64,000 nucleotides of DNA from Spirulina sp. (GTDB taxonomy: Bacteria > Cyanobacteriota > Cyanobacteriia > Phormidesmidales > Phormidesmidaceae): contig JBIPSI010000021.1 in NCBI GenBank assembly GCA_044070495.1, positions 1-64,000 on the forward strand. The letters are read 5' to 3'. Both the position numbers and the translations under genes were made by a program. Of this stretch, positions 1 to 64,000 are shown one piece after another. Numbering within the stretch: the first letter of the stretch is position 1; every line of letters starts with the position of its first letter. The notes below the pieces were generated by a model, which saw only the letters and a program-made list of their open reading frames with translations, did no database searches and was not told where the DNA came from.

Positions 1-257
1 CCCCAAGGGCGAGGGGGGCCGGAAGGTGGTTCGGTTTTTTCTTACGGTTACGGTCTGCTTGGTTCCTGTGGTTGATCCCCCCTAGCCCCCCTTAAAAAGG
101 GGGGAATCGGATGTAAAGTCTCCCTTTCTACGAGGGGAATCAGATTCAAAGTCCCCCTTTCTAAGGGGGATTTAGGGGGATCCCCAAGGACTTGTGGCAT
201 GAAAACAAGGTGTGTATGAGCAATCATTTCACTGGGAGAGGGGCCGGGGGTGAGGGC
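1..257. repeat. Composite palindromic repeat/MITE-like element, truncated by window edge; 74-221 is an inverted copy of 2940-3088
   Basis: CCCCCTT..AAGGGGG hairpins; reverse complement of 74-221 aligns with 2940-3088; outer GGGAGAGGGGCCGGGGGTGAGGGC motif at 234-257. Confidence 0.8.
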
Positions 258-265
258 TCCGAGAA

Positions 266-2830
266 TTACACATCATCCAATGGCACCAAATCACGGACTT
301 GGGCGGCGGAATCTAGGTTGAGGGCTTGTTGGGCGAGTTCCTGGCAGTGGGGGTAGCTGAGGGTTCGCACCTGGGCCTTCACCGAGGGGATGACCGGGAT
401 GCTGACGCTGAGTTCTTTGACTCCTAGGCCGACGAGGAGGGGCACCGCCTGGGGATCCCCGGCCACGCCGCCGCAGACGCCGACCCATTTGCCATGTTTG
501 TCGGCTCCGCGCACGGTGAGGTCAATCATCCGCAGCACGCTGGGGTCGAGGGCATCGACGAAGGGGGCCAATTTGGGGTGGCCGCGATCCATGGCCAGGG
601 TGTATTGGGTCAGGTCGTTGGTGCCGATGGAGAAGAAATCCACCTGTTCGGCGAAGCGTTCGGCCATCACCGCCGCCGAGGGCACCTCGATCATGATGCC
701 AATTTCGATGGGGGGCACGCCCAGCTTTTGGCGCTCCTCTTCCATCACTGCCTTGGCCATGTGGAGTTCTTCTAGACGGGCAATCATCGGGAACATCACC
801 CGTGCCTTACCTGCCGTAGAAGCTTTGAGGATGGCGCGAAACTGAGTTCGCAGCAGTTCGGGACGGTCGAACCCCAGGCGAATGCCCCGTTCCCCTAGGA
901 AGGGATTTTCCTCGTGGGCCATGGGCAGATAGGGTAGGGGTTTGTCGCCCCCCACATCCAAGGTGCGGATGATCATGGGCTTATCTGGCCCCAGGGTTTT
1001 GAGAATGCTGGCGTAGATCACCTCCTGCTCGTCTTCGCTGGGGGCGGAACTGGCCTCCATAAAGACAAATTCCGTCCGCAGTAACCCGACCCCTTCGGTG
1101 CCGACCTTGAGGGCGGCTTCGGCATCCTCTAACCCGCCGATGTTGGCCACCACTTCGATGTGCCGTCCATCCTGAGTGTGGGCCAGGTCAAAGGCGTGGC
1201 GTAGGTCTTCCTCCTGCTTGGCCTTTTGGCGGGCGATCCGGGTTTGGATGGCCTCGATTTCAGTGGCGGTGGCATTGAGGCGCAGCTTGCCCCTGGTGCC
1301 GTCCAAAATCACCGGGGTGCCGTCGGGCAGATCCAGGGTGCGGGCCTCGATGCCAGCAATGGCAGGGATACCCATGGAACGGGCCAAAATCGCCACGTGG
1401 GAGGTGGCCCCTCCGGCGACGGTGCAGAACCCTTTGACGCGGCTGGGGTCGATGGTGGCCATGTCGGAGGGGGTGAGGTCTTCCGCCAGCAGGATGGTGT
1501 TTTCGGGATAGACCTGGGCTTCTTCTTGGACGCCTAGCAGAATGCGGAGAACCCGGTCGCCCACGTCCCGCAAATCATTGGCCCGTTCCGCCAGCAGTTC
1601 GTTTTTAAGCTGGGCGAGCTGGTTAGCCTGGGTGGTGTAGGTTTGCTGCCAAGCAAAGGCGGCACTTTTGCCCTTGTCGATGGCGCTGGTGGCGATGTCC
1701 GCCAGTTCCGGGTCGTCCAGCAATTCCTGGTGGGCGGAGAAAATCGCCGCCTTGCCGGGATCGCCCTGGCCATGCACCTTAGCCCGTAGGCTTTCGATTT
1801 CTAGCTCCGCCTGGGCCATGGCCTTCTCCAGCTTGCGGCGTTCGGCGTTGGGGCTGTCTCCGGTTTCGGGCACGTCCAATTCCTGGCGACGGGCGCGGAG
1901 GGTATTGCCCACCGCCAAGCCTGAGGAAGCCGCTACCCCCAAAATAATGTTCGGGTCATCGCTCTTGGGCCGGGGTGCCGGGGCAGACACTTCGGACTGG
2001 GCAATGCTGGCGGGGGCCGACATAATCGGCGTGGCTCCCTCTTCCCCCAGCCCGGTGCGGACGGCTTCCTCCAGTTCGGCAATGGCTTCCTCGGCATCGG
2101 CCCCAGATGCCTCTAGGGTCACGGTGTCTCCCCGCGCAATCTCCATCCCCATCAACCCCACCACGCTGCGAACATTGGCGCTGTCGCTGCCCCGGTGAAT
2201 GCGGATGGTGGACTGATACTTCTTCGCCAACTGGGCCAACACCGCCGAGGGCCGCGCATGGAGTCCCGATGGATTGGGAATGATGATGCCCTTCGACCGA
2301 ATCGTTATCCCAGCGGACTCATCGGCGGCAGCGGCGACTTCCGCCAAAACCAGGGTCAATACCGTATCCCTAGCGGCATTGGCGAACCCCACATTGGGCC
2401 GAAATTCCGCCACCCGCTCCCCATTCGTCACCACAATTTGGGTCAGTAGACTACGGGCCTTCTGGGCTACAAAGTCGGCATCAAACTCGATTAGGATGTC
2501 CCCAGTTTTCACCTGGTCGCCCACCTTCACCTTGGGAGTAAAGCCCTCCCCCTTCAGCGCCACCGTATCCAGGCCAATGTGCATCAAAATCTCGATGCCC
2601 TCGGCGGTTTTCACCGTGGCGGCATGGTTGGCGCTGTGGATTTGCACAATTTCCCCATCGCAGGGGGCCAACAGCGCCTGACTGGTGGGGTCGATGGAAA
2701 TGCCGTCGCCCACCATTTTTTGGGCAAAAACGGGGTCGGGCACGGTATCGATGGGCACCAACTGCCCAGACAGGGGAGCCACCAAAACCAGGGTTTTCGT
2801 TTTGGCAGGAGGGGCTTGCACAGTGGTCAT
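266..2830 (-). CDS. ptsP: Multiphosphoryl transfer protein, EIIA(Glc family)-HPr-Enzyme I fusion of the PTS
   Basis: EIIA DPVFAQKMVGDG..ILMHIGLDTV; HPr GLHARP; EI GGATSHVAILARS, RTLDVGGDK, EENPFLGERGIR, FSIGTNDLTQY. Start set at ATG 2830 because the longer ORF start runs into the repeat. Confidence 0.95.
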   Translation of the reverse strand: MTTVQAPPAKTKTLVLVAPLSGQLVPIDTVPDPVFAQKMVGDGISIDPTSQALLAPCDGEIVQIHSANHAATVKTAEGIEILMHIGLDTVALKGEGFTPKVKVGDQVKTGDILIEFDADFVAQKARSLLTQIVVTNGERVAEFRPNVGFANAARDTVLTLVLAEVAAAADESAGITIRSKGIIIPNPSGLHARPSAVLAQLAKKYQSTIRIHRGSDSANVRSVVGLMGMEIARGDTVTLEASGADAEEAIAELEEAVRTGLGEEGATPIMSAPASIAQSEVSAPAPRPKSDDPNIILGVAASSGLAVGNTLRARRQELDVPETGDSPNAERRKLEKAMAQAELEIESLRAKVHGQGDPGKAAIFSAHQELLDDPELADIATSAIDKGKSAAFAWQQTYTTQANQLAQLKNELLAERANDLRDVGDRVLRILLGVQEEAQVYPENTILLAEDLTPSDMATIDPSRVKGFCTVAGGATSHVAILARSMGIPAIAGIEARTLDLPDGTPVILDGTRGKLRLNATATEIEAIQTRIARQKAKQEEDLRHAFDLAHTQDGRHIEVVANIGGLEDAEAALKVGTEGVGLLRTEFVFMEASSAPSEDEQEVIYASILKTLGPDKPMIIRTLDVGGDKPLPYLPMAHEENPFLGERGIRLGFDRPELLRTQFRAILKASTAGKARVMFPMIARLEELHMAKAVMEEERQKLGVPPIEIGIMIEVPSAAVMAERFAEQVDFFSIGTNDLTQYTLAMDRGHPKLAPFVDALDPSVLRMIDLTVRGADKHGKWVGVCGGVAGDPQAVPLLVGLGVKELSVSIPVIPSVKAQVRTLSYPHCQELAQQALNLDSAAQVRDLVPLDDV

Positions 2831-2861
2831 AGCGGGTTTGAGTAGGGAGTTTCGGTGGATG

Positions 2862-3156
2862 GCCCTCACCCCCAGCCCCTCTCCCCGTGGGAGAGGGGGG
2901 CCGGAAGGTTGTTCAAAATTCGTCTCCCCAATAGCGACCGCTCATACACATCCTGTTTTCATGCCATAAGTCCTTGGAGATCCCCCTCAATCCCCCTTGA
3001 AAAGGGGGACTTTGATTCCGGTTCCCCCCTTACTCAAGGAGGACTTTGATTCCGGTTCCCCCCTTTTTAAGGGGGGCTAGGGGGGATCCACACAAAGAAC
3101 CAGTCCGCATAGAGACTTATGTATAAGCAGTAGCCCTAAGGGAGAAGGCGTTAGGG
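2862..3156. mobile_element. Non-autonomous MITE-like palindromic element (2935-3133) nested in a CCCTCACCCC..CTCTCCC/GGGAGA repeat
   Basis: Imperfect terminal inverted repeats CGACCGCTCATACAC (2935) and ATGTATAAGCAGTAG (3119-3133), 11/15 match; internal duplicated GGACTTTGATTCCGGTTCCCCCCTT; no coding capacity. Confidence 0.65.
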
Positions 3157-3342
3157 TACAGGCCAGTTCTGAATAGGGAGTTTAACTATCTAAAGTTATC
3201 CAGGTCTTAAAAATGTCGCCTTAGCAATCTAATGTTGCAATTGCCGGATGGTCGCCGCCTCTGCAACTCTCGCCCCGGTGTTTTAGAATCATCTAACCCG
3301 GACTCCCCCTTTGGCTCCCGACCTAGATTTTCATCGTTGCCC

Positions 3343-4407
3343 ATGGCCCCCTCCACCTCTTCCCTGCGCCCCACCGCCCCCGGCCCCTCCCCCTGGGACA
3401 AACTGGTGAACTGGGCCACCAGCGACACAACGCTTTACGTGGTCAAGCGCATTTTGCAGGCGTTGTTGACCTTGCTCCTAGCCTCGGCCCTAAGCTTTTT
3501 TGTGATTCAACTGGCACCGGGGAACTTTTTGGATCAGTACCGCCAAAGCCCTCAGTTTTCCGAGGAAACCCTAGCCCAGCTCGAAGCCCAGTTTGGCCTT
3601 AATCAACCCGTTTGGCGGCAATACCTCACCTGGCTCTACCAAGTCGTGTTCTTCGGCAACTTTGGCCTCAGCTTTGCCTACCAGCGCCCGGTGGTGGATA
3701 TTCTCTGGGAACGAGTGCCTAACACGCTGCTGCTGTCCTTTGCGTCATTTTTGGTGACCTGGGCCATCGCCATTCCCCTCGGCATTGTGGGGGCCGTCAA
3801 GCAAAACCAATGGCTAGACCGTGCCCTGCGGGTGCTGAGCTACATCGGCCAAGGGATGCCCACCATCATCACGGGCCTGCTGCTGCTATTTTTTGCCCAG
3901 CTCACCGCGCCCCTATTTCCCATCGGTGGACGCACCAGCATCATCCACGACGACCTCAACTGGTTTGGGCAAATCCTAGATGTGGGCTGGCACCTGATTC
4001 TGCCCACCATTGCCCTCAGCATCACCGGATTTGCGGGGCTGCAACGCATTACCCGTGGCCAAATGCTGGATGTGATGCGCCAAAACTACATCCAAACCGC
4101 CCGCGCCAAGGGGTTGCCGGAAGATCGGGTGATCTACGTCCACGCCCTTCGCAATGCCGTAAACCCCCTGATTACCCTGCTAGGATTCGAGTTCGCTAGT
4201 TTGCTAGGCGGCGCGTTTATTACCGAAAACTACTTCAACTGGCCCGGTTTGGGCAAGCTCATCCTAGAGGCCGTCACCGCCCAGGATCTCTACCTGGTGA
4301 TGGCCAGTCTGATGATGGGGGCCGTGATGCTGATCATCGGCAACCTCCTAGCCGACCTGGTGCTGAGCGTAGTGGATCCCCGCATTCGCTTGTCGGAGAT
4401 GAATTAA
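3343..4407 (+). CDS. Peptide/nickel ABC transporter permease (OppB/DppB family)
   Basis: YVVKRILQA N-terminus, GNFGLSF, EAA-type loop YIQTARAKGL..HALRNA, FNWPGLG, VDPRIR end; ATG 3343 is the likely start. Confidence 0.92.
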   Translation: MAPSTSSLRPTAPGPSPWDKLVNWATSDTTLYVVKRILQALLTLLLASALSFFVIQLAPGNFLDQYRQSPQFSEETLAQLEAQFGLNQPVWRQYLTWLYQVVFFGNFGLSFAYQRPVVDILWERVPNTLLLSFASFLVTWAIAIPLGIVGAVKQNQWLDRALRVLSYIGQGMPTIITGLLLLFFAQLTAPLFPIGGRTSIIHDDLNWFGQILDVGWHLILPTIALSITGFAGLQRITRGQMLDVMRQNYIQTARAKGLPEDRVIYVHALRNAVNPLITLLGFEFASLLGGAFITENYFNWPGLGKLILEAVTAQDLYLVMASLMMGAVMLIIGNLLADLVLSVVDPRIRLSEMN

Positions 4408-4459
4408 GGGCCTGGTCGGCGGCGAATCATCTGGGTGGAGAGGATCCAAGGCTATGGCC

Positions 4460-4657
4460 TTAGTTCTGGCCCCACCCTAGCCACTGTTGTAGTTGATCCC
4501 AAAGGGCGGCAGGTTCTACGCCCCATAGGACGTACAGGGCGGTGAGCAAAAAGGCCACCAGCAGAATGGTTTTGACGGTGTTTTTAATGAGCTTAAACAC
4601 CCACCCCACAATCAGCAGGGCAAGGATGATGGCTCCCAGAACGATAATCCAATCCAT
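4460..4657 (-). CDS. Small membrane protein with two predicted TM helices
   Basis: 65-aa ORF with ATG start, two hydrophobic segments, codirectional after dxr. Confidence 0.7.
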   Translation of the reverse strand: MDWIIVLGAIILALLIVGWVFKLIKNTVKTILLVAFLLTALYVLWGVEPAALWDQLQQWLGWGQN

Positions 4658-4747
4658 AGGATTGCTTTCCTAGCGTCGTTTCAGTATGCCAAGCTTTCAG
4701 ACGCCTTGCCCACCGCCTGATGGCCATAAGTGTAGTGAAAAATCAGT

Positions 4748-5938
4748 CTAGTGAGAGACAACCGTGGTTCTGGAGAGGGATTGGCTGACGCTGAGGACTT
4801 CGGCCCTAGCCCATTGGTCGGCAGCGAGGATATCGGCCAAGACGGGTTGGGTGACGTTGTGGGACTGGTGTCGCTCGCAAACGCCTTCGATGACCTTAGG
4901 GATGTCGAGGAAGCGGATTTTTTCGTCTAGAAACAGGGCGACGGCCTGCTCGTTGGCGGCGTTGAGCACGGCGGTCATGGTGCCCCCGGCCCGTCCGGCG
5001 GCGTAGGCCAGTTCCATGCAGGGATATTTGGCATGGTCGGGTTCGCGGAAGGTGAGGTTGCCCGCCTTCACCAAATCCAGCGGTTCCCAGTCGGTGTAGA
5101 TGCGCTCTGGCCAGGAGAGGGCGTAGAGCAGGGGCAGACGCATATCCGGCCAGCCGAGCTGGGCCAGCACCGAGGTATCTTGCAGCTCAATCAGCGAATG
5201 AATAATGCTCTGGGGATGGATGACGATATCGATGTGGTCGTAGTCCATGCCGAAGAGATAGTGGGCTTCGATGACTTCCAGACCCTTGTTCATCAGGGTG
5301 GCAGAATCGACGGTGATCTTGCGCCCCATCGACCAGTTGGGATGCTTGAGGGCATCGGCCACGGTGACTTGGCTAAGCTTTTCCACGGGCCAATCCCGGA
5401 AAGCCCCGCCGGAAGCAGTGAGCAAAATACGTCGCAGCCCCCCCTGGGGCACCCCCTGCAAACACTGAAAAATCGCGGAGTGCTCCGAGTCGGCGGGCAG
5501 CAGTTTCACCCCGTGCTTTTCCACTAGGGGCAGCACCGCTGGGCCTCCGGCAATCAGGGTTTCCTTGTTGGCTAGAGCGATGTCTTTGCCCGCTTCAATG
5601 GCCGCCAGGGTAGGCAACAATCCCGCACAGCCCACAATTCCGGTGACGACGGCCTCGGCATCGCCGTAGCGGGCCACTTCCACCACGCCCTCTTCCCCGG
5701 CCAGAATTTGGGGCATGGGGTCTAGCCCCGCCAGCGCCTCCCGCAGTTCGCCCACCCGCTCGGCATTGCAGATGGCAACGATTTCGGGTCGAAACTGCCG
5801 CACCTGCTGGGCCAACAGCTCCACATTGTTCCCCGCCGCAATCCCCACCAGGCGAAATTGGTCGGGGTGATGCTCCAGAATATCCAAGGTCTGGGTACCA
5901 ATCGACCCGGTCGATCCAAGCAGGGTAATGGCTTTCAC
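4748..5938 (-). CDS. dxr: 1-deoxy-D-xylulose-5-phosphate reductoisomerase
   Basis: [48 protein letters not shown]. Confidence 0.98.
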
Positions 5939-6022
5939 AGGCGTCCTCAGGGCTAGGTGGGCGATGACTCTAGAATCTCATGTTGCGGGCTCACGGTGTA
6001 CCCCGATGCGATCCCTGGGAGA

Positions 6023-7294
6023 TTAATCCTCATCGTCGAAAATACCCCGGAAAAATTCCAGGGTGTCCTTGAGGGCAGCGATAAAGGTATCGATTTCAGC
6101 CTTGGTGTTGTAGAAATAGAGGCTGGCGCGAGCGGTGGAATCGACCCCCAGCAAACGGTGCAAGGGCTGGGTGCAGTGGTGACCAGACCGAATGGCGATA
6201 CCCGATTGATCCAGCAGCGTCGCTAAATCCTGGGCATGGACTCCGTCAATCGTAAAGGTCGCCAGGGCGGCCCGACCGCTGCCGTCAGCCTTGGGATTGG
6301 GGCCATAGAGCTTGATTTCGGGGATGGCCTGGATTTGCTTGTAGAGGTAGGCGGTCAGGTCGTGCTCGTAGGCGGCGATGTTGTCCATGCCCACGGAGGA
6401 CAGGTAATCCACCGCTGCACCGAGGGCAATGGCTTCGGCAATGGCTGGGGTGCCTGCTTCAAACTTGTGGGGCAGGTCGGCGTAGGTGGAATGGTCGAAG
6501 TACACATCGGCAATCATTTCCCCGCCGCCCAGGAAGGGGGGCATTTCCTGAAGCAGGGCCAGTTTGCCGTACAAAAAGCCGATGCCCGTTGGGCCACACA
6601 TCTTATGGCCAGAGGCCACAAACCAGTCGCAGTCCATCGCCTGCATATTGAGGGGCAGGTGGGGGGCACTCTGGCAACCGTCGATCAGCACCTTGGCTCC
6701 GTGGCGGTGGGCCAGGGCAATGATGTCTTCCACCGGGTTAATGCAGCCTAGGGCGTTGGAAACATGCCCCACTGCCACCAGCCGGGTTTTGTCGCTCACC
6801 AGGGATCGGTACTGGTCTAGGTCGAATTCTTGGCTGTCCGTCAGCCCCACAAACTTAAGGACGGCCCCAGTGCGCTGGGCCACAAACTGCCAGGGCACCA
6901 GGTTGCTGTGATGCTCCATCACCGAGAGGATGATTTCATCCCCCGCCTTCAGGGCGCTCATCCCCCAAGAGTAAGCGACGAGGTTAATGGCCTCGCTGGC
7001 GTTACGGGTAAAGACAATTTCGTCCCGACTGGCGGCGTTGATGAAGGCCGCCACCTTATCCCGCGCCCCCTCGTAGGCATCTGTGGCCCGCGCACTGAGG
7101 GCATGGATGCCCCGGTGAACGTTGGCGTTATCCAGTTGGTAATAGTGGTTCAACGCCTCCAGCACCGCCCTCGGCTTTTGGGACGTGGCCGCATTATCGA
7201 GATACACCAGCGGATGGTCATTCACCTCCTGATGCAGAATCGGGAAGTCGGCACAAACCTTAGCAGCCAGGGACAGTTCTTGGGCGACGGTCAT
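6023..7294 (-). CDS. sufS: Cysteine desulfurase SufS
   Basis: [21 protein letters not shown] (PLP lysine), RSGHHC; suf operon context. Confidence 0.97.
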
Positions 7295-7340
7295 GGGAGG
7301 GCGGGGGGTGGGTGGATATGAATCTGGGGTTGGGGCCGAG

Positions 7341-7369
7341 GTTGGGGCGCACCGCCGTGCGCCCGTACG
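7341..7369. repeat. REP-like palindrome
   Basis: GGGCGCAC-cgcc-GTGCGCCC stem between sufD and sufS. Confidence 0.55.
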
Positions 7370-7386
7370 GGGGATCGAGGCTTAAG

Positions 7387-8733
7387 CTACGTCCATTGGG
7401 TAATCCGTTTGGCCAAGGTGGCTCGCAATGATTCTAATGGGATCCGTTCTAGGATTTCCATGGCAAAGGCGTAGATCAGCAGCCGCTGGGCCTGGGGGGC
7501 GCTGATGCCACGGCTTTGCAGATAGAAAATCTCGTCGGCCTGAAGCTGGCTGATGGTGGCTCCGTGGGCGCATTTCACATCGTCGGCCACAATTTCGAGC
7601 TGGGGCTTGGTGTCTACCCTGGCCTTGTCCGACAACAGCAGGTTGCGATTGAGCTGGCTGGCACTGGTCTGCTGGGCTTTTTGGGCCACCACCATGCGCC
7701 CGTTAAAGACGCTGTGGGCTTTGCCGTCCACAATGGCCTTGTGCTGTTGCTCCACGGTGCCGTGGGGATGGCTGAGGGCCACCAAACTATGGGTGTCGGC
7801 GTGTTGGCTGTCGGTGATGGCCCCTAGTCCATAAAGCTTGGTGGTGGTTTGCTCGCCGGTTTGGTAGGTTTCCCAGTTGTGGCGGGCGAGCTTGGCCCCA
7901 AAGCAAACCTCGGTGCCGATGTATTGGCTATCGCGGGCCTGGGTAATCACGGTTTTGCCGATGTGGTAGGTGCCTGCGCCCTCCCGCTGGATGCGGCTGT
8001 GGGTAAGCTGAGCGTTGGCCTCTAGCCACAGTTCGGTAACGGCATTGGTGAGGCGCACCTCGTCGCCTGTGCCCCAAAAGTCTTCCACCAGGGTCAGCGC
8101 ACTGCCCGTTTCCGCCACCACCAGGCAGCGGGGTTGCACCAGGGTGTCTTGGCCTTGGTGGACGTAGAGAATTTGTACCGGAGTATCGATGACCACGTTG
8201 CGAGGCAGGTAAATCACCACCGCATCCTGAAACCCGACGGTATTTAGCGCCGTGAACACCTCATGGCCGCCGCTGGCTTGGCCCAGGCGATGCTGCAATT
8301 TAGCCATCAGGTCAGCGTTTTGGCTCAGTAGTTGCAGGCTGCCGACCGTTGCGCCCTCCGGCAGTTGCTCCAACTGGGACAGCTTGGCATCAAAGACACC
8401 ATTCACCACCACAATCTGCGCCCCGGTGGTTTCGGGTAGGCGCAGGGGATTGATAGCCGTTTCCGTGACGGTCGAGGATTCCGCTGCGGCCAAGGTGACG
8501 GATAGCAACCCCGACAGATCGGTGAAACGCCAGTCTTCCTGGCGCGTGGAGGGGAAGGTTTCTTCCTTGAGCAGAGCTTCGGCGCGGGTGCGGAGGTCGG
8601 CTAAGGCTAGGTCGGCGGGAACGGCAGCTTTGGCGGTGGCGATCAGGATTTTAAGGTAAGCATCCCGTTGCTCGGTCAGACTGGCGGAGGTAGGGATACT
8701 CAGGGTTGCGTTGAGATCAGAAGAGTTTGCCAT
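7387..8733 (-). CDS. sufD: Fe-S cluster assembly protein SufD
   Basis: EDWRFTDL, KPQLEIVADDVKCAHGATI, FYLQSRGI; ATG 8733 overlaps the sufC stop. Confidence 0.95.
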   Translation of the reverse strand: MANSSDLNATLSIPTSASLTEQRDAYLKILIATAKAAVPADLALADLRTRAEALLKEETFPSTRQEDWRFTDLSGLLSVTLAAAESSTVTETAINPLRLPETTGAQIVVVNGVFDAKLSQLEQLPEGATVGSLQLLSQNADLMAKLQHRLGQASGGHEVFTALNTVGFQDAVVIYLPRNVVIDTPVQILYVHQGQDTLVQPRCLVVAETGSALTLVEDFWGTGDEVRLTNAVTELWLEANAQLTHSRIQREGAGTYHIGKTVITQARDSQYIGTEVCFGAKLARHNWETYQTGEQTTTKLYGLGAITDSQHADTHSLVALSHPHGTVEQQHKAIVDGKAHSVFNGRMVVAQKAQQTSASQLNRNLLLSDKARVDTKPQLEIVADDVKCAHGATISQLQADEIFYLQSRGISAPQAQRLLIYAFAMEILERIPLESLRATLAKRITQWT

Positions 8734-9521
8734 TACGCTACAGCCTCCGCACGATGTTCGGCCAAAATCCACTCATAACCGCGAGATTCTAATTCTAGGG
8801 CCAGTTCCTTACCACCCGTGGTGATGATGCGGCCCTCAGCCATCACATGAACGTAGTCGGGCACGATGTAGTCCAGCAGCCGTTGGTAGTGGGTAATCAG
8901 CACCACAGCGTTGTCAGGGGTGGTGAGTTGGTTCACCCCGTTAGCGACGATTTTTAGAGCGTCGATGTCCAGGCCAGAATCGGTTTCGTCCAGGATTGAG
9001 AGGGCTGGATCGAGTAGGGCCATTTGCAGGATTTCGTTGCGCTTTTTCTCGCCGCCGGAGAAGCCTTCGTTAACGCTGCGGTCTAGGAAGGAGGCATCCA
9101 TTTTGACGACCCCCAGCCGTTCCTCCAGCAGGTCATCGAAGTCAAACACATCGATTTCCTCTTCGCCCCTAGCTTTGCGGTGAGCATTGTAGGCGACCCG
9201 CAAAAAGTCGCGGTTGCTCACCCCAGGAATTTCGAGGGGGTACTGAAAGGCCAAAAACACCCCAGCGGTGGCGCGTTCGTGGGGTTCTAGTTCTAGGATA
9301 TTTTCGCCCTTGAAACTTACTTCCCCAGCGGTGACTTCGTAGTCGGGATGCCCCGCCAACACCTTAGAAAAAGTGCTCTTACCGGAACCATTGAGGCCCA
9401 TGATGGCATGGATTTCCCCAGCCTTTACCTCCAGGTTCAAGCCCTTGAGAATTTCGGTACCGTCCACAGTGGCATGGAGGTTTTTGACGGAAAGAATGAT
9501 CTCGCTGTTTTCGTTAATCAT
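8733..9521 (-). CDS. sufC: Fe-S cluster assembly ATPase SufC
   Basis: [36 protein letters not shown]. Confidence 0.98.
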
Positions 9522-9587
9522 GGTGTTGGGGTGGTTGGCAATATCCGGTAAGCTTCAGGGCAAAAATAATTGGCAATATCATCGATT

Positions 9588-9666
9588 CGTAGGGTGCATT
9601 CGCGAAGCAATGCACCATCCCCGGTGTTTTCTCGACAGGGGAATGGTGGGCAGTGCCCACCCTACG
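9588..9666. repeat. REPIN-like pair of inverted REP palindromes
   Basis: CGTAGGGTGCATT..AATGCACC followed by GGTGGGCAGTGCCCACCCTACG; GTAG/CTAC ends. Confidence 0.7.
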
Positions 9667-9668
9667 GT

Positions 9669-11105
9669 TTAGCCGACAGTGTTTTCGAGTTTGAGGGCGA
9701 GGAGTTTATCGGCTTCGGCGGCGAATTCCATCGGCAGTTTGTTGAACACGTCGCGACAGAAGCCGCTGATGATCATCGACACCGCATCTTCGGGGGAAAT
9801 GCCGCGCTGGGCGAAGTAGAAGAGTTGGTCTTCCCCAATTTTGGAGGTGGAGGCTTCGTGTTCTACCTGGGCGGTGCTGTTTTGCACCTGGATGTAGGGG
9901 AAGGTGTTGGCGCTGGAGGTGTCGCCGATCAGCATGGAGTCGCACTGGGAGTAGTTGCGGGCACCTTCGGCCTTGGGGCCAATTTTCACCAGGCCGCGAT
10001 AGCTATTTTTGGATTTGGCGGCGGAAATCCCCTTAGAAACGATGGTGCTCTTGGTGTTTTTGCCCACATGCACCATTTTGGTTCCGGTATCGGCCTGCTG
10101 CATATTGTTGGTAAGGGCCACGGAGTAGAACTCGCCGACGGAGTTGTCGCCCACTAGGACGCAACTGGGGTATTTCCAGGTGATGGCGGAACCCGTTTCC
10201 ACCTGAGTCCAGGAAATTTTGGAATTCTTCCCGGCGCAGAGGCCGCGTTTAGTAACGAAGTTGTAGATACCGCCCTTGCCGTTTTCGTCTCCGGCAAACC
10301 AGTTTTGCACCGTCGAATAGTTGATGGTGGCATCGTCGAGGGCGACCAGTTCCACGATGGCGGCATGGAGTTGATTGCTGTCGTACATGGGGGCGGTGCA
10401 GCCTTCCAAATAGGTCACCGAACTGCCGGATTCCGCTACGATCAGCGTGCGCTCGAATTGGCCAGAGTCGCCGTTGTTGATGCGGAAGTAGGTGGACAAG
10501 TCCATCGGGCAGACGGTGTCCTTGGGAATATAGACAAAGGATCCGTCGCTAAACACCGCTGAGTTTAAGGCGGCAAAGTAGTTGTCGCCGATGGGCACCA
10601 CGCTACCGAGGTACTTTTCCACCAGTTCCGGGTGCTCCTGGACGGCCTCGGAGATGGAACAGAAAATCACCCCCACCTCCGCCAGCTTTTCCTTGAAGGT
10701 GGTCGCCACGGAGACGCTATCAAAAATGGCATCCACCGCCACGTTGGCCAAGCGCTTTTGCTCGGAGAGGGGAATGCCCAGCTTCTCGAAGGTGTCTAGC
10801 AGGGTAGGGTCTACCTCATCTAGGCTGCCCTTTTTCTCTTTAACCTTGGGAGCCGAGTAGTAAATGATGTTCTGGTAGTCGATGGGCGGATAGCTGACGT
10901 TGGGCCACAGGGGTTCCTGCATGGTCAGCCATTTGCGGTAGGCCTTGAGGCGAAACTCCAGCATGAATTCCGGCTCGTTTTTCTTGGCGGAAATCAGCCG
11001 CACCACGTCCTCACTGAGGCCACGGGGAATGACATCGGCCTCGATGTCGGTGGTGAACCCATACTTGTAGGGCTGGCTAACGAGGGACTGAACAGAAGCA
11101 CTCAT
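9669..11105 (-). CDS. sufB: Fe-S cluster assembly protein SufB
   Basis: [48 protein letters not shown] 11105 (longer ORF overlaps ftrC). Confidence 0.98.
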
Positions 11106-11179
11106 AGACTCGACTCTCTGGACGGCGGCTCGGTCAACGGGGATTAGGCTTACTGAGATTAGGCTGGCGGAGACTGGGC

Positions 11180-11542
11180 TTACTGATACTTGCTGGTTTC
11201 GGCGCGGATGGTTTCCACGGAAATCTCCTGCTGTTCCCCAGCAAAGGGGTTGTCGGGGGTGAGGAAGAGCATACAGTGACACTCCTTGCGCTCCTGCATG
11301 GGCACACAGGGGCAGTTCCAGTAGATCGACTTCACCTCGGCCTCTTTGTCCTCGTAGTGGCGGCAGGGGCACAGGGGAGAACCCAGGTCATCCTTGTGCT
11401 TAGCCAAGCCCTCCAGCACCACCGCCGTCACGCCCGGATCGGCACAGAAGTAAGTCCCCGTGCGCTTGGCGTAGCTTTGGGCAAAGCTTCGCATCATTTC
11501 GAGATTCTTGTCGGAGGCTTGGGTGGGAGGAGTGATAGTCAT
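11180..11542 (-). CDS. ftrC: Ferredoxin-thioredoxin reductase catalytic subunit
   Basis: CPC..CPC..CHC motifs ([26 protein letters not shown]). Confidence 0.96.
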
Positions 11543-11592
11543 CGCAGGACAAAGATATGGCTACACAGCCCAATCATTCTATACAATTAAAG

Positions 11593-11646
11593 CAACATTT
11601 AGGTTGCCTAACTCAATTCTAGGGTAGTTTAGCAACATAAATGTTG
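11593..11646. promoter_or_regulatory. Two SufR operators CAAC-N6-GTTG (11593-11606 and 11633-11646)
   Basis: CAACatttagGTTG and CAACataaatGTTG, 26 bp apart, in the divergent ftrC/sufR intergenic region; matches the known cyanobacterial SufR site. Confidence 0.85.
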
Positions 11647-11680
11647 TCAAAGTATCTAGTCCTCCACGCTGGCCAATGCC

Positions 11681-12364
11681 ATGACGTTCGTGCAGCAACC
11701 CTCCTCCACCAAGGATGATATTCTGGTCTACCTGTTGAAGCAGGGCGAAGCCACCGCCCAAGCCTTGGCGGAACATTTCGAGGTCAGCGCCCAGGCCATT
11801 CGCCGCCACCTCAAGGATTTGGAGGCGGAGGGGGTCATCGACCACCGAGCCGTCCACGAAGGCATGGGCCGACCGAATCACCTCTATCGCCTCAGTAGCA
11901 AAGGCCGCGACCGCTTCCCCGCCCAGTACGACGAGTTCGCCATTTCCCTGCTGGATACCCTGGCGGAAACCGTAGGTCGCGATCAGGTGGGCACCATCCT
12001 TCGCAAACAGTGGGAACGCAAGGCCCTAGAATACCGAGACCAGGTGGGCACAGGCACCGTGGCAGAACGGGTGGCGAAATTAGTAAATCTGCGGCAGGCC
12101 GAGGGCTACATGGCCGAATGGCACGAGGTCGATCCCACGGACATGCAGCCCCACATTGCCGTGGATCATCCCGGCCCCTGCTACATCATCACCGAATACA
12201 ACTGTGCTATTTCCCACATTGCCGAGTCTTTCCCTAGCGTCTGCGGCCACGAACTAGAGATGTTTCAACTGGCCCTATCAGACTGTGCCGTGCAGCGCAC
12301 CCACTGGCTGGTACAGGGGGAGCATCGCTGTGGATATCTGATTTCCCGACAGAAAGCCTCGTAA
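11681..12364 (+). CDS. sufR: Fe-S cluster biogenesis transcriptional regulator SufR
   Basis: HTH SAQAIRRHLKDLE, GMGRP, EYNCAI..VCGHELEMF..HRCGY; divergent from suf operon. Confidence 0.95.
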   Translation: MTFVQQPSSTKDDILVYLLKQGEATAQALAEHFEVSAQAIRRHLKDLEAEGVIDHRAVHEGMGRPNHLYRLSSKGRDRFPAQYDEFAISLLDTLAETVGRDQVGTILRKQWERKALEYRDQVGTGTVAERVAKLVNLRQAEGYMAEWHEVDPTDMQPHIAVDHPGPCYIITEYNCAISHIAESFPSVCGHELEMFQLALSDCAVQRTHWLVQGEHRCGYLISRQKAS

Positions 12365-12635
12365 AACCTATGCCCTCCCAATCGGGGCTTCCCAGGTCTC
12401 AGTACGGAGAAAACCGTCATAGCTTCTCATTGCATGGGGCGTGGCCGTAGTTGAAGTGTCATCCAATTCGCCGCAGAATTCGCCGCAGACTGTTCTCTCA
12501 TATCCCGGAACAGTCCCTTCGCGCTATCCCCATAGGCCTTGAGATCCATGGGTGGTGCCTCAACGGGGCTAGTTACCGCCAAGGATCAGGCGGCATGGAT
12601 CGGGACGGGATCCCTGAGACCTAACCTCCTGAGAC

Positions 12636-13715
12636 CTAAAGTTGGCTAGCCATGGTGTGTTGTAGGACTTGGGTCGTGCGATGGCCAAACTGTTGTTGGG
12701 AAAAGTGGCGGATGCGTTGGAAGCCTGCTTGGCGAAGTTGATCGCGCAGATTTGAATCCTGGCTGAGGCGGATCATGCCCTGGGCAATGGCGTCGGGGCA
12801 ATGGGGATCAACGAGGAGGGCGGCATCGCCAGCGACTTCGGCCATAGCCGAGAGATTGCTGGTAAGGACAGGGGTACCACAGGCCATAGCTTCTAGGATG
12901 GGTAGACCAAAGCCTTCCCACAAACTGGGAAACACGAGGGCGATGGCTTGGTTTATCACCGCTACGAGGTCTTCCGCAGGCAAAAAATTCAGGATTTTGA
13001 CTCGGTGGGCAATCCCAAGTTCCTGGGCTTGGGCCTGGAGGGCAGGGGTATAACGGGGGTGGTAGGGGCCAACCATCCACAGGTCGTAGTCGGGCGAGAT
13101 TTGGGCAAAGGCGGCGATGACCCGCTGCCAGTTTTTGTAGGGGGCGTTGCGGCCTAGGCAAAGGAAGTAATTTTGGGTAGGGAGGTTGAGGGGGCGAAAT
13201 CGGCTTTCGTCATAGGTGAGGGGGATGGGGGTGATGCGGTGGGCAGGGCAGCCTAGGCGGGTAATGAGATCATCGGCGGTGGTCTGGGAGTTGCAAAGAA
13301 TGTGTTGGGCTTGGGTCAGGATGTGGGGAAGGTAGTGCTGGCAGTAGAGTCTCAGCGGTGCCCAGGGCCGAAAGAAGCGCAGGGGAATGAGATCGTGGAC
13401 GGTGACAACGTAGGGGATGCCGCTACCCAGGGGCGCTTCGGGAATGGGGCAGAACAGTAGCGTGGCCTTGGTCTGACGATGGAGGCGGGGCAGTTGGGTT
13501 TGGGTCCACCACAGACGCTTGAGGTGCCCCTTCATCCCCTGGGCGGCGGTCATATCGCCAGGAACAGAGATCCATTGGCCGCCATCGTCGGGAATCGCCT
13601 GACCGCTGAGGTAGATCGGGTCTAGGGCAGAGAGGTAGGGGCGCAGGTGCAGGGCGTAGGTGGTGGTGCCGGTGGGCTGGGCGAGGCCGTAGGCTAGGTT
13701 AACCAGGAGGGTCAT
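12636..13715 (-). CDS. Glycosyltransferase family 4
   Basis: VTVHDLIP, FPSLWEGFGLPILEAMACGTPV. Confidence 0.92.
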   Translation of the reverse strand: MTLLVNLAYGLAQPTGTTTYALHLRPYLSALDPIYLSGQAIPDDGGQWISVPGDMTAAQGMKGHLKRLWWTQTQLPRLHRQTKATLLFCPIPEAPLGSGIPYVVTVHDLIPLRFFRPWAPLRLYCQHYLPHILTQAQHILCNSQTTADDLITRLGCPAHRITPIPLTYDESRFRPLNLPTQNYFLCLGRNAPYKNWQRVIAAFAQISPDYDLWMVGPYHPRYTPALQAQAQELGIAHRVKILNFLPAEDLVAVINQAIALVFPSLWEGFGLPILEAMACGTPVLTSNLSAMAEVAGDAALLVDPHCPDAIAQGMIRLSQDSNLRDQLRQAGFQRIRHFSQQQFGHRTTQVLQHTMASQL

Positions 13716-13754
13716 GGGGGCAGAGGGCGGGATAGGGGATCGTGACCGGAGTCC

Positions 13755-16700
13755 CTAGAAGCGAAACTCCACGATGGCTCCGGTATTTTCGTTGAATTGT
13801 TCGTAGCTGGTGACAGCTCGCACGGTGATCTGGTCGGTGATGCGGTAGCGTACCCCGAAGAGAGCGGGGGTGACGTTGGTGAAGACCTTTTGGACGGATA
13901 AACCTAGGCTAGGCGATAGGTTAAAGCTGACCTCACCGCCCACATCCACCTGATCTGAACCGGGGGGGGAAGCGGAGTAGAGACGTAGTTCCGTGTTATC
14001 CAAGCCTGTTCCAATCAGGTTTTGGATTCGGTTGAGGATGGCTGATCCGGCAAAGGCCAGCAGTCCTTGGAAGTTGTCGCCGCCGCCAGACACGCTGCCC
14101 AGGGTGGATTCGAGGGCGGTCAGAAATTCGCTGCTAATTAGGGTGATAATTTCCCCCTCGCTGCGGGGGGGGGTGCTAGAGAGTTCGACGCCCTGGAGCT
14201 GAATCACTCGACTGGCTCGACCGTTGACATTGGCACGAATGCGAATGGTTTGAACACCGTTTTGGGTCAGACCCAGTTGGCTAATGGGGTCATCGTTGAC
14301 CTCGATGCGGGGAAAGGGGGTGGCGGCGGCGAGGCTGGTGCTGTTGCCCAGGGTGTCGGACACCGCCGCTGAAAGGTTGGCCACCAGGTAGGGGTCGATG
14401 CGCTCGTCGTTAGCGCTAAATTCGGCGTAGTTTTCGTCGCCGGTAAGGCGAAATTCGGTGGTGAGCAGGTTGATCCGACCTGATGGCAGCATAATGCGGC
14501 CATCAGGTTTAATATCGGGGACGGTGCCGACTAGCTTCAGGTCGCCCTGGGCACTCACATCCACCACACCTGGAATGGCTAGGCGTACATTCTCCCCCAA
14601 GGTGATGGAGAAGTCCTCTAGCACCGGCGGCAGGGGTTGATAGACACTGGGGTTGGAATTGCTAACGCTGCCCCCACCTCCACCCACTAGCGTTGTCCCA
14701 TCCTGGGAGTCGGGCAGGGTCGCGATGCCGTTGGAGAGGCGTAGATTTCCAGAAATTAAAGGCTCTAGCAGGTAAAGACTACCGCCCACAACCACCTCAC
14801 CATCGAGCTTGCCCGTGTAGGTACCGGCGGGGTTACGCAAATCGAGGGCAATGTTGGTAAGGTTAAGCCGAAAGCGATCATCCTGGGGATCGTCACCCTC
14901 CGGTGCGGTAGCAAAGGGGGTGCCTACTACCCCTGGAAAAAGATCATGAATGGAGGGGAGCACCTTGAGTTTGCCCTGGGCGGCAATCTGTCCAGCACTG
15001 AAGTCGCCCAATAGATCTTGAAAATCGAGGACAAGGCCATTGAAGTAAACGGAATTCTCAGGGGCCTGACCTTCTACCACCGCTACGCTGCCCCGCAGGT
15101 TGGTGAGAGGCTCCGGTAAACTGCGAGAACTCAGGGTCACGCCGTCAAAGTTGGCAGCCCCGGTCACCACAAGAGAGGTCAGGGATTCCTCGAAGGGTTT
15201 GTCCACAGGCCAAGCCCCATCCACATTGAGGGCCAGGTCGGCCTGTCCGCCTTCCCAGGTAACGGCCTGGGTAAAGAGGTTCACCAGAGCAAACCCCTGA
15301 TCCTTCAGTCGTAGCCGCACCGTCACGTCGTCTCGGTCAGGGACTTGGGTGGTGCCCGCCAGGGGCAAGGGGACGCTAGCTAACAGCGTGAGCGGATCCA
15401 CCTCATTCTGAATGGCGATGTTGCTGCGCAAGTTGAGACGGGCTTCTTGGTAAAGAAAATCCGCCGAGGCCACATCGATGGGTTGCCGGTTGATCGTGGC
15501 GTCGTTGACGGCTAAACGTCCGCGCACTTGGGGGTCAGCCAGGCTCCCGGTGAGGGCCGCCCCCGCATTAATCAGGCCATCAAAGGTATCGGGAATCCGC
15601 AGGGGGCGACGCACCGCCTCTAGGGGGAGATCGGTAATGTTAAGCCGCAGGGTGCGATCTACCTCGTCGTCGGATCCCAGGTTGAGGTCGCCGTTGAGTT
15701 CGGCGGTGGCCACCGTCGGGTTTTCGGGGTCGTTACTGGGGAAGGTACTCAGCAAACGAATGGGCCGCAGGCGCAGGAGATCATCTTCGTAGGTGGCTTG
15801 GGCCAGAATGCTGTCGAGGCGATAGCCAATGCCCGTGGGATGGCTGGGATCTCGCCAGAGCCAGTTGCTGCCCGTCAAGTCTACATCTACCCGCACCTGC
15901 CGAGGCAGCGTTCCCTGGGCCGTCACCGTGCCAGAAAAGCGCCCTTCTAGGCCCTCTAAGGGGGGCAGCACCGTCGCTTCAGCCTCGGCGGTGAGAATGT
16001 CCTGAAGTTCACGTACCTCCGCAAAGCGTCGCAGTTGATCGAGGAAGGAAGCGTTGCGATCCCCGACCTGGGTGGTTTCTAGGCTAGCGAGATCGGCGGC
16101 GCTAGTGGGGCGGAACCAGTCGGGGGGGGTTAGCAGATTGAGGCGAAAATCCGACAGTTCAAAGATTTTAAAGGTTACCAAAAGGTCTTGAATTTCCGCA
16201 TTCTCGATGTCTAGGTTGCCGTTGACCCGCTGGGACCCATCTAGGGCATAGGTGCCACTGAGCCGGTAGCGACTGTCCTTTGATGCGGTAATCAGTTCAC
16301 CCCCGACCAGGCTCACCAGTTGGTTGGCGTAGCGCAGGGTGCCCCGTAGTCGCCCATAGTTCACGGCTAACTCGGCGGGGAAGTCCTCTTCACCGAGTTC
16401 TTCGATGTCGCTGCCATCTTCGAGGTTCGCGGCGGTCTGGGCAGGCCCCAGGGTAATGTAGCCCAAGCCGGGATCCACAATGTCAAAGTAGGCCTGGAGA
16501 TTGGGTTCGCGCCAGTTGCCGCTAATCACGGCTGATTCGACGGTGCCGCTGACCGTGCCAATCCCCTCAAGGCCGCCCTGGGGTAGCCGTAGATCGTCTA
16601 GGGAGAGGTTAGCCACGGTGGCAAACACCTCATCGCCCTGGAGGTGTCCATCGGCTAGGGTGGAACCGCTGCGTAGGGTAAATCTGAGGTCGTAGGGATC

Positions 16701-19259
16701 CTGCTGATTGGTGACTAGCAGCCGATCTCCCGCCTCCCGCTGGCTGGCCTCGCGCAGATCCACGGTAAAGCCCTGACGCTGATCGTAGAAGATAGGACCC
16801 GTCAAAGGCGTGGCAAAGGCCACTTCGCCGAGGCCAAAATTATCGAGCTGGGCATCCCCTGTGAGACGGAAGGTACCGGGGCGGCCCGTGAGTTGACCAT
16901 CAAACGTGCCGACGCCTCGCACCGGAACCAGTTGCCCTGGAATAGGCAGGGCCGCTAGGTTCACCCCCCTGGCGGTTAGGTCGAGATCTAGATTGTCCAA
17001 CCCCGGCGATCCTGGCCCTTGCAGTAGCGGTGTCACCACTCCCCTGGCCTGTAGCCCCGCCGTGCTAGCCTGATTCACCCGTACCGACTGCCCATCCCAG
17101 GTTAAATCCGCCCTCAGGGGTTCCCGCACCGTTGCCAGTTGAGGGGCCAGGGCGGCGGCGGTGGCTAGCCCGTCCGATAGTTCTAGCTGCCCCTGGCCCC
17201 GAATCGCCGCCAGGGTGAGGGCGTTGGTGGGGCCAGAAAACTCAAATTGGCCGTCGCCCGTTCCCTGCAAAGGCGGTGAAAAGGCCGCTAGGGACACCTG
17301 ACGCCCCACCACATCGGCCCGCCAGCGCCCCTGTCCCAGGTTGGCTCGACCATTCACCACGCCCCCCGCTGCCAGGACGGCCTGGGCAATGCCTTGTCCC
17401 TCCATCTCGACCAGAAGATTGCCCCCCAGAGGCCCCCGCAGTTCCCCTCGGCCATTGAGTTCCCCCGCTACCCCAGCCCCCAGGGCCACCAACGATAACC
17501 CCGTCGCTCGCAGATCCGCCTGCCAGCGACGGCTATCTAAGGCCACGGTGCCCTCCCCAGCTACAGTCCCCTCCGCCACCTGGACAAAGGTATCGGTGAA
17601 GGTGAGGGTTTGGTTGGCCCAGGTCATCTGCCCTTGAGTCGGGTAGGTGCCTGAGGATGCTTGCCAGCGGGCTTGGCCAACCAGTTGATCCAGTGGCCCC
17701 GCCAGGTTCGCCACAAGGGAGACGGGGCCAATTTCAACGGTTTCTGGTAGACCGTAGGGTCGCCCTAGGGCATCGGCGGGGAGGCGATCTCCCGTCATAG
17801 TTAGGGCTAACCGACCGGGGGAGCCCAAGGCCCATAATCCGCTCCCGGCAAGACTTCCCCCTGCCTGGGGAACCACCCGAAAGCCATCAATGATCAGGTT
17901 GGATTCCTGGAAGGTGGTCTTGGCCTGCACCTCGGCTAGGGCCACCTGATCGATCACGACCTGATCCTGGGAGACGAGTTCGGTGGTGAAAACGGGTTGG
18001 GTCAGGGGGCCAGTGAGGCCAATATCGGCCACAAACGTCCCCGCCGCCGCCACGGGCAGTTCTGCCTCCCATAGCTCCGTCACCTGGGCGATGGTGAAGG
18101 GATTGATCCGCCCCGTCAGGTCATAGCCTTGATCTAAATCCAGCCGTCCCCCAGCGCTGGCCGTGATGTCCTCCAGCCGCGCCGTCACATTTTCAAAGGC
18201 AATGGCGCGTCCCTGAAGGCGGACATCCCCCTGAAGATCCTGGATGGGTTTGGGCAAACCAGGGGTTTCCAGCGTCGCCTTCTCCACCCGCGCCGTGCCT
18301 GTAAAGGTTGGGGGCTTGTCCCCTAGCACTACATCCACCGTGCCGCTCACGGTGCCAGTCGAGAACTGAACAGGGAGCGGCTCCTCCAGAAACGATTCGG
18401 AGATCAGCAGGATATCTGCCAGGGTGACGGCCTGGGTACGCAAGTTGGCCTTAGCCCGTAGCGGATCACCCTCTGCCCTAGGCAGTTTCACCTCCCCCAT
18501 CGATTGAATTTCGCCGCCTGTCCCTGAGGTGCCGCCAATTTCAAAATCAAGTTGCTGGATCCGGGAACGCTGACCTGGGGGAATGGGGTCTGCGCCCTGG
18601 CTCAACTGCACTCGGCCCTGGACATCGGTTAGCTCTACCCGAGGACGAATCCCTGGTTCGGTGCCTGAGATCCCATTCGGATTATTGACAAGACGCGCCT
18701 GGAAAGGGTTTGCTCCCGCCGTAACATCCTGCCGACGGTCGTAGGGAACCAGGACGACACGGCCATCTCGCAGGTGAATGGATCCGGGCTGCACGGTAAT
18801 CCAGGGATCGCGATCCGTCTCGTCTCGTTCTGGCAACTCTAAATCTAGATTGACCCACTGGCCATCGGCGGCCTGTTCTAAGTAGAGATCCAGCCCCTCT
18901 AGCACCACATCGAGATTGAGTTCCCGCTGCCAGAGATCGCGCAGGTTGACCTGCACCTCCACAGCCTGAAGCGAAAGGGTATCCGGATCGGTGATCGTCG
19001 CCGGAATTTGGGATGGCCCCACCCGTACCCCGGAGAGGGTGAGTCGATCAAGATCCCCCAGTTCCACAGGGCGGTTGAGGGCGGTGGTCAGTTCGGCTTC
19101 TAGCCAGGGGGTAAGGTTGCCTTGCAGCCAAGTCCACCCCCGCCAAGCCGCTCCAGCACCTACCAACAGTAATGTTGATCCGGCTACAACGCTGAAACCC
19201 AGCCATCGGGGCACTGCCCTAGACCGCTGCTCGGATCCTGGCTCCTGTGAATCAGCCAT
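13755..19259 (-). CDS. tamB: Translocation/assembly module TamB-like protein (DUF490 C-terminus)
   Basis: About 1830 aa, N-terminal TM anchor, long beta-rich body, C-terminal LSSTPPRSEGEII..VRYRITD..EFRF; start probably ATG 19259. Confidence 0.8.
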   Translation of the reverse strand: MADSQEPGSEQRSRAVPRWLGFSVVAGSTLLLVGAGAAWRGWTWLQGNLTPWLEAELTTALNRPVELGDLDRLTLSGVRVGPSQIPATITDPDTLSLQAVEVQVNLRDLWQRELNLDVVLEGLDLYLEQAADGQWVNLDLELPERDETDRDPWITVQPGSIHLRDGRVVLVPYDRRQDVTAGANPFQARLVNNPNGISGTEPGIRPRVELTDVQGRVQLSQGADPIPPGQRSRIQQLDFEIGGTSGTGGEIQSMGEVKLPRAEGDPLRAKANLRTQAVTLADILLISESFLEEPLPVQFSTGTVSGTVDVVLGDKPPTFTGTARVEKATLETPGLPKPIQDLQGDVRLQGRAIAFENVTARLEDITASAGGRLDLDQGYDLTGRINPFTIAQVTELWEAELPVAAAGTFVADIGLTGPLTQPVFTTELVSQDQVVIDQVALAEVQAKTTFQESNLIIDGFRVVPQAGGSLAGSGLWALGSPGRLALTMTGDRLPADALGRPYGLPETVEIGPVSLVANLAGPLDQLVGQARWQASSGTYPTQGQMTWANQTLTFTDTFVQVAEGTVAGEGTVALDSRRWQADLRATGLSLVALGAGVAGELNGRGELRGPLGGNLLVEMEGQGIAQAVLAAGGVVNGRANLGQGRWRADVVGRQVSLAAFSPPLQGTGDGQFEFSGPTNALTLAAIRGQGQLELSDGLATAAALAPQLATVREPLRADLTWDGQSVRVNQASTAGLQARGVVTPLLQGPGSPGLDNLDLDLTARGVNLAALPIPGQLVPVRGVGTFDGQLTGRPGTFRLTGDAQLDNFGLGEVAFATPLTGPIFYDQRQGFTVDLREASQREAGDRLLVTNQQDPYDLRFTLRSGSTLADGHLQGDEVFATVANLSLDDLRLPQGGLEGIGTVSGTVESAVISGNWREPNLQAYFDIVDPGLGYITLGPAQTAANLEDGSDIEELGEEDFPAELAVNYGRLRGTLRYANQLVSLVGGELITASKDSRYRLSGTYALDGSQRVNGNLDIENAEIQDLLVTFKIFELSDFRLNLLTPPDWFRPTSAADLASLETTQVGDRNASFLDQLRRFAEVRELQDILTAEAEATVLPPLEGLEGRFSGTVTAQGTLPRQVRVDVDLTGSNWLWRDPSHPTGIGYRLDSILAQATYEDDLLRLRPIRLLSTFPSNDPENPTVATAELNGDLNLGSDDEVDRTLRLNITDLPLEAVRRPLRIPDTFDGLINAGAALTGSLADPQVRGRLAVNDATINRQPIDVASADFLYQEARLNLRSNIAIQNEVDPLTLLASVPLPLAGTTQVPDRDDVTVRLRLKDQGFALVNLFTQAVTWEGGQADLALNVDGAWPVDKPFEESLTSLVVTGAANFDGVTLSSRSLPEPLTNLRGSVAVVEGQAPENSVYFNGLVLDFQDLLGDFSAGQIAAQGKLKVLPSIHDLFPGVVGTPFATAPEGDDPQDDRFRLNLTNIALDLRNPAGTYTGKLDGEVVVGGSLYLLEPLISGNLRLSNGIATLPDSQDGTTLVGGGGGSVSNSNPSVYQPLPPVLEDFSITLGENVRLAIPGVVDVSAQGDLKLVGTVPDIKPDGRIMLPSGRINLLTTEFRLTGDENYAEFSANDERIDPYLVANLSAAVSDTLGNSTSLAAATPFPRIEVNDDPISQLGLTQNGVQTIRIRANVNGRASRVIQLQGVELSSTPPRSEGEIITLISSEFLTALESTLGSVSGGGDNFQGLLAFAGSAILNRIQNLIGTGLDNTELRLYSASPPGSDQVDVGGEVSFNLSPSLGLSVQKVFTNVTPALFGVRYRITDQITVRAVTSYEQFNENTGAIVEFRF

Positions 19260-19463
19260 ACCCGCCTCTGCCACCCCACGAAACACACCACGAAACACCC
19301 AACAGTTTAATGAACTCCCGCCGTTCTGCCTATCCATTGTGGGCAACGTTGAGAATCACCCTCAAAGGCAGGGGCGATGTTCACGGCCTATGGGCCAGGT
19401 ATTTTGCATGTGCAGATGCCATGGAACGCTGAGAGGTTCCATAGCTATGATTAATAGCTCGAT

Positions 19464-20327
19464 TTATAGTTCCTCGTCAGCCAGTTCGCGCTCTAGCCCT
19501 AGGCTGAGCGGTTGGGCCAGTTCTTCGGTGGCGGCGGCTTCCAGGGCCAGGGGTTCGGCGGTGGTTTCCTCCTGCTTGGCCTCCAGGTTGATGGGTAGGC
19601 GCAGGGGTTGTTCTTCCTCCATTTCCACCTGGGGCAAGGAGTCGGCCAGATCGTCCAGGGGCCGAGGAATGACCATTACGGCATGGAGTTCGCCGATGCG
19701 TTCCGCTTCGTGCATCCCGGCTTCGATGGCAATGGCCACGTTGGGCAAGGAACCGCGAATCAAGATCGTACAGAGGCCATCGCCAATGGTTTCGTGGGAA
19801 ATCAGCTCCACATCGGCGGATTTAGTCATGGCATCGGCAGCGCCCACCATGGCCGGAAAGCCCCGTGTTTCCAATAACCCAATGGCCTGACTGCCCAGCC
19901 GACTTTTTCCTTCGCGCCGCAGTTGCTCCCAACGGGCACAGATGGGCAACACCGCCTCCAGGTTAGGCAAAGGCCGAGGAATCAGGCTGGAGGACGCCGT
20001 TTGGCCTGCCTCTTCCACCGCTTCGACCCCCGCCGACACCGCCATTCGCACATTGGCCACGCCGCCGCGCACAATGGCTGTGCAAAGCCCGCTTCCGGTT
20101 TTCTCGTAGCCCACTAGGTACACATCGGCAGCCTTCAGCATGGCATCCGCCGCCTTCACCACCACCGGAAACCCCGCCGCCGCCACCATCCCTAGGGCCG
20201 AGCCACGATATTTTTCAAACCGACTTTGGGCCTCCGACTGGCCCGCTGGAGGGGTGGCCAGATTCAGCTTGGCCTTGGTGGCCAATTTCAAATCTTGCTT
20301 GGAGGCTAGTTTACTGTCGGCTTGCAT
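19464..20327 (-). CDS. ccmO: Carboxysome shell protein CcmO (tandem BMC domains)
   Basis: Two BMC domains ([34 protein letters not shown]) following ccmN. Confidence 0.92.
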
Positions 20328-20363
20328 AGAGCGCCTCTAGGGGATGAGATCCATAACTCCATT

Positions 20364-21161
20364 CTAAGGCCTGTCTTCGGAAGACACCCCCCCGGACGTG
20401 ACACCATTTAACGGTTGCCGATGGGGAAACAGCTTGGCCAATAGGTCCTGCACCTGTTTTTGGCCATGGGCTGGGGCAGGACGGGTACCGTTAACCGCAG
20501 CAGCGTCGCTCTCCATCGCGTCGGAAGTAGCCTCAGGGATCACAGATCCATCGGCCTGGGCGGGACTGGATACGGCCCCCTGATGGTCATCGGCGGTTGT
20601 GGATACGGCTTGGGGCGATGGTTCAGAAGGTTGTTCAGGGGATTGTGCTTGGCCCAGAAACCCTGTTTCAGAAGCCCCTGTTTCAGAGGTTTCTATATTG
20701 GCCAGAGGCGTATTCGATTGTACAACCCTCCCTTGGGTCAGGGTTTCTTGAACAAACGTCCCCTGTACCAAGGCAGACAGGTCAGAATTAGCACTGTTTG
20801 CAGAGGGCCGACTGGGATCCCCCAGAAGGGAGTTGGGCGGCACCACTTGGCCGGATGGAATGGCGGGGTTAATGAGAGTGCTTTCTGCGCCAATGCAGGC
20901 GTTTTGGCCAATGCGTCCTGTGCCAAAAATCAGCACACCACTGCCCAGCACCGCCCCCGGTTCAATCACCACATCCCCCCGGACGGCTTGGATAATCACG
21001 CCGCTGCCGACGCACACCCCAGGGGCCAGCACCAACCGACACCCCGGAGCCGCATTCAGCACTACGCTATCACCAAGGGCCACGCCCTCGGCTACCTCCA
21101 CCTGTCCCCCTAAAGCAGGAGCGTCAGTATTGGCAATCGCCGTTGGCAGTGGCCCTATCAT
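20364..21161 (-). CDS. ccmN: Carboxysome protein CcmN
   Basis: Hexapeptide-repeat N-domain, low-complexity linker, C-terminal encapsulation peptide HGQKQVQDLLAKLFPHRQ. Confidence 0.9.
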   Translation of the reverse strand: MIGPLPTAIANTDAPALGGQVEVAEGVALGDSVVLNAAPGCRLVLAPGVCVGSGVIIQAVRGDVVIEPGAVLGSGVLIFGTGRIGQNACIGAESTLINPAIPSGQVVPPNSLLGDPSRPSANSANSDLSALVQGTFVQETLTQGRVVQSNTPLANIETSETGASETGFLGQAQSPEQPSEPSPQAVSTTADDHQGAVSSPAQADGSVIPEATSDAMESDAAAVNGTRPAPAHGQKQVQDLLAKLFPHRQPLNGVTSGGVSSEDRP

Positions 21162-21192
21162 GGGTTATCCGTATCCTTAGAATCGCCCTAAC

Positions 21193-23148
21193 CTAGGGGC
21201 GCTGGATGGTGACTTCTGCGGCCCGACGCTTGGCCTTGGGATCCACAGCCACGAGGCGCACATACTCGCCCTGATGTGCCCGCAGTTGGCCATCAATGGC
21301 GGCAAGCAGATCCGATACGCGGCTGCCTTCTAGGGTGGCGCAGGTCTTCCAGACGTTGCTGCGGTAGCGACGCTGGTCAGCAGCCTCCAGGCTGAGACGA
21401 TAGCCCTGGTTGACGAACTGGTTCACCTGCTGCGCCACGTCTTGACTCAGCCCTTGACCACCGCCACGGCTGGCAGGGGTAGGAGCAGAGGCTTGAGGGG
21501 CAGAGTAGGACGCTACCGGAACGCTGGGGCCGGATGCGGGGGCGGTTCCAGGGCGTTGCACTGTCACTTCAGGGCCACGGCGCTTGGCTTTGGGGTCGAT
21601 GCCGAAGATACGCACATACTCGTTGGGGTAGGCCGCCATACATTGGGACACCGCCGCCAGTACCTCGTTCTCGCGGTTGGAGGTAATGGGGGCGCAGGTT
21701 TGCCACACGCCACTGCGGTAGCGACGGGTATCGGCGTGTTCTGCGCCAATGTGATAGCCCTGACCGATCAGTTGCCGGACTTGCTGGGCGAGGTCACCAC
21801 TGAGGTTGGCAGAACCACCAGAAGCCGGACGCTGGCCCACGGAACGGCCAAAGCCTGTCCCCGCCGGAACCGAAGCGGCACTGACAGGCTTGCCATCGGG
21901 ACGCTGAATGGTGATGGGGGCAATGCGCTGGTTGGCGCGGGGGTCAATGCCGAACAGACGCACGTATTCCCCGGCGTGGTCGGCCAAACAAGCTTCCAGG
22001 GCAGCAATCACGTCACCCTCATGGTTAGAGGTGATGGGGGTGCAGGTTTGCCACACACCGCTGCGATAGCGACGGCCATCGGCGTGTTCGGTGCCAATGC
22101 GGTAGCCCTGGCTGAGAAACTGACGCACCTGCTGCACCACCTCAGCGGACAGAGATCCCGATGCCACCGCTGCTGGACGATAGGCTTGGCTAGCCCCATT
22201 GGACACCGCAGGTACAGACCCGTTCACCTCAATGGCTTTACCATCGGGCCGCTGAATCGTCACTGGAGCAACCCGTTGCTTAGCCTTAGGGTCGATGCCA
22301 AACATCCGCACATACTCGCCCCGGTGTTCCGCCAGACAGGCTTCTAGGGCCGCAAAGGCTTCTCCTTCGCGACTAGACGTGATCGGACTACAGGTTTGCC
22401 ACACACCACTGCGGTAGCGGCGATTATCGGCGTGTTCGGTGCCAATACGCAGACCTTGGGCCAAATACTGGCGCACCCGCTGCACAACATCGGGGGAAAG
22501 CTGTTGAGATTGCATAGTACCTAATCCATCGCGTTCGTTTAAGTTGGAGCCAGCTAAGTTAGAGCTAGTTGCAGCCGAGGGGGGCTGAGCCGATAAAGCA
22601 TTTAAATCAGCGGGGGCGGGGCCGTAGCCCAGCAGTTCCCGCACCAAAGCGAGGTCTTGGGGGCTAACGTCCGGCAAACCATCGGCCTGACTTTGGCGAG
22701 TAATCACCGAACCCGACGGCACCAGCTTGCCGGGGGGCACCTCCACATCCTGCACCAGGGCATGCATCATCACAATGCTGTTGGCCCCCAGGCGGGCATT
22801 AAAAATCGTGGAGCGAAACCCAATGAAAACGTTGTCGCCAATGTAGGCGGGGCCTTGGATTAAAACCCGGTGGGTGAGGGTGGCCCCTTGGCCAATCCAG
22901 ACGGTGTAGGGCCGCTGATCATCGCCCAGCACCTTGGCCTGACCCAGACCATAAACGGTTACCCCCTCTTGGATAACCGTGCGAGAACCCACCACACAGG
23001 TTGCCCCCTCCTGAGTCCGCAAGACAGCGCTAGGGGCAATGACGACCCCCTGGCCCAGACGCACATCGCCTGTGGATTCAAATCTGGAGAAAGCTCCCTC
23101 CGGGGTGACATCCGACACACGGGACGCCGCCAACGTGCTGACCGTCAT
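21193..23148 (-). CDS. ccmM: Carboxysome protein CcmM (gamma-CA-like domain plus four RbcS-like repeats); possible internal start at ATG 22515
   Basis: FIGFRSTIFNAR, MMHALVQDVE; four SSUL repeats with RRYRS.VW..GEYVR..IDPKAK-type motifs. Confidence 0.95.
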   Translation of the reverse strand: MTVSTLAASRVSDVTPEGAFSRFESTGDVRLGQGVVIAPSAVLRTQEGATCVVGSRTVIQEGVTVYGLGQAKVLGDDQRPYTVWIGQGATLTHRVLIQGPAYIGDNVFIGFRSTIFNARLGANSIVMMHALVQDVEVPPGKLVPSGSVITRQSQADGLPDVSPQDLALVRELLGYGPAPADLNALSAQPPSAATSSNLAGSNLNERDGLGTMQSQQLSPDVVQRVRQYLAQGLRIGTEHADNRRYRSGVWQTCSPITSSREGEAFAALEACLAEHRGEYVRMFGIDPKAKQRVAPVTIQRPDGKAIEVNGSVPAVSNGASQAYRPAAVASGSLSAEVVQQVRQFLSQGYRIGTEHADGRRYRSGVWQTCTPITSNHEGDVIAALEACLADHAGEYVRLFGIDPRANQRIAPITIQRPDGKPVSAASVPAGTGFGRSVGQRPASGGSANLSGDLAQQVRQLIGQGYHIGAEHADTRRYRSGVWQTCAPITSNRENEVLAAVSQCMAAYPNEYVRIFGIDPKAKRRGPEVTVQRPGTAPASGPSVPVASYSAPQASAPTPASRGGGQGLSQDVAQQVNQFVNQGYRLSLEAADQRRYRSNVWKTCATLEGSRVSDLLAAIDGQLRAHQGEYVRLVAVDPKAKRRAAEVTIQRP

Positions 23149-23262
23149 GATCCAAGTCTCCAAAAAAATCAGCGCCCTTGCCCAGGGACACGCTAGCCTG
23201 GATAGGCAATGCCCAGAGCGGTTTCCCAACCCTGGACAGTTGCCGTAGCAGCTTGGCTACCC

Positions 23263-23565
23263 CTAGCTAAAGTCGTGCCGTTTGTCGTAGAGGGCACCGC
23301 TATCGAGGCTGACGGTATCGACAATGGCAATCACCGCTGCATCCACCGGACGCCCTTCATAGCCAGGGTGTTGACGCGCACCGCTACCCTGGGTAATCAG
23401 AACCCACTCGCCTGTGCCTGCGCCCACCACATCCGCCGCCACGGTGTAATCCGGGAGCAAGTCCCCCGTTTCGCTGATGAGCTGCACCAGCAAAAACTTC
23501 ACACCGCTAAGGCTGGGTTCTTTGCAGGTGCTAACCACCGTGCCACGCACCTTAGCCAAGAGCAT
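23263..23565 (-). CDS. ccmL: Carboxysome vertex protein CcmL
   Basis: AKVRGTVVST.K, VAADVVGAG..EWVL..GSGAR, DAAVIAIVD. Confidence 0.96.
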   Translation of the reverse strand: MLLAKVRGTVVSTCKEPSLSGVKFLLVQLISETGDLLPDYTVAADVVGAGTGEWVLITQGSGARQHPGYEGRPVDAAVIAIVDTVSLDSGALYDKRHDFS

Positions 23566-23572
23566 GGCCTAC

Positions 23573-23911
23573 CTATCTGCCGTAGGGACGAATACCGCTG
23601 ACGCTCTCGCGGAACTGTTCTACCGCTTCGGTGTAGCGAATGGGCAGCACAAACTCTAGGTTTTCGTGGGGGCGCGCGATAATGTGGGTGGACAGCACTT
23701 GACCCCCGTTCACGCGCTTCACATTTTCAACCCCAGCGGCCACGGAGGCTTGCACCTCAGATACATCGCCGCGCACAATCACGGTGACACGACCGCTACC
23801 AATTTTTTCGTAGCCGACGAGGGTGACGCGAGCGGCTTTCACCATCGCATCAGCGGCTTCAACCACTGCCGGGAAACCCAGCGTTTCTACCATACCAACT
23901 GCAATTGCCAT
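23573..23911 (-). CDS. ccmK1: Carboxysome shell protein CcmK1
   Basis: [29 protein letters not shown] with C-terminal extension. Confidence 0.93.
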
Positions 23912-24080
23912 GCTTGTAAGCCCTTCCTTAAGTTTGTACTGTTTACTAGCTGTGTGCGTAACCTGTGCAGCCCGTAGCTGCACGTTATTAAAATTCGAGT
24001 TAAGCTCAAAAACCGTTCACCCATTCCTGACCTCAGGCCGCAGATTTTAAGGTGAAGGTCTACGAAACTCGGTGCCGATC

Positions 24081-24389
24081 TTAGGTTCGGAACTGCTCCA
24101 CAGCCTCGGTGTAGCGGATGGGCAACACAAACTCAAGGTTTTCGTGGGGACGAGCAATGATGTGGGTAGACAGCACTTCGCCACCGTTGACGCGCTTGGC
24201 GGATTCCACCCCAGCGGATACGGAGGCTTGCACCTCAGACACATCGCCGCGCACGATCACGGTCACGCGACCGCTACCAATTTTCTCGTAGCCCACCAGG
24301 GTTACACGGGCGGCTTTCACCATGGCGTCAGCCGCTTCCACGACAGCCGGGAAACCCAGGGTTTCAATCATTCCAACAGCAATTGGCAT
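24081..24389 (-). CDS. ccmK2: Carboxysome shell protein CcmK2
   Basis: [29 protein letters not shown], 102 aa, first gene of the operon. Confidence 0.95.
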
Positions 24390-25098
24390 TGTCGTAATCT
24401 CCTTGTTAAATCTAGACCTACCTCATCCCGTCCCGCCCTAGCTCAGCTATCCGCAGGCAGCACGAACAATCCCGAAGTCTAAAGAAACGGGACTTGTCCA
24501 ACACTTTGAAGACGAAAAGACCTGATTTCTCTTTGATGACAACCTAAGCATAGGTGTCGGTTGGCACTTTTGCAATATAAGCCTCAATGATTGTTGCTAA
24601 TGTTGAGTATTATTAAAGCTTATTCCCAAAAGCCCCACAGAATAGGGGATTGGACTCCCTCGGCAGGGTGAGTCCTCACCACCATTACAGGTCTTCCGCT
24701 AGGGCCAGTAGGGCATCCTGATCGGCCTTAAATCGACCGCCGCCGAGGGGGCTGCGCCCAGCATTTCTCTTTCGTGTTCATTGATTTTAATCTATTGCTT
24801 GTGGCGTCAGGCGTTATCTCGGTGGGGCTTCACGAATCGGGTACGATGAGGGCTAAATAGGGGTTGACACAGTCTTTCTGTTGCGGCCTCGTAGCGGATG
24901 CATGGACGAGTGATCAAGGGGCCGAATCAGCCCTTCCGGCATGACCCCATTCACATATCTTAATGGTGCGATGGCCGCGAATTCGTCAGGCTGGAAGGGA
25001 TAGGTCTGCGGTGACGGACGCTTGTCCTGGATTCGTGGCAACGCTGGGAAAAATGGGTAGCCTGTCGCAGATGTTTTAGGCGAGGTAGTGACAGATTT

Positions 25099-26934
25099 AT
25101 GAACCAAATGTGGGTGGAGACAAGTTGGCTGCTGCCGATCTATGGGCTGCTGGGGGTAGTGTTGGCTCTGCCTTGGTCAATGGGCTTTATCCGCCGCACG
25201 GGGCCAAGGCCAGCGGCCTACCTCAACATTGCCATGACGCTGTTGGCCTTTGTCCATGGCCTGTTGGTGTTCCAGGGCATTTGGAATGAGGGTTCCCAGG
25301 AATTGATTTTCTCCTGGTTCAAATTTGCCGACCTACATTTGGAACTGGCCTTTGATATCTCGGTGCTGAACCTAGGGGCACTGGAACTGATTACCTTCCT
25401 CAGTTTGCTGGCCCAGGTGTTTGGCCTGGGGTATTTGGAGAAAGACTGGGCCTTGGCCCGGTTCTATTCCCTGATGGGCTTCTTTGAAGCGGCCATGAGC
25501 GGCCTGGTGCTGAGTGGGTCGCTGTTTGTTTCCTACTCGCTGCTGGAGATGCTGACCCTGTCTACCTATCTGCTGGTGGGTTTTTGGTATGCCCAGCCCC
25601 TGGTGGTGACGGCTGCCCGCGATGCCTTTTTAACCAAGCGTATCGGCGATGTGCTGCTGCTGATGGGTGTCGTGGCCCTAGCCGCCATGGCGGGTAGCCT
25701 GAACTTTAACGACCTCTATGAGTGGGTGAAAACCGAGACTCTTTCGCCCCTGGTGGGCACGCTGCTGGGGCTGGCGCTGATTGCGGGGCCGATTGGCAAG
25801 TGCGCCCAGTTTCCACTACACCTATGGCTGGATGAGGCGATGGAAGGGCCCAACCCGGCCTCGATTCTGCGAAATTCCGTCGTCGTCACCTGCGGAGCCT
25901 ACGTGCTGATTCGCCTTCAGCCGATTGTGGTGCTGTCGCCTGTGACCTTGGGAGTGCTGATTGCCCTGGGCAGCATTACCGCTATTGGTGGCTCCCTGGT
26001 GGCCCTGGCCCAGATTGACCTGAAGCGGACGCTGTCCTACTCCACTAGCGCTTATTTGGGGCTGGTGTTTGTGGCGGTAGGGACGGAATGGCCCGGAGTG
26101 GCGATTACCCTGTTGCTTACCCATGCGGTGGCCAAGGCGCTGCTATTTATGGGCGTGGGCAGCATCATCACCACCACCACCAGCCAAAACCTCACGGAAA
26201 TGGGTGGGCTGTGGTCACGGATGCCTGCTACCACCTTGGCCTTTGTGATTGGATCCCTGGGCATGGTGGGTATCTTTCCCCTGGGCTGCTTCTGGGGTCT
26301 GCGCATGGGGGCGGATTTCCTCAGCCAGAGTTCGCCCCTGCTGGCCTTGGTGTTCCTGCTGGTCAATGGCCTGACGGCCTTGAACTTAACCCGCGTATTC
26401 CGCCTGGTGTTTTTGGGACAAGCCCAACCCAAAACCCGCCGTGCCCCAGAGGTGCCCTGGCCGATGGCGGTGCCGATGGTATCGCTATCTATCGTGACCC
26501 TTTTGGTACCCGTGATGATGGCCCGGATGTCGCTGTTGCCGCCTGTGGAGTATTTGAACCTGCCAGTGACATTGCTGCTGGTGGCCTTTGGGGTGGCGGG
26601 GGTCGCCCTTGGGGCGGTGATTCCCCTGTCTAAGTCGCTGTCACGGTCGCGCAACCGCCCGGTACGGATTTTGCAAGACCTGCTGGCCTACGATTTCTAT
26701 ACCGAACGGCTCTATGCCAACACCGTTGTCGCTGCCGTGGGTGGCCTGTCGCGCTTCAGCAATTGGTTTGACCGCTACGTGGTGGATGGCTTGGTGAATG
26801 CCGTGGGGCTGGCTTCTCTTTTGGGTGGAGAAAGCCTGAAATACAGCATTTCTGGCCAATCTCAACTGTATTTGTTCACCATCATGGCCGGGGTGGGCCT
26901 GATTGGCGTTTTCATGACCTGGAGCCTGTGGTAG
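25099..26934 (+). CDS. ndhF4: NDH-1 CO2-uptake subunit NdhF4
   Basis: RRTGPRPAAY, QFPLHLWLDEAMEGP; clustered with ndhD and cupB. Confidence 0.9.
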   Translation: MNQMWVETSWLLPIYGLLGVVLALPWSMGFIRRTGPRPAAYLNIAMTLLAFVHGLLVFQGIWNEGSQELIFSWFKFADLHLELAFDISVLNLGALELITFLSLLAQVFGLGYLEKDWALARFYSLMGFFEAAMSGLVLSGSLFVSYSLLEMLTLSTYLLVGFWYAQPLVVTAARDAFLTKRIGDVLLLMGVVALAAMAGSLNFNDLYEWVKTETLSPLVGTLLGLALIAGPIGKCAQFPLHLWLDEAMEGPNPASILRNSVVVTCGAYVLIRLQPIVVLSPVTLGVLIALGSITAIGGSLVALAQIDLKRTLSYSTSAYLGLVFVAVGTEWPGVAITLLLTHAVAKALLFMGVGSIITTTTSQNLTEMGGLWSRMPATTLAFVIGSLGMVGIFPLGCFWGLRMGADFLSQSSPLLALVFLLVNGLTALNLTRVFRLVFLGQAQPKTRRAPEVPWPMAVPMVSLSIVTLLVPVMMARMSLLPPVEYLNLPVTLLLVAFGVAGVALGAVIPLSKSLSRSRNRPVRILQDLLAYDFYTERLYANTVVAAVGGLSRFSNWFDRYVVDGLVNAVGLASLLGGESLKYSISGQSQLYLFTIMAGVGLIGVFMTWSLW

Positions 26935-26936
26935 CT

Positions 26937-28565
26937 ATGCTAAGCGCACTGATTCTGATTCCATTATTGGGGGCCTTAGCGGTTATCCTTTGGCCTGGGA
27001 AAATTACGGCCTTTATCGCCAAACTGGTCAGCGGCCTAACGATTGGGTTGACCCTAGTGGGGGTTGTGTTTTTGGCGACCCAGTTTGAAATCACCACACC
27101 GGGCTTTCAGTTTGAAGAACTGCTGCCCTGGGTGGAACCGCTGGGGCTGAGCTATCGCCTGGGGCTGGATGGCCTCTCCCTCCCTTTGCTGGCGGTGAAT
27201 AGCCTGCTGGGAATTGTCGCCATCTACATCAGTGACCCCCACCTGCACCGACCTCGGCTGTACTATGCGCTGATCTTGGTGATCAACAGTGCGGTGGCGG
27301 GGGCCTTCCTCTCGGCCAACCTGCTGCTGTTCTTTATCTTTTATGAATTAGAACTCATCCCCCTGTATCTGCTGATCGCCATCTGGGGCGGGGCACGGCG
27401 GGGCTATGCGGCAACGAAGTTCTTGATCTATACGGCCCTATCGGGGATTTTGATCCTGGGCGCTTTCCTGGGCCTAGTGTGGCTATCGGGCAACACCAGC
27501 TTCGACTACGACAGCGGTTTGGCGACTGCGTTACCCTTGGCCCAGCAAATCACCCTACTGGTGGCGCTGCTGATTGGCTTTGGCATCAAAGTCCCCCTCT
27601 TTCCCTTTCATACTTGGTTGCCCGATGCCCACGTGGAGGCTTCGACCCCGGTTTCGGTGCTGCTGGCGGGGGTGCTGCTGAAGTTGGGCACCTACGGCCT
27701 AGTGCGGTTTGGTCTGGGCCTCTTCCCCGATGCCTGGATGGCCCTGGCTCCGGTGATGGCCACCTGGGCGGTAATCAGCGTCCTCTACGGTTCCCTGGCG
27801 GCCATTGCCCAGACGGACATGAAGAAAATGGTGGCCTACAGTTCCATTGGTCACATGGGCTATGTGCTACTGGCGGCGGCGGCTTCCACGCCCCTCAGCA
27901 TTGTGGGCACGGTGTTCCAAATGGTGAGCCACGGGCTGATTTCGGGGCTGCTGTTTTTGCTGGTGGGGGTGGTCTACCACACCACGGGCACCCGCGATCT
28001 CACCGTGCTGCGGGGGCTGCTGAACCCCGAACGGGGCTTGCCCTTCGTCGGTTCCCTGATGATTTTGGGGGTGATGGCCAGCGCAGGGATTCCCGGCATG
28101 GTGGGCTTTATCTCGGAATTTCTTGTATTTCGGGGCAGTTTCCTGATTTTCCCGGTACAAACCTTGCTCTGCATGGTGGGATCGGGCCTTACAGCGGTTT
28201 ACTTTCTGCTGCTGGTGAATCGCGCCTTCTTTGGACGGCTGGCGGTGGCTCTCCCCAGCACGTCGCCCCAGTTGGATGTTGACCTACCTAGCGTCACCTG
28301 GCGCGACCGCCTCCCCGCCCTCGCCCTGGCCAGCCTGATCATCGCCTTTGGCCTGCAACCCAACTGGATGGCCCGCTGGAGCGAACACACCACCCTGGCT
28401 CTGCACGAACCCTACCAAGGCTTTGTTCAGGTCAGCACCCTACGGCGGACTCCCCTGAATGAATCCCTGGTGGCCGATACCCTAATGGCTGATATCCCAG
28501 GGGTGGATGCCCCGGTCAATACCCTAGGGATGGATGTTCCGGTGATTGTCCCGGTGCTTCCCTGA
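26937..28565 (+). CDS. ndhD4: NDH-1 CO2-uptake subunit NdhD4
   Basis: FYELELIP, FPFHTWLPDAHVEAS, DMKKMVAYSSIGHM, GLLNPERGLP. Confidence 0.9.
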   Translation: MLSALILIPLLGALAVILWPGKITAFIAKLVSGLTIGLTLVGVVFLATQFEITTPGFQFEELLPWVEPLGLSYRLGLDGLSLPLLAVNSLLGIVAIYISDPHLHRPRLYYALILVINSAVAGAFLSANLLLFFIFYELELIPLYLLIAIWGGARRGYAATKFLIYTALSGILILGAFLGLVWLSGNTSFDYDSGLATALPLAQQITLLVALLIGFGIKVPLFPFHTWLPDAHVEASTPVSVLLAGVLLKLGTYGLVRFGLGLFPDAWMALAPVMATWAVISVLYGSLAAIAQTDMKKMVAYSSIGHMGYVLLAAAASTPLSIVGTVFQMVSHGLISGLLFLLVGVVYHTTGTRDLTVLRGLLNPERGLPFVGSLMILGVMASAGIPGMVGFISEFLVFRGSFLIFPVQTLLCMVGSGLTAVYFLLLVNRAFFGRLAVALPSTSPQLDVDLPSVTWRDRLPALALASLIIAFGLQPNWMARWSEHTTLALHEPYQGFVQVSTLRRTPLNESLVADTLMADIPGVDAPVNTLGMDVPVIVPVLP

Positions 28566-28621
28566 TCGTCAATCCCCCCCATCGCCACCCTTGCCGATAG
28601 CCCTGTCAAGACCTTGCCGCC

Positions 28622-29755
28622 ATGACCAACACTCTCCCTAAACCCGCGTCGGTTCATCCCCTAGAGCCGTTTATCGACCGTCTGCTGTCGGCGGATGCCC
28701 TGCTGCCCGACTCGGATACCAACGTGCTGGAGGTGGTGGGCATTCTGAAAAGCTATGGGGTGGTGCTGGATGCCTACTCGGACAACCTGATCTACATTGC
28801 CGACCACCAGTTCTTGGTGCTGTTTCCCTTCTTCAAATACTTCAATGGCGAGGTGTCCGTTGGCAAACTGCTCAAGCACTGGTGGCACGACCGCATCAAC
28901 TTTGAGTACGCCGAATACTGCATGAAGGCCATGCTTTGGCACGGTGGCGGCAAAATGGACGAGTATCTGGATTCTGAAGAATTCCTAGCCCTCTGCCGCA
29001 GGGCTACCACCGCCAAAACCAAGGCCAATCCCCTCGTTCGCAGCATCAACGCCGTATTTCCAGACTTCCTCCCTGAGCAGGTGCGCCAACTCGCCTACTA
29101 CAGCGCCCTCGGCCAATTCTGGCGGGTGATGAGCGATCTCTTCATCGACCTATCCGACGCCTACGATGCCGGAACGGTGAAAACTATCCCCGAAGTGGTC
29201 GCCTTCATTAAAGCGGGTCTGGTTGCCGCCGCCAGCAACCCCATCACCTACAGCGTTGACATCAACGGCCAAACCTACGACCTCATGCCCAAATCCGCTG
29301 GGCTAACCTTTTTGATGGATGTGGCGGTGCCCTACGTGGAGGCCGTCTTTTTTCGGGGTGCGCCCTTCTTGGGGACGGTGTCCTACAATGCCCAGGCCAA
29401 CCAAATCCCCGCCGAGCAGAGCCGATTTCAGTACGGTGCCCTCTACGCCGACCCCATCCCCGTGGGCGGTGCCGGGATTCCCCCCACCCTGCTCATGCAG
29501 GACATGCGCCACTTCCTGCCGGATTATCTGACTGAGTTCTACCTGTCCAGCGGTCGCGGTCTGGACGATGTGCGGGTGAAGATTTGCCAGAGCTTCCAAA
29601 AATCGATGTTCTGCGTTACCAGCGCCTCGTTACAAGGGCTACTGCCCCATGCCGCAGACACCACCAACCCCCAAGAACAAGCCGCCAACCGCACCTTCCT
29701 AGCCGCCTGGATGGATCGTCTCATAACTTCCCGGTTGGATATTGTGCAACTTTAA
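28622..29755 (+). CDS. cupB: CO2 hydration protein CupB (ChpX)
   Basis: HDRINFEYAEYCMKAMLWHG, GAGIPPTLLMQDMRH; 377 aa fits CupB rather than the longer CupA. Confidence 0.9.
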   Translation: MTNTLPKPASVHPLEPFIDRLLSADALLPDSDTNVLEVVGILKSYGVVLDAYSDNLIYIADHQFLVLFPFFKYFNGEVSVGKLLKHWWHDRINFEYAEYCMKAMLWHGGGKMDEYLDSEEFLALCRRATTAKTKANPLVRSINAVFPDFLPEQVRQLAYYSALGQFWRVMSDLFIDLSDAYDAGTVKTIPEVVAFIKAGLVAAASNPITYSVDINGQTYDLMPKSAGLTFLMDVAVPYVEAVFFRGAPFLGTVSYNAQANQIPAEQSRFQYGALYADPIPVGGAGIPPTLLMQDMRHFLPDYLTEFYLSSGRGLDDVRVKICQSFQKSMFCVTSASLQGLLPHAADTTNPQEQAANRTFLAAWMDRLITSRLDIVQL

Positions 29756-29861
29756 GCCCGTTGATAAAGTCCCCATGGAGAAGGCTAGGTTACGAAAGCC
29801 TGCTCGGCTACCTCCGATTCCCCGCTGGTGCATGGTGGCTCATCAAAGCGTGCAGATGAGT

Positions 29862-30713
29862 CTACTCGCCTCCTAGGTTTGGTTCACTTTTCAGTGGCAG
29901 CACCCCGCCACCCCGCTGGCAAGGCTGCTGAAAGGCGTAGATATCCTCCAGCACCTTGACCCAGCCCTGGACAAGGGAGGCCAGAATTTGGGCTCCTTTG
30001 TCGGTGGTGGCCACGGTGGGATCGCCGAGGACACCGCTCTGGCTCAAATCCTGCGTGACCCAGGCGAAGGGGAGTGCCCCTTCCATGGTGAGCCAGGTAT
30101 GGGTGGGCAAATGCCGGGGAAATTCGGCCTGGGCCTTTTCCATCCGCACCTGATCAGGCAAAATCGACAGCATTAGGCTAGTTTCGGCATCTCCAGCGTG
30201 AATGCCTAGCTCTAGCTCCTTGGGAGTGAGCAGATCCCCTGCGGCGTTGGGCACTGCCCAGACAAACAGCGGAAACACCATCAGATCCGGGTGGGCCAGG
30301 TGCAGATCACGGGCGGCAATCTCCAGCACTTGGGGCTGACCACCGTGGGCATTGATCAGCACAAACTTGCGAAATCCCGCCCGATAGACGCTTTCGGCCA
30401 CTTCGGTAATTACCCGCAGCAGGGTTTCCGCCGAAAGGGTGATGGTGCCCGGAAAATGCCAATGTTCATTGGATTTGCCGTAGCACAGAGGAGGCAAAGC
30501 GTAGGCTGGAATGGCCGGGTCTAGCTGCCCTAGGGCACCACCGAGGACGGTGGTGGCAATGGCGCTATCCACCACCAGGGGCAGGTGGGGGCCATGCTGT
30601 TCAATGGCTCCAATGGGCTGCACGATGACCACCTGATCGCGCTGGGGCATAGTTTCGATCTCCGTCCAGGTGAGATAAGGGAAAAACCGATGGGGGGGAA
30701 TGGGGCCGTGCAT
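29862..30713 (-). CDS. Creatininase family protein
   Basis: GAIEQHGPHLP, SNEHWHFPGT, NAHGG, HAGDAETS. Confidence 0.9.
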   Translation of the reverse strand: MHGPIPPHRFFPYLTWTEIETMPQRDQVVIVQPIGAIEQHGPHLPLVVDSAIATTVLGGALGQLDPAIPAYALPPLCYGKSNEHWHFPGTITLSAETLLRVITEVAESVYRAGFRKFVLINAHGGQPQVLEIAARDLHLAHPDLMVFPLFVWAVPNAAGDLLTPKELELGIHAGDAETSLMLSILPDQVRMEKAQAEFPRHLPTHTWLTMEGALPFAWVTQDLSQSGVLGDPTVATTDKGAQILASLVQGWVKVLEDIYAFQQPCQRGGGVLPLKSEPNLGGE

Positions 30714-30811
30714 CGCTCAACCTAGCGCTAGGGAGTGGTCATCCGTGGGCAACCCATCGGCAGGGAAGGGCCTGCGCCAGCGGGATTCTTCTTGTTTCCT
30801 GACATTAAGCC

Positions 30812-30846
30812 TTGACAGGCTCCAGGAAAACGGTAACAATAAATAC
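30812..30846 (+). promoter_or_regulatory. Promoter with TTGACA -35 and NtcA box GTA-N8-TAC (30833-30846) over the -10 region
   Basis: TTGACA at 30812-30817; GTAacaataaaTAC immediately upstream of the glutamine riboswitch. Confidence 0.65.
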
Positions 30847-30853
30847 AGAAACT

Positions 30854-30908
30854 ATCGTTCATCTCTAGCTTTAGAGACGGAAGTAGAGCTTAGCTCGAAG
30901 GAACGCGC
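30854..30908 (+). ncRNA. Glutamine riboswitch (glnA RNA motif)
   Basis: ATCGTTCA-tctcta..tagaga-CGGAAGTA-gagct..agctc-GAAGGAACGC: P1 CGTTC/GAACG, two short stems and the conserved core. Confidence 0.88.
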
Positions 30909-30949
30909 CTCTGTTTATCCCCTTCAATTCATTTAAGGAGAGGCGAATT

Positions 30950-31120
30950 ATGTCCCTAATGTATCGCGGTGTTGCCTACAATCCAGTTCAATCAGCGGTT
31001 ACCGTGTCCGATGAAGTGATCGGTCGTTATCGTGGTGCCGTGGCCACTCGCCACCTGGCCAAAGGGGTCAAGGTTGACCACGCCCAAGGTCTCAAGTATC
31101 GCGGGGCGGTGGTTAGGTAG
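30950..31120 (+). CDS. DUF4278-family small protein, 56 aa (not in ORF track)
   Basis: MSLMYRGVAYN..IGRYRGA..LKYRGAVVR with three YRG motifs; AAGGAG RBS; directly under the riboswitch. Confidence 0.85.
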   Translation: MSLMYRGVAYNPVQSAVTVSDEVIGRYRGAVATRHLAKGVKVDHAQGLKYRGAVVR

Positions 31121-31189
31121 GCTTTTGTCCGGCCATTTCCCTTGGCCTCCTAGATTGAAAATCTTGAGGTCGCTCGCAGTATCTCGTTC

Positions 31190-31217
31190 AAGCACTCCCC
31201 AGGGGGTGCTTTTTTTG
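31190..31217 (+). terminator. Rho-independent terminator
   Basis: AGCACTCC..GGGGTGCT stem followed by a T run. Confidence 0.7.
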
Positions 31218-31253
31218 CGATAGGCTTGAAGGCATCCTCCTTGGCGGTATGAC

Positions 31254-32648
31254 TTGGCGGTACAACTCCAAGGGTCTCCACTGCGGGGGCTGCTTTGGGA
31301 TGGCTTGGCCCTTATTCACCCTTTGGCTGTGGCGGTTCTTTGGTATTTTCTGGGCCTGTTAACGGGCGTTCTACTGCTGGGATGGCCATGGCTCCGGCAG
31401 CGGGACCGGCAACGGCGTATTTTAGCCCTGCTCCGCACGTCATCCTGGCCGGTGGCTCTGGGGCGCATTGAGCAACTGGTAGCAGCCCACCCTGAACAAC
31501 AGGAAAAAATTGATCTGCTGGGCACCAGTCGCGACACCCTGGAGAGCGTTCTGCGCGTTGCCCCCGTGGGCTATTTGCAGGTGGATGAAGAAAATCAGTT
31601 GATTTGGTGCAATGAAGAAGCCATGCGACTGTTGCACATCAGTCAACCCCTGGCGGGGCCACTGCGGCAGCGACGGTTGTTGCTAGAGGTAGCCCGTTCC
31701 TACGAGCTAGACGCCCTGATTGATGAGGCGCGGGATCGGCAACAGCCCTGCCAGCGAGAATGGATGCTCTACCAAATTTCCCCCGACCCCCTGCATCCCA
31801 AGGAAAAACCCACCTATCCCCTGCGCGGCTATGCCCTGCCCCTCAGCGGTCGAGAGGTGGGTGTTTTTTTAGAGAATCGGCAGGAGGCGGCCCTGTTGGT
31901 GCAGCAGCGGGATCGCTGGACCTCCGATGTGGCCCACGAGCTTAAAACGCCCCTCACCTCCATTCGCCTTGTGGCTGAAACCCTCCAGCCCAGGGTTGAT
32001 CCGGCCCTAAAGGTTTGGCTGGATCGGCTGATTAACGAAACGATTCGCCTCAGCAACTTGGTGGAAGATCTGCTCAACCTCAGCCGTTTGCAGGGAGGTC
32101 AGTTCCAGGGCTTAACCCTCAAATCGGTGGATCTACCTTCCCTGATTCAGTCGGCTTGGCACAGCCTAGAACCCCTGGCCCAGGTAAAGCACCTCACCCT
32201 CGACTACCAGGGGCCTCGCGAATATCGGGTGCCCCTCGATGAAACCCTGTTCCATCGGGTCTTGCTGAACCTGATGGACAACGCGATTAAACACAGCCCC
32301 AACGGCGCGGCCATCTACCTCTGCCTAGTTCCTGGTTCCCCCAACGCATCGGCCGGGGAAGCCGCCTTTTCCCTGGATGTCATTGACGGCGGTACGGGCT
32401 TTAGCCCTAAGGATCTGCCCCACATTTTTGATCGATTCTACCGAGCCGATCCCTCCCGTAGCCGCAACGCCCTGGCGTCCTCCTCCGAGGTCACCCCCAC
32501 GGAGATGGGACAGGGCACAGGGCTAGGGCTCGCCATCGTGCACCAAATTTTGGAGGCCCACGGCGGCACCATCACCGCTGCCAACCATCCCGATTTAGGG
32601 GGAGCCTGGCTTCGTATCACCCTGCCCCAGGGCGAGGATGACCGCTAA
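31254..32648 (+). CDS. sphS: Sensor histidine kinase, SphS/PhoR-like
   Basis: N-terminal TM, PAS-like region with LLEVARSYELD, H-box DVAHELKTPLTS, NLMDNAIKHS, FDRFYRADPSR, GTGLGLAI; start uncertain. Confidence 0.75.
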   Translation: MAVQLQGSPLRGLLWDGLALIHPLAVAVLWYFLGLLTGVLLLGWPWLRQRDRQRRILALLRTSSWPVALGRIEQLVAAHPEQQEKIDLLGTSRDTLESVLRVAPVGYLQVDEENQLIWCNEEAMRLLHISQPLAGPLRQRRLLLEVARSYELDALIDEARDRQQPCQREWMLYQISPDPLHPKEKPTYPLRGYALPLSGREVGVFLENRQEAALLVQQRDRWTSDVAHELKTPLTSIRLVAETLQPRVDPALKVWLDRLINETIRLSNLVEDLLNLSRLQGGQFQGLTLKSVDLPSLIQSAWHSLEPLAQVKHLTLDYQGPREYRVPLDETLFHRVLLNLMDNAIKHSPNGAAIYLCLVPGSPNASAGEAAFSLDVIDGGTGFSPKDLPHIFDRFYRADPSRSRNALASSSEVTPTEMGQGTGLGLAIVHQILEAHGGTITAANHPDLGGAWLRITLPQGEDDR

Positions 32649-32725
32649 GAACTTATACCTAGGGAACAATTGCTATAATCGTATACTGATCCACTTTTAA
32701 TTCATTTTTTTAGGGGTTCCCCTCC

Positions 32726-33514
32726 ATGGCAGAGCGCCTCCAAAAGCTGCTGTCCCAGCATGGTCTGGCCTCTCGACGCAAGGCCGAAGAGTGGATTGTG
32801 GCTGGGCGGGTCACCGTGAATGGTGTTCCGGCCCACCTCGGTCAAAAGGTCGATCTCGCCCACGACCAAGTCTGCGTTGACCAGCGACCCCTAGTGCCTC
32901 AGCAGCGTCCCCAGTCCCATTATTTCTTGCTGAACAAGCCCCTAGGGGTAGTCTCCACCTGTGCCGATCCAGAGGGTCGTCCCACTGTCATCACTATCCT
33001 GCCATCCTCCCTACACACCCTGGGGCTGCATCCCGTGGGGCGGCTGGATACTTACTCCACCGGGGCCTTAATTCTGACTAACGACGGCGACTTTACCTAT
33101 CGCCTCACCCACCCCAAGCATGACGTTGCCAAGCGCTACCAGGTGCGGGTGGCGGGAAAGGTCTCCCCAGAAACCCTAGCCACCTGGCGACGAGGAATTC
33201 CCCTTGATGGTCGCCCGACCCGCTCTGCGGAGGTAGACATCCTAGGCACCCCCACCCCCCATCACACCGATCTGGCGATTACCCTGTGGGAGGGACGCAA
33301 TCGCCAAATTCGCCGTGTGGCCGAGGCCCTGGGGCATCGCGTATTGCGCCTTCATCGCCTATCGGTGGGGCCAGTCCACCTAGACAAGCTAAAAGGGGGG
33401 GCTTACCGATCTTTATCCGCAGCCGAAATTAGGGCATTATTAGCTGAGTCAGAGGTTCAACCGACAAGCCCACAGTTACCCTCACAGGTTCTCGTTGGTA
33501 CGTCGCCGTTTTAG
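32726..33514 (+). CDS. rRNA pseudouridine synthase (RsuA/RluB family)
   Basis: S4 domain ERLQKLLS..SRRKAE, HPVGRLD, EGRNRQIRR. Confidence 0.92.
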   Translation: MAERLQKLLSQHGLASRRKAEEWIVAGRVTVNGVPAHLGQKVDLAHDQVCVDQRPLVPQQRPQSHYFLLNKPLGVVSTCADPEGRPTVITILPSSLHTLGLHPVGRLDTYSTGALILTNDGDFTYRLTHPKHDVAKRYQVRVAGKVSPETLATWRRGIPLDGRPTRSAEVDILGTPTPHHTDLAITLWEGRNRQIRRVAEALGHRVLRLHRLSVGPVHLDKLKGGAYRSLSAAEIRALLAESEVQPTSPQLPSQVLVGTSPF

Positions 33515-34305
33515 TGAATGCTCCCTGTATGAAGACAAAACAGTTGGTTGATTCTAACCGCTTGTACCAAACCCAGCTCATTGAACTGGGCAAATTGTTA
33601 CAGGCCGCTCGGCAAGACCAAGGCTACTCCTTGGAATCCATGGCGAGCAAAACCCTGATTCGGGCCAGCTTGCTGACGGCTATCGAACAGGGCAACCTCG
33701 ATGGTTTGCCAGAACCGGTTTACATCCGGGGACTGCTGCGTCGCTACGGCGATGCCCTCAACCTGGATGGCGACACCCTGTCTAGCCAGTTCTTCGCGCC
33801 AGCGCAGCCTCAGGTTCGATCCTGGAAGGACTCCCCGGCGGCTCAATTACGTCCCCTCCACCTCTATGCGGCCTACTTTGTGGTGCTCATGGCGGCGGTC
33901 AGCGGGCTATCCTATCTGCTGAAGCAGACCGCCCCAGAAACCACGATGCTGCCGCCCCTAGATCCCCTGAACTCGGTGGAAACGCCTGCCACCCCCACCG
34001 CTCCAGCTATCCCTGAGGCACCCCCGGAGGTGGCGGCATCGAATGCTCCCATTGCCGTCAAAACCACCCTGACGGCCCAATCTTGGATGCGCGTCACCAC
34101 CGACGGCAGCACTACCTTTGAAGGAATTTTGCAGCCGGGGGACAGTCGCCTGTGGACGGCGGATCAAGCCCTTACCATTCGGGCAGGCAATGCGGGGGCG
34201 GTGGTGATTAGCTACAACAATCGGCAGGCCGAGCCCCTGGGCCAGCCTGGCATGGTGAAGGAAGTGACCTACTCCTCCGACAACATGGTCAGTCTCATCC
34301 CCTAG
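33514..34305 (+). CDS. RodZ-like HTH/TM/DUF4115 protein
   Basis: LPEPVYIRGLLRRY HTH, single TM, SWMRVTTDG..RAGNAG; start GTG 33514 or ATG 33529. Confidence 0.85.
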   Translation: MNAPCMKTKQLVDSNRLYQTQLIELGKLLQAARQDQGYSLESMASKTLIRASLLTAIEQGNLDGLPEPVYIRGLLRRYGDALNLDGDTLSSQFFAPAQPQVRSWKDSPAAQLRPLHLYAAYFVVLMAAVSGLSYLLKQTAPETTMLPPLDPLNSVETPATPTAPAIPEAPPEVAASNAPIAVKTTLTAQSWMRVTTDGSTTFEGILQPGDSRLWTADQALTIRAGNAGAVVISYNNRQAEPLGQPGMVKEVTYSSDNMVSLIP

Positions 34306-34440
34306 GTTCCGTCTTGCCTGAGGCGATGAGGGCGAAGCTTGGAGGTGAAGGCTGTATGGGTTGGGTTACTTACGCTCAGTCCCTGGCCCAAAGGGGAGAG
34401 AGGTAGAACCGTTTGGGGCTTCCTTCTCCCTCCCCAGGGG

Positions 34441-35295
34441 CTAGCTAGGGTTGGGTTGAACCGCCTCACCACTGAGGTTGTAGATGAAAGGAACGTTGCT
34501 TCCTTGCCCATCGCCAATCACCAGCACCTGCGGCACCAAAGCTCCACCAGACTTCCAGGCTTCAATGGCCTCCTTTTGCAGCACTAGCTGACCACCTTGG
34601 GCTTTCAGGGTTTCGGCAATCAGGCGCTGGGCTTCGGCGCGGCCCTTGGCTCGGTTAACTTCCGCCTGGGCTTCCTGTTCGGCTTCCTGGGCGATGTAGA
34701 CCGCTCGGCGGGCGCGCTGTTCGGCAATTTGTTTGTCTTCTACGGCCTTGGCAAACTCCGTTGAGAAGGTCAGGTCTACTACGCTCGTATCCAGCACCAG
34801 GATGCCGTACTTGGCAAGCCGGGAGGTGAGGGCGTCGTCAAAATCTTGCTTGAGTTCTGCCCGCTGGGTGATGGCTTCCTCAACGGTGCGGCGGGCAGCG
34901 GCAATTTTGAAGGACTCCTGGGTTTGGGGAGCCACAATTTTAGACACCAGGTTTTCTAGGGTGCCCTGGGTGCGGCGAATGTTGACCACCTCGGTAGGGT
35001 CTAGGCGAAAGTTAATGGCAAACCGCCCTGACAGATCCTGCAAGTCCTTGGTGGAGCTTTGGGCTGGAACCTCAAATTTTTGCACCGTCACATCGTAGAC
35101 ATCCACCGTGGACACCAGGGGCGGTTTCAGATGCAAGCCCTCCAGCAGGGCACCGTCCTGGGCCTTACCTAGGATGCTCAACACCCCCGCCTGACCGGGG
35201 TTAATAATCACAAAGCTACTGGTAAGCAGCGCCAATCCCACAATGGCCAACACACTCAGGATGACAGGCTGCCAGTTTGCCGAAGTTGATTTCAA
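34441..35295 (-). CDS. Prohibitin/SPFH (band 7) family protein
   Basis: N-terminal TM, SSTKDLQ, FAKAVEDKQIAEQ, AKGRAEAQRL. Confidence 0.9.
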   Translation of the reverse strand: MKSTSANWQPVILSVLAIVGLALLTSSFVIINPGQAGVLSILGKAQDGALLEGLHLKPPLVSTVDVYDVTVQKFEVPAQSSTKDLQDLSGRFAINFRLDPTEVVNIRRTQGTLENLVSKIVAPQTQESFKIAAARRTVEEAITQRAELKQDFDDALTSRLAKYGILVLDTSVVDLTFSTEFAKAVEDKQIAEQRARRAVYIAQEAEQEAQAEVNRAKGRAEAQRLIAETLKAQGGQLVLQKEAIEAWKSGGALVPQVLVIGDGQGSNVPFIYNLSGEAVQPNPS

Positions 35296-35672
35296 GGGAT
35301 CCTCTCCACACCACGTTGCCCTTCTACCGTACCGAGGATTGCCCTAAATCGCCGGGATTCTTTAGGAATACTCACGATTGACCGTAGACACGGGTGAGCT
35401 ACCCCCGCGATTTGCCTTAGCAGGTAGGGGACAGGATTGGCTGTCAGACCTTAGGCTGTGGGACGGAAGGCGAGCCTAGGATCGGTTGGCTAGGTTCCTG
35501 TAAAACGTATGGCAGACTGCCAAAGTCATCCATCTTGGTATGCCAGCCTACAAAAGCTTAAGGGATTATTGGTCGGAGCTTAACCTAGCTAAGGGAGTCC
35601 CTTAACGTTGGGTGCTGAAGATAGAGACGGGCAGCCATTGTGCTGGGCATCGTCTAGGCCAAAGTCTCGGCC

Positions 35673-36404
35673 ATGCCTAACCCTAGGCCGCATCGGCTGA
35701 TCCTTCGGCGCATTCTGGGTATTTCTGTGTCTATTGCCCCGGCTATTTCCTACGCAGCCACCCTTGGAGAGCAGTCCCAGCGAAGTTTTATTGATTTGCT
35801 GGAGCAGCTTTATCGAGAGCGATCCCTGATGGCTTACCCCGCAGGGCAGGCGATTCCGTTAAAGCCAGAGGAGGTTTTGGTGGTGTGCCGGGGGGTGGTT
35901 CAACTGTTCACCATCCAGCCAGAGGGCAGCGAAACCCTGCTGGGACTGGCGGGGCCATCCATGCCCATGGGCCTTCCCCTCACCCTGGTGGATCCCTACT
36001 GGGCGACGGCCCTCACCGATGTTGATGTGCTGGTGTTGCCCTTCGGCGAAATTGAGGCTTCCCCGGTGTTGATGACGGGGGTATTTCGGAATCTTACCCT
36101 GCGTCTTCAGCAAACCGAAGCCTGGTTGGCACTATCGGGCAAGCGTTTGGTGGCGGATCGGCTGCGGCACTTTTTGGTACTCCTCGCCAAGGACTTTGGC
36201 CAGGTAGAACCCCAGGGCATTCGGATTCCCCTGAAACTTACCCATCACCAACTGGCCACCGCCATTGGCACCACCCGCGTCACCGTCACCCGCCTGCTGA
36301 AAGAGTTTAAGACAGAGGGCTGGCTGACCCTAGACCAGCGCCACATCATTCTCAATACTGGAAACCAGTCTTTGGCAACCCAATTGCTCGACCCCCGGTT
36401 TTAG
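35673..36404 (+). CDS. Crp/Fnr family transcriptional regulator
   Basis: cNMP-like N-domain and HTH LTHHQLATAIGTTRVTVTRLL; start uncertain. Confidence 0.88.
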   Translation: MPNPRPHRLILRRILGISVSIAPAISYAATLGEQSQRSFIDLLEQLYRERSLMAYPAGQAIPLKPEEVLVVCRGVVQLFTIQPEGSETLLGLAGPSMPMGLPLTLVDPYWATALTDVDVLVLPFGEIEASPVLMTGVFRNLTLRLQQTEAWLALSGKRLVADRLRHFLVLLAKDFGQVEPQGIRIPLKLTHHQLATAIGTTRVTVTRLLKEFKTEGWLTLDQRHIILNTGNQSLATQLLDPRF

Positions 36405-36442
36405 GCAGGATCTAAACCAAGTCCAGGTTTCAATGACGGGCA

Positions 36443-37276
36443 TTAAATCACGTCGGCAAAGGTGCGTTCCATGCGGCGGAAGTAGAGAATTCCGGTGAAG
36501 AGCAGGACTAACACCAGCAGCAGGGACAGCAAAAATCCAGGCCAAAAGAGTTGCACATCGCCGCCAATGATGGCCCAACGAAAGCCGTCGATCACCCCCA
36601 CCATGGGGTTGAGGGAGTACAGCATTCGCCAGCGGTCGGGCACGATGGCGCTACTGAAGCCCACGGGCGAAATATACAGACCAAACTGCACCAAAAACGG
36701 CACTACATAGCGAAAGTCGCGGTACTGCACATTGAGGGCCGCTAGCCACAGCCCCGCCCCCATGGCCGCCGCAAAGGCAATGGCGGTAAACAGCGGCAGG
36801 GTGAGGATACGCCAGGAGGGCACCGCGTTGTACCAGGCCATCAGCCCCAGCAGGATCACGCCGGAAATCAAGAAGTCCACAAAGCTAACAATCACGGCAC
36901 TGGTAGGCACCACCAATCGGGGAAAGTACACCTTAGAAATCAGGTTGGCGTTGGTGATCAGGCTGTTGCTGCATTCCGAGAGGGCATTGGCAAAAAACTG
37001 CCAGGGCAGCATGGCAGAAAACACCAGGATTGGGTAGGGGGCATCGCCTTCACTGGGCAGGTTAGCCAAACGGCCAAACACCACCGTAAACACCACCATG
37101 GTTAAAAAGGGTCGAATCAGCGCCCAAGCCACCCCCACCACGGTTTGCTTGTAGCGCACCAAAATATCTCGCCAGGCCAGGAAGTAAAACAACTCCCGGT
37201 AGCGCCACAGATCGCGAAAGTACTGGGCCTCGGTACGGCCAGCTTCAATCACCAGTTCAGGAATGGGTTCAGCCAT
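36443..37276 (-). CDS. ABC-2 polysaccharide export permease (Wzm/RfbA type)
   Basis: DLWRYRELFYFLAWRDILVRYKQT, LISKVYFPR, LNPMVGVIDGFRW, FADVI end. Confidence 0.9.
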   Translation of the reverse strand: MAEPIPELVIEAGRTEAQYFRDLWRYRELFYFLAWRDILVRYKQTVVGVAWALIRPFLTMVVFTVVFGRLANLPSEGDAPYPILVFSAMLPWQFFANALSECSNSLITNANLISKVYFPRLVVPTSAVIVSFVDFLISGVILLGLMAWYNAVPSWRILTLPLFTAIAFAAAMGAGLWLAALNVQYRDFRYVVPFLVQFGLYISPVGFSSAIVPDRWRMLYSLNPMVGVIDGFRWAIIGGDVQLFWPGFLLSLLLVLVLLFTGILYFRRMERTFADVI

Positions 37277-37514
37277 GGGGGCAACGTCGATGCCTACAGT
37301 GTCTAGACTACCCAGAAGCCGTCCCGATGTGCGCTTTATTCCCGCTGCACCTAACCCCGCCGCCCCCGCCCCAGTTCCAACCATTCACCGTAGGGGAGAG
37401 GTTCCCTCGCCCTGATCCACGGGCAGCCAGGTATCCATTATTTATTAGAACCTGTAGGGGATAGGTCTCCTGCCCCTTTGACCGCTCTGAGTTCTGGCCA
37501 GGTTTGTCCGTCAA

Positions 37515-39149
37515 TCAGGGGGTATTGATCAGGGGGTAGATCTGACTCAAGTTAAGTTCTCCCATGGCAATGGGTTCAGGGAAAGAGAACTGGTTGAGAA
37601 TTTTGGGGTGAACTTCGCCAAACTCGCCAATGGTTTGCCCATTCATCTGCACCAGGGCCGACCGTCCTGGAATGTAGTAGGGGCTGTGACCTTCAGTAAG
37701 ATCGTAGGTAACCCCCAAGGCCCGCAGCAGGGTTTGCAGGTAGGCCTTGGCCGTGGAAAAGGACGCCCTGGCATTGAGGCTGGCAAAGCCCCAGGACTGG
37801 GATTCTTCGCCCTGTCCATCGGCGGCGAGGCGGAGAATTTCCCCGGTTTCGTAGAGGTTGATGGGTTTGGGGGCATTGATGTTGCAGGATAGAACCTCCA
37901 GAAGCCCGACCTGGAGTGTGGTGCGGGTGGCGCTGTAGGCACGGCTTTTGGCGTTGCTGGTTTGTAAGTAGTGTTCAGAAAACAGGGCCAACAGGGTGGG
38001 ATCGGTGAGGACATGGCCCTTCACCTCCATTAGCCCCAAGCGCTGGGACACATCGCACACCCGAAACACAAACTGGCGTAGTCCATCGGCCTCGCCCAGG
38101 TGAAACTTCACCGACAGCGGTTCTGGCTGAAAGCTATCAATCCCCAGGGCTACCATCAAATCTCCAGCCAAATCTACCTGGCTGATCAGGTCGGTGCGGT
38201 AGGTGGGCACATAGACCTCGTTCGTGCCGCTGACCACCAGATCCATGCGCCCCAACACCTGGCCCAGCTTGGCCTTAGGAATGGCCGACCCCATGATTTC
38301 ATTCAAAAACCGCGCCGAAAAGGACACGGCACGCCGATCTAGGCTAGGGGTAACCTGCGATCCGGCGGGGGTAACCACGGTGACGGTCTGCACCTCGGCC
38401 CCAGTGTCTAAAAAATTATGGGCCAGAATATTAATGGTTTCCTGCACCGTGCGATCTAAAATGCCCGTGACATCGATAAACAGGTTGCGGGTGTCGGCGG
38501 AAATCTCCCCCACGCCAGCGGCGTTAATGATCGGCGGCAGCGAGAGCACCTGCCCCTGGGCATCGCGCAGCACGGGCACGGTGTCTCCCTCCGGCAGGGT
38601 AGAGCCATAGAGCTTACCAGCGGGGTGGTGGGCCAGCAGATTGACGGCGGTGAGGGGGGCCGTTTCCCCTAGGGGCACAAAGGTAACGTCGGTTTTGGCC
38701 TGGGCCGTGTAGGTGAGGGGGCCAACGATGCGATCCAGGTCGTAGACCCCAATGGCGATCTTTTTGCGTTGGCGACCAAAGGTTTGGGTCACCTTCTCCT
38801 GAAACTGAATCAACACCTCCAGTCCGCCATCCCGAAGATGGGCCTGCCGCACCACCAACGCCGCCAGGTGAGGCCGTAATCCTAAAACTGACGGATCCAC
38901 GGTGACCCGATAGCCCGAATCGGCTAGGGTTTCGGGCACAGTGCGGGGTTGCCCACCATAGATATTCATCGCCCGAATAAAGCCCTCGGCGGATAAGAGG
39001 TCGGGCCGTTCGGCGGTTACCTCCACCTCTAGGTTGTCCTCCCGCAGGGTGACTTCTAGGCCGTAGTCAAAGGCCTGTCGTTCAAGCTGGGCCAGGGGTG
39101 TTTGGGTGAGCTGCTGAAGGTAAGACAGGGGAAACGTTACCGTGGGCAT
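37515..39149 (-). CDS. Archaeal/eukaryotic-type phenylalanine--tRNA ligase beta subunit-like protein, orphan
   Basis: MPTV start, ERPDLLSAEG, QEK..GRQRKKIAIGVYDLD, VLSLPPIINA, LFIDVTG, VPTYRTDL, GEFGEVHP; 544 aa with no OB-fold or C-terminal anticodon-binding domain. Confidence 0.85.
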   Translation of the reverse strand: MPTVTFPLSYLQQLTQTPLAQLERQAFDYGLEVTLREDNLEVEVTAERPDLLSAEGFIRAMNIYGGQPRTVPETLADSGYRVTVDPSVLGLRPHLAALVVRQAHLRDGGLEVLIQFQEKVTQTFGRQRKKIAIGVYDLDRIVGPLTYTAQAKTDVTFVPLGETAPLTAVNLLAHHPAGKLYGSTLPEGDTVPVLRDAQGQVLSLPPIINAAGVGEISADTRNLFIDVTGILDRTVQETINILAHNFLDTGAEVQTVTVVTPAGSQVTPSLDRRAVSFSARFLNEIMGSAIPKAKLGQVLGRMDLVVSGTNEVYVPTYRTDLISQVDLAGDLMVALGIDSFQPEPLSVKFHLGEADGLRQFVFRVCDVSQRLGLMEVKGHVLTDPTLLALFSEHYLQTSNAKSRAYSATRTTLQVGLLEVLSCNINAPKPINLYETGEILRLAADGQGEESQSWGFASLNARASFSTAKAYLQTLLRALGVTYDLTEGHSPYYIPGRSALVQMNGQTIGEFGEVHPKILNQFSFPEPIAMGELNLSQIYPLINTP

Positions 39150-39352
39150 GGGCCAAGGAGAATAGACAAACTCAGGGGCGTCGCGCAACGCGAGGGGCTA
39201 TTGAAGCCGAATCAAGGCACGATCACAATGTTATGAACGCAGAATCGAAGCACAACCGAAGCACACTATATCCTATCTGGCCCTAGCCTCAGCCAAGGCC
39301 CTAGCCGCGCCGCCCCACACCATTCCCTGGGGGTGTGAGATAATGGCCTGCC

Positions 39353-40330
39353 ATGATGCCTAGATCCCCAGCCCAGCCCTCAAATCTGCTGATTAAGCTC
39401 AGCCGCCGCCTGTTCGACCAAGCGGAACAACAGTCTGCCTTTGTGGAAGCCCTCACCTCGCCCCCAACCTTTCCCCAGGCCATTCTGTGGACTCAGCCCC
39501 GCCCGTCGGAGGTGCCCTTTGACCTTGCCCCCGCCTTGCCCTGGCAGCCGCCCGCTGTGGATCGCCTCTGGCCCGACCAGCGCCCTGGACAGCATCCCCT
39601 ACACCAGGCGGGGGCCTACTACTGCCTAGACATGGCCTCGGTCTTTGCGGCGGCGGTGTTGAACGCGATCCCAACCTCGGTTGATCTGGTGCTGGATATG
39701 TGTGCGGCACCGGGGGGCAAAAGTTTGCTGGCCCGTCAGCAGCTCCGGCCCAAACAGCTTTGGTGCAATGAAGTCATCCGTAAGCGGGTCAGAATCCTCA
39801 TCGCCAACCTCAAACGCTGTGGGGCCATGGAGAGCCTAGTGTTCAACCTAGACCCGAAAATTTGGGCTGAACATCTACCCCAAGCCGCCTCGGTGGTGAT
39901 TGTGGATGCCCCCTGTAGTGGCCAATCCCTCCTCGCTAAGGGCGATCAAGCCTTGGGTTGTTTCCATCCGATCACCATCAAGAAAAACGCCAGTCGCCAA
40001 AAACGCATTCTGGGCCAAGCCGCCCAAACCGTGGCTGGGGGCGGCTACCTTGCCTACATGACCTGCACCTTCTCCCCGGAGGAAAACGAACAGGTGGCGG
40101 CGTGGTTGCTGAAGCACTTTCCCCAGTTTGAGGCGGTGCCCGTTCCCCTCCTCGCCGACCATCAGTCGCCCTTGGCCGAGTTTCCCTGCTATCGGCTGTG
40201 GCCCCAAATGGGCCTAGGGGCTGGAGGGTTTACGGTACTCTTCCGCAACCGAGATCTCCACCACTACCCCGCCACGCTCCCCGATGCCCTCGCCACCTAC
40301 ACCCTGCACCTTTATGCAGACCAGGAGTGA
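39353..40330 (+). CDS. RsmB/RsmF/NOP2-family RNA m5C methyltransferase
   Basis: LDMCAAPGGKS, VDAPCSG, YMTCTFSPEENE. Confidence 0.9.
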   Translation: MMPRSPAQPSNLLIKLSRRLFDQAEQQSAFVEALTSPPTFPQAILWTQPRPSEVPFDLAPALPWQPPAVDRLWPDQRPGQHPLHQAGAYYCLDMASVFAAAVLNAIPTSVDLVLDMCAAPGGKSLLARQQLRPKQLWCNEVIRKRVRILIANLKRCGAMESLVFNLDPKIWAEHLPQAASVVIVDAPCSGQSLLAKGDQALGCFHPITIKKNASRQKRILGQAAQTVAGGGYLAYMTCTFSPEENEQVAAWLLKHFPQFEAVPVPLLADHQSPLAEFPCYRLWPQMGLGAGGFTVLFRNRDLHHYPATLPDALATYTLHLYADQE

Positions 40331-40461
40331 TACCCGATCCGAATAAGATAACTCCGGTTCCTAACCCGTCAAACCGCAGGGGCGATGTCTCCCACCCGTT
40401 GGAACCGAGTAGCTGTGGGGCAAGACCCGCCAGCTTTAATTCAGCCGTAGGGTAGGCACCC

Positions 40462-40512
40462 TTAATTCAGCACCCTTCCACTCTCGCTCCCTAACCTCCG
40501 TAAAAGTCTTCG
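40462..40512 (+). repeat. Imperfect 51-bp direct repeat, copy 1 (copy 2 at 41819-41869)
   Basis: TTAATTCAGC..TTCCAC..TCCCTAAC-N6-AAAAGTCTTCG in both copies; each preceded by a CCGTAGGGTA REP-like remnant. Confidence 0.7.
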
Positions 40513-40958
40513 TCTAGCATTTCCTGACTAGAAAAAGGGCAACTTAGCGGATAATCGGCCTCGGATGGCGTAGGAATTCCAAATTTTGCCAGCTTACCCT
40601 CCTTAATCGCAATCTTGCGAGCATTGGGATAGGCTTGCTCCATCGTTTCCGATAGAAAAGTCTTCAACGACGGGGTACTCTCCAAGCTATCCAACACCCG
40701 CTGACGATGTTCAAGGACAGAGCTATACCAGCTTCCTTTCATAGTTTCTGGGGCGGTAGATTGAACCCGCAGTTTCAGTAAATGGGCCAGAAGAATCGTG
40801 AGGTTGCTCTTTAGGGCATTTTTTTCGGATCGGCCCAACTCTGTCAACTCCTCAATTAAATGCTCAATATCTAGCCCCTCAAACTGCCGCTTTTGCAATT
40901 GCTGTATCGTCTGGCTGAGCCATTGCTGAAAATCATGGTCGTAGAGAGTCTTGTCCAT
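40491..40958 (-). CDS. DUF29 family protein
   Basis: LYDHDFQQW, LDIEHLIEEL..LGRSE, LLAHLLK, TPSLK, YPLSCPF..LDEDF. Confidence 0.9.
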   Translation of the reverse strand: MDKTLYDHDFQQWLSQTIQQLQKRQFEGLDIEHLIEELTELGRSEKNALKSNLTILLAHLLKLRVQSTAPETMKGSWYSSVLEHRQRVLDSLESTPSLKTFLSETMEQAYPNARKIAIKEGKLAKFGIPTPSEADYPLSCPFSSQEMLDEDFYGG

Positions 40959-41436
40959 CGTCTGACCTCACGGCAAAGGCATCTGTCCCACTGGCAAAGT
41001 ATTCTAGCGTCGTGGGGTCGGGCTGACTGTCAAAGTACTTGGCCAGCACTTGCTCGAACACCGACCCCGGTGGCGAGATCCTGGCGAACAGGGTGCAGCA
41101 GGAACGCAGTTTTCGATCATCCGGTGTGCCAAAAATGTCGTAGGCCGATAGCTCCTCTAAGGCCAGAACGGCTGCGGTAATTTCTAGCAACCGTGGCCCC
41201 AGGATGGGATGCTGCAAATAGGCTTTGGCCTCTGCGGCATCCCCAATGGCATAGGTTTGGGACATTTCACTCAAGCCGAGTCCCCGCATTTGCGGGAAGA
41301 TGTACCACATCCAGTGGGACTGTTTGTAGCCGTTACGCACCTCGGCCAGGGCGATGGCATAGTCATCCTGTTGAGCCTGCACAAAGCGGTCGAGATCATC
41401 CTCACCGGCTGGGAAATTAGGCGGCAGCGCACTCAT
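40933..41436 (-). CDS. DUF1810 family protein
   Basis: DLDRFVQAQ, KQSHWMWYIFPQ, EAKAYLQHPILGPRL, IFGTPDDRKL. Confidence 0.9.
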   Translation of the reverse strand: MSALPPNFPAGEDDLDRFVQAQQDDYAIALAEVRNGYKQSHWMWYIFPQMRGLGLSEMSQTYAIGDAAEAKAYLQHPILGPRLLEITAAVLALEELSAYDIFGTPDDRKLRSCCTLFARISPPGSVFEQVLAKYFDSQPDPTTLEYFASGTDAFAVRSDDGQDSLRP

Positions 41437-41510
41437 GGGACAACCTCACAGAACAACCTAGAATGGAGGGGATAACAGTCCCGACGGCATTATTCTCCTG
41501 CATCTAGGCC

Positions 41511-41759
41511 ATGACTGCACAGCCCCAACCCGAACCTACCCTACGAGACCTCGCCAACAAGCTGGATCAGATCACGCTTGATGTTGATAAACTTACCGCC
41601 GATGTGGATCAGCGGTTTGATACGCTCAGTCGCGAGATGGAACGCTCTAACGACAAGTTTGATGCCTACCAAAAAGGTACCCAATGGGTGGTGCAGTTGG
41701 CATTTACCCTGATTGCCAGCGCCACCATCACCGTCATCTTAACCACGGTATTTAAGTAA
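41511..41759 (+). CDS. Small coiled-coil protein with C-terminal TM helix
   Basis: 82 aa, heptad-like acidic region then WVVQLAFTLIASATITVIL. Confidence 0.7.
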   Translation: MTAQPQPEPTLRDLANKLDQITLDVDKLTADVDQRFDTLSREMERSNDKFDAYQKGTQWVVQLAFTLIASATITVILTTVFK

Positions 41760-41818
41760 GCCGTAGGGCAATGCCCACCAGTTTAGGGAATCCGTAGGGT
41801 AAACACTGTCCACCAACT

Positions 41819-41869
41819 TTAATTCAGCGCCATTCCACCTACGATCCCTAACATTTGGAAAAGTCTTCG
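41819..41869 (+). repeat. Imperfect 51-bp direct repeat, copy 2; remnant of a DUF29-like 3' end
   Basis: Aligns without gaps to 40462-40512; minus strand reads GEDFSKC* versus DEDFYGG*. Confidence 0.65.
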
Positions 41870-41902
41870 CCATCTCACCAGGAAGCGATCCCAAGGACAG
41901 AT

Positions 41903-43612
41903 CTAAAACAGGAAATACCGCTGGGCCATGGGCAGCACGTCGGCGGGTTCGCAGGTCAGCAGTTGACCGTCGGCGCGGACTTCGTAGGTTTCGGGGTTCA
42001 CCTCCATGTGGGGTTGGTAGGTGTTGAGCTTCATGTCGGCCTTGCTGAGGTTGCGGCAGTTGACCACCGCAGGGGCGGCTTTGGTGAGGCCAATTTGGGC
42101 AGGGATTCCCAATTCCAAGGCCGCTTTAGACACAAAGGTCAACGACGTAGCGGCTACCGCACCGCCAAAGCTGCCGAACATAGGCCGCATGTGGACGGGC
42201 TGCGGGGTGGGGATGCTGGCGTTGGGGTCGCCCATTTGCGCCCAGGCAATCGCGCCGCCTTTGATGACGATTTCGGGTTTGACGCCGAAAAAAGCGGGTT
42301 TCCACAGGCAAATATCCGCCAGCTTACCCGCTTCGATGGAACCCACATGGTCGGCAATGCCGTGGGTGATGGCGGGGTTGATGGTGTATTTGGCCACGTA
42401 GCGCTTGGCTCGGTGGTTGTCGTTGCGGTCAGAATCTTCCGCCAGTGGCCCCCGCTGCACCTTCATTTTGTGGGCGGTCTGCCAGGTGCGGATGATCACC
42501 TCACCCACCCGCCCCATGGCCTGGGAGTCGGAGGCAATCATACTAAAGGCCCCCAGGTCATGGAGGATGTCTTCTGCGGCGATGGTTTCGCGACGAATGC
42601 GGGACTCGGCAAAGGCAATGTCTTCGGGAATGCTGGGGCTGAGGTGGTGGCAGACCATCAGCATATCCAGGTGTTCGTCCAGGGTGTTGCGGGTGTAGGG
42701 GCGGGTGGGGTTGGTGGAGGAGGGCAGCACGTTGGCTTCGCCACAGACCTTGATAATGTCGGGCGCGTGGCCACCCCCAGCCCCCTCGGTGTGGTAGGTG
42801 TGAATCACCCGATTTTTGAAGGCGGCGATGGTGTCCTCCACAAAGCCCGCTTCGTTGAGGGTGTCGGTGTGGATGGCGACCTGGATATCGTACTCATCGG
42901 CGACGGCCAAGCAGGTGTCGATGGTGGCGGGGGTCGTGCCCCAGTCCTCATGGAGCTTGAGGCCCATGGCCCCAGCCTTCACCTGCTCCACCAGAGCCTC
43001 CGGTAGGGCACTGTTGCCCTTGCCCATAAAGCCCAGGTTCATGGGGAAGGCTTCCGCCGCTTGCAGCATCCGCCACATATTCCAGGCCCCAGGGGTGCAG
43101 GTGGTGGCATTCGTCCCCGTGGCTGGCCCAGTGCCGCCGCCGATCATGGTGGTGACGCCGGAGGCAATGGCGGTTTCGATCTGCTGAGGGCAAATGAAGT
43201 GGATGTGGGTGTCGATGCCGCCAGCGGTGACGATCATGCCCTCGCCTGCGACGACCTCGGTACCAGGGCCAAGGATGATATCGACGTTGTCTTGGATGTA
43301 GGGGTTCCCCGCCTTACCAATTTTGTGAATTTTGCCGTCTTTAATGCCAATGTCGGCCTTAACGATGCCCCACCAGTCCAAAATCAGCGCATTGGTAATC
43401 ACCATGTCCACGGCCCCGGCCTCGCGCCCAATGGGAGACTGGCCCATGCCATCGCGGATCACCTTGCCACCGCCAAATTTCACCTCGTCCCCGTAGGTCG
43501 TGAAATCCTGCTCTACCTCAATGATCAGTTCTGTATCGGCTAAGCGGATGCGGTCGCCCACTGTAGGGCCAAAGGTTTCCGCATAGGCGCGGCGATCCAT
43601 GCGATAGCTCAT
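41903..43612 (-). CDS. ureC: Urease alpha subunit
   Basis: [53 protein letters not shown]. Confidence 0.98.
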
Positions 43613-43827
43613 GGGGACTCCTGTTGAAGATGAGGCAGCCGGTTGAAGATGGGGCAGCCTAAACCATTGCACAACCCAGGCCGCCAGACTCTAGAATGCG
43701 GGATTTTCCGCCGTTGGTCAATCGAGTCTAGGGCTGTAGCGGCCTAAAGCTAACCCATAGTAACGCTTAGCTTTGATTAAGGGTTTAAGGAGTATGGTTA
43801 TTGAAGATGCACCCCTTGGCACTGCCC

Positions 43828-46584
43828 ATGTCCACCTTTTCGACGCCGATCCCTGCCGCTGGATCAACGTTCAACCCTGCTTCCAACGACCGCCCTGGCG
43901 ATACTTCCTGGCGGCGACCTGATCTGTTAGCCCCAGCGGGTCAGTGGGATTGCGCCAAGGCAGCGGTGGAAAATGGGGCCGACGCCATTTACTTTGGCTT
44001 GGATCGGTTCAATGCCAGGATGCGGGCCGAAAACTTCACAGAGGCCGACCTGCCGGATTTGATGGCCTTTTTGCACCGTCGCGGCGTCAAGGGCTACGTT
44101 ACCCTCAATACCCTGGTGTTTCCGGCGGAACTGGCGGAGGCGGCGCAGTACCTCAAAACCATCATCACAGCGGGGGTGGATGCGGTGATTGTGCAGGATG
44201 TGGGACTCTGTCGGCTAATTCGGCATCTGTCGCCGGATTTTCCCATCCACGCTTCAACTCAGATGACCGTCACCAGTGCGGCGGGGGTGGCCTTTGCGGA
44301 GGAACTGGGCTGTCAACTGGTGGTGCTGGCGCGGGAATGTTCCATCAAAGATATCCAAAGCATCCAGGCCCACCTGCGGGATCAGGCCATCGCCATGCCC
44401 CTGGAGGTGTTTGTTCACGGAGCGCTGTGTGTGGCCTATTCCGGGCAATGTTTGACGAGCGAAGCCCTAGGCGGACGGTCGGCCAACCGGGGAGAATGCG
44501 CCCAAGCCTGCCGCATGGCCTACGACCTGATTGCCGATGGGGAAACGGTGGACTTAGGGGATCGTCAATACCTGCTGAGTCCCCAGGATTTGTCGGGACT
44601 GGACGTGCTGCCTGCCCTGGGGGAGGTGGGGGTTCACTGCCTCAAGATCGAAGGTCGCCTGAAAACCCCTGAATACGTGGCCAACGTGACCCGCATCTAT
44701 CGTCGCGCCATTGATGCGGCGTTTGCTAAGGTCACTGATCGTTTGCAGACAGAGAGCGTTCAACCAGATCAAACTCATTCCCCCCTTGGTAAGGGGGGCA
44801 GGGGGGATCGTCTCTCCGCTGGGGATCCCCCTAAATCCCCCTTGGGAAGGGGGACTTTGAATCAGATCCCCCTTTCTAAGGGGGGCAGGGGGGATCTCCC
44901 ATCCGTTGCCCACGCTGAGACCGAGGATCGCTACCAGCTAGAAATGGCCTTTTCCCGTGGGTTGTATACGGGCTGGTTTGAGGGCATTGATAACCAGGCC
45001 CTCGTTCACGGACGGTTTGGCAAAAAGCGGGGGGTCTACCTTGGTCGGGTCAGCCGCATTGCCGAGGGACGGGTTTTCCTAACGCCCGAAGCGCCCATCA
45101 AAGCCGGGGATGGCGTCGTGTTTGACCAGGGCAACCCCGCCGCCCAGGAGGAAGGGGGCCGCATTTACCAGGTCATCCCCAAGGGCAAGGAGGTGGCCCT
45201 AGAGTTTGGCCGACAGGCGGTGAATTTCAACCGTATTCGGGTGGGGGATCGGCTCTGGAAAACCAGCGACCCCGCCCTGGATAAAGAACTGCGCCAAACC
45301 TACGCCGGAGACACCCCCAAATTCCATCGCCCCATTACCGTGACCGTTCAGGGTGAGGTGGATCAACCCCTAGTGCTGACCGCCCAGGATGAGGTGGGCC
45401 ACATCGTTCAGGTGGAATCCGCCATGCCCTTGGTCGCCGCTGAAACCAATCCCCTCACCACGGAACGCCTAGAACAACAGTTGGGCCGCCTGGGCAACAC
45501 CCCCTTCTGTCTGGGTGCCTTGGACAACCAACTCAGCGGCGATCTGATGCTCCCCGTCAGCGAACTCAACCGCCTGCGCCGCACCATCGTCGAAACCCTA
45601 GACCAACAACGCGCCCAACCCCGCCGCTGGCAAATTTCCCCCCAAGCCCAGCTAGCAGACTTACTCCCCACTCCCCACTCCCCACTCCCGACTCCCGACT
45701 CCCCCGCCCTCACCGTCCTCGTTCGCACCCAAGCCCAACTCGAAGCCGCCCTAGCATCCGGCATCGACACCCTCTACTGCGAATGGGAAAACCCCGCCAC
45801 CTATCGCACCACGGTGCAGTGGTTTCGGGACAATCGTCACCACGAAAACCAAACCCTGTGGGTGGCCCCGCCACGCATCACCAAACCCCGCGAAGCCTAC
45901 ATTTTGGAGCAGGTAAGGCGTTCCGAGGCCGATGGCTACCTCATCCGCAACTATGATCACCTGGCCTACTTTGCCGATCAGCGCTGCATTGGGGATTTCT
46001 CCCTCAACGTGGCCAATGCCCTAACGGCGGATTACTTCATCCAGCGCTACGGTCTAGAGCGTGTCACCGCCTCCTACGACCTCAATGCCGACCAGTTAGG
46101 GGATTTACTGCAATCGGCCCCGCCCCAGTGGTTTGAGATCACCCTGCACCAGCACATGCCGATGTTCCACATGGAGCACTGCGTGTTCTGCGCCTTTTTG
46201 TCTGAGGGCAAGGATTTTCGCGACTGTGGCCGCCCCTGCGAAAGCCACCAGGTGAAGCTGCGGGATCGGGTGGGCACCGAGCACATCCTCCAGGCCGATG
46301 CCGGGTGCCGTAATACCCTATTCAACGGTGTCGCTCAAACCGGGGCAGAATACGCCCAGCGGTTGGTTTCCCTGGGGGCCAGGACGCTACGGCTAGAATT
46401 TCTGGACGAAACCCCAGATCAAGTCCGCCGCACGATTCAGCAATACCAACAGCTTTTGACGGGGCACATCACGGGCACCCAACTCTGGCGTAGCCTAAAG
46501 CTGGAAAGTAAGCTGGGCGTTACCCGTGGGCCGCTGGATTCTGGGGATCTTTTAACTCGCAAAAGAGTGAAGAAAAGCCGCTAG
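43828..46584 (+). CDS. U32-family protein with DUF3656, RlhA-like rRNA hydroxylase
   Basis: LLAPAG, GADAIYFG, HASTQM, HGALCVAYSGQC, NRGECAQACR, LKIEGR; second degenerate U32 domain; contains in-frame repeat insertions. Confidence 0.88.
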   Translation: MSTFSTPIPAAGSTFNPASNDRPGDTSWRRPDLLAPAGQWDCAKAAVENGADAIYFGLDRFNARMRAENFTEADLPDLMAFLHRRGVKGYVTLNTLVFPAELAEAAQYLKTIITAGVDAVIVQDVGLCRLIRHLSPDFPIHASTQMTVTSAAGVAFAEELGCQLVVLARECSIKDIQSIQAHLRDQAIAMPLEVFVHGALCVAYSGQCLTSEALGGRSANRGECAQACRMAYDLIADGETVDLGDRQYLLSPQDLSGLDVLPALGEVGVHCLKIEGRLKTPEYVANVTRIYRRAIDAAFAKVTDRLQTESVQPDQTHSPLGKGGRGDRLSAGDPPKSPLGRGTLNQIPLSKGGRGDLPSVAHAETEDRYQLEMAFSRGLYTGWFEGIDNQALVHGRFGKKRGVYLGRVSRIAEGRVFLTPEAPIKAGDGVVFDQGNPAAQEEGGRIYQVIPKGKEVALEFGRQAVNFNRIRVGDRLWKTSDPALDKELRQTYAGDTPKFHRPITVTVQGEVDQPLVLTAQDEVGHIVQVESAMPLVAAETNPLTTERLEQQLGRLGNTPFCLGALDNQLSGDLMLPVSELNRLRRTIVETLDQQRAQPRRWQISPQAQLADLLPTPHSPLPTPDSPALTVLVRTQAQLEAALASGIDTLYCEWENPATYRTTVQWFRDNRHHENQTLWVAPPRITKPREAYILEQVRRSEADGYLIRNYDHLAYFADQRCIGDFSLNVANALTADYFIQRYGLERVTASYDLNADQLGDLLQSAPPQWFEITLHQHMPMFHMEHCVFCAFLSEGKDFRDCGRPCESHQVKLRDRVGTEHILQADAGCRNTLFNGVAQTGAEYAQRLVSLGARTLRLEFLDETPDQVRRTIQQYQQLLTGHITGTQLWRSLKLESKLGVTRGPLDSGDLLTRKRVKKSR
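44779..44900. repeat. Palindromic repeat of the same family as 74-221 and 2940-3088, in frame inside the U32 gene
   Basis: GATCCCCCTAAATCCCCCTT..AAGGGGGACTTTGA matches the intergenic copies; encodes SPLGKGGRGD..PPKSPLGRGT..PLSKGGRGD. Confidence 0.85.
45663..45704 (+). repeat. STRR-like heptamer tandem repeat ACTCCC(C/G) x6, in frame
   Basis: 42 bp, encodes PTPHSPLPTPDSP. Confidence 0.8.
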
Positions 46585-46730
46585 GGGGAGGGTCGAACCT
46601 CATGAAAATACAACCTCCTAGAAGATGGAATCCGCTCAGATGCCCGACGAATCCCCGCCATCCCTGGCCACCATCCATTAAAATAACTTCGTTTAGATTG
46701 ATTAACCATCACCGAGTTCAGTGAGGTCGC

Positions 46731-47744
46731 GTGGCTAATTTAGTGCCCACCCAAGTCGAGCAACTTCAGCGCATCGGGGATCATCTTCGCCAAGTGCGGC
46801 AGGAACAAGGGCTGTCCCTAGACATTCTGGCCAACCAGATTTTTATTCGCCCCGCTCTGTTGCAAGCGTTGGAAACTGGGCGAGAGGAGCAGTTGCCAGA
46901 GGCGGTTTTTATTCAGGGATTTATCCGTCGCTATGCGGAAGCCTTGGGCTTGGATGGCAAGGCGATTTCCCAGGAGTTTGTGGTGTCGCCGCCCCCCATG
47001 GTGCCCAGCCCCGATCTCGTCACGCCAGCGGTGAGTCATCGTCCTGCGGCCCCCGCTCCAGCCCCTCAGTCCACTCCGGCTCCGGCCCCTATTCCGGCCC
47101 CCACTCCTGTGGCCAAGGCCGCCCAAGAACCAGCCCCGACCTCGGTTGTCCAGCCAGAGCCAACTCCAGCATCGGAAGCAGCTAGGGCCACGGCACCATC
47201 TCGGCCTGTCTCCACCGTCCAAAATGCTCCCCTGACTAATCCGTTTCCCCAGGCGGCTGCCATGGCCGAGGAACGGCGTAGCGGTGGTCTATCCCTGTGG
47301 CTGGCCTTAGTGGGAGCGGTGATTTTGATTGGCGGTGGACTAGGGCTATGGTTGGGTCGCGGGTCGAGTCCTCAAACCGCGACACCGCCCGTGGAGGAAC
47401 CTACCCCAACCGAGCCACCCCCGACCGCCGAGGCCCCCGTGGCCGCTGAGCCGGAACCGGAACCCGCAGCCCTAGAAGCGCCGATTGTGGTGGCCGTTCG
47501 CCTCAGTGAGCGCTCCTGGCTGAGCGTGGTGGCCGATGGTCGCACGGTCTATGAGGGCACCTCCGACGAGGGCTATGAAGAAACCTGGACCGCCGAGAAT
47601 TCCCTGGTGTTTACCACGGGCAATGCAGGGGGCGTTTCCCTGTCGTTTAATGGCGAAAATCCGGTGGTGCTGGGCAACTCTGGGGCCGTACGTACCCTCA
47701 ACCTCACCCCAGACTCCGATGCCGCTGATCTAGAAGCACCCTAG
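46731..47744 (+). CDS. RodZ-like HTH/TM/DUF4115 protein, second paralog
   Basis: LPEAVFIQGFIRRYA, Pro-rich linker, TM, SWLSVVADG..GNAGGV. Confidence 0.85.
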   Translation: MANLVPTQVEQLQRIGDHLRQVRQEQGLSLDILANQIFIRPALLQALETGREEQLPEAVFIQGFIRRYAEALGLDGKAISQEFVVSPPPMVPSPDLVTPAVSHRPAAPAPAPQSTPAPAPIPAPTPVAKAAQEPAPTSVVQPEPTPASEAARATAPSRPVSTVQNAPLTNPFPQAAAMAEERRSGGLSLWLALVGAVILIGGGLGLWLGRGSSPQTATPPVEEPTPTEPPPTAEAPVAAEPEPEPAALEAPIVVAVRLSERSWLSVVADGRTVYEGTSDEGYEETWTAENSLVFTTGNAGGVSLSFNGENPVVLGNSGAVRTLNLTPDSDAADLEAP

Positions 47745-47913
47745 ATCCGGCCAGACGGGTTTGGGGTTTCCCAGGCCGTAACGGTTGCGGACTGAGATCG
47801 TTGATAGGAACGCCGAATGGCCTAAGCGCACCAGAGCATCCCGCTACAATAAAAGACACCGCAACCCAAAGACACCGTAACCAAGACCTTCACCCTGGGA
47901 TATTGCCGCAGCT

Positions 47914-48702
47914 ATGACGCCGCCCACCGAGCTTGACACCGCCACCCCCCAGACAACTCGCCTCAATGGCACCGCCCCTGAGGCTGACCTCGATGAAGCC
48001 CCCTACGATGTGGAGATGTCGCTGTTCGACCATTTGGAAGAACTGCGAATGCGGATTTTCTACTCCCTGATTTCGGTGCTGGTGGGTATTGTGGCCTGTT
48101 TTTGGCAGGTGAAACGCATCGTTAGCCTGCTGGAGGTTCCGGCCCAGGGGGTCAAGTTTCTTCAGTTGTCGCCGGGGGAATATTTCTTTGTGTCCCTCAA
48201 GGTGGCGGGCTACAGCGGCTTGGTGATTGCCAGTCCCTTCATCCTCTATCAAATCGTGATGTTTGTGCTGCCCGGTCTTACCCGCCGCGAACGTCGCCTA
48301 GTGGGGCCGATGGTGCTGGGTTCCAGTGTGTTGTTCTTTGCGGGATTATTTTTCGCCTACTTCGCCCTCATCCCCGCCGCCCTCAACTTTTTTATCAGCT
48401 ACGGGGCCGATGTGGTTGAGCAACTGTGGTCGATTGATCGCTACTTTGAGTTTGTGCTGCTGCTGCTGTTTAGTACCGGTTTAGCGTTTCAAATCCCCGT
48501 CCTGCAACTGTTGCTGGGGCTGCTGGGCATTGTGAATTCCAAGCAAATGCTCTCTGGCTGGCGCTACGTGCTGCTGGGGGCCGCTGTGCTGGGGGCGGTT
48601 CTCACCCCGTCTACGGATCCGGTCACCCAGAGCTTGCTGGGAGGGGCGGTGCTGTTCCTCTACTTTGGCGGCATTTTCCTGGTCAAAGCCATTGGCCGCT
48701 AA
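47914..48702 (+). CDS. tatC: Twin-arginine translocase subunit TatC
   Basis: [35 protein letters not shown]. Confidence 0.96.
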
Positions 48703-48828
48703 TCCCAAGTCCCCTCTTGCGTAACGCATCAATTCGTAACGCATCAAAGCCTTGACCTGCATGGGTTACGTTCCCCTAACCCATCCTGCCGATGGGCTTA
48801 CCTTTAAGCCGTCCTACCTCCGCAGATC

Positions 48829-49506
48829 CTAGCTCGGAGGCTTGAGATAAAGGGTACGCTCGGCCTCACGGCGACGCACCAGCCCCGGCAGCACTTGGCC
48901 ATCGGCGTAGACCCAGCGGGGAAATTCGTTGGCGGCCCCGGCAAAGTCTCCGGCGTTGTGTTTGCGGAGCAGGGTGGAGTTGCGGTAGGCGTTGAGTCCC
49001 ACATTAAAGGCAAAGGACACCATGGCCGAGAACTGGTTTTCGTGGGTGGTCACGGTCAACGCCTGGGAGACCCCACGCTCAAACAGATCTAAATCCTGCT
49101 GAAGGATGGCTTCGGCTTCGGCGACGGTGATCACCATGCCGGGGTAAACCTGGGGGGGGCCAGCCATGCTGGTGTGGCCATAGCCAATCGTCCACACGCC
49201 GACGGAATCTTGGTAGGCGGTGGTGCGTAGGCCCTCGAAGTGTTTGATCATGGCCAGCCCTTCGGCATTAATTTGCCCCGTCACGGGGGGGGGCTGCCAG
49301 GGTTCGGGTTCCGGTGCTCCGGTGGCGAGGGAGATGGTCATGGCGGTGGGGGCATCGGCGCGGGCAAACCAGGCTTCCATGCCCGTGATGTCCGCCACCT
49401 GTTCCTTGGGGTTAGAGGCGGAGGGGGATTTCGTGATGCGGGAAATCCACACGCCCCCCTGCATCAGGTACATCGCTATATCGGTTTCTTTAATCCAGGT
49501 GCCCAT
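48829..49506 (-). CDS. GH24 (phage-type) lysozyme with N-terminal domain of unknown function
   Basis: FEGLRTTAYQDSVGVWTIGYGHT (E-x8-D-x5-T triad), SFAFNVG, LPGLVRRREAE. Confidence 0.92.
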   Translation of the reverse strand: MGTWIKETDIAMYLMQGGVWISRITKSPSASNPKEQVADITGMEAWFARADAPTAMTISLATGAPEPEPWQPPPVTGQINAEGLAMIKHFEGLRTTAYQDSVGVWTIGYGHTSMAGPPQVYPGMVITVAEAEAILQQDLDLFERGVSQALTVTTHENQFSAMVSFAFNVGLNAYRNSTLLRKHNAGDFAGAANEFPRWVYADGQVLPGLVRRREAERTLYLKPPS

Positions 49507-49517
49507 CGGTTTTCCTC

Positions 49518-51491
49518 CTAAGCGGGGCCAGTGCCGTCGTAGTTCCAGCGGGCGCGATAGCCCCTGGCATCAATGTGGGTGAAGGATCGGGAACTGGCCA
49601 GCCCTCCTTGGCCGCCCCACCAAGCATCCAAATCGGCGTAGACATCGTAGGGATGGCGACCGGACACCACAAAATCCACCGCATCCCCCAGCAAATGACG
49701 CGACTGGGAGGCCCCTCCCACCGCCGCATTGGTGGCCGGATCACGATACCAGGAGTTGATGGTGATGGGTTTGCCGTAGCGTTTGCGGATGTCCTCCAGG
49801 GCTTTGGCGATACGCAGGATGCCGTAGATCACATCAGCACTGGTGGGGCGGCGATACTGCCCGGTGCTGGCGTTGACATGGAGCGCCTCGCCCCAGGTGA
49901 AATTTCCTTTCTCGCCGTGCTGGGTCGTCCAGTAAATGGGGTCGTTGGAGTAGTAGGTGCCCGTAAACCCCGGAAACCGGAGGGGAATGCCACGATTACC
50001 GGGGGGTGGCTTGGGCTGGCCTTGGTCGTTGGGGTTATTGCCAATTTCGGTACCGATTAGGTAGATATCCGGCACGTAGCAGTACCAGGTATTGCGGTTT
50101 TTGACCCCCAGAAAGGCCCCCCTAAAGGACACCCGCACATGGTTTTTCTCCGGCTGGGCGTAGGAGGATACCTCTAAGACGGTATTGGCCTTCACCAAAA
50201 CCTTGTCCTCTTCGGGCAGATCGCTAGAGAGGGCGGTGCTGGTTTTGAACACCGTATCCCCCAAGACCTGAAGCAGTTGCCGCTGACCCACAATGCGCAC
50301 ATGGGGATTGTAGACATACCAGGTATCGAGTTCGTCGGGGCCGAGGGTGGTATCGGCAAGGCGCACCTTGGCATGATCCGCCGCCGCTGGTAGGTGACCG
50401 ATCAGGTTGAACTGAGTGTTGACAGGCACGGCCACCTTGCCCTCCTCCGGCAGTTCCGATGACGGAATCGGCTCTTCTTTAAAGACCGTGTTGGCTACCA
50501 CCGTGAGGGTGATGTCGGACAGCAGCTTGGTGTCTTGGGTGTTGATATACCAGGTGGTAGCCTTGCCATCCCCCAGTTCTGGCTTCACCAAGTCGATCAG
50601 CCAGCGGTCGCTGCCTTGGTCAATGTAGTACTGAATATCCAACACCTGCCCCTGGGGCACCGCCACCTTTTGGTTGTCTGGCAGCATTTCCGGTAGGTCG
50701 GGGCTGAGGGTGAACACCGTATCGCGCAGGGTTTCAATCTGGAGGCCATCGTGGGGGCGGGGCACTTCGCCGCCGTCGGTACTGGCGCTGGCATGGAGGT
50801 TGTAGACGTACCACAGGGTGTTGTTGTTGGGGCCAAGGGTGGTGTCCGCCAGCTCGATCAGGGTGTGATTATCGGCGGCGGGCCGAAAGGACTTTAGCTT
50901 GAAGGTTTGCGCCTCAGCCACAAACACCTTGGCGCTGTTGGGCAGGCTGGTGGAAGGTTTGGGTTCCTGCTTAAACAGGGTGTCGCGGGTGACGGTGAGG
51001 GTGGCGTCGGTGCCCAGGCGGGCATGGAGGCTGTAGACATACCACAGGGTACGGTTCCCCTCGCCCAGGGAGGGTTCCGCCAGTTCTATCCGCCAGTGGT
51101 CGCTGCCGCCATCGGTGTAGTAGCGCAGGGCGAGCTGAGTGCCCCGCTTCACTGTCACCTTTTCCGCCGATGTTAGTTGGCTAGACTGCACGGGCCTCAC
51201 CTTAAAGACCGTGTCGGTGGTGACCAACAACTGATTATTGTCGGGAATCACCAACCCATCCCCTGGCCCTGGTGGCTTTGGAGCCGGTTCCGGTTCTGGT
51301 TCCCCCGTACCCACCGAAAAGGTCATCCCCCTCGGTCGGTCGCTCCGGGCAAACCAGGCTTTCATGGCTGCCACATTGGCCACTTGTTCCTTGGGGTTGG
51401 TGGTGGAGGGACGTTTGGGAATCACCGCAATATAGGTGCTCCCAGACATCAAGTAAATGGCCTGATCGGTTTGTTTAACCCAGGTGCCCAT
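49518..51491 (-). CDS. Peptidase M15A-family cell-wall metallopeptidase with shared N-terminal domain and five ~75-aa repeats
   Basis: ITINSWYR..NAAVGGASQSRHLLGDAVD (H-x6-D) and FTHIDARG; repeats DTVFK..K..V..WYVY. Confidence 0.88.
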   Translation of the reverse strand: MGTWVKQTDQAIYLMSGSTYIAVIPKRPSTTNPKEQVANVAAMKAWFARSDRPRGMTFSVGTGEPEPEPAPKPPGPGDGLVIPDNNQLLVTTDTVFKVRPVQSSQLTSAEKVTVKRGTQLALRYYTDGGSDHWRIELAEPSLGEGNRTLWYVYSLHARLGTDATLTVTRDTLFKQEPKPSTSLPNSAKVFVAEAQTFKLKSFRPAADNHTLIELADTTLGPNNNTLWYVYNLHASASTDGGEVPRPHDGLQIETLRDTVFTLSPDLPEMLPDNQKVAVPQGQVLDIQYYIDQGSDRWLIDLVKPELGDGKATTWYINTQDTKLLSDITLTVVANTVFKEEPIPSSELPEEGKVAVPVNTQFNLIGHLPAAADHAKVRLADTTLGPDELDTWYVYNPHVRIVGQRQLLQVLGDTVFKTSTALSSDLPEEDKVLVKANTVLEVSSYAQPEKNHVRVSFRGAFLGVKNRNTWYCYVPDIYLIGTEIGNNPNDQGQPKPPPGNRGIPLRFPGFTGTYYSNDPIYWTTQHGEKGNFTWGEALHVNASTGQYRRPTSADVIYGILRIAKALEDIRKRYGKPITINSWYRDPATNAAVGGASQSRHLLGDAVDFVVSGRHPYDVYADLDAWWGGQGGLASSRSFTHIDARGYRARWNYDGTGPA

Positions 51492-51686
51492 GGGGTTTCT
51501 CGTGGATAGGAGGGATTGGTGACGGGAGACAGGTTATTAGTTATTGGTTATTGGTTATTGGTGATGGATTACTTAAGCTGCCGCTGTCTCGTCACCCGCT
51601 GCCAGAACTCGTTTATGATAATTCGTCAGCCCCTATCCGGATCTCCAGGGGGCACAATCTGATCGATAACCAAGCCCTCGGCCCTG

Positions 51687-52376
51687 TTACCAGGCTTTGG
51701 GTTCAAAGGTAGCATCGTTGAGAATTCGCATGGTTTCCCCCGATTGGGCTAGCACAAACAACCCCTGGCGATAGGCATAGCGGTCGGCCCCATGGTCAAA
51801 GGCAATCCCAGCCACCGCCCCATAGAGCTGTCGTTCAGCGTGTTCTGGAAAAAACTGGTGAAATTGCTGCAAATCTTCCACAAATTCTTTCACATCGTCT
51901 ACGCTAAGGCTGCTTTTCACTTCCACCGCCAAAATGTGATTTTGATTCTGCACCAGCACATCAATTTCTAAGGTCTCGCCATCGCGAATCTTCTGCACCC
52001 GCTGGCTCACCTGATGCACCGGAATGCCCCGATCTAAAAACAACGTTTTGCAGGCCGGAGCCACCATATTTTCGACAAACAACCCCCACTTGCCGCCCAA
52101 CGCCCCCAACTGCTGGTTTAGTTGACGACTGGATTCAGCCATATCCCGTCGAGTTTCCGCAATGATCCGATCCAGATTCTGGCTCGATTCCTGAAGTCTA
52201 CGATCTGTCTCCTGAAATTTGCGATCCGTTTCCTGAAACTTGAGGTCGGTTTCCTGAAACCTACGAGCAGTCTCCTGAAACTTGAGGTCGGTTTCTTGAA
52301 ACATGCGCTTCGTTTCTTTTTGCGATTCTGCCAGTTCAGCCAGTAACCGCCATACATCGTCTGCCGTGGTCGCCAT
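51687..52376 (-). CDS. Coiled-coil/PD-(D/E)XK protein (DUF3782-like)
   Basis: FQETDxK heptad repeats (21-nt units), LGGKWGLFVE, EIDVL..AVEVKS, YAYRQGLFVL. Confidence 0.8.
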   Translation of the reverse strand: MATTADDVWRLLAELAESQKETKRMFQETDLKFQETARRFQETDLKFQETDRKFQETDRRLQESSQNLDRIIAETRRDMAESSRQLNQQLGALGGKWGLFVENMVAPACKTLFLDRGIPVHQVSQRVQKIRDGETLEIDVLVQNQNHILAVEVKSSLSVDDVKEFVEDLQQFHQFFPEHAERQLYGAVAGIAFDHGADRYAYRQGLFVLAQSGETMRILNDATFEPKAW

Positions 52377-52416
52377 TCTCTTTTCCTGTCACCCGCTATG
52401 CCCTTATTTTAGTCGT

Positions 52417-52438
52417 CGTAGGGTGGGCACTGCTCACC
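52417..52438. repeat. REP-like palindrome
   Basis: CGTAGGGTGGGCACTGCTCACC, near-identical to the reverse complement of 9645-9666. Confidence 0.65.
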
Positions 52439-52496
52439 ACCCAGCCTGTCTCCTCCATAGTCTGAATCTATCCCATCGCCATGGATTCCATGGCCG

Positions 52497-53990
52497 CTAC
52501 ACCACAAAGGGTTGCTGCACCCGTTGCAGCAGGTCATAGAACGGTTGCCAGTCGTCTTCGACGGTGATGGGTTCCCAGATGGCTTCAATTTCGGGCCGCA
52601 GCAGCACGGTTTCGGGGTTGGTTTGCCGCAGGGTTTGTTGAAGGTTGTCTAGGGCAGATTCCGGCAGGGATCGCAGCGCTTGATGGTACCACTGCCGCCA
52701 AAGCTGGAGCCGTTCCGCCGCTGCGGGGTCGGAGGCTTGCAGGGTGGTGGACAAGATTTGATCGGGTTCCGTCCGCCACTGGGGAGAAAACTGCTGGGCC
52801 AGGCCCAGGAAAAACTCGTGGTAGCCGACTTCCACAGCGGCCAGGAGTTCCTGGGTTTGGTTGACCAATGTAGTCGCTAGGTCGTCCGTCAATAGAGCAA
52901 CCTGATCGGCCCCAAAGCCGAGTTTCCGCAGCATCAGGCATTGATAGTGGTGCTGGTAGCGGTCTTTGTATTGGGCTAGGGCGGCGTCCATTTCGGTTTC
53001 GGGCATCACCAACTTGAGAGGCTTTTGCAGCGCCTTTAGGTTCATTTGGCAGATGATCGGCTGGTTGCCGTAGCTGTAGCGGCCCCCGTGGTCAAAATAA
53101 GCGGCGGTGAAGCGGCGGTCGAACTTGTCCATGAAGGCGTAGGGGCCGTAGTCGAAGCTTTCCCCGGTGATGGACATGTTGTCGGTGTTGAGCACCCCAT
53201 GGCAAAAGCCGACGGACATCCACTGGGCCACCAACTGGGCCACCCGTTCCACCAGTTCGTCATAGAACCGCACAAACCGCTCCTGGGGATCGGTGAACAG
53301 GCGCACCGCTGGGTAGTAAACGTCGATGACATGCTCCAGCAGCTTGGCGATCAGGTCGGGCCGTTGGTGGTATTCCAGGCGCTCGAAGGTGCCAAAGCGA
53401 ATGTGGGAACGGCTGAACCGCACCATCACCGAGGATCGGGTGGGGGAGGGTTCATCGCCGCGCCACAGGGCTTCCCCGGTTTCCACCAGGCTAAAGGTAC
53501 GGGAAGTCGTCACTCCCAGGGCATGGAGCGCCTCCGAGGCCAGCACCTCCCGCACGCCACCCTTCAGGGTCAGCCGTCCATCGCCGCCCCGCGAGTAGGG
53601 CGTAGTGCCGGAACCCTTGGTGCCAAAGTCGTAGAGTCCGCCATCCACCCCCCGCACCTGGCCATGGAGAAAGCCCCGCCCATCGCCCAAAAAGGGGTTG
53701 TATTGGCCAAACTGGTAGCCGTGGTAGCGCAGGGCCAGCAGGGGTTCTCGGCCCTCAAACTTACCAAAGGCTTGGATAAAGTGATCATCGCTCACCGCCG
53801 CCGGATCTAGCCCCAGCCGCCGCACTAGGTCATCATTGCGAAACCGCAGTTGGTGAGATGGAAAATCCGCCGCTTCCACCACGTCGTAATACTCATCGCC
53901 GAGGGCTTCTAGGGCGGGCAGATAGTCCAACGCCAGCAGGGGATTCGCTGCCGTGGCGGAGGTCGGGACGGAGGAGGCGGGGGAAGACAT
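52497..53990 (-). CDS. selO: Protein adenylyltransferase SelO/YdiU family
   Basis: [55 protein letters not shown]. Confidence 0.92.
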
Positions 53991-54088
53991 GGGATGTAGG
54001 ACTTTAGCAACACAAGTATTTCTAAAATCTTAGCCTGGATTCCTCCCAAGTCCGGCGATGGGCGACCGCTCGGTCTTGTAGCAGGCTA

Positions 54089-55264
54089 TCAGGCCCCAAG
54101 GTCTTGGTAAAAGGCGAAGAGTTCTTTGGCGAGGGCGGTGTTGGTGTAGTGGGTCATGGCGCGGCTGTAGCCCCGTTCGGCCAGGGTTTGGCGTTGGCTG
54201 GGGTTCTCTAGCAGCAGGCGTAGACGTTCGGCCAGGGCGGCGGCGTTGCCTTCGGGGAAGACCAGTCCGGCCTCTTGGATGACGTGGGGAATCTCGCCGG
54301 AATCTGACCCGATGACGGGCACGGCGCAGGCCATGGCTTCGATCAACACATGGCCAAACTGCTCTTTCCAACCAGCGGAGGTCAGGGTCTTAAACTGATA
54401 GGTGGTTTCCGAGGGCAGCACCAGGGCGTCCATCAAATTGATGTAGCTCGGCACATCGGCGTGGGGCACGCTTTCCACCCAGCGCACCCGGTCGGACAAG
54501 CCCGCCGCCGCAATTTTGGCTTGCAGAGCGTCTTTCAAGTCGCCTCGGCCCAGCAGCAGCCACACCCAGGGTTGAGGATGATCCTTCAGCATCGTTAGGG
54601 CGTCGCAGAGGGTGAGTAGCCCCTTTTCGGCCACAAACCGCCCCACAAACCCCACCACAAAGGTGCCCTCTGGGATACTAAACTGCTGGGCTAGGCTGGG
54701 CTGGGCCTGGGGAAAAAAGCGGGTTTCATCCACCCCAAGCTGGGGCATCACCCGGTATTGTCCTTGGTAGCCCCGCTGACGCAGCACATCGGCTCCGTCT
54801 TGGTTGCCCGCCACTAGGCCATCGGTGTGGCGCAGGTTATAGGATTCCAGCCAGGACACGGGAAATTTGAGGTCGTAGGGCAAATTCCACCAGGTAAAAA
54901 AGACGTTCTTGGCGTTGAGTCCTAGCAGGCGGTTGAGGGTGATGGTTTGGGCATAGGCGAGGGATTTGGCCCCCTGTTCCACCTGGATCACCTGGGGGCG
55001 GAACTCGCGCATCAGCGTGACTAAATCTGGCCCAAAGCCCAGTAAGCCTTGGTTATTTTGGCTAAAGTTGCCCAGGGGCACCAACCTAAAGTTGCCATCC
55101 TCCCACCCTTGGGATTCAATCAGTCGATTTTGCACCCCCCCAGGACTCCAACGTCGGGGCACCCCCACCACCACCTCTAGGGCTGGATCGAGATGGGCTA
55201 AGGCCCGCAGCTTTTCGCAGTTGAGGTCAACAATGTAGGTATGGCTGAGCACCAGCACGCGCAT
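54089..55264 (-). CDS. hpsO: GT4 glycosyltransferase, HpsO-like
   Basis: SHTYIVDLNCEKL, FFTWWNLPY, PQLGVD, GWKEQFGHVLIEAMAC. Confidence 0.75.
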   Translation of the reverse strand: MRVLVLSHTYIVDLNCEKLRALAHLDPALEVVVGVPRRWSPGGVQNRLIESQGWEDGNFRLVPLGNFSQNNQGLLGFGPDLVTLMREFRPQVIQVEQGAKSLAYAQTITLNRLLGLNAKNVFFTWWNLPYDLKFPVSWLESYNLRHTDGLVAGNQDGADVLRQRGYQGQYRVMPQLGVDETRFFPQAQPSLAQQFSIPEGTFVVGFVGRFVAEKGLLTLCDALTMLKDHPQPWVWLLLGRGDLKDALQAKIAAAGLSDRVRWVESVPHADVPSYINLMDALVLPSETTYQFKTLTSAGWKEQFGHVLIEAMACAVPVIGSDSGEIPHVIQEAGLVFPEGNAAALAERLRLLLENPSQRQTLAERGYSRAMTHYTNTALAKELFAFYQDLGA

Positions 55265-55367
55265 GGCAAAAACCGTCGGGCGGCGGTTGGAGAGGGTTAC
55301 TGTTAGGGTGCCCAGGTTTGCCGTCTGGAACTACATTTTCCTAAGGGCTTAGGGATACCTTAAGGAC

Positions 55368-56318
55368 TTAGGGACGGTTAGCAAAGGCATCGGTAGCTTC
55401 GATCAGAGTGCTGACAATCCCCGGTTCTAGAGCCGAGTGGCCCGCCTTTTGCACCATCACAAACTTGGCCTCTGGCCAAGCGCGATGCAGTTCCCAGGCC
55501 GTGGTGGGCGGACACACCACATCGTAGCGCCCCTGCACAATTACCCCAGGAATATGGCGAATACGATCCACATTTTGGAGTAGCTGATCGTCTTGTTCAA
55601 AAAAGCCGTGGTTGACGAAATAATGGCACTCAATGCGGGCAAAGGCGAGGGCAAACTCATCGGCCCCAAAGCGATTCACCAAGTTGGCATCCTGAATCAG
55701 CATACTGGTGCTGGCTTCCCAAATCGCCCAAGCACGGGCGGCCTCCAGGCGAGTTTGCCGATCCTCGCTGGTCAGCCGTCGATAATAGGCCGCTAACAGA
55801 TCATCCCGCTCGGTCTCTGGAATCGGGGCGAGATATTGCTCCCAGGCGTCGGGATATAAAAAGCTGGCCCCCTCCTGGTAAAACCAGTGGATTTCCCTTT
55901 GGCGCAGGGTAAAAATGCCGCGCAGAATCAACCCATTGCAGCGGTCGGGGTGGGTTTGGGCATAGGCCAGGGCCAGGGTGCTGCCCCAACTGCCGCCAAA
56001 GACCGTCCATTGCTCAAGTCCTAGGGTTTTGCGAATGGCCTCCATATCGCTGACCAACGCCCAGGTGGTGTTGTCCTCTAGCTCGGCGTAGGGCGTGCTT
56101 TTGCCACAGCCACGCTGATCAAACAATATGATTCGCCAGCGTTTCGGATCAAAAAACTGTCGATAGGTGGGCACCAAGCCGCCCCCTGGCCCCCCGTGTA
56201 AGAAAATGACGGGCTTGCCGTGGGGGTTACCGGCCTCCTCAACGTAGAGATGGTGGAGGGGCGACACCTGAAGGCTAAAAGTATGGTAAGGCTCGATGGG
56301 GGGATACAGTGTACGCAT
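55368..56318 (-). CDS. pip: Proline iminopeptidase
   Basis: HGGPG, DQRGCGKS, GGSWG, QGRYDVVC, AGHSA. Confidence 0.95.
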   Translation of the reverse strand: MRTLYPPIEPYHTFSLQVSPLHHLYVEEAGNPHGKPVIFLHGGPGGGLVPTYRQFFDPKRWRIILFDQRGCGKSTPYAELEDNTTWALVSDMEAIRKTLGLEQWTVFGGSWGSTLALAYAQTHPDRCNGLILRGIFTLRQREIHWFYQEGASFLYPDAWEQYLAPIPETERDDLLAAYYRRLTSEDRQTRLEAARAWAIWEASTSMLIQDANLVNRFGADEFALAFARIECHYFVNHGFFEQDDQLLQNVDRIRHIPGVIVQGRYDVVCPPTTAWELHRAWPEAKFVMVQKAGHSALEPGIVSTLIEATDAFANRP

Positions 56319-56452
56319 AGGGGCCAGCGAAGAAAATCAGAACACTGTCAACACACTCCTGGAGACGATGGAGGCCATTGAGGGAGTGGAGTCATTCTAC
56401 CGCTGGTCGCGATGTTCCGAGATGCAAAGCGGATGGTTTTTATCCCCAGGAA

Positions 56453-56563
56453 TTATTGACGGTTCCTGGGGCTGCTCTTTACCACGCGCCACTCTCCCGT
56501 TTGCGGATCCCGCAGACTAATAAAGGGATTGACTTTTAGGGGCTTGTTACAAGGGCTGGCCAC
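56453..56563 (-). CDS. Putative 36-aa small protein
   Basis: AGGAGG RBS 9 nt before GTG 56563; MASPCNKPLKVNPFISLRDPQTGEWRVVKSSPRNRQ. Confidence 0.5.
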   Translation of the reverse strand: MASPCNKPLKVNPFISLRDPQTGEWRVVKSSPRNRQ

Positions 56564-56640
56564 GGTAGGTACCCTCCTACGCTTTTTTCTATGGTAAGAA
56601 ATGACACCCCTGGCGTTGGTGACATACCAGGGGTGTATGT

Positions 56641-56656
56641 CGTGACTTTGATCACA
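56641..56656. promoter_or_regulatory. CRP-like site
   Basis: CGTGA-ctttga-TCACA, 9/10 match to TGTGA-N6-TCACA, intergenic. Confidence 0.45.
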
Positions 56657-56960
56657 CTGATGGGTGATTGAGATCAAGTTGATGGCCCATGGTTGGCCAT
56701 AGGGCGCTTTGACCTAGCCAATCACTGGGAGCACAGGCTTTCCCCGGCGGCATTGGTGAGGGCTGAGGCATCAAATTCCAGGGCGCTAAACTCCCCAGCT
56801 ACGGTCAACGGATCGCCCACCGACACAGTTTGCTGGGTATTGTCGCCACAGACATCCCAGGCATCGACGTGCCAAAGTCTAAGCGGGGCCTTGCCTGTCA
56901 TCCGTTCCACCGATTTCAGTGACCTAGATATGAACATCGGTTCATGTTATGTCATCGAGC

Positions 56961-58214
56961 CTAGTCTAGGTCACCCAGGGCCTTGGCCACGGTGTTCACG
57001 TCCTTATCGCCCCGGCCAGAGGAGTTGATCACAATGCGGGGGTTGCCCGATAGCTGGGGGCACAGGGTTTCCAGGTAGGCGAAGGCGTGGGCGGTTTCGA
57101 GGGCGGGGATGATGCCCTCTAGGCGAGAGACCCGCTGGAAGGCATCGAGAGCCTCCTGGTCGGTGACGCTGTAATACTCCGCCCGTCCGGCATCCTTGAG
57201 GAAGCTGTGTTCGGGGCCAACACCGGGGTAGTCTAGCCCCGCGCTGATGGAGTGGGCTTCGATCACTTGGCCATCGGTGTCTTGCAGCAGGTAGCTCATG
57301 GCCCCGTGCAGCACACCCACCCGTCCTGCGGTGAGCGTCGCCGCGTGTTTGCCACTGTCTACCCCACTACCCGCCGCCTCAATGCCGATCATCCGCACGC
57401 TGGCATCGTGAATGAACTCATTGAACAGGCCCATGGCGTTGGAGCCGCCGCCCACACAGGCGATCAGAATATCCGGCAAGCCGCCCCATTTCTCCTGGCA
57501 CTGGGCGCGGGTTTCTTCGCCGATGATGGCATGGAAATCGCGCACCATCATCGGGTAGGGGTGGGGGCCAGCCACGGAACCGAGGATGTAGTGGGTGGTT
57601 TCTACGTTCGTTACCCAGTCGCGGATGGCCTCGGAGGTGGCGTCCTTGAGGGTGCCTGTGCCAGCGGCCACGCCCCGCACCTCGGCCCCCATCAGCCGCA
57701 TCCGAAACACGTTTAGCGCCTGCCGCTCCATGTCGTGGACACCCATATAGATGACGCACTGAAGGCCAAAGCGGGCGCAAACCGTGGCGGTGGCTACCCC
57801 GTGCTGTCCGGCCCCGGTTTCGGCGATGATGCGCTGTTTGCCCATGCGCTTGGCCAGCAACACCTGGGCCAGGGCGTTGTTGATCTTGTGCGCCCCAGTG
57901 TGGTTGAGGTCTTCCCGCTTCAGGTAAATATCGGGGCCTTGGCCATCGGGGCGGCGATAGTGGGCGGTGAGCCGTTCGGCAAAATACAGCGGGCTGGGGC
58001 GACCCACATAGTCGGCCAGGAGACCGTCCAGTTCCGCCTTGAACCCCGCCTCATCCTTGTAGCGATAGAAAGCCTCCTCCAGTTCGCTGAGGGCGGGCAT
58101 TAGGGTTTCGGGCACATACTTGCCACCAAACGGGCCAAAACGGCCCAGGGCATCGGGACGGGGCGCATCGATGGAAGCGGCGGACTGGCGGGGGGAAAGC
58201 GGCGTTTGGGTCAC
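56961..58214 (-). CDS. trpB: Tryptophan synthase beta subunit
   Basis: [53 protein letters not shown]. Confidence 0.98.
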
Positions 58215-58519
58215 AGGAAATGCAGGATGAAGGGCAGAGAGTAGCCCCCATTATAAGGAATGGGATTACCCTGAGGCTAGGGATAGCGGCGCATTGCTAC
58301 ACCATTGCCATTGGGATGCCAGGGTTGTGACTCCCCGCCTAATTTGAGATGATGCAGCGAGTCTGCCCTAATCCACCAACCAGGTCACGACTGCCATACA
58401 GGTTGAGATAAGAACTTAAGTCAGATACACCAGAGGCAACTTTGAGCTAAAAGCAAGGCCATGCTGGGAGATGCGAAGATGGCTATAGTAAACAAAGATC
58501 CGAAGGAGGCATCTGGCCA

Positions 58520-58804
58520 ATGAGTGACCTAACAGTAAGCCTAAGTCTACCAAGGGATTTACTAGGAACCTTAGATGTTTCCGAATCACAATTAGCTGAC
58601 CAAATCCTAGAGCTTTTGGCCCTGGAGTTGTTTCGTCAAGGGCGCATTTCTACGGGCAAGGGAGCGGAGTTACTCAGAATTTCCAAGGCAGATTTTATCC
58701 ATCTTTTAGACCGTCACCAAATTCCCTATTTCACCATCACTTCAGCGGAATTAGAAATGGAGGTCGCCACCGTAGAGGCATTACTCAAACCATCAGGTCG
58801 ATGA
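58520..58804 (+). CDS. UPF0175 family putative antitoxin
   Basis: LALELFRQGRISTGKGAELL HTH; ATGA overlap with downstream PIN gene; GGAGG RBS. Confidence 0.85.
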   Translation: MSDLTVSLSLPRDLLGTLDVSESQLADQILELLALELFRQGRISTGKGAELLRISKADFIHLLDRHQIPYFTITSAELEMEVATVEALLKPSGR

Positions 58805-59286
58805 TTGTTGTCTCTAATGCTGGGCCACTCATTGCCTTAGCCAGGATTGATCATTTAGCCCTAATTCAAGGTCTCTATGGCAACGTACTGATTCCGAGGG
58901 CCGTTGAACAGGAGGTCGTTGGTATGGGCTTCAATCGCCCTGGAGCTAGGGAAATCAGCACCGCAACCTGGATTCAAGTCGCCGACGTATCCGATTCCAT
59001 TGCGGTTAGTCTTTTACGAGAACGGCTAGATGCAGGCGAGAGTGCGGCGATTGTCCTGGCCCTTGAACAACAGGCTGACCTATTACTTATGGATGAAGCC
59101 AGAGGACGACGCATGGCCCAATCCAAAAACCTCGCCCATACTGGAACGGTAGGAATTTTGGTGCTAGCCAAGCGTCAGGGGTTACTCAATGCCGTTACGC
59201 CTGCCCTAGATCAGCTCATCACCACTGGATTTAGGATGAATGATGACTTGAGAGAAACCGCCCAAAAGCTCGCTGGCGAATCGTGA
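58801..59286 (+). CDS. DUF3368 PIN-domain putative toxin
   Basis: IVVSNAGPLI, IPRAVEQE, LDAGESAAI, LLMDEARGR, GTVGIL. Confidence 0.87.
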   Translation: MIVVSNAGPLIALARIDHLALIQGLYGNVLIPRAVEQEVVGMGFNRPGAREISTATWIQVADVSDSIAVSLLRERLDAGESAAIVLALEQQADLLLMDEARGRRMAQSKNLAHTGTVGILVLAKRQGLLNAVTPALDQLITTGFRMNDDLRETAQKLAGES

Positions 59287-59368
59287 CGGCTGCGCCTTGG
59301 GCGAATTGGGATGGGTAGATGAGCAGGGTGAACCATCCACAGGGCCGCTGGGGATTTAAACTAGAGTT

Positions 59369-59747
59369 AGGAAGGAGTTGGCGAGGTGGTTGCGGGTTGG
59401 CTACGGCTGGCCTGAGGAAAGTCCGGGCTCCCGAAAGACCAGACTTGCTGGGTAACGCCCAGTGCGGGTGACCGTGAGGAGAGTGCCACAGAAACATACC
59501 GCCGATGGCCTTGGGGTGTCTCCAGGCACAGGTAAGGGTGCAAGGGTGCGGTAAGAGCGCACCAGCAGCATCGAGAGGTGCTGGCTCGGTAAACCCCGGT
59601 TGGGAGCAAGGTCGAAGGGGCAAGGGTTGGTCTTTTTCCTGTCCCGTCTTTGCGTACCGCATGAGGCGGCTGGTAACAGTCGTCCCAGATAGATAACCGC
59701 CCCCCGGCAACGGGGAACAGAACCCGGCTTATGTCCGACTCCTTCCC
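59369..59747 (+). ncRNA. rnpB: RNase P RNA (type A)
   Basis: GAGGAAAGTCCGGGC, AGTGCCACAGAAA, GGTAAACCCC, ACAGAACCCGGCTTA; P1 GGAAGGAGTTGG pairs with CCGACTCCTTCC. Confidence 0.97.
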
Positions 59748-59759
59748 GTTTTTTAGGAT

Positions 59760-60461
59760 ATGTCTTCGGTGCCTTCCCATTCGCTTCAGCGGTGTTTGCA
59801 AAAGTTGGGTTTACCTGCGGATTTGGAGGTGAACTGGGAGCGGCTGGATCTGGCCCTCACCCACGAATCTGCCAACGCCACGGACAACTACGAGCAGTTG
59901 GAACTGCTGGGGGATGCGGTGCTGCGGCTGGCGGCGACGGAATGTTTGCAGGAGAGTTTTCCGGGTGCCTCAGTGGGGGATTTATCAGCGTTGAGATCCC
60001 AATTAATTAGTGACCGCACCCTGGCCCAGTTGGCGGCTCGTTTGGGTCTGGATGCCTATCTGATTACCGACCCCAGCCTGAAAACCAAGGGCGTGCCCAC
60101 CCAGCGGTTGGCCGACGCCCTAGAGGCGGTGGTGGCGGTGATTTACCTGGAAACCCACGACCTTAAGCTCATTCGCCCTTGGTTAGATCCCCACTTTCGT
60201 CGCTTGGCCCACAGTCTGCAAAACGACCCTAGCCGCAAAAACTACAAGGATCTGCTGCAACAGATCACCCAAAAACGCCATCGCGCCCTGCCCGAATACC
60301 GCACCACCGAACCCGGTCGTGAGAATGATCCCCAGCGCTACCGGGCCGATGTTTGGTTCCAAGACCGCTGCCTAGGCACAGGCCATGGCCCCACCAAAAA
60401 ACAGGCGGAACAGGCCGCCGCCGCCCTCGCCTACGAAGCCTTAACCCCTGAGGAGCCATAG
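59760..60461 (+). CDS. rnc: Ribonuclease III
   Basis: ALTHES, NYEQLELLGDAVL, LADALEAV, dsRBD NYKDLLQ..KKQAEQAAA; directly after rnpB. Confidence 0.92.
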   Translation: MSSVPSHSLQRCLQKLGLPADLEVNWERLDLALTHESANATDNYEQLELLGDAVLRLAATECLQESFPGASVGDLSALRSQLISDRTLAQLAARLGLDAYLITDPSLKTKGVPTQRLADALEAVVAVIYLETHDLKLIRPWLDPHFRRLAHSLQNDPSRKNYKDLLQQITQKRHRALPEYRTTEPGRENDPQRYRADVWFQDRCLGTGHGPTKKQAEQAAAALAYEALTPEEP

Positions 60462-60554
60462 CTGGCCTCCAGGGGTTTGATCCTCCTAAGGACGAGGGAA
60501 AGGACAACTGTTTTACCTGGCTGACGAACGCAACGCCAAAAAGCATTGATCTCT

Positions 60555-60641
60555 AGTAGGTTGGGTAGCGCGATAGCAGAACCCAACAAGCCCGAAATCC
60601 CCGGTGAGTGTTGGGTTCCGCTTCGCTGCACCCAACCTACT
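60555..60641. repeat. REPIN-like inverted REP pair between convergent genes
   Basis: AGTAGGTTGGGT..ACCCAAC followed by GTTGGGT..ACCCAACCTACT. Confidence 0.75.
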
Positions 60642-60669
60642 TTGGAGAGGTGTCAAGCAGTCAGGTATT

Positions 60670-63111
60670 TTACCCCAAATCGGTGACCACAATGCCGGGG
60701 AGGGCATTGAGTTCCTGATCGCTGAGGGGGTCGCCGCCGTAGATAGAGGCCATCCGGGCCAAGGCTCCGGTGAAGGCCGCATTGTAGTCTAGGGCCACTT
60801 CGTTGGTGAAGTAGTTGCTGCGGACATCTTCATAGGCGAAGTCGTTGGGGGCCGAGAGACCACCCACCAGACCGCCATAGAGGATGTGGTCGTTGGGGGC
60901 GGGGTCGTTGATGTTAGTGGTGCCGGAGGCGGCGCGATGGTGGGGGTTGAGCGGATAGTTTTCGCCAAAGCCAATCATGTAGCTGGCGTTGCGCGGATTA
61001 TCTCCCAACATGTAGTTGATTTGGCTAGTGGCAAAGACATCGTACCGACCGTTGGGATCGTTGACGGTATCGGCATAGACCCCAGCTAAGAAGGCGGTGT
61101 TGGCGGCATAGCGCAGGGAACCCCATTCGCTCAGCCATGCCAGCCCCCCTTGGGTGTAGCGCACGCTGCCCCCCGGTAGCCAGCTATTCAGCCAGGTTTC
61201 TACGTCGGTGCGGTAGCGGCTGTCATTGGTTTCCTGGGCCAGCAAAATCGCGGTGCCGTAGGACTTGTCATCCCAGGATTGCGTCCAGCCGGGGCCAATG
61301 CCTCGATACTCGGCTTGGGCCTTGGCCAGATAGCTGGTATCGGTGGAACCCTTGGCTTCTAGGGCTTTGTGTAGCCAGGTGGCCCCCCAGGCCAGTTCGT
61401 CTTGGTAGCCGCTCCAGGAATTGTAGTACTGGGCGCTGGCCGGAATGGAACTGGAGTAGGTGCCCCGGTAGGTATCGGCGAAGGTATAGAGCTGTTGGGC
61501 GTTGGTGAGCAGGGTGTCGGCATAGCCCGCATCCACCGACCGAAACAGGATGGAGGCCGAAGCCAGGGCCGCTGCCGCCTCTGCCGCCAAATCACTGCCG
61601 GGACGGTTGGGGGTGATGGCAAAGGCGGGTCGCGCCATGGTCATATTTTCTGGGGCACCCCAATAGCTGTGGTCGAGGGCACCATCTCCCACCTGCCCCC
61701 AAAAGGCCTGGGTGACACCATTTTGGCTGACATGGGCCTTGAGGATGTAATCCGTGCCCCACTTAATCGCCTCCAGGGCTTCATCCAACTGACCCATTTG
61801 GGCATAGGCATCGCCATATTCCACCACGCCCCAGCCCAGCATCGTCATAGAAGCCGCCATGGGGAGGCCAAATTTCACATGGTCGCCCGCATCGTAGTAA
61901 CCACCGCTGAGATCGCGCCCCACGCTGGCTCCGTCGTTGAGGGCCGAGTCTCCCCGCCAGGCAATGCGGTTGTCGTCCGGCAGTGCGCCAGACCGTTGGG
62001 CCTCATAGAACAGGAAAGACTTTTGCAACGCCTCACCATAGTTAAACGGCCCGGACATCTCAGGCCCAGGGGCGGGGTCGGGAATAGGATCTGGAGTCGG
62101 GTCAGGTGTGGGATCCGGAATAGGATCTGGAGTCGGGTCAGGCGTCGGGTCAGGCGTCGGGTCAGGAATGGGATCTGGGGTGGGTTCGGGCGTTGGATCA
62201 GGCGTCGGTTCGGGGGGCGGTTCTACTACGCCACCGGACTGACCCACGGTGACACCATTTAACTCATAGCTTGTCGGCGCTACGGCCTCGCCATTGAGCC
62301 TCGTAGCCTGCACGCCAAAGGTAACTTTGCCCCCCGCTGGAATGGTTTGGTTCCAGCCCAGGTTTTCTACGGTAATGCCGTCTTGGGTGCTGAGTAGCTT
62401 GGCATTCCAGATATTGTCAACGCGGAAATTGGCATCAAAGGCTAGCGTCCAGCCCGAAATGGCCGTATTGCCCAAATTCTCGATCACAATATTGGCGACA
62501 AAGCCCGATCCCCAGTCGTTATCGATGTCGAAGTTAACCGTCACCGCTGGGCCAGGCGCTGGCGCTGGCGTGGGCGCAGGGGTTGGATCTGGCGTGGGCG
62601 CAGGGGTTGGATCTGGCTCTGGTGTAGGTTCCGGTTCTGGCGGCGGCTCTGGAGTGGGTTCTGGTTCAGGTGTAGGCTCCGGTTCAGGTGTAGGTTCCGG
62701 ATCAGGTGTAGGTTCAGGATCAGGTGTAGGCTCAGGAGTAGGCTCCGGCTCAGGAGTAGGCTCCGGTTCTGGAGCGGGTTCCGGTGCTGGCGTGGGAGTC
62801 CCCGCTACGGGTACACCATTTAAAGTGAGATTGAAAGGGGACACCGTGACCCCAGGGGAATTTTGGCCATTAAAGCCAAAGGTAATGCTCTGCCCAGGGG
62901 CCAACCCGCCATTCCAGACAGCATTGGTAATCACAAAGCTCCCGTTCGTCCCCTGCTGAAGCGTGGCGCTCCACAGGTTGGTAATTTGAAAGGGCGCATC
63001 AAAGGCAAGTTCCCACTGGGTCAGGGGTTCAGTACCGAGGTTGGTGATCGTTACGTCGGCGGTAAAGCCTGTCCCCCAGTCGTTTCTAATAATAAATTTC
63101 ACTGATGGCAT
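60670..63111 (-). CDS. GH9 endoglucanase with two CBM2 modules and Pro-rich linkers
   Basis: CBM2 NDWG(T/S)GF..W.LAFDA..WN twice; (PE/PD/PT)n linkers; GH9 [29 protein letters not shown]. Confidence 0.93.
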
Positions 63112-63428
63112 GGTGTTTAATTTCCCAAGTCAAGTTAAAGACGCGCTGAAAATCCTGCACTCGCGCTACTATCTGTTGCTCGTGTGACGCTTTTGACATA
63201 GAAGACGTTCCATACTTCAGGAGTTTTATGGATAATCCGGAGCATTAACCCTGAGAGGATATTTGGAAACAGCGCCCAGAACCCGTTGCCAGGACATACG
63301 GAATGGCGTTGACCACCTCATACCGGTCAACTGTGTTCGCTACTCTGAGCCTAATACCGAGGAAGCCTTTTCTGCGATTCGGGTCGCTGTATGCTCATTA
63401 ATACTTTCCTAAGATCCTCTAAGACTCC

Positions 63429-64000
63429 CTAGGTTTGGCTATGGGCCGCAAACACATCCCGAAATGGCCCCAGGAATTTTCGTTCTGGCGACCAATCGCT
63501 AATGGCAAACACAACGTCGGAGAAAGCTCCGCTGTAGGTGGTTTCTAGGGCCTGCCGAAAGTCCATCGCGGTACGGTGGGGATCAATCGACAGAGCACTT
63601 CCTCCTGTGCCCTGGCTCCATTCAGAAAGCCGCCGCCCGGAGTGAGTCCGTTGGCAAAATTTAGGGCCAGGGGTCGCAATCCACGCTCTACCAGCCGTTG
63701 GGATGCGCCCAGCGTGGTCTCATTGGTGACTTGGATGTGAGTTTCCTGGAATGAGGCTTGCCCCTGACTTGGCAAGGTTGCCTCTGGGGGAATGCTGATT
63801 TTGGCTGCACAGGCCGCTTGCACCGCTTCGCGCCAATCAATGGTTTGTCTGGCCTGAGTCCTATAAAACCCGGTGCGGGCTGCTTCTGCCGCCGACCTTC
63901 CTAGGCTGGCGGCAACCTTCCTAGGAAGGGTTAACTCCTGCTGTCGAGTGGCGGCCATCCATTCGGAATCGAGACAAGGATGTATACGCACTGTGCTCAC
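63429..64000 (-). pseudogene. TIGR02452/DUF2263 (bacterial PARG-like macrodomain) gene with internal deletion and frameshift
   Basis: [22 protein letters not shown] in one frame; [35 protein letters not shown] in another frame (63584-63429); middle of the protein missing. Confidence 0.8.

Follow-up and report, generated by a model that had tools for sequence, protein, structure and literature searches.

Does the archaeal/eukaryotic-type PheRS beta gene of this cyanobacterium encode a lone tRNA-editing factor, as was proposed from its sequence alone, or is it one half of an enzyme? The gene lies in a 64,000-nt stretch of contig that was analysed as a whole (the window). We propose, at a probability of about 75%, that the gene specifies the beta subunit of an additional PheRS, of the (alpha-beta)2 archaeal/eukaryotic type, which arrived by horizontal transfer and has persisted alongside the native bacterial one. 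Half of a second PheRS is the most likely identity, and a lone editing factor is not, because relatives encode a matching alpha subunit elsewhere in the genome. Public records label the archaeal-type pheS and pheT of cyanobacteria plainly as PheRS subunits, and a full-text literature search found no published account of the cyanobacterial archaeal-type pair.

The beta gene, its domains and its surroundings

The longest frame (37515..39188, minus strand) has a TTG start and encodes 557 amino acids, while the ATG at 39149 yields 544. The protein is probably the 544-aa form, because orthologues in four of four relatives (G460, G005, G019 and G443) share its opening residues, MPTVTFPLSYL. The NCBIfam equivalog model TIGR00471 (pheT_arch; cut-off 282.65 bits) matched this protein at 345.6 bits (E 4.7e-103) over model positions 1-549 of 551, and a whole-genome profile search with TIGR00471 gave the same result as the window search. 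The bacterial model TIGR00472 (pheT_bact) matched at its positions 400-692 of 798 only; the score of 114.5 bits is below the cut-off of 402.65, and by this model the protein is not a bacterial-type PheRS beta. The best solved-structure match was human PheRS beta (3l4g_B, E 4.3e-47, query residues 41-535), and the second was an N-terminal fragment from P. horikoshii (2cxi_A, E 4.4e-44). Translation revealed no frameshifts. Judged by sequence, the 544-aa protein is an intact archaeal/eukaryotic-type PheRS beta subunit, and the short architecture described in the sequence-only reading is confirmed by four Pfam domains. The features are as follows:

37515..39149, minus strand: coding sequence of the archaeal/eukaryotic-type PheRS beta, 544 aa plus stop, ATG start at 39149 (TIGR00471, translation, orthologue N-termini)
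38952..39044, minus strand: B1 domain match, aa 36-66 (Pfam PF18262, 23.5 bits, below the gathering score of 26.8; inside the full-length TIGR00471 match)
38436..38801, minus strand: B3/B4 editing domain core, aa 117-238 (Pfam PF03483, B3_4, 26.2 bits, below the gathering score of 29.3; 2cxi_A alignment; conservation in 119 homologues)
38142..38324, minus strand: B5 domain, aa 276-336 (Pfam PF03484, 40.4 bits)
38160..38198, minus strand: acidic motif RTDLISQVDLAGD in B5, aa 318-330, with G329 in place of Glu (comparison with cyanobacterial and other archaeal-type beta sequences)
37548..38078, minus strand: catalytic-like module B6/B7 (CLM), aa 358-534 (Pfam PF17759, 102.9 bits)

The domain order is thus B1-B3/B4-B5-CLM, with no further Pfam domains, and the bacterial B2 (OB-fold) and B8 (anticodon-binding) domains are absent. 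In known PheRS, it is with this B6/B7 core that the alpha subunit pairs. All of the editing motifs named in the sequence-only reading were located, namely Q117-E118-K119, G125-R126-x-R128, S203-L-P-P-I-I-N209 and F224-I-D226-V-T228-G229. In a residue-by-residue alignment with 2cxi_A, P. horikoshii L168/L202/S211/N217/D234/T236 fall on L160/L194/S203/N209/D226/T228, residues that are individually retained in 109-119 of the 119 homologues from cyanobacteria. Sasaki et al. are said to have described in 2006 the roles of L168, L202, S211, D234 and T236 in the P. horikoshii B3/B4 editing pocket. For N217, a role in the pocket is confirmed in excerpts of PMC3275996.

In database annotation, the acidic B5 motif (R-x-D...D-x-x-E-D) is said to bind a Mg ion jointly with alpha; a literature search on the Mg site in B5 gave nothing useful. 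The substitution of Gly for Glu had been noticed at the outset, and it is real: R318, D320, D326 and D330 are retained and the Glu position is G329. At this position, non-cyanobacterial archaeal-type beta sequences have Glu (39/41) or Asp (2/41), against Gly in every cyanobacterial homologue (119/119). As the alignment has it, G329 is a trait of the whole cyanobacterial clade rather than a defect in the present copy. Clade-wide changes occur at five otherwise conserved columns: E329G, I333V, G370R, F433Y and F492Y.

The flanking genes encode an ABC-2/Wzm-like permease (36443-37384, minus strand) and an RsmB/F-family methyltransferase (39353-40330, plus strand), and no pheS was found near the beta gene in the window, all of which agrees with the original description. 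The Wzm-like and Crp-like neighbours are common only to the closest relative, G460, and an RsmB/F-like gene adjoins beta in none of 23 relatives' loci examined; given this restricted occurrence, the neighbours are not partners of beta. Close to the beta gene, no RNA elements were found at Rfam gathering scores. Elsewhere in the genome, a canonical bacterial pheT is present (contig C14:25723-28158; 759.5 bits; 812 aa; end-to-end alignment with 2rhs_B), which dismisses the possibility that the archaeal-type gene is the sole pheT; the proposal of a horizontally acquired paralogue is upheld. Bacterial pheS occurs in one copy, on contig C11 (355.4 bits).

Archaeal-type beta might conceivably pair with this resident bacterial alpha to form a hybrid enzyme. 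Bacterial pheS is the only pheS found in the assembly, and a four-helix-bundle core is common to both PheRS types according to excerpts of PMC3275996. The same excerpts describe archaeal-type beta as devoid of B8 and bacterial alpha as devoid of the N-terminal domains that replace B8, so nothing in a hybrid would read the anticodon. Moreover, the bacterial beta is present at full length and relatives retain a dedicated alpha, and we give the hybrid very little credence.

The archaeal-type alpha gene in relatives and in this assembly

Archaeal-type pheS, whose product is ~485 aa, was detected using NF003210 with a cut-off of 350 bits. The gene is present in 47 of the 52 other genomes of the genus, where it is unlinked to beta, and in 7/7 closest relatives examined (G005, G019, G460, G443, G448, G445 and G458). 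Among good-quality genomes of the genus it is found in 37/39, a count that includes the present assembly (G000), and it also occurs in a member of a second family (G030). The beta gene is present in 51/52 congeners, and relatives keep both bacterial PheRS genes alongside the archaeal-type ones. In L050 and L051, which represent two deeper cyanobacterial lineages, the gene immediately upstream of beta, in the same orientation, is alpha, and most archaeal loci fetched likewise have alpha immediately upstream; of 77 loci examined, 38 have an alpha-type match in a flank. Elsewhere in cyanobacteria, the archaeal-type enzyme is rare (0 of 400 sampled). These genome comparisons show that alpha and beta occur together and were adjacent ancestrally, and that they coexist with the bacterial enzyme. 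The pattern displayed by the relatives is that of one half of a split second PheRS, which the sequence-only reading had offered as an alternative to an editing factor.

The present assembly is 97% complete in 74 contigs. Family profile searches and a protein search (E<=10) found no archaeal-type pheS in it and returned bacterial pheS only, as did tblastn with the alpha proteins of three relatives (E<=10). The orphan state is therefore real for the assembly and unproven for the organism. An archaeal-type pheS partner had been named beforehand as evidence against an editing factor; such a partner exists in the lineage, but none was found in G000. The three syntenic alpha positions known from relatives are occupied by other genes in G000, all inside contigs, so none of these positions coincides with a gap. 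Synteny does not decide between an assembly gap and loss, because alpha is sited differently across relatives and G000 is rearranged at each position within contig interiors. Copies of a dispersed repeat that lies beside the G460 alpha showed no enrichment at G000 contig ends (2 of 111, vs ~0.9 expected). In G016, the genes flanking alpha encode two-component sensors and response regulators, and nothing there points to a biosynthetic cluster. One other genome (G452, 99% complete) has beta, and alpha was not found there.

Sequencing runs were also considered. Strains close to the window are represented in four metagenome runs, which share 27-36% of its sampled words; no run exceeded 36%, and no RNA run was listed among those with matches. 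Contigs in the four runs cover the G460 alpha locus at ~88% identity (for example, X4 record 24, 7114 nt, covers 148-2110), which equals the G000-G460 identity at beta (88.4%), although, the runs being metagenomes, nothing links these alpha contigs to the organism of the window. We consider it roughly twice as likely that alpha went unassembled or unbinned in G000 as that it was lost.

Constraint on beta and readings without an alpha partner

Across all 10 pairs tested, dN/dS was 0.095-0.123, with a value of 0.111 for G000-G460. Columns that are at least 95% conserved make up 40% of B1, 32% of B3/B4, 39% of B5 and 34% of CLM; the present copy departs at 1 of 184 such columns, where the family median is 1, and no relaxation was seen on the G000 branch. 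At the sequence level, these comparisons show that beta is under purifying selection, with constraint even over its four domains.

The sequence-only reading had preferred an orphan repurposed for trans-editing. In that event, alpha would have been lost in the present strain, and perhaps in G452, and free-standing beta would deacylate mischarged tRNA-Phe in trans via B3/B4. Several observations would suit it: archaeal-type alpha was found neither in the assembly nor at the three syntenic positions, beta is intact with its editing residues kept and a dN/dS of 0.11, and G452 repeats the pattern of beta without alpha. There is also a precedent in CtdA, described as a stand-alone, B3/B4-related canavanyl-tRNA-Arg deacylase (PMC10018355, PMC12268091) and thus a known free-standing relative with tRNA editing. 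Against this, the beta family accompanies alpha in 47/52 congeners and adjoins it in basal lineages, and B5 and the catalytic-like module, which have no editing role, are as conserved as B3/B4, with no sign of relaxed selection in G000. Two dropouts among 39 genomes at 97-99% completeness are close to what chance loss from assemblies would give, and archaeal-type beta itself lacks a domain for anticodon binding, as stated in the excerpts of PMC3275996. We therefore judge a true orphan with an editing role unlikely, and would say the same of the specific claim that beta stands alone in the G000 strain and G452 and is selected because it works without alpha, for instance as a trans-acting deacylase of Tyr-/m-Tyr-tRNA-Phe made by the bacterial PheRS; if true, a synthetase subunit would here be in transition to a free-standing editing factor.

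Assignment to a CtdA-like free-standing trans-editing family was tried and rejected. Such a family would have no synthetase partner, and here archaeal-type alpha co-occurs and the four domains are equally conserved.

Beta could instead be a relic, an intact but functionless leftover of a recent loss of alpha in the strain and bound to decay. Alpha is indeed missing from the assembly and the syntenic sites, and its loss may be too recent to register in the pairwise dN/dS of G000 and G460. On the other hand, the frame is intact and free of frameshifts, and the single change among 184 conserved columns is what is typical of the family; we rate the relic as quite improbable.

Origin, possible use and comparison with known systems

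Under the preferred reading of a second PheRS, the archaeal-type enzyme would have entered, as a pheS-pheT pair, an ancestor of the small filamentous cyanobacterial group that carries it. It would have been retained next to the native bacterial PheRS ever since, and the alpha and beta genes would later have become separated within the genus. Sources name the carriers Nodosilinea, Leptolyngbya, Phormidium tenue and the like. Two named trees were built, for alpha and beta, both without eukaryotic or named Asgard sequences. Within that sampling, the cyanobacterial clade of the beta tree stands beside Micrarchaeota sequences on a stem branch of 0.81 changes per column, and that of the alpha tree is on a very long stem, nearest to two Woesearchaeota sequences. 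An unnamed tree included one Promethearchaeota-cluster representative, and archaeal and eukaryotic clusters were tied in score in a protein-atlas look-up. Spirochaete archaeal-type sequences form a separate clade in both the alpha and beta trees, which argues that the cyanobacterial acquisition was independent of the spirochaete one.

By analogy with known enzymes, the working enzyme would consist of beta and the ~485-aa archaeal-type alpha. Alpha would activate Phe and charge tRNA-Phe, with its N-terminal domains reading the anticodon; beta would hold the tetramer together via B5 and the catalytic-like module, and its B3/B4 pocket would hydrolyse mischarged Tyr-tRNA-Phe. The single tRNA-Phe(GAA) available for charging has U20 and A73. 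Enzymatic activity of this second PheRS is presumed from the same analogy. A whole cyanobacterial genus and a few related lineages keep both types of PheRS, the second enzyme being encoded by two now-unlinked genes; over 50 species have the two stably together, which argues against redundancy. The two may respond differently to Phe analogues (m-Tyr, for example), or the second may confer resistance to a PheRS inhibitor or be used under particular conditions such as stress. Excerpts of PMC3275996 state that human cytosolic PheRS, itself of the archaeal/eukaryotic type, binds m-Tyr ~10x less well than bacterial PheRS, and excerpts of PMC12525003 describe m-Tyr as toxic to cyanobacteria; the extra PheRS may differ in its handling of m-Tyr. 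For annotation, the case teaches that 'orphan' calls in a single draft assembly need checking against relatives.

Archaeal and eukaryotic cytosolic PheRS beta subunits (TIGR00471; P. horikoshii 2CXI; human FARSB in 3L4G) are of the same length class, have the same B1-B3/B4-B5-CLM order without B2 and B8, and match the present protein 1:1 in editing residues. They differ in that the host here is bacterial and has the native enzyme as well, with alpha unlinked in the genus and not found in G000, and in that the cyanobacterial clade has a long stem branch and the five clade-wide column changes. CtdA, as described, has a B3/B4-type editing fold like that of beta and is the model for the trans-editing idea; it stands alone, whereas the present beta keeps four equally constrained domains and its family accompanies alpha. 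In Spirochaetaceae, both archaeal-type PheRS subunits were acquired and inherited as a shared derived character, according to excerpts of Andam and Gogarten 2011 (PMC3191353). There, as in the cyanobacteria, a bacterial lineage took up both subunits, although the archaeal form replaced the bacterial one in Spirochaetaceae and the two coexist in the >50 cyanobacterial species. The Anabaena ThrRS T1 and T2 are two bacterial-type homodimers, one of which is induced by zinc limitation (Rubio et al. 2015, PMC4787780, in excerpts). As with the cyanobacterial PheRS pair, one cell keeps two synthetases for one amino acid, implying a division of labour; unlike T1/T2, the second cyanobacterial PheRS belongs to a type from another domain of life and takes two genes to encode.

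The beta gene of the window

The reverse-strand gene had been proposed, from its sequence, to encode an orphan PheRS beta subunit repurposed for trans-editing, or half of a second split PheRS. The observations behind this sequence-only reading were confirmed: every motif that it listed was found, as were both neighbours.

Beta gene of the window and its neighbours
37515-39149, (-): archaeal-type PheRS beta CDS, stop-free translation of 544 residues
39353-40330, (+): RsmB/F-family methyltransferase, 325 aa, neighbour of the beta gene
Neighbour of the beta gene: Wzm-like ABC-2 permease

Translation likely starts at the ATG at 39149, because the orthologues in the related genomes G460, G005, G019 and G443 all open MPTVTFPLSYL; a TTG located 13 codons further upstream is an alternative start and would extend the protein to 557 residues. 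Over its whole length the protein matches TIGR00471, the curated model for archaeal PheRS beta (345.6 bits; cut-off 282.65), and the bacterial beta model gives 114.5 bits (cut-off 402.65). Pfam domains occur in the order B1, B3/B4, B5 and catalytic-like module, with B1 and B3/B4 under their gathering scores. Of the solved structures, human PheRS beta matches best (3l4g_B, residues 41-535, E 4.3e-47), and 2cxi_A, an editing fragment from P. horikoshii, comes next (E 4.4e-44). By score, architecture and editing residues, the gene is assigned to the archaeal/eukaryotic PheRS beta family.

A further structural match, for residues 82-232 in the B3/B4 region, is human LRRC47 (PDB 6zxd_k, E 4.5e-09), a non-synthetase protein carrying a PheRS-beta-like domain. 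The neighbouring methyltransferase reaches the cut-off of none of the nine NCBIfam models matched, and it adjoins beta in the window's genome only, as compared with 23 relatives' loci examined.

Elsewhere in the window, an apparent CO2-uptake NDH-1 cluster spans 25099-29755 (+), with two genes for NDH-1 antiporter-like subunits and then one for a ChpXY CO2-hydration protein (627.5 bits). Between creatininase-family and histidine kinase genes there is a glutamine riboswitch at 30854-30909 (+; Rfam RF01739, 58.7 bits), and a class A bacterial RNase P RNA (253.6 bits) is found at 59374-59746 (+). The Rfam 5_ureB_sRNA match at 43171-43457 (+; 128.6 bits) is antisense inside a urease alpha-subunit-like ORF (41903-43672, -) and may simply be conserved urease coding sequence within the model.

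Conserved residues and constraint

The Gly-for-Glu replacement noticed in the B5 motif RTDLISQVDLAGD is real and falls at position 329, where 39 of the 41 archaeal-type beta sequences from outside the cyanobacteria have Glu and all 119 cyanobacterial homologues have Gly. It is the one motif residue at which the window protein departs from its family, and the departure is clade-wide. Compared with the 41 other archaeal-type sequences, the cyanobacterial ones are identical at 54 conserved columns and changed at five (E329G, I333V, G370R, F433Y and F492Y).

Alignment places the P. horikoshii editing-pocket residues L168, L202, S211, N217, D234 and T236 at L160, L194, S203, N209, D226 and T228 of the window protein. 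All six positions are preserved, and each residue is retained in 109 to 119 of the 119 cyanobacterial homologues. The roles of L168, L202, S211, D234 and T236 in the pocket were reportedly described by Sasaki et al. in 2006. An editing role for Asn217 is confirmed in a review (PMC3275996).

At 184 columns with at least 95% conservation, the window copy differs at one, which is the family median. Pairwise dN/dS was 0.095 to 0.123 across all ten pairs tested, including 0.111 at dS 0.43 between the window's genome and G460. Highly conserved columns are spread evenly over the domains (B1 40%, B3/B4 32%, B5 39%, catalytic-like module 34%), and the catalytic-like module (88% identity to G460) is no more divergent than B3/B4 (90%). 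In known PheRS, alpha together with B5 and the catalytic-like module makes up the core (PMC3275996). A free editing factor would not need these domains, yet they are equally conserved, which argues against that reading.

Search for the alpha partner in relatives and in the window's genome

In the assembly (5.31 Mb, 74 contigs, 97% complete, 1.2% contamination), contig 14 carries a canonical bacterial pheT (759.5 bits) and contig 11 the only bacterial pheS. The pheT product, of 812 aa, is full length and aligns over its entire extent with a solved bacterial beta. Since the bacterial beta is full length, rescue of a defective native enzyme by the archaeal-type PheRS was ruled out. No archaeal-type pheS was found in the assembly: the pheS family model, the archaeal alpha model NF003210, a protein search with a relative's alpha and tblastn with three relatives' alpha proteins (both at E up to 10) returned only the bacterial pheS.

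The relatives differ from the window's assembly in this respect, with archaeal-type alpha present in 47/52 other genomes of the genus and beta in 51/52 (the single miss is 86% complete). Alpha is lacking in five, namely G006 (86% complete), G438 (84%), G014 (78%), G459 (69%) and G452 (99%); among good-quality genomes alpha occurs in 37/39, the exceptions being G452 and the window's own. In G452 (210 contigs) the archaeal-type beta is intact (C41:15981-17582), and a search for archaeal-type alpha at E up to 1e-60 found none. Alpha is found in all of the closest relatives examined, whose beta identities to the window copy are 91% (G460), 84% (G005, G019), 81% (G443), 78% (G448, G445) and 72% (G458). 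Both genes also occur in G030, from another cyanobacterial family.

Five relatives (four assembled in 2 to 20 contigs, G007 in about 40) have two pheS genes each above cut-off, the second an open frame of ~490 codons. Its protein scores 409.4 bits with the archaeal alpha equivalog, whose cut-off is 350, across positions 4-485 of 496. The alpha of relatives bears YNPYTEPS and GNSG, like human cytosolic PheRS alpha, with which about half of 293 aligned residues are identical by hand count. The cyanobacterial Asn408 corresponds to Phe in 18 of 20 archaeal alphas sampled.

Archaeal-type genes in fetched loci of relatives
L020: alpha 937-2388
L043 (G460 alpha locus): alpha 652-2106
L051 (deeper cyanobacterial lineage): alpha 890-2335, beta 2501-4105, same strand, alpha directly upstream
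L050 (deeper cyanobacterial lineage): alpha 2-1240, beta 1442-3040, same strand, alpha directly upstream

Alpha and beta are widely separated in genomes of this genus, and no alpha was found in the 2.5-kb flank of beta in 12/12 Nodosilinea-type loci. In the two-contig genome G018, beta (C2:583160-584761) and alpha (C1:2772756-2774177) are on different contigs, possibly different replicons. An alpha-type match flanks 38 of the 77 loci examined, including most DPANN archaeal and four spirochaete loci; several further alpha and beta homologues come from contigs of matching length and may likewise be linked.

We favor, at about two to one, an assembly or binning gap over loss of alpha from the window's organism. 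The 3.6-kb contig bearing alpha in G460 matches the window's genome above 80% only at a dispersed repeat, and the alpha flanks are absent too; the smallest contig of the window's genome is 3.1 kb. Among 39 genomes that are 97-99% complete, chance alone would give close to the two dropouts seen, and the beta gene is without sign of relaxation. Four metagenome runs contain strains close to that of the window, matching 27-36% of its sampled words. Some of their contigs span the G460 alpha locus at ~88% identity, equal to the beta distance between G460 and the window's genome (88.4%), although these alpha contigs are not tied to the window's organism. True loss or relocation, the less probable course, would fit the positions of alpha in relatives. 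G005 and G019 carry alpha between orthologues of C9:83266 (aminotransferase) and C31:27289 (Uma2-family) of the window's genome, both of which lie inside contigs there with other neighbours. In G443 and G445, alpha adjoins the creatininase gene corresponding to window 29862-30713, where the window's genome has chpY instead. The dispersed repeat, moreover, is not enriched at contig ends. This repeat of ~100 bases, first met beside the G460 alpha (L043 3040-3160), has 111 matches in the window's genome, including window 2862-2928.

A CtdA-like free editing factor was not supported by the tests applied, which showed domain-even constraint and the partner alpha of relatives. The sequence-only reading was sound in its observations and over-reached in its headline of an orphan trans-editing factor; the gene most probably encodes a normal subunit of a second PheRS that is itself unusual, with no partner alpha found in the assembly.

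Origin and possible roles of a probable second PheRS

Archaeal-type beta is uncommon among cyanobacteria: none of 400 other cyanobacterial genomes, drawn evenly from 152 genera (two further ones of this family among them), has it at E up to 1e-40. The beta tree (IQ-TREE, LG+C20, quick search, 66 rows) was built from 50 chosen loci of 77 and 17 proteins including P0001, with L081 dropped for an internal stop. Cyanobacterial sequences and three metagenome proteins form one clade (support 100, long stem of 0.81) beside a Micrarchaeota clade (96), and spirochaete sequences form a separate clade. In the alpha tree (37 rows), the cyanobacterial clade has a very long stem (1.92) and is nearest two Woesearchaeota sequences; both trees were made of sequences other than eukaryotic or named Asgard ones. 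The cyanobacterial acquisition is independent of the spirochaete one. Its simplest history would be a single uptake of a pheS-pheT pair, the two genes then separating in this genus.

By homology with solved enzymes, beta and a 485-aa archaeal-type alpha would form an (alpha-beta)2 tetramer, in which alpha would activate Phe and transfer it to tRNA-Phe. On the model of the known enzymes (PMC3275996), the alpha N-terminal domains would substitute for the absent B8 in anticodon reading, and the B3/B4 pocket of beta would strip Tyr from mischarged tRNA-Phe. Among 36 tRNA genes detected in the window's genome, one is tRNA-Phe(GAA), bearing U20 and A73, so the native and archaeal-type PheRS would share it.

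One testable idea is that two PheRS are retained for different handling of Phe analogues, because affinity for m-Tyr is about tenfold lower in human cytosolic PheRS than in the bacterial enzyme (PMC3275996) and a 2025 paper describes m-Tyr toxicity in cyanobacteria (PMC12525003). Inhibitor tolerance or condition-specific use may also explain it; no gene cluster hinting at producer self-resistance was found beside alpha or beta in the loci examined.

Public records already label the cyanobacterial genes as PheRS subunits. Full-text searching found no paper on the pair, which the supplements of PMC4787780 (duplicated synthetases) may list. The spirochaete case (PMC3191353) shows that an archaeal-type PheRS can serve bacterial translation. 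There it replaced the native enzyme, whereas here both types coexist.
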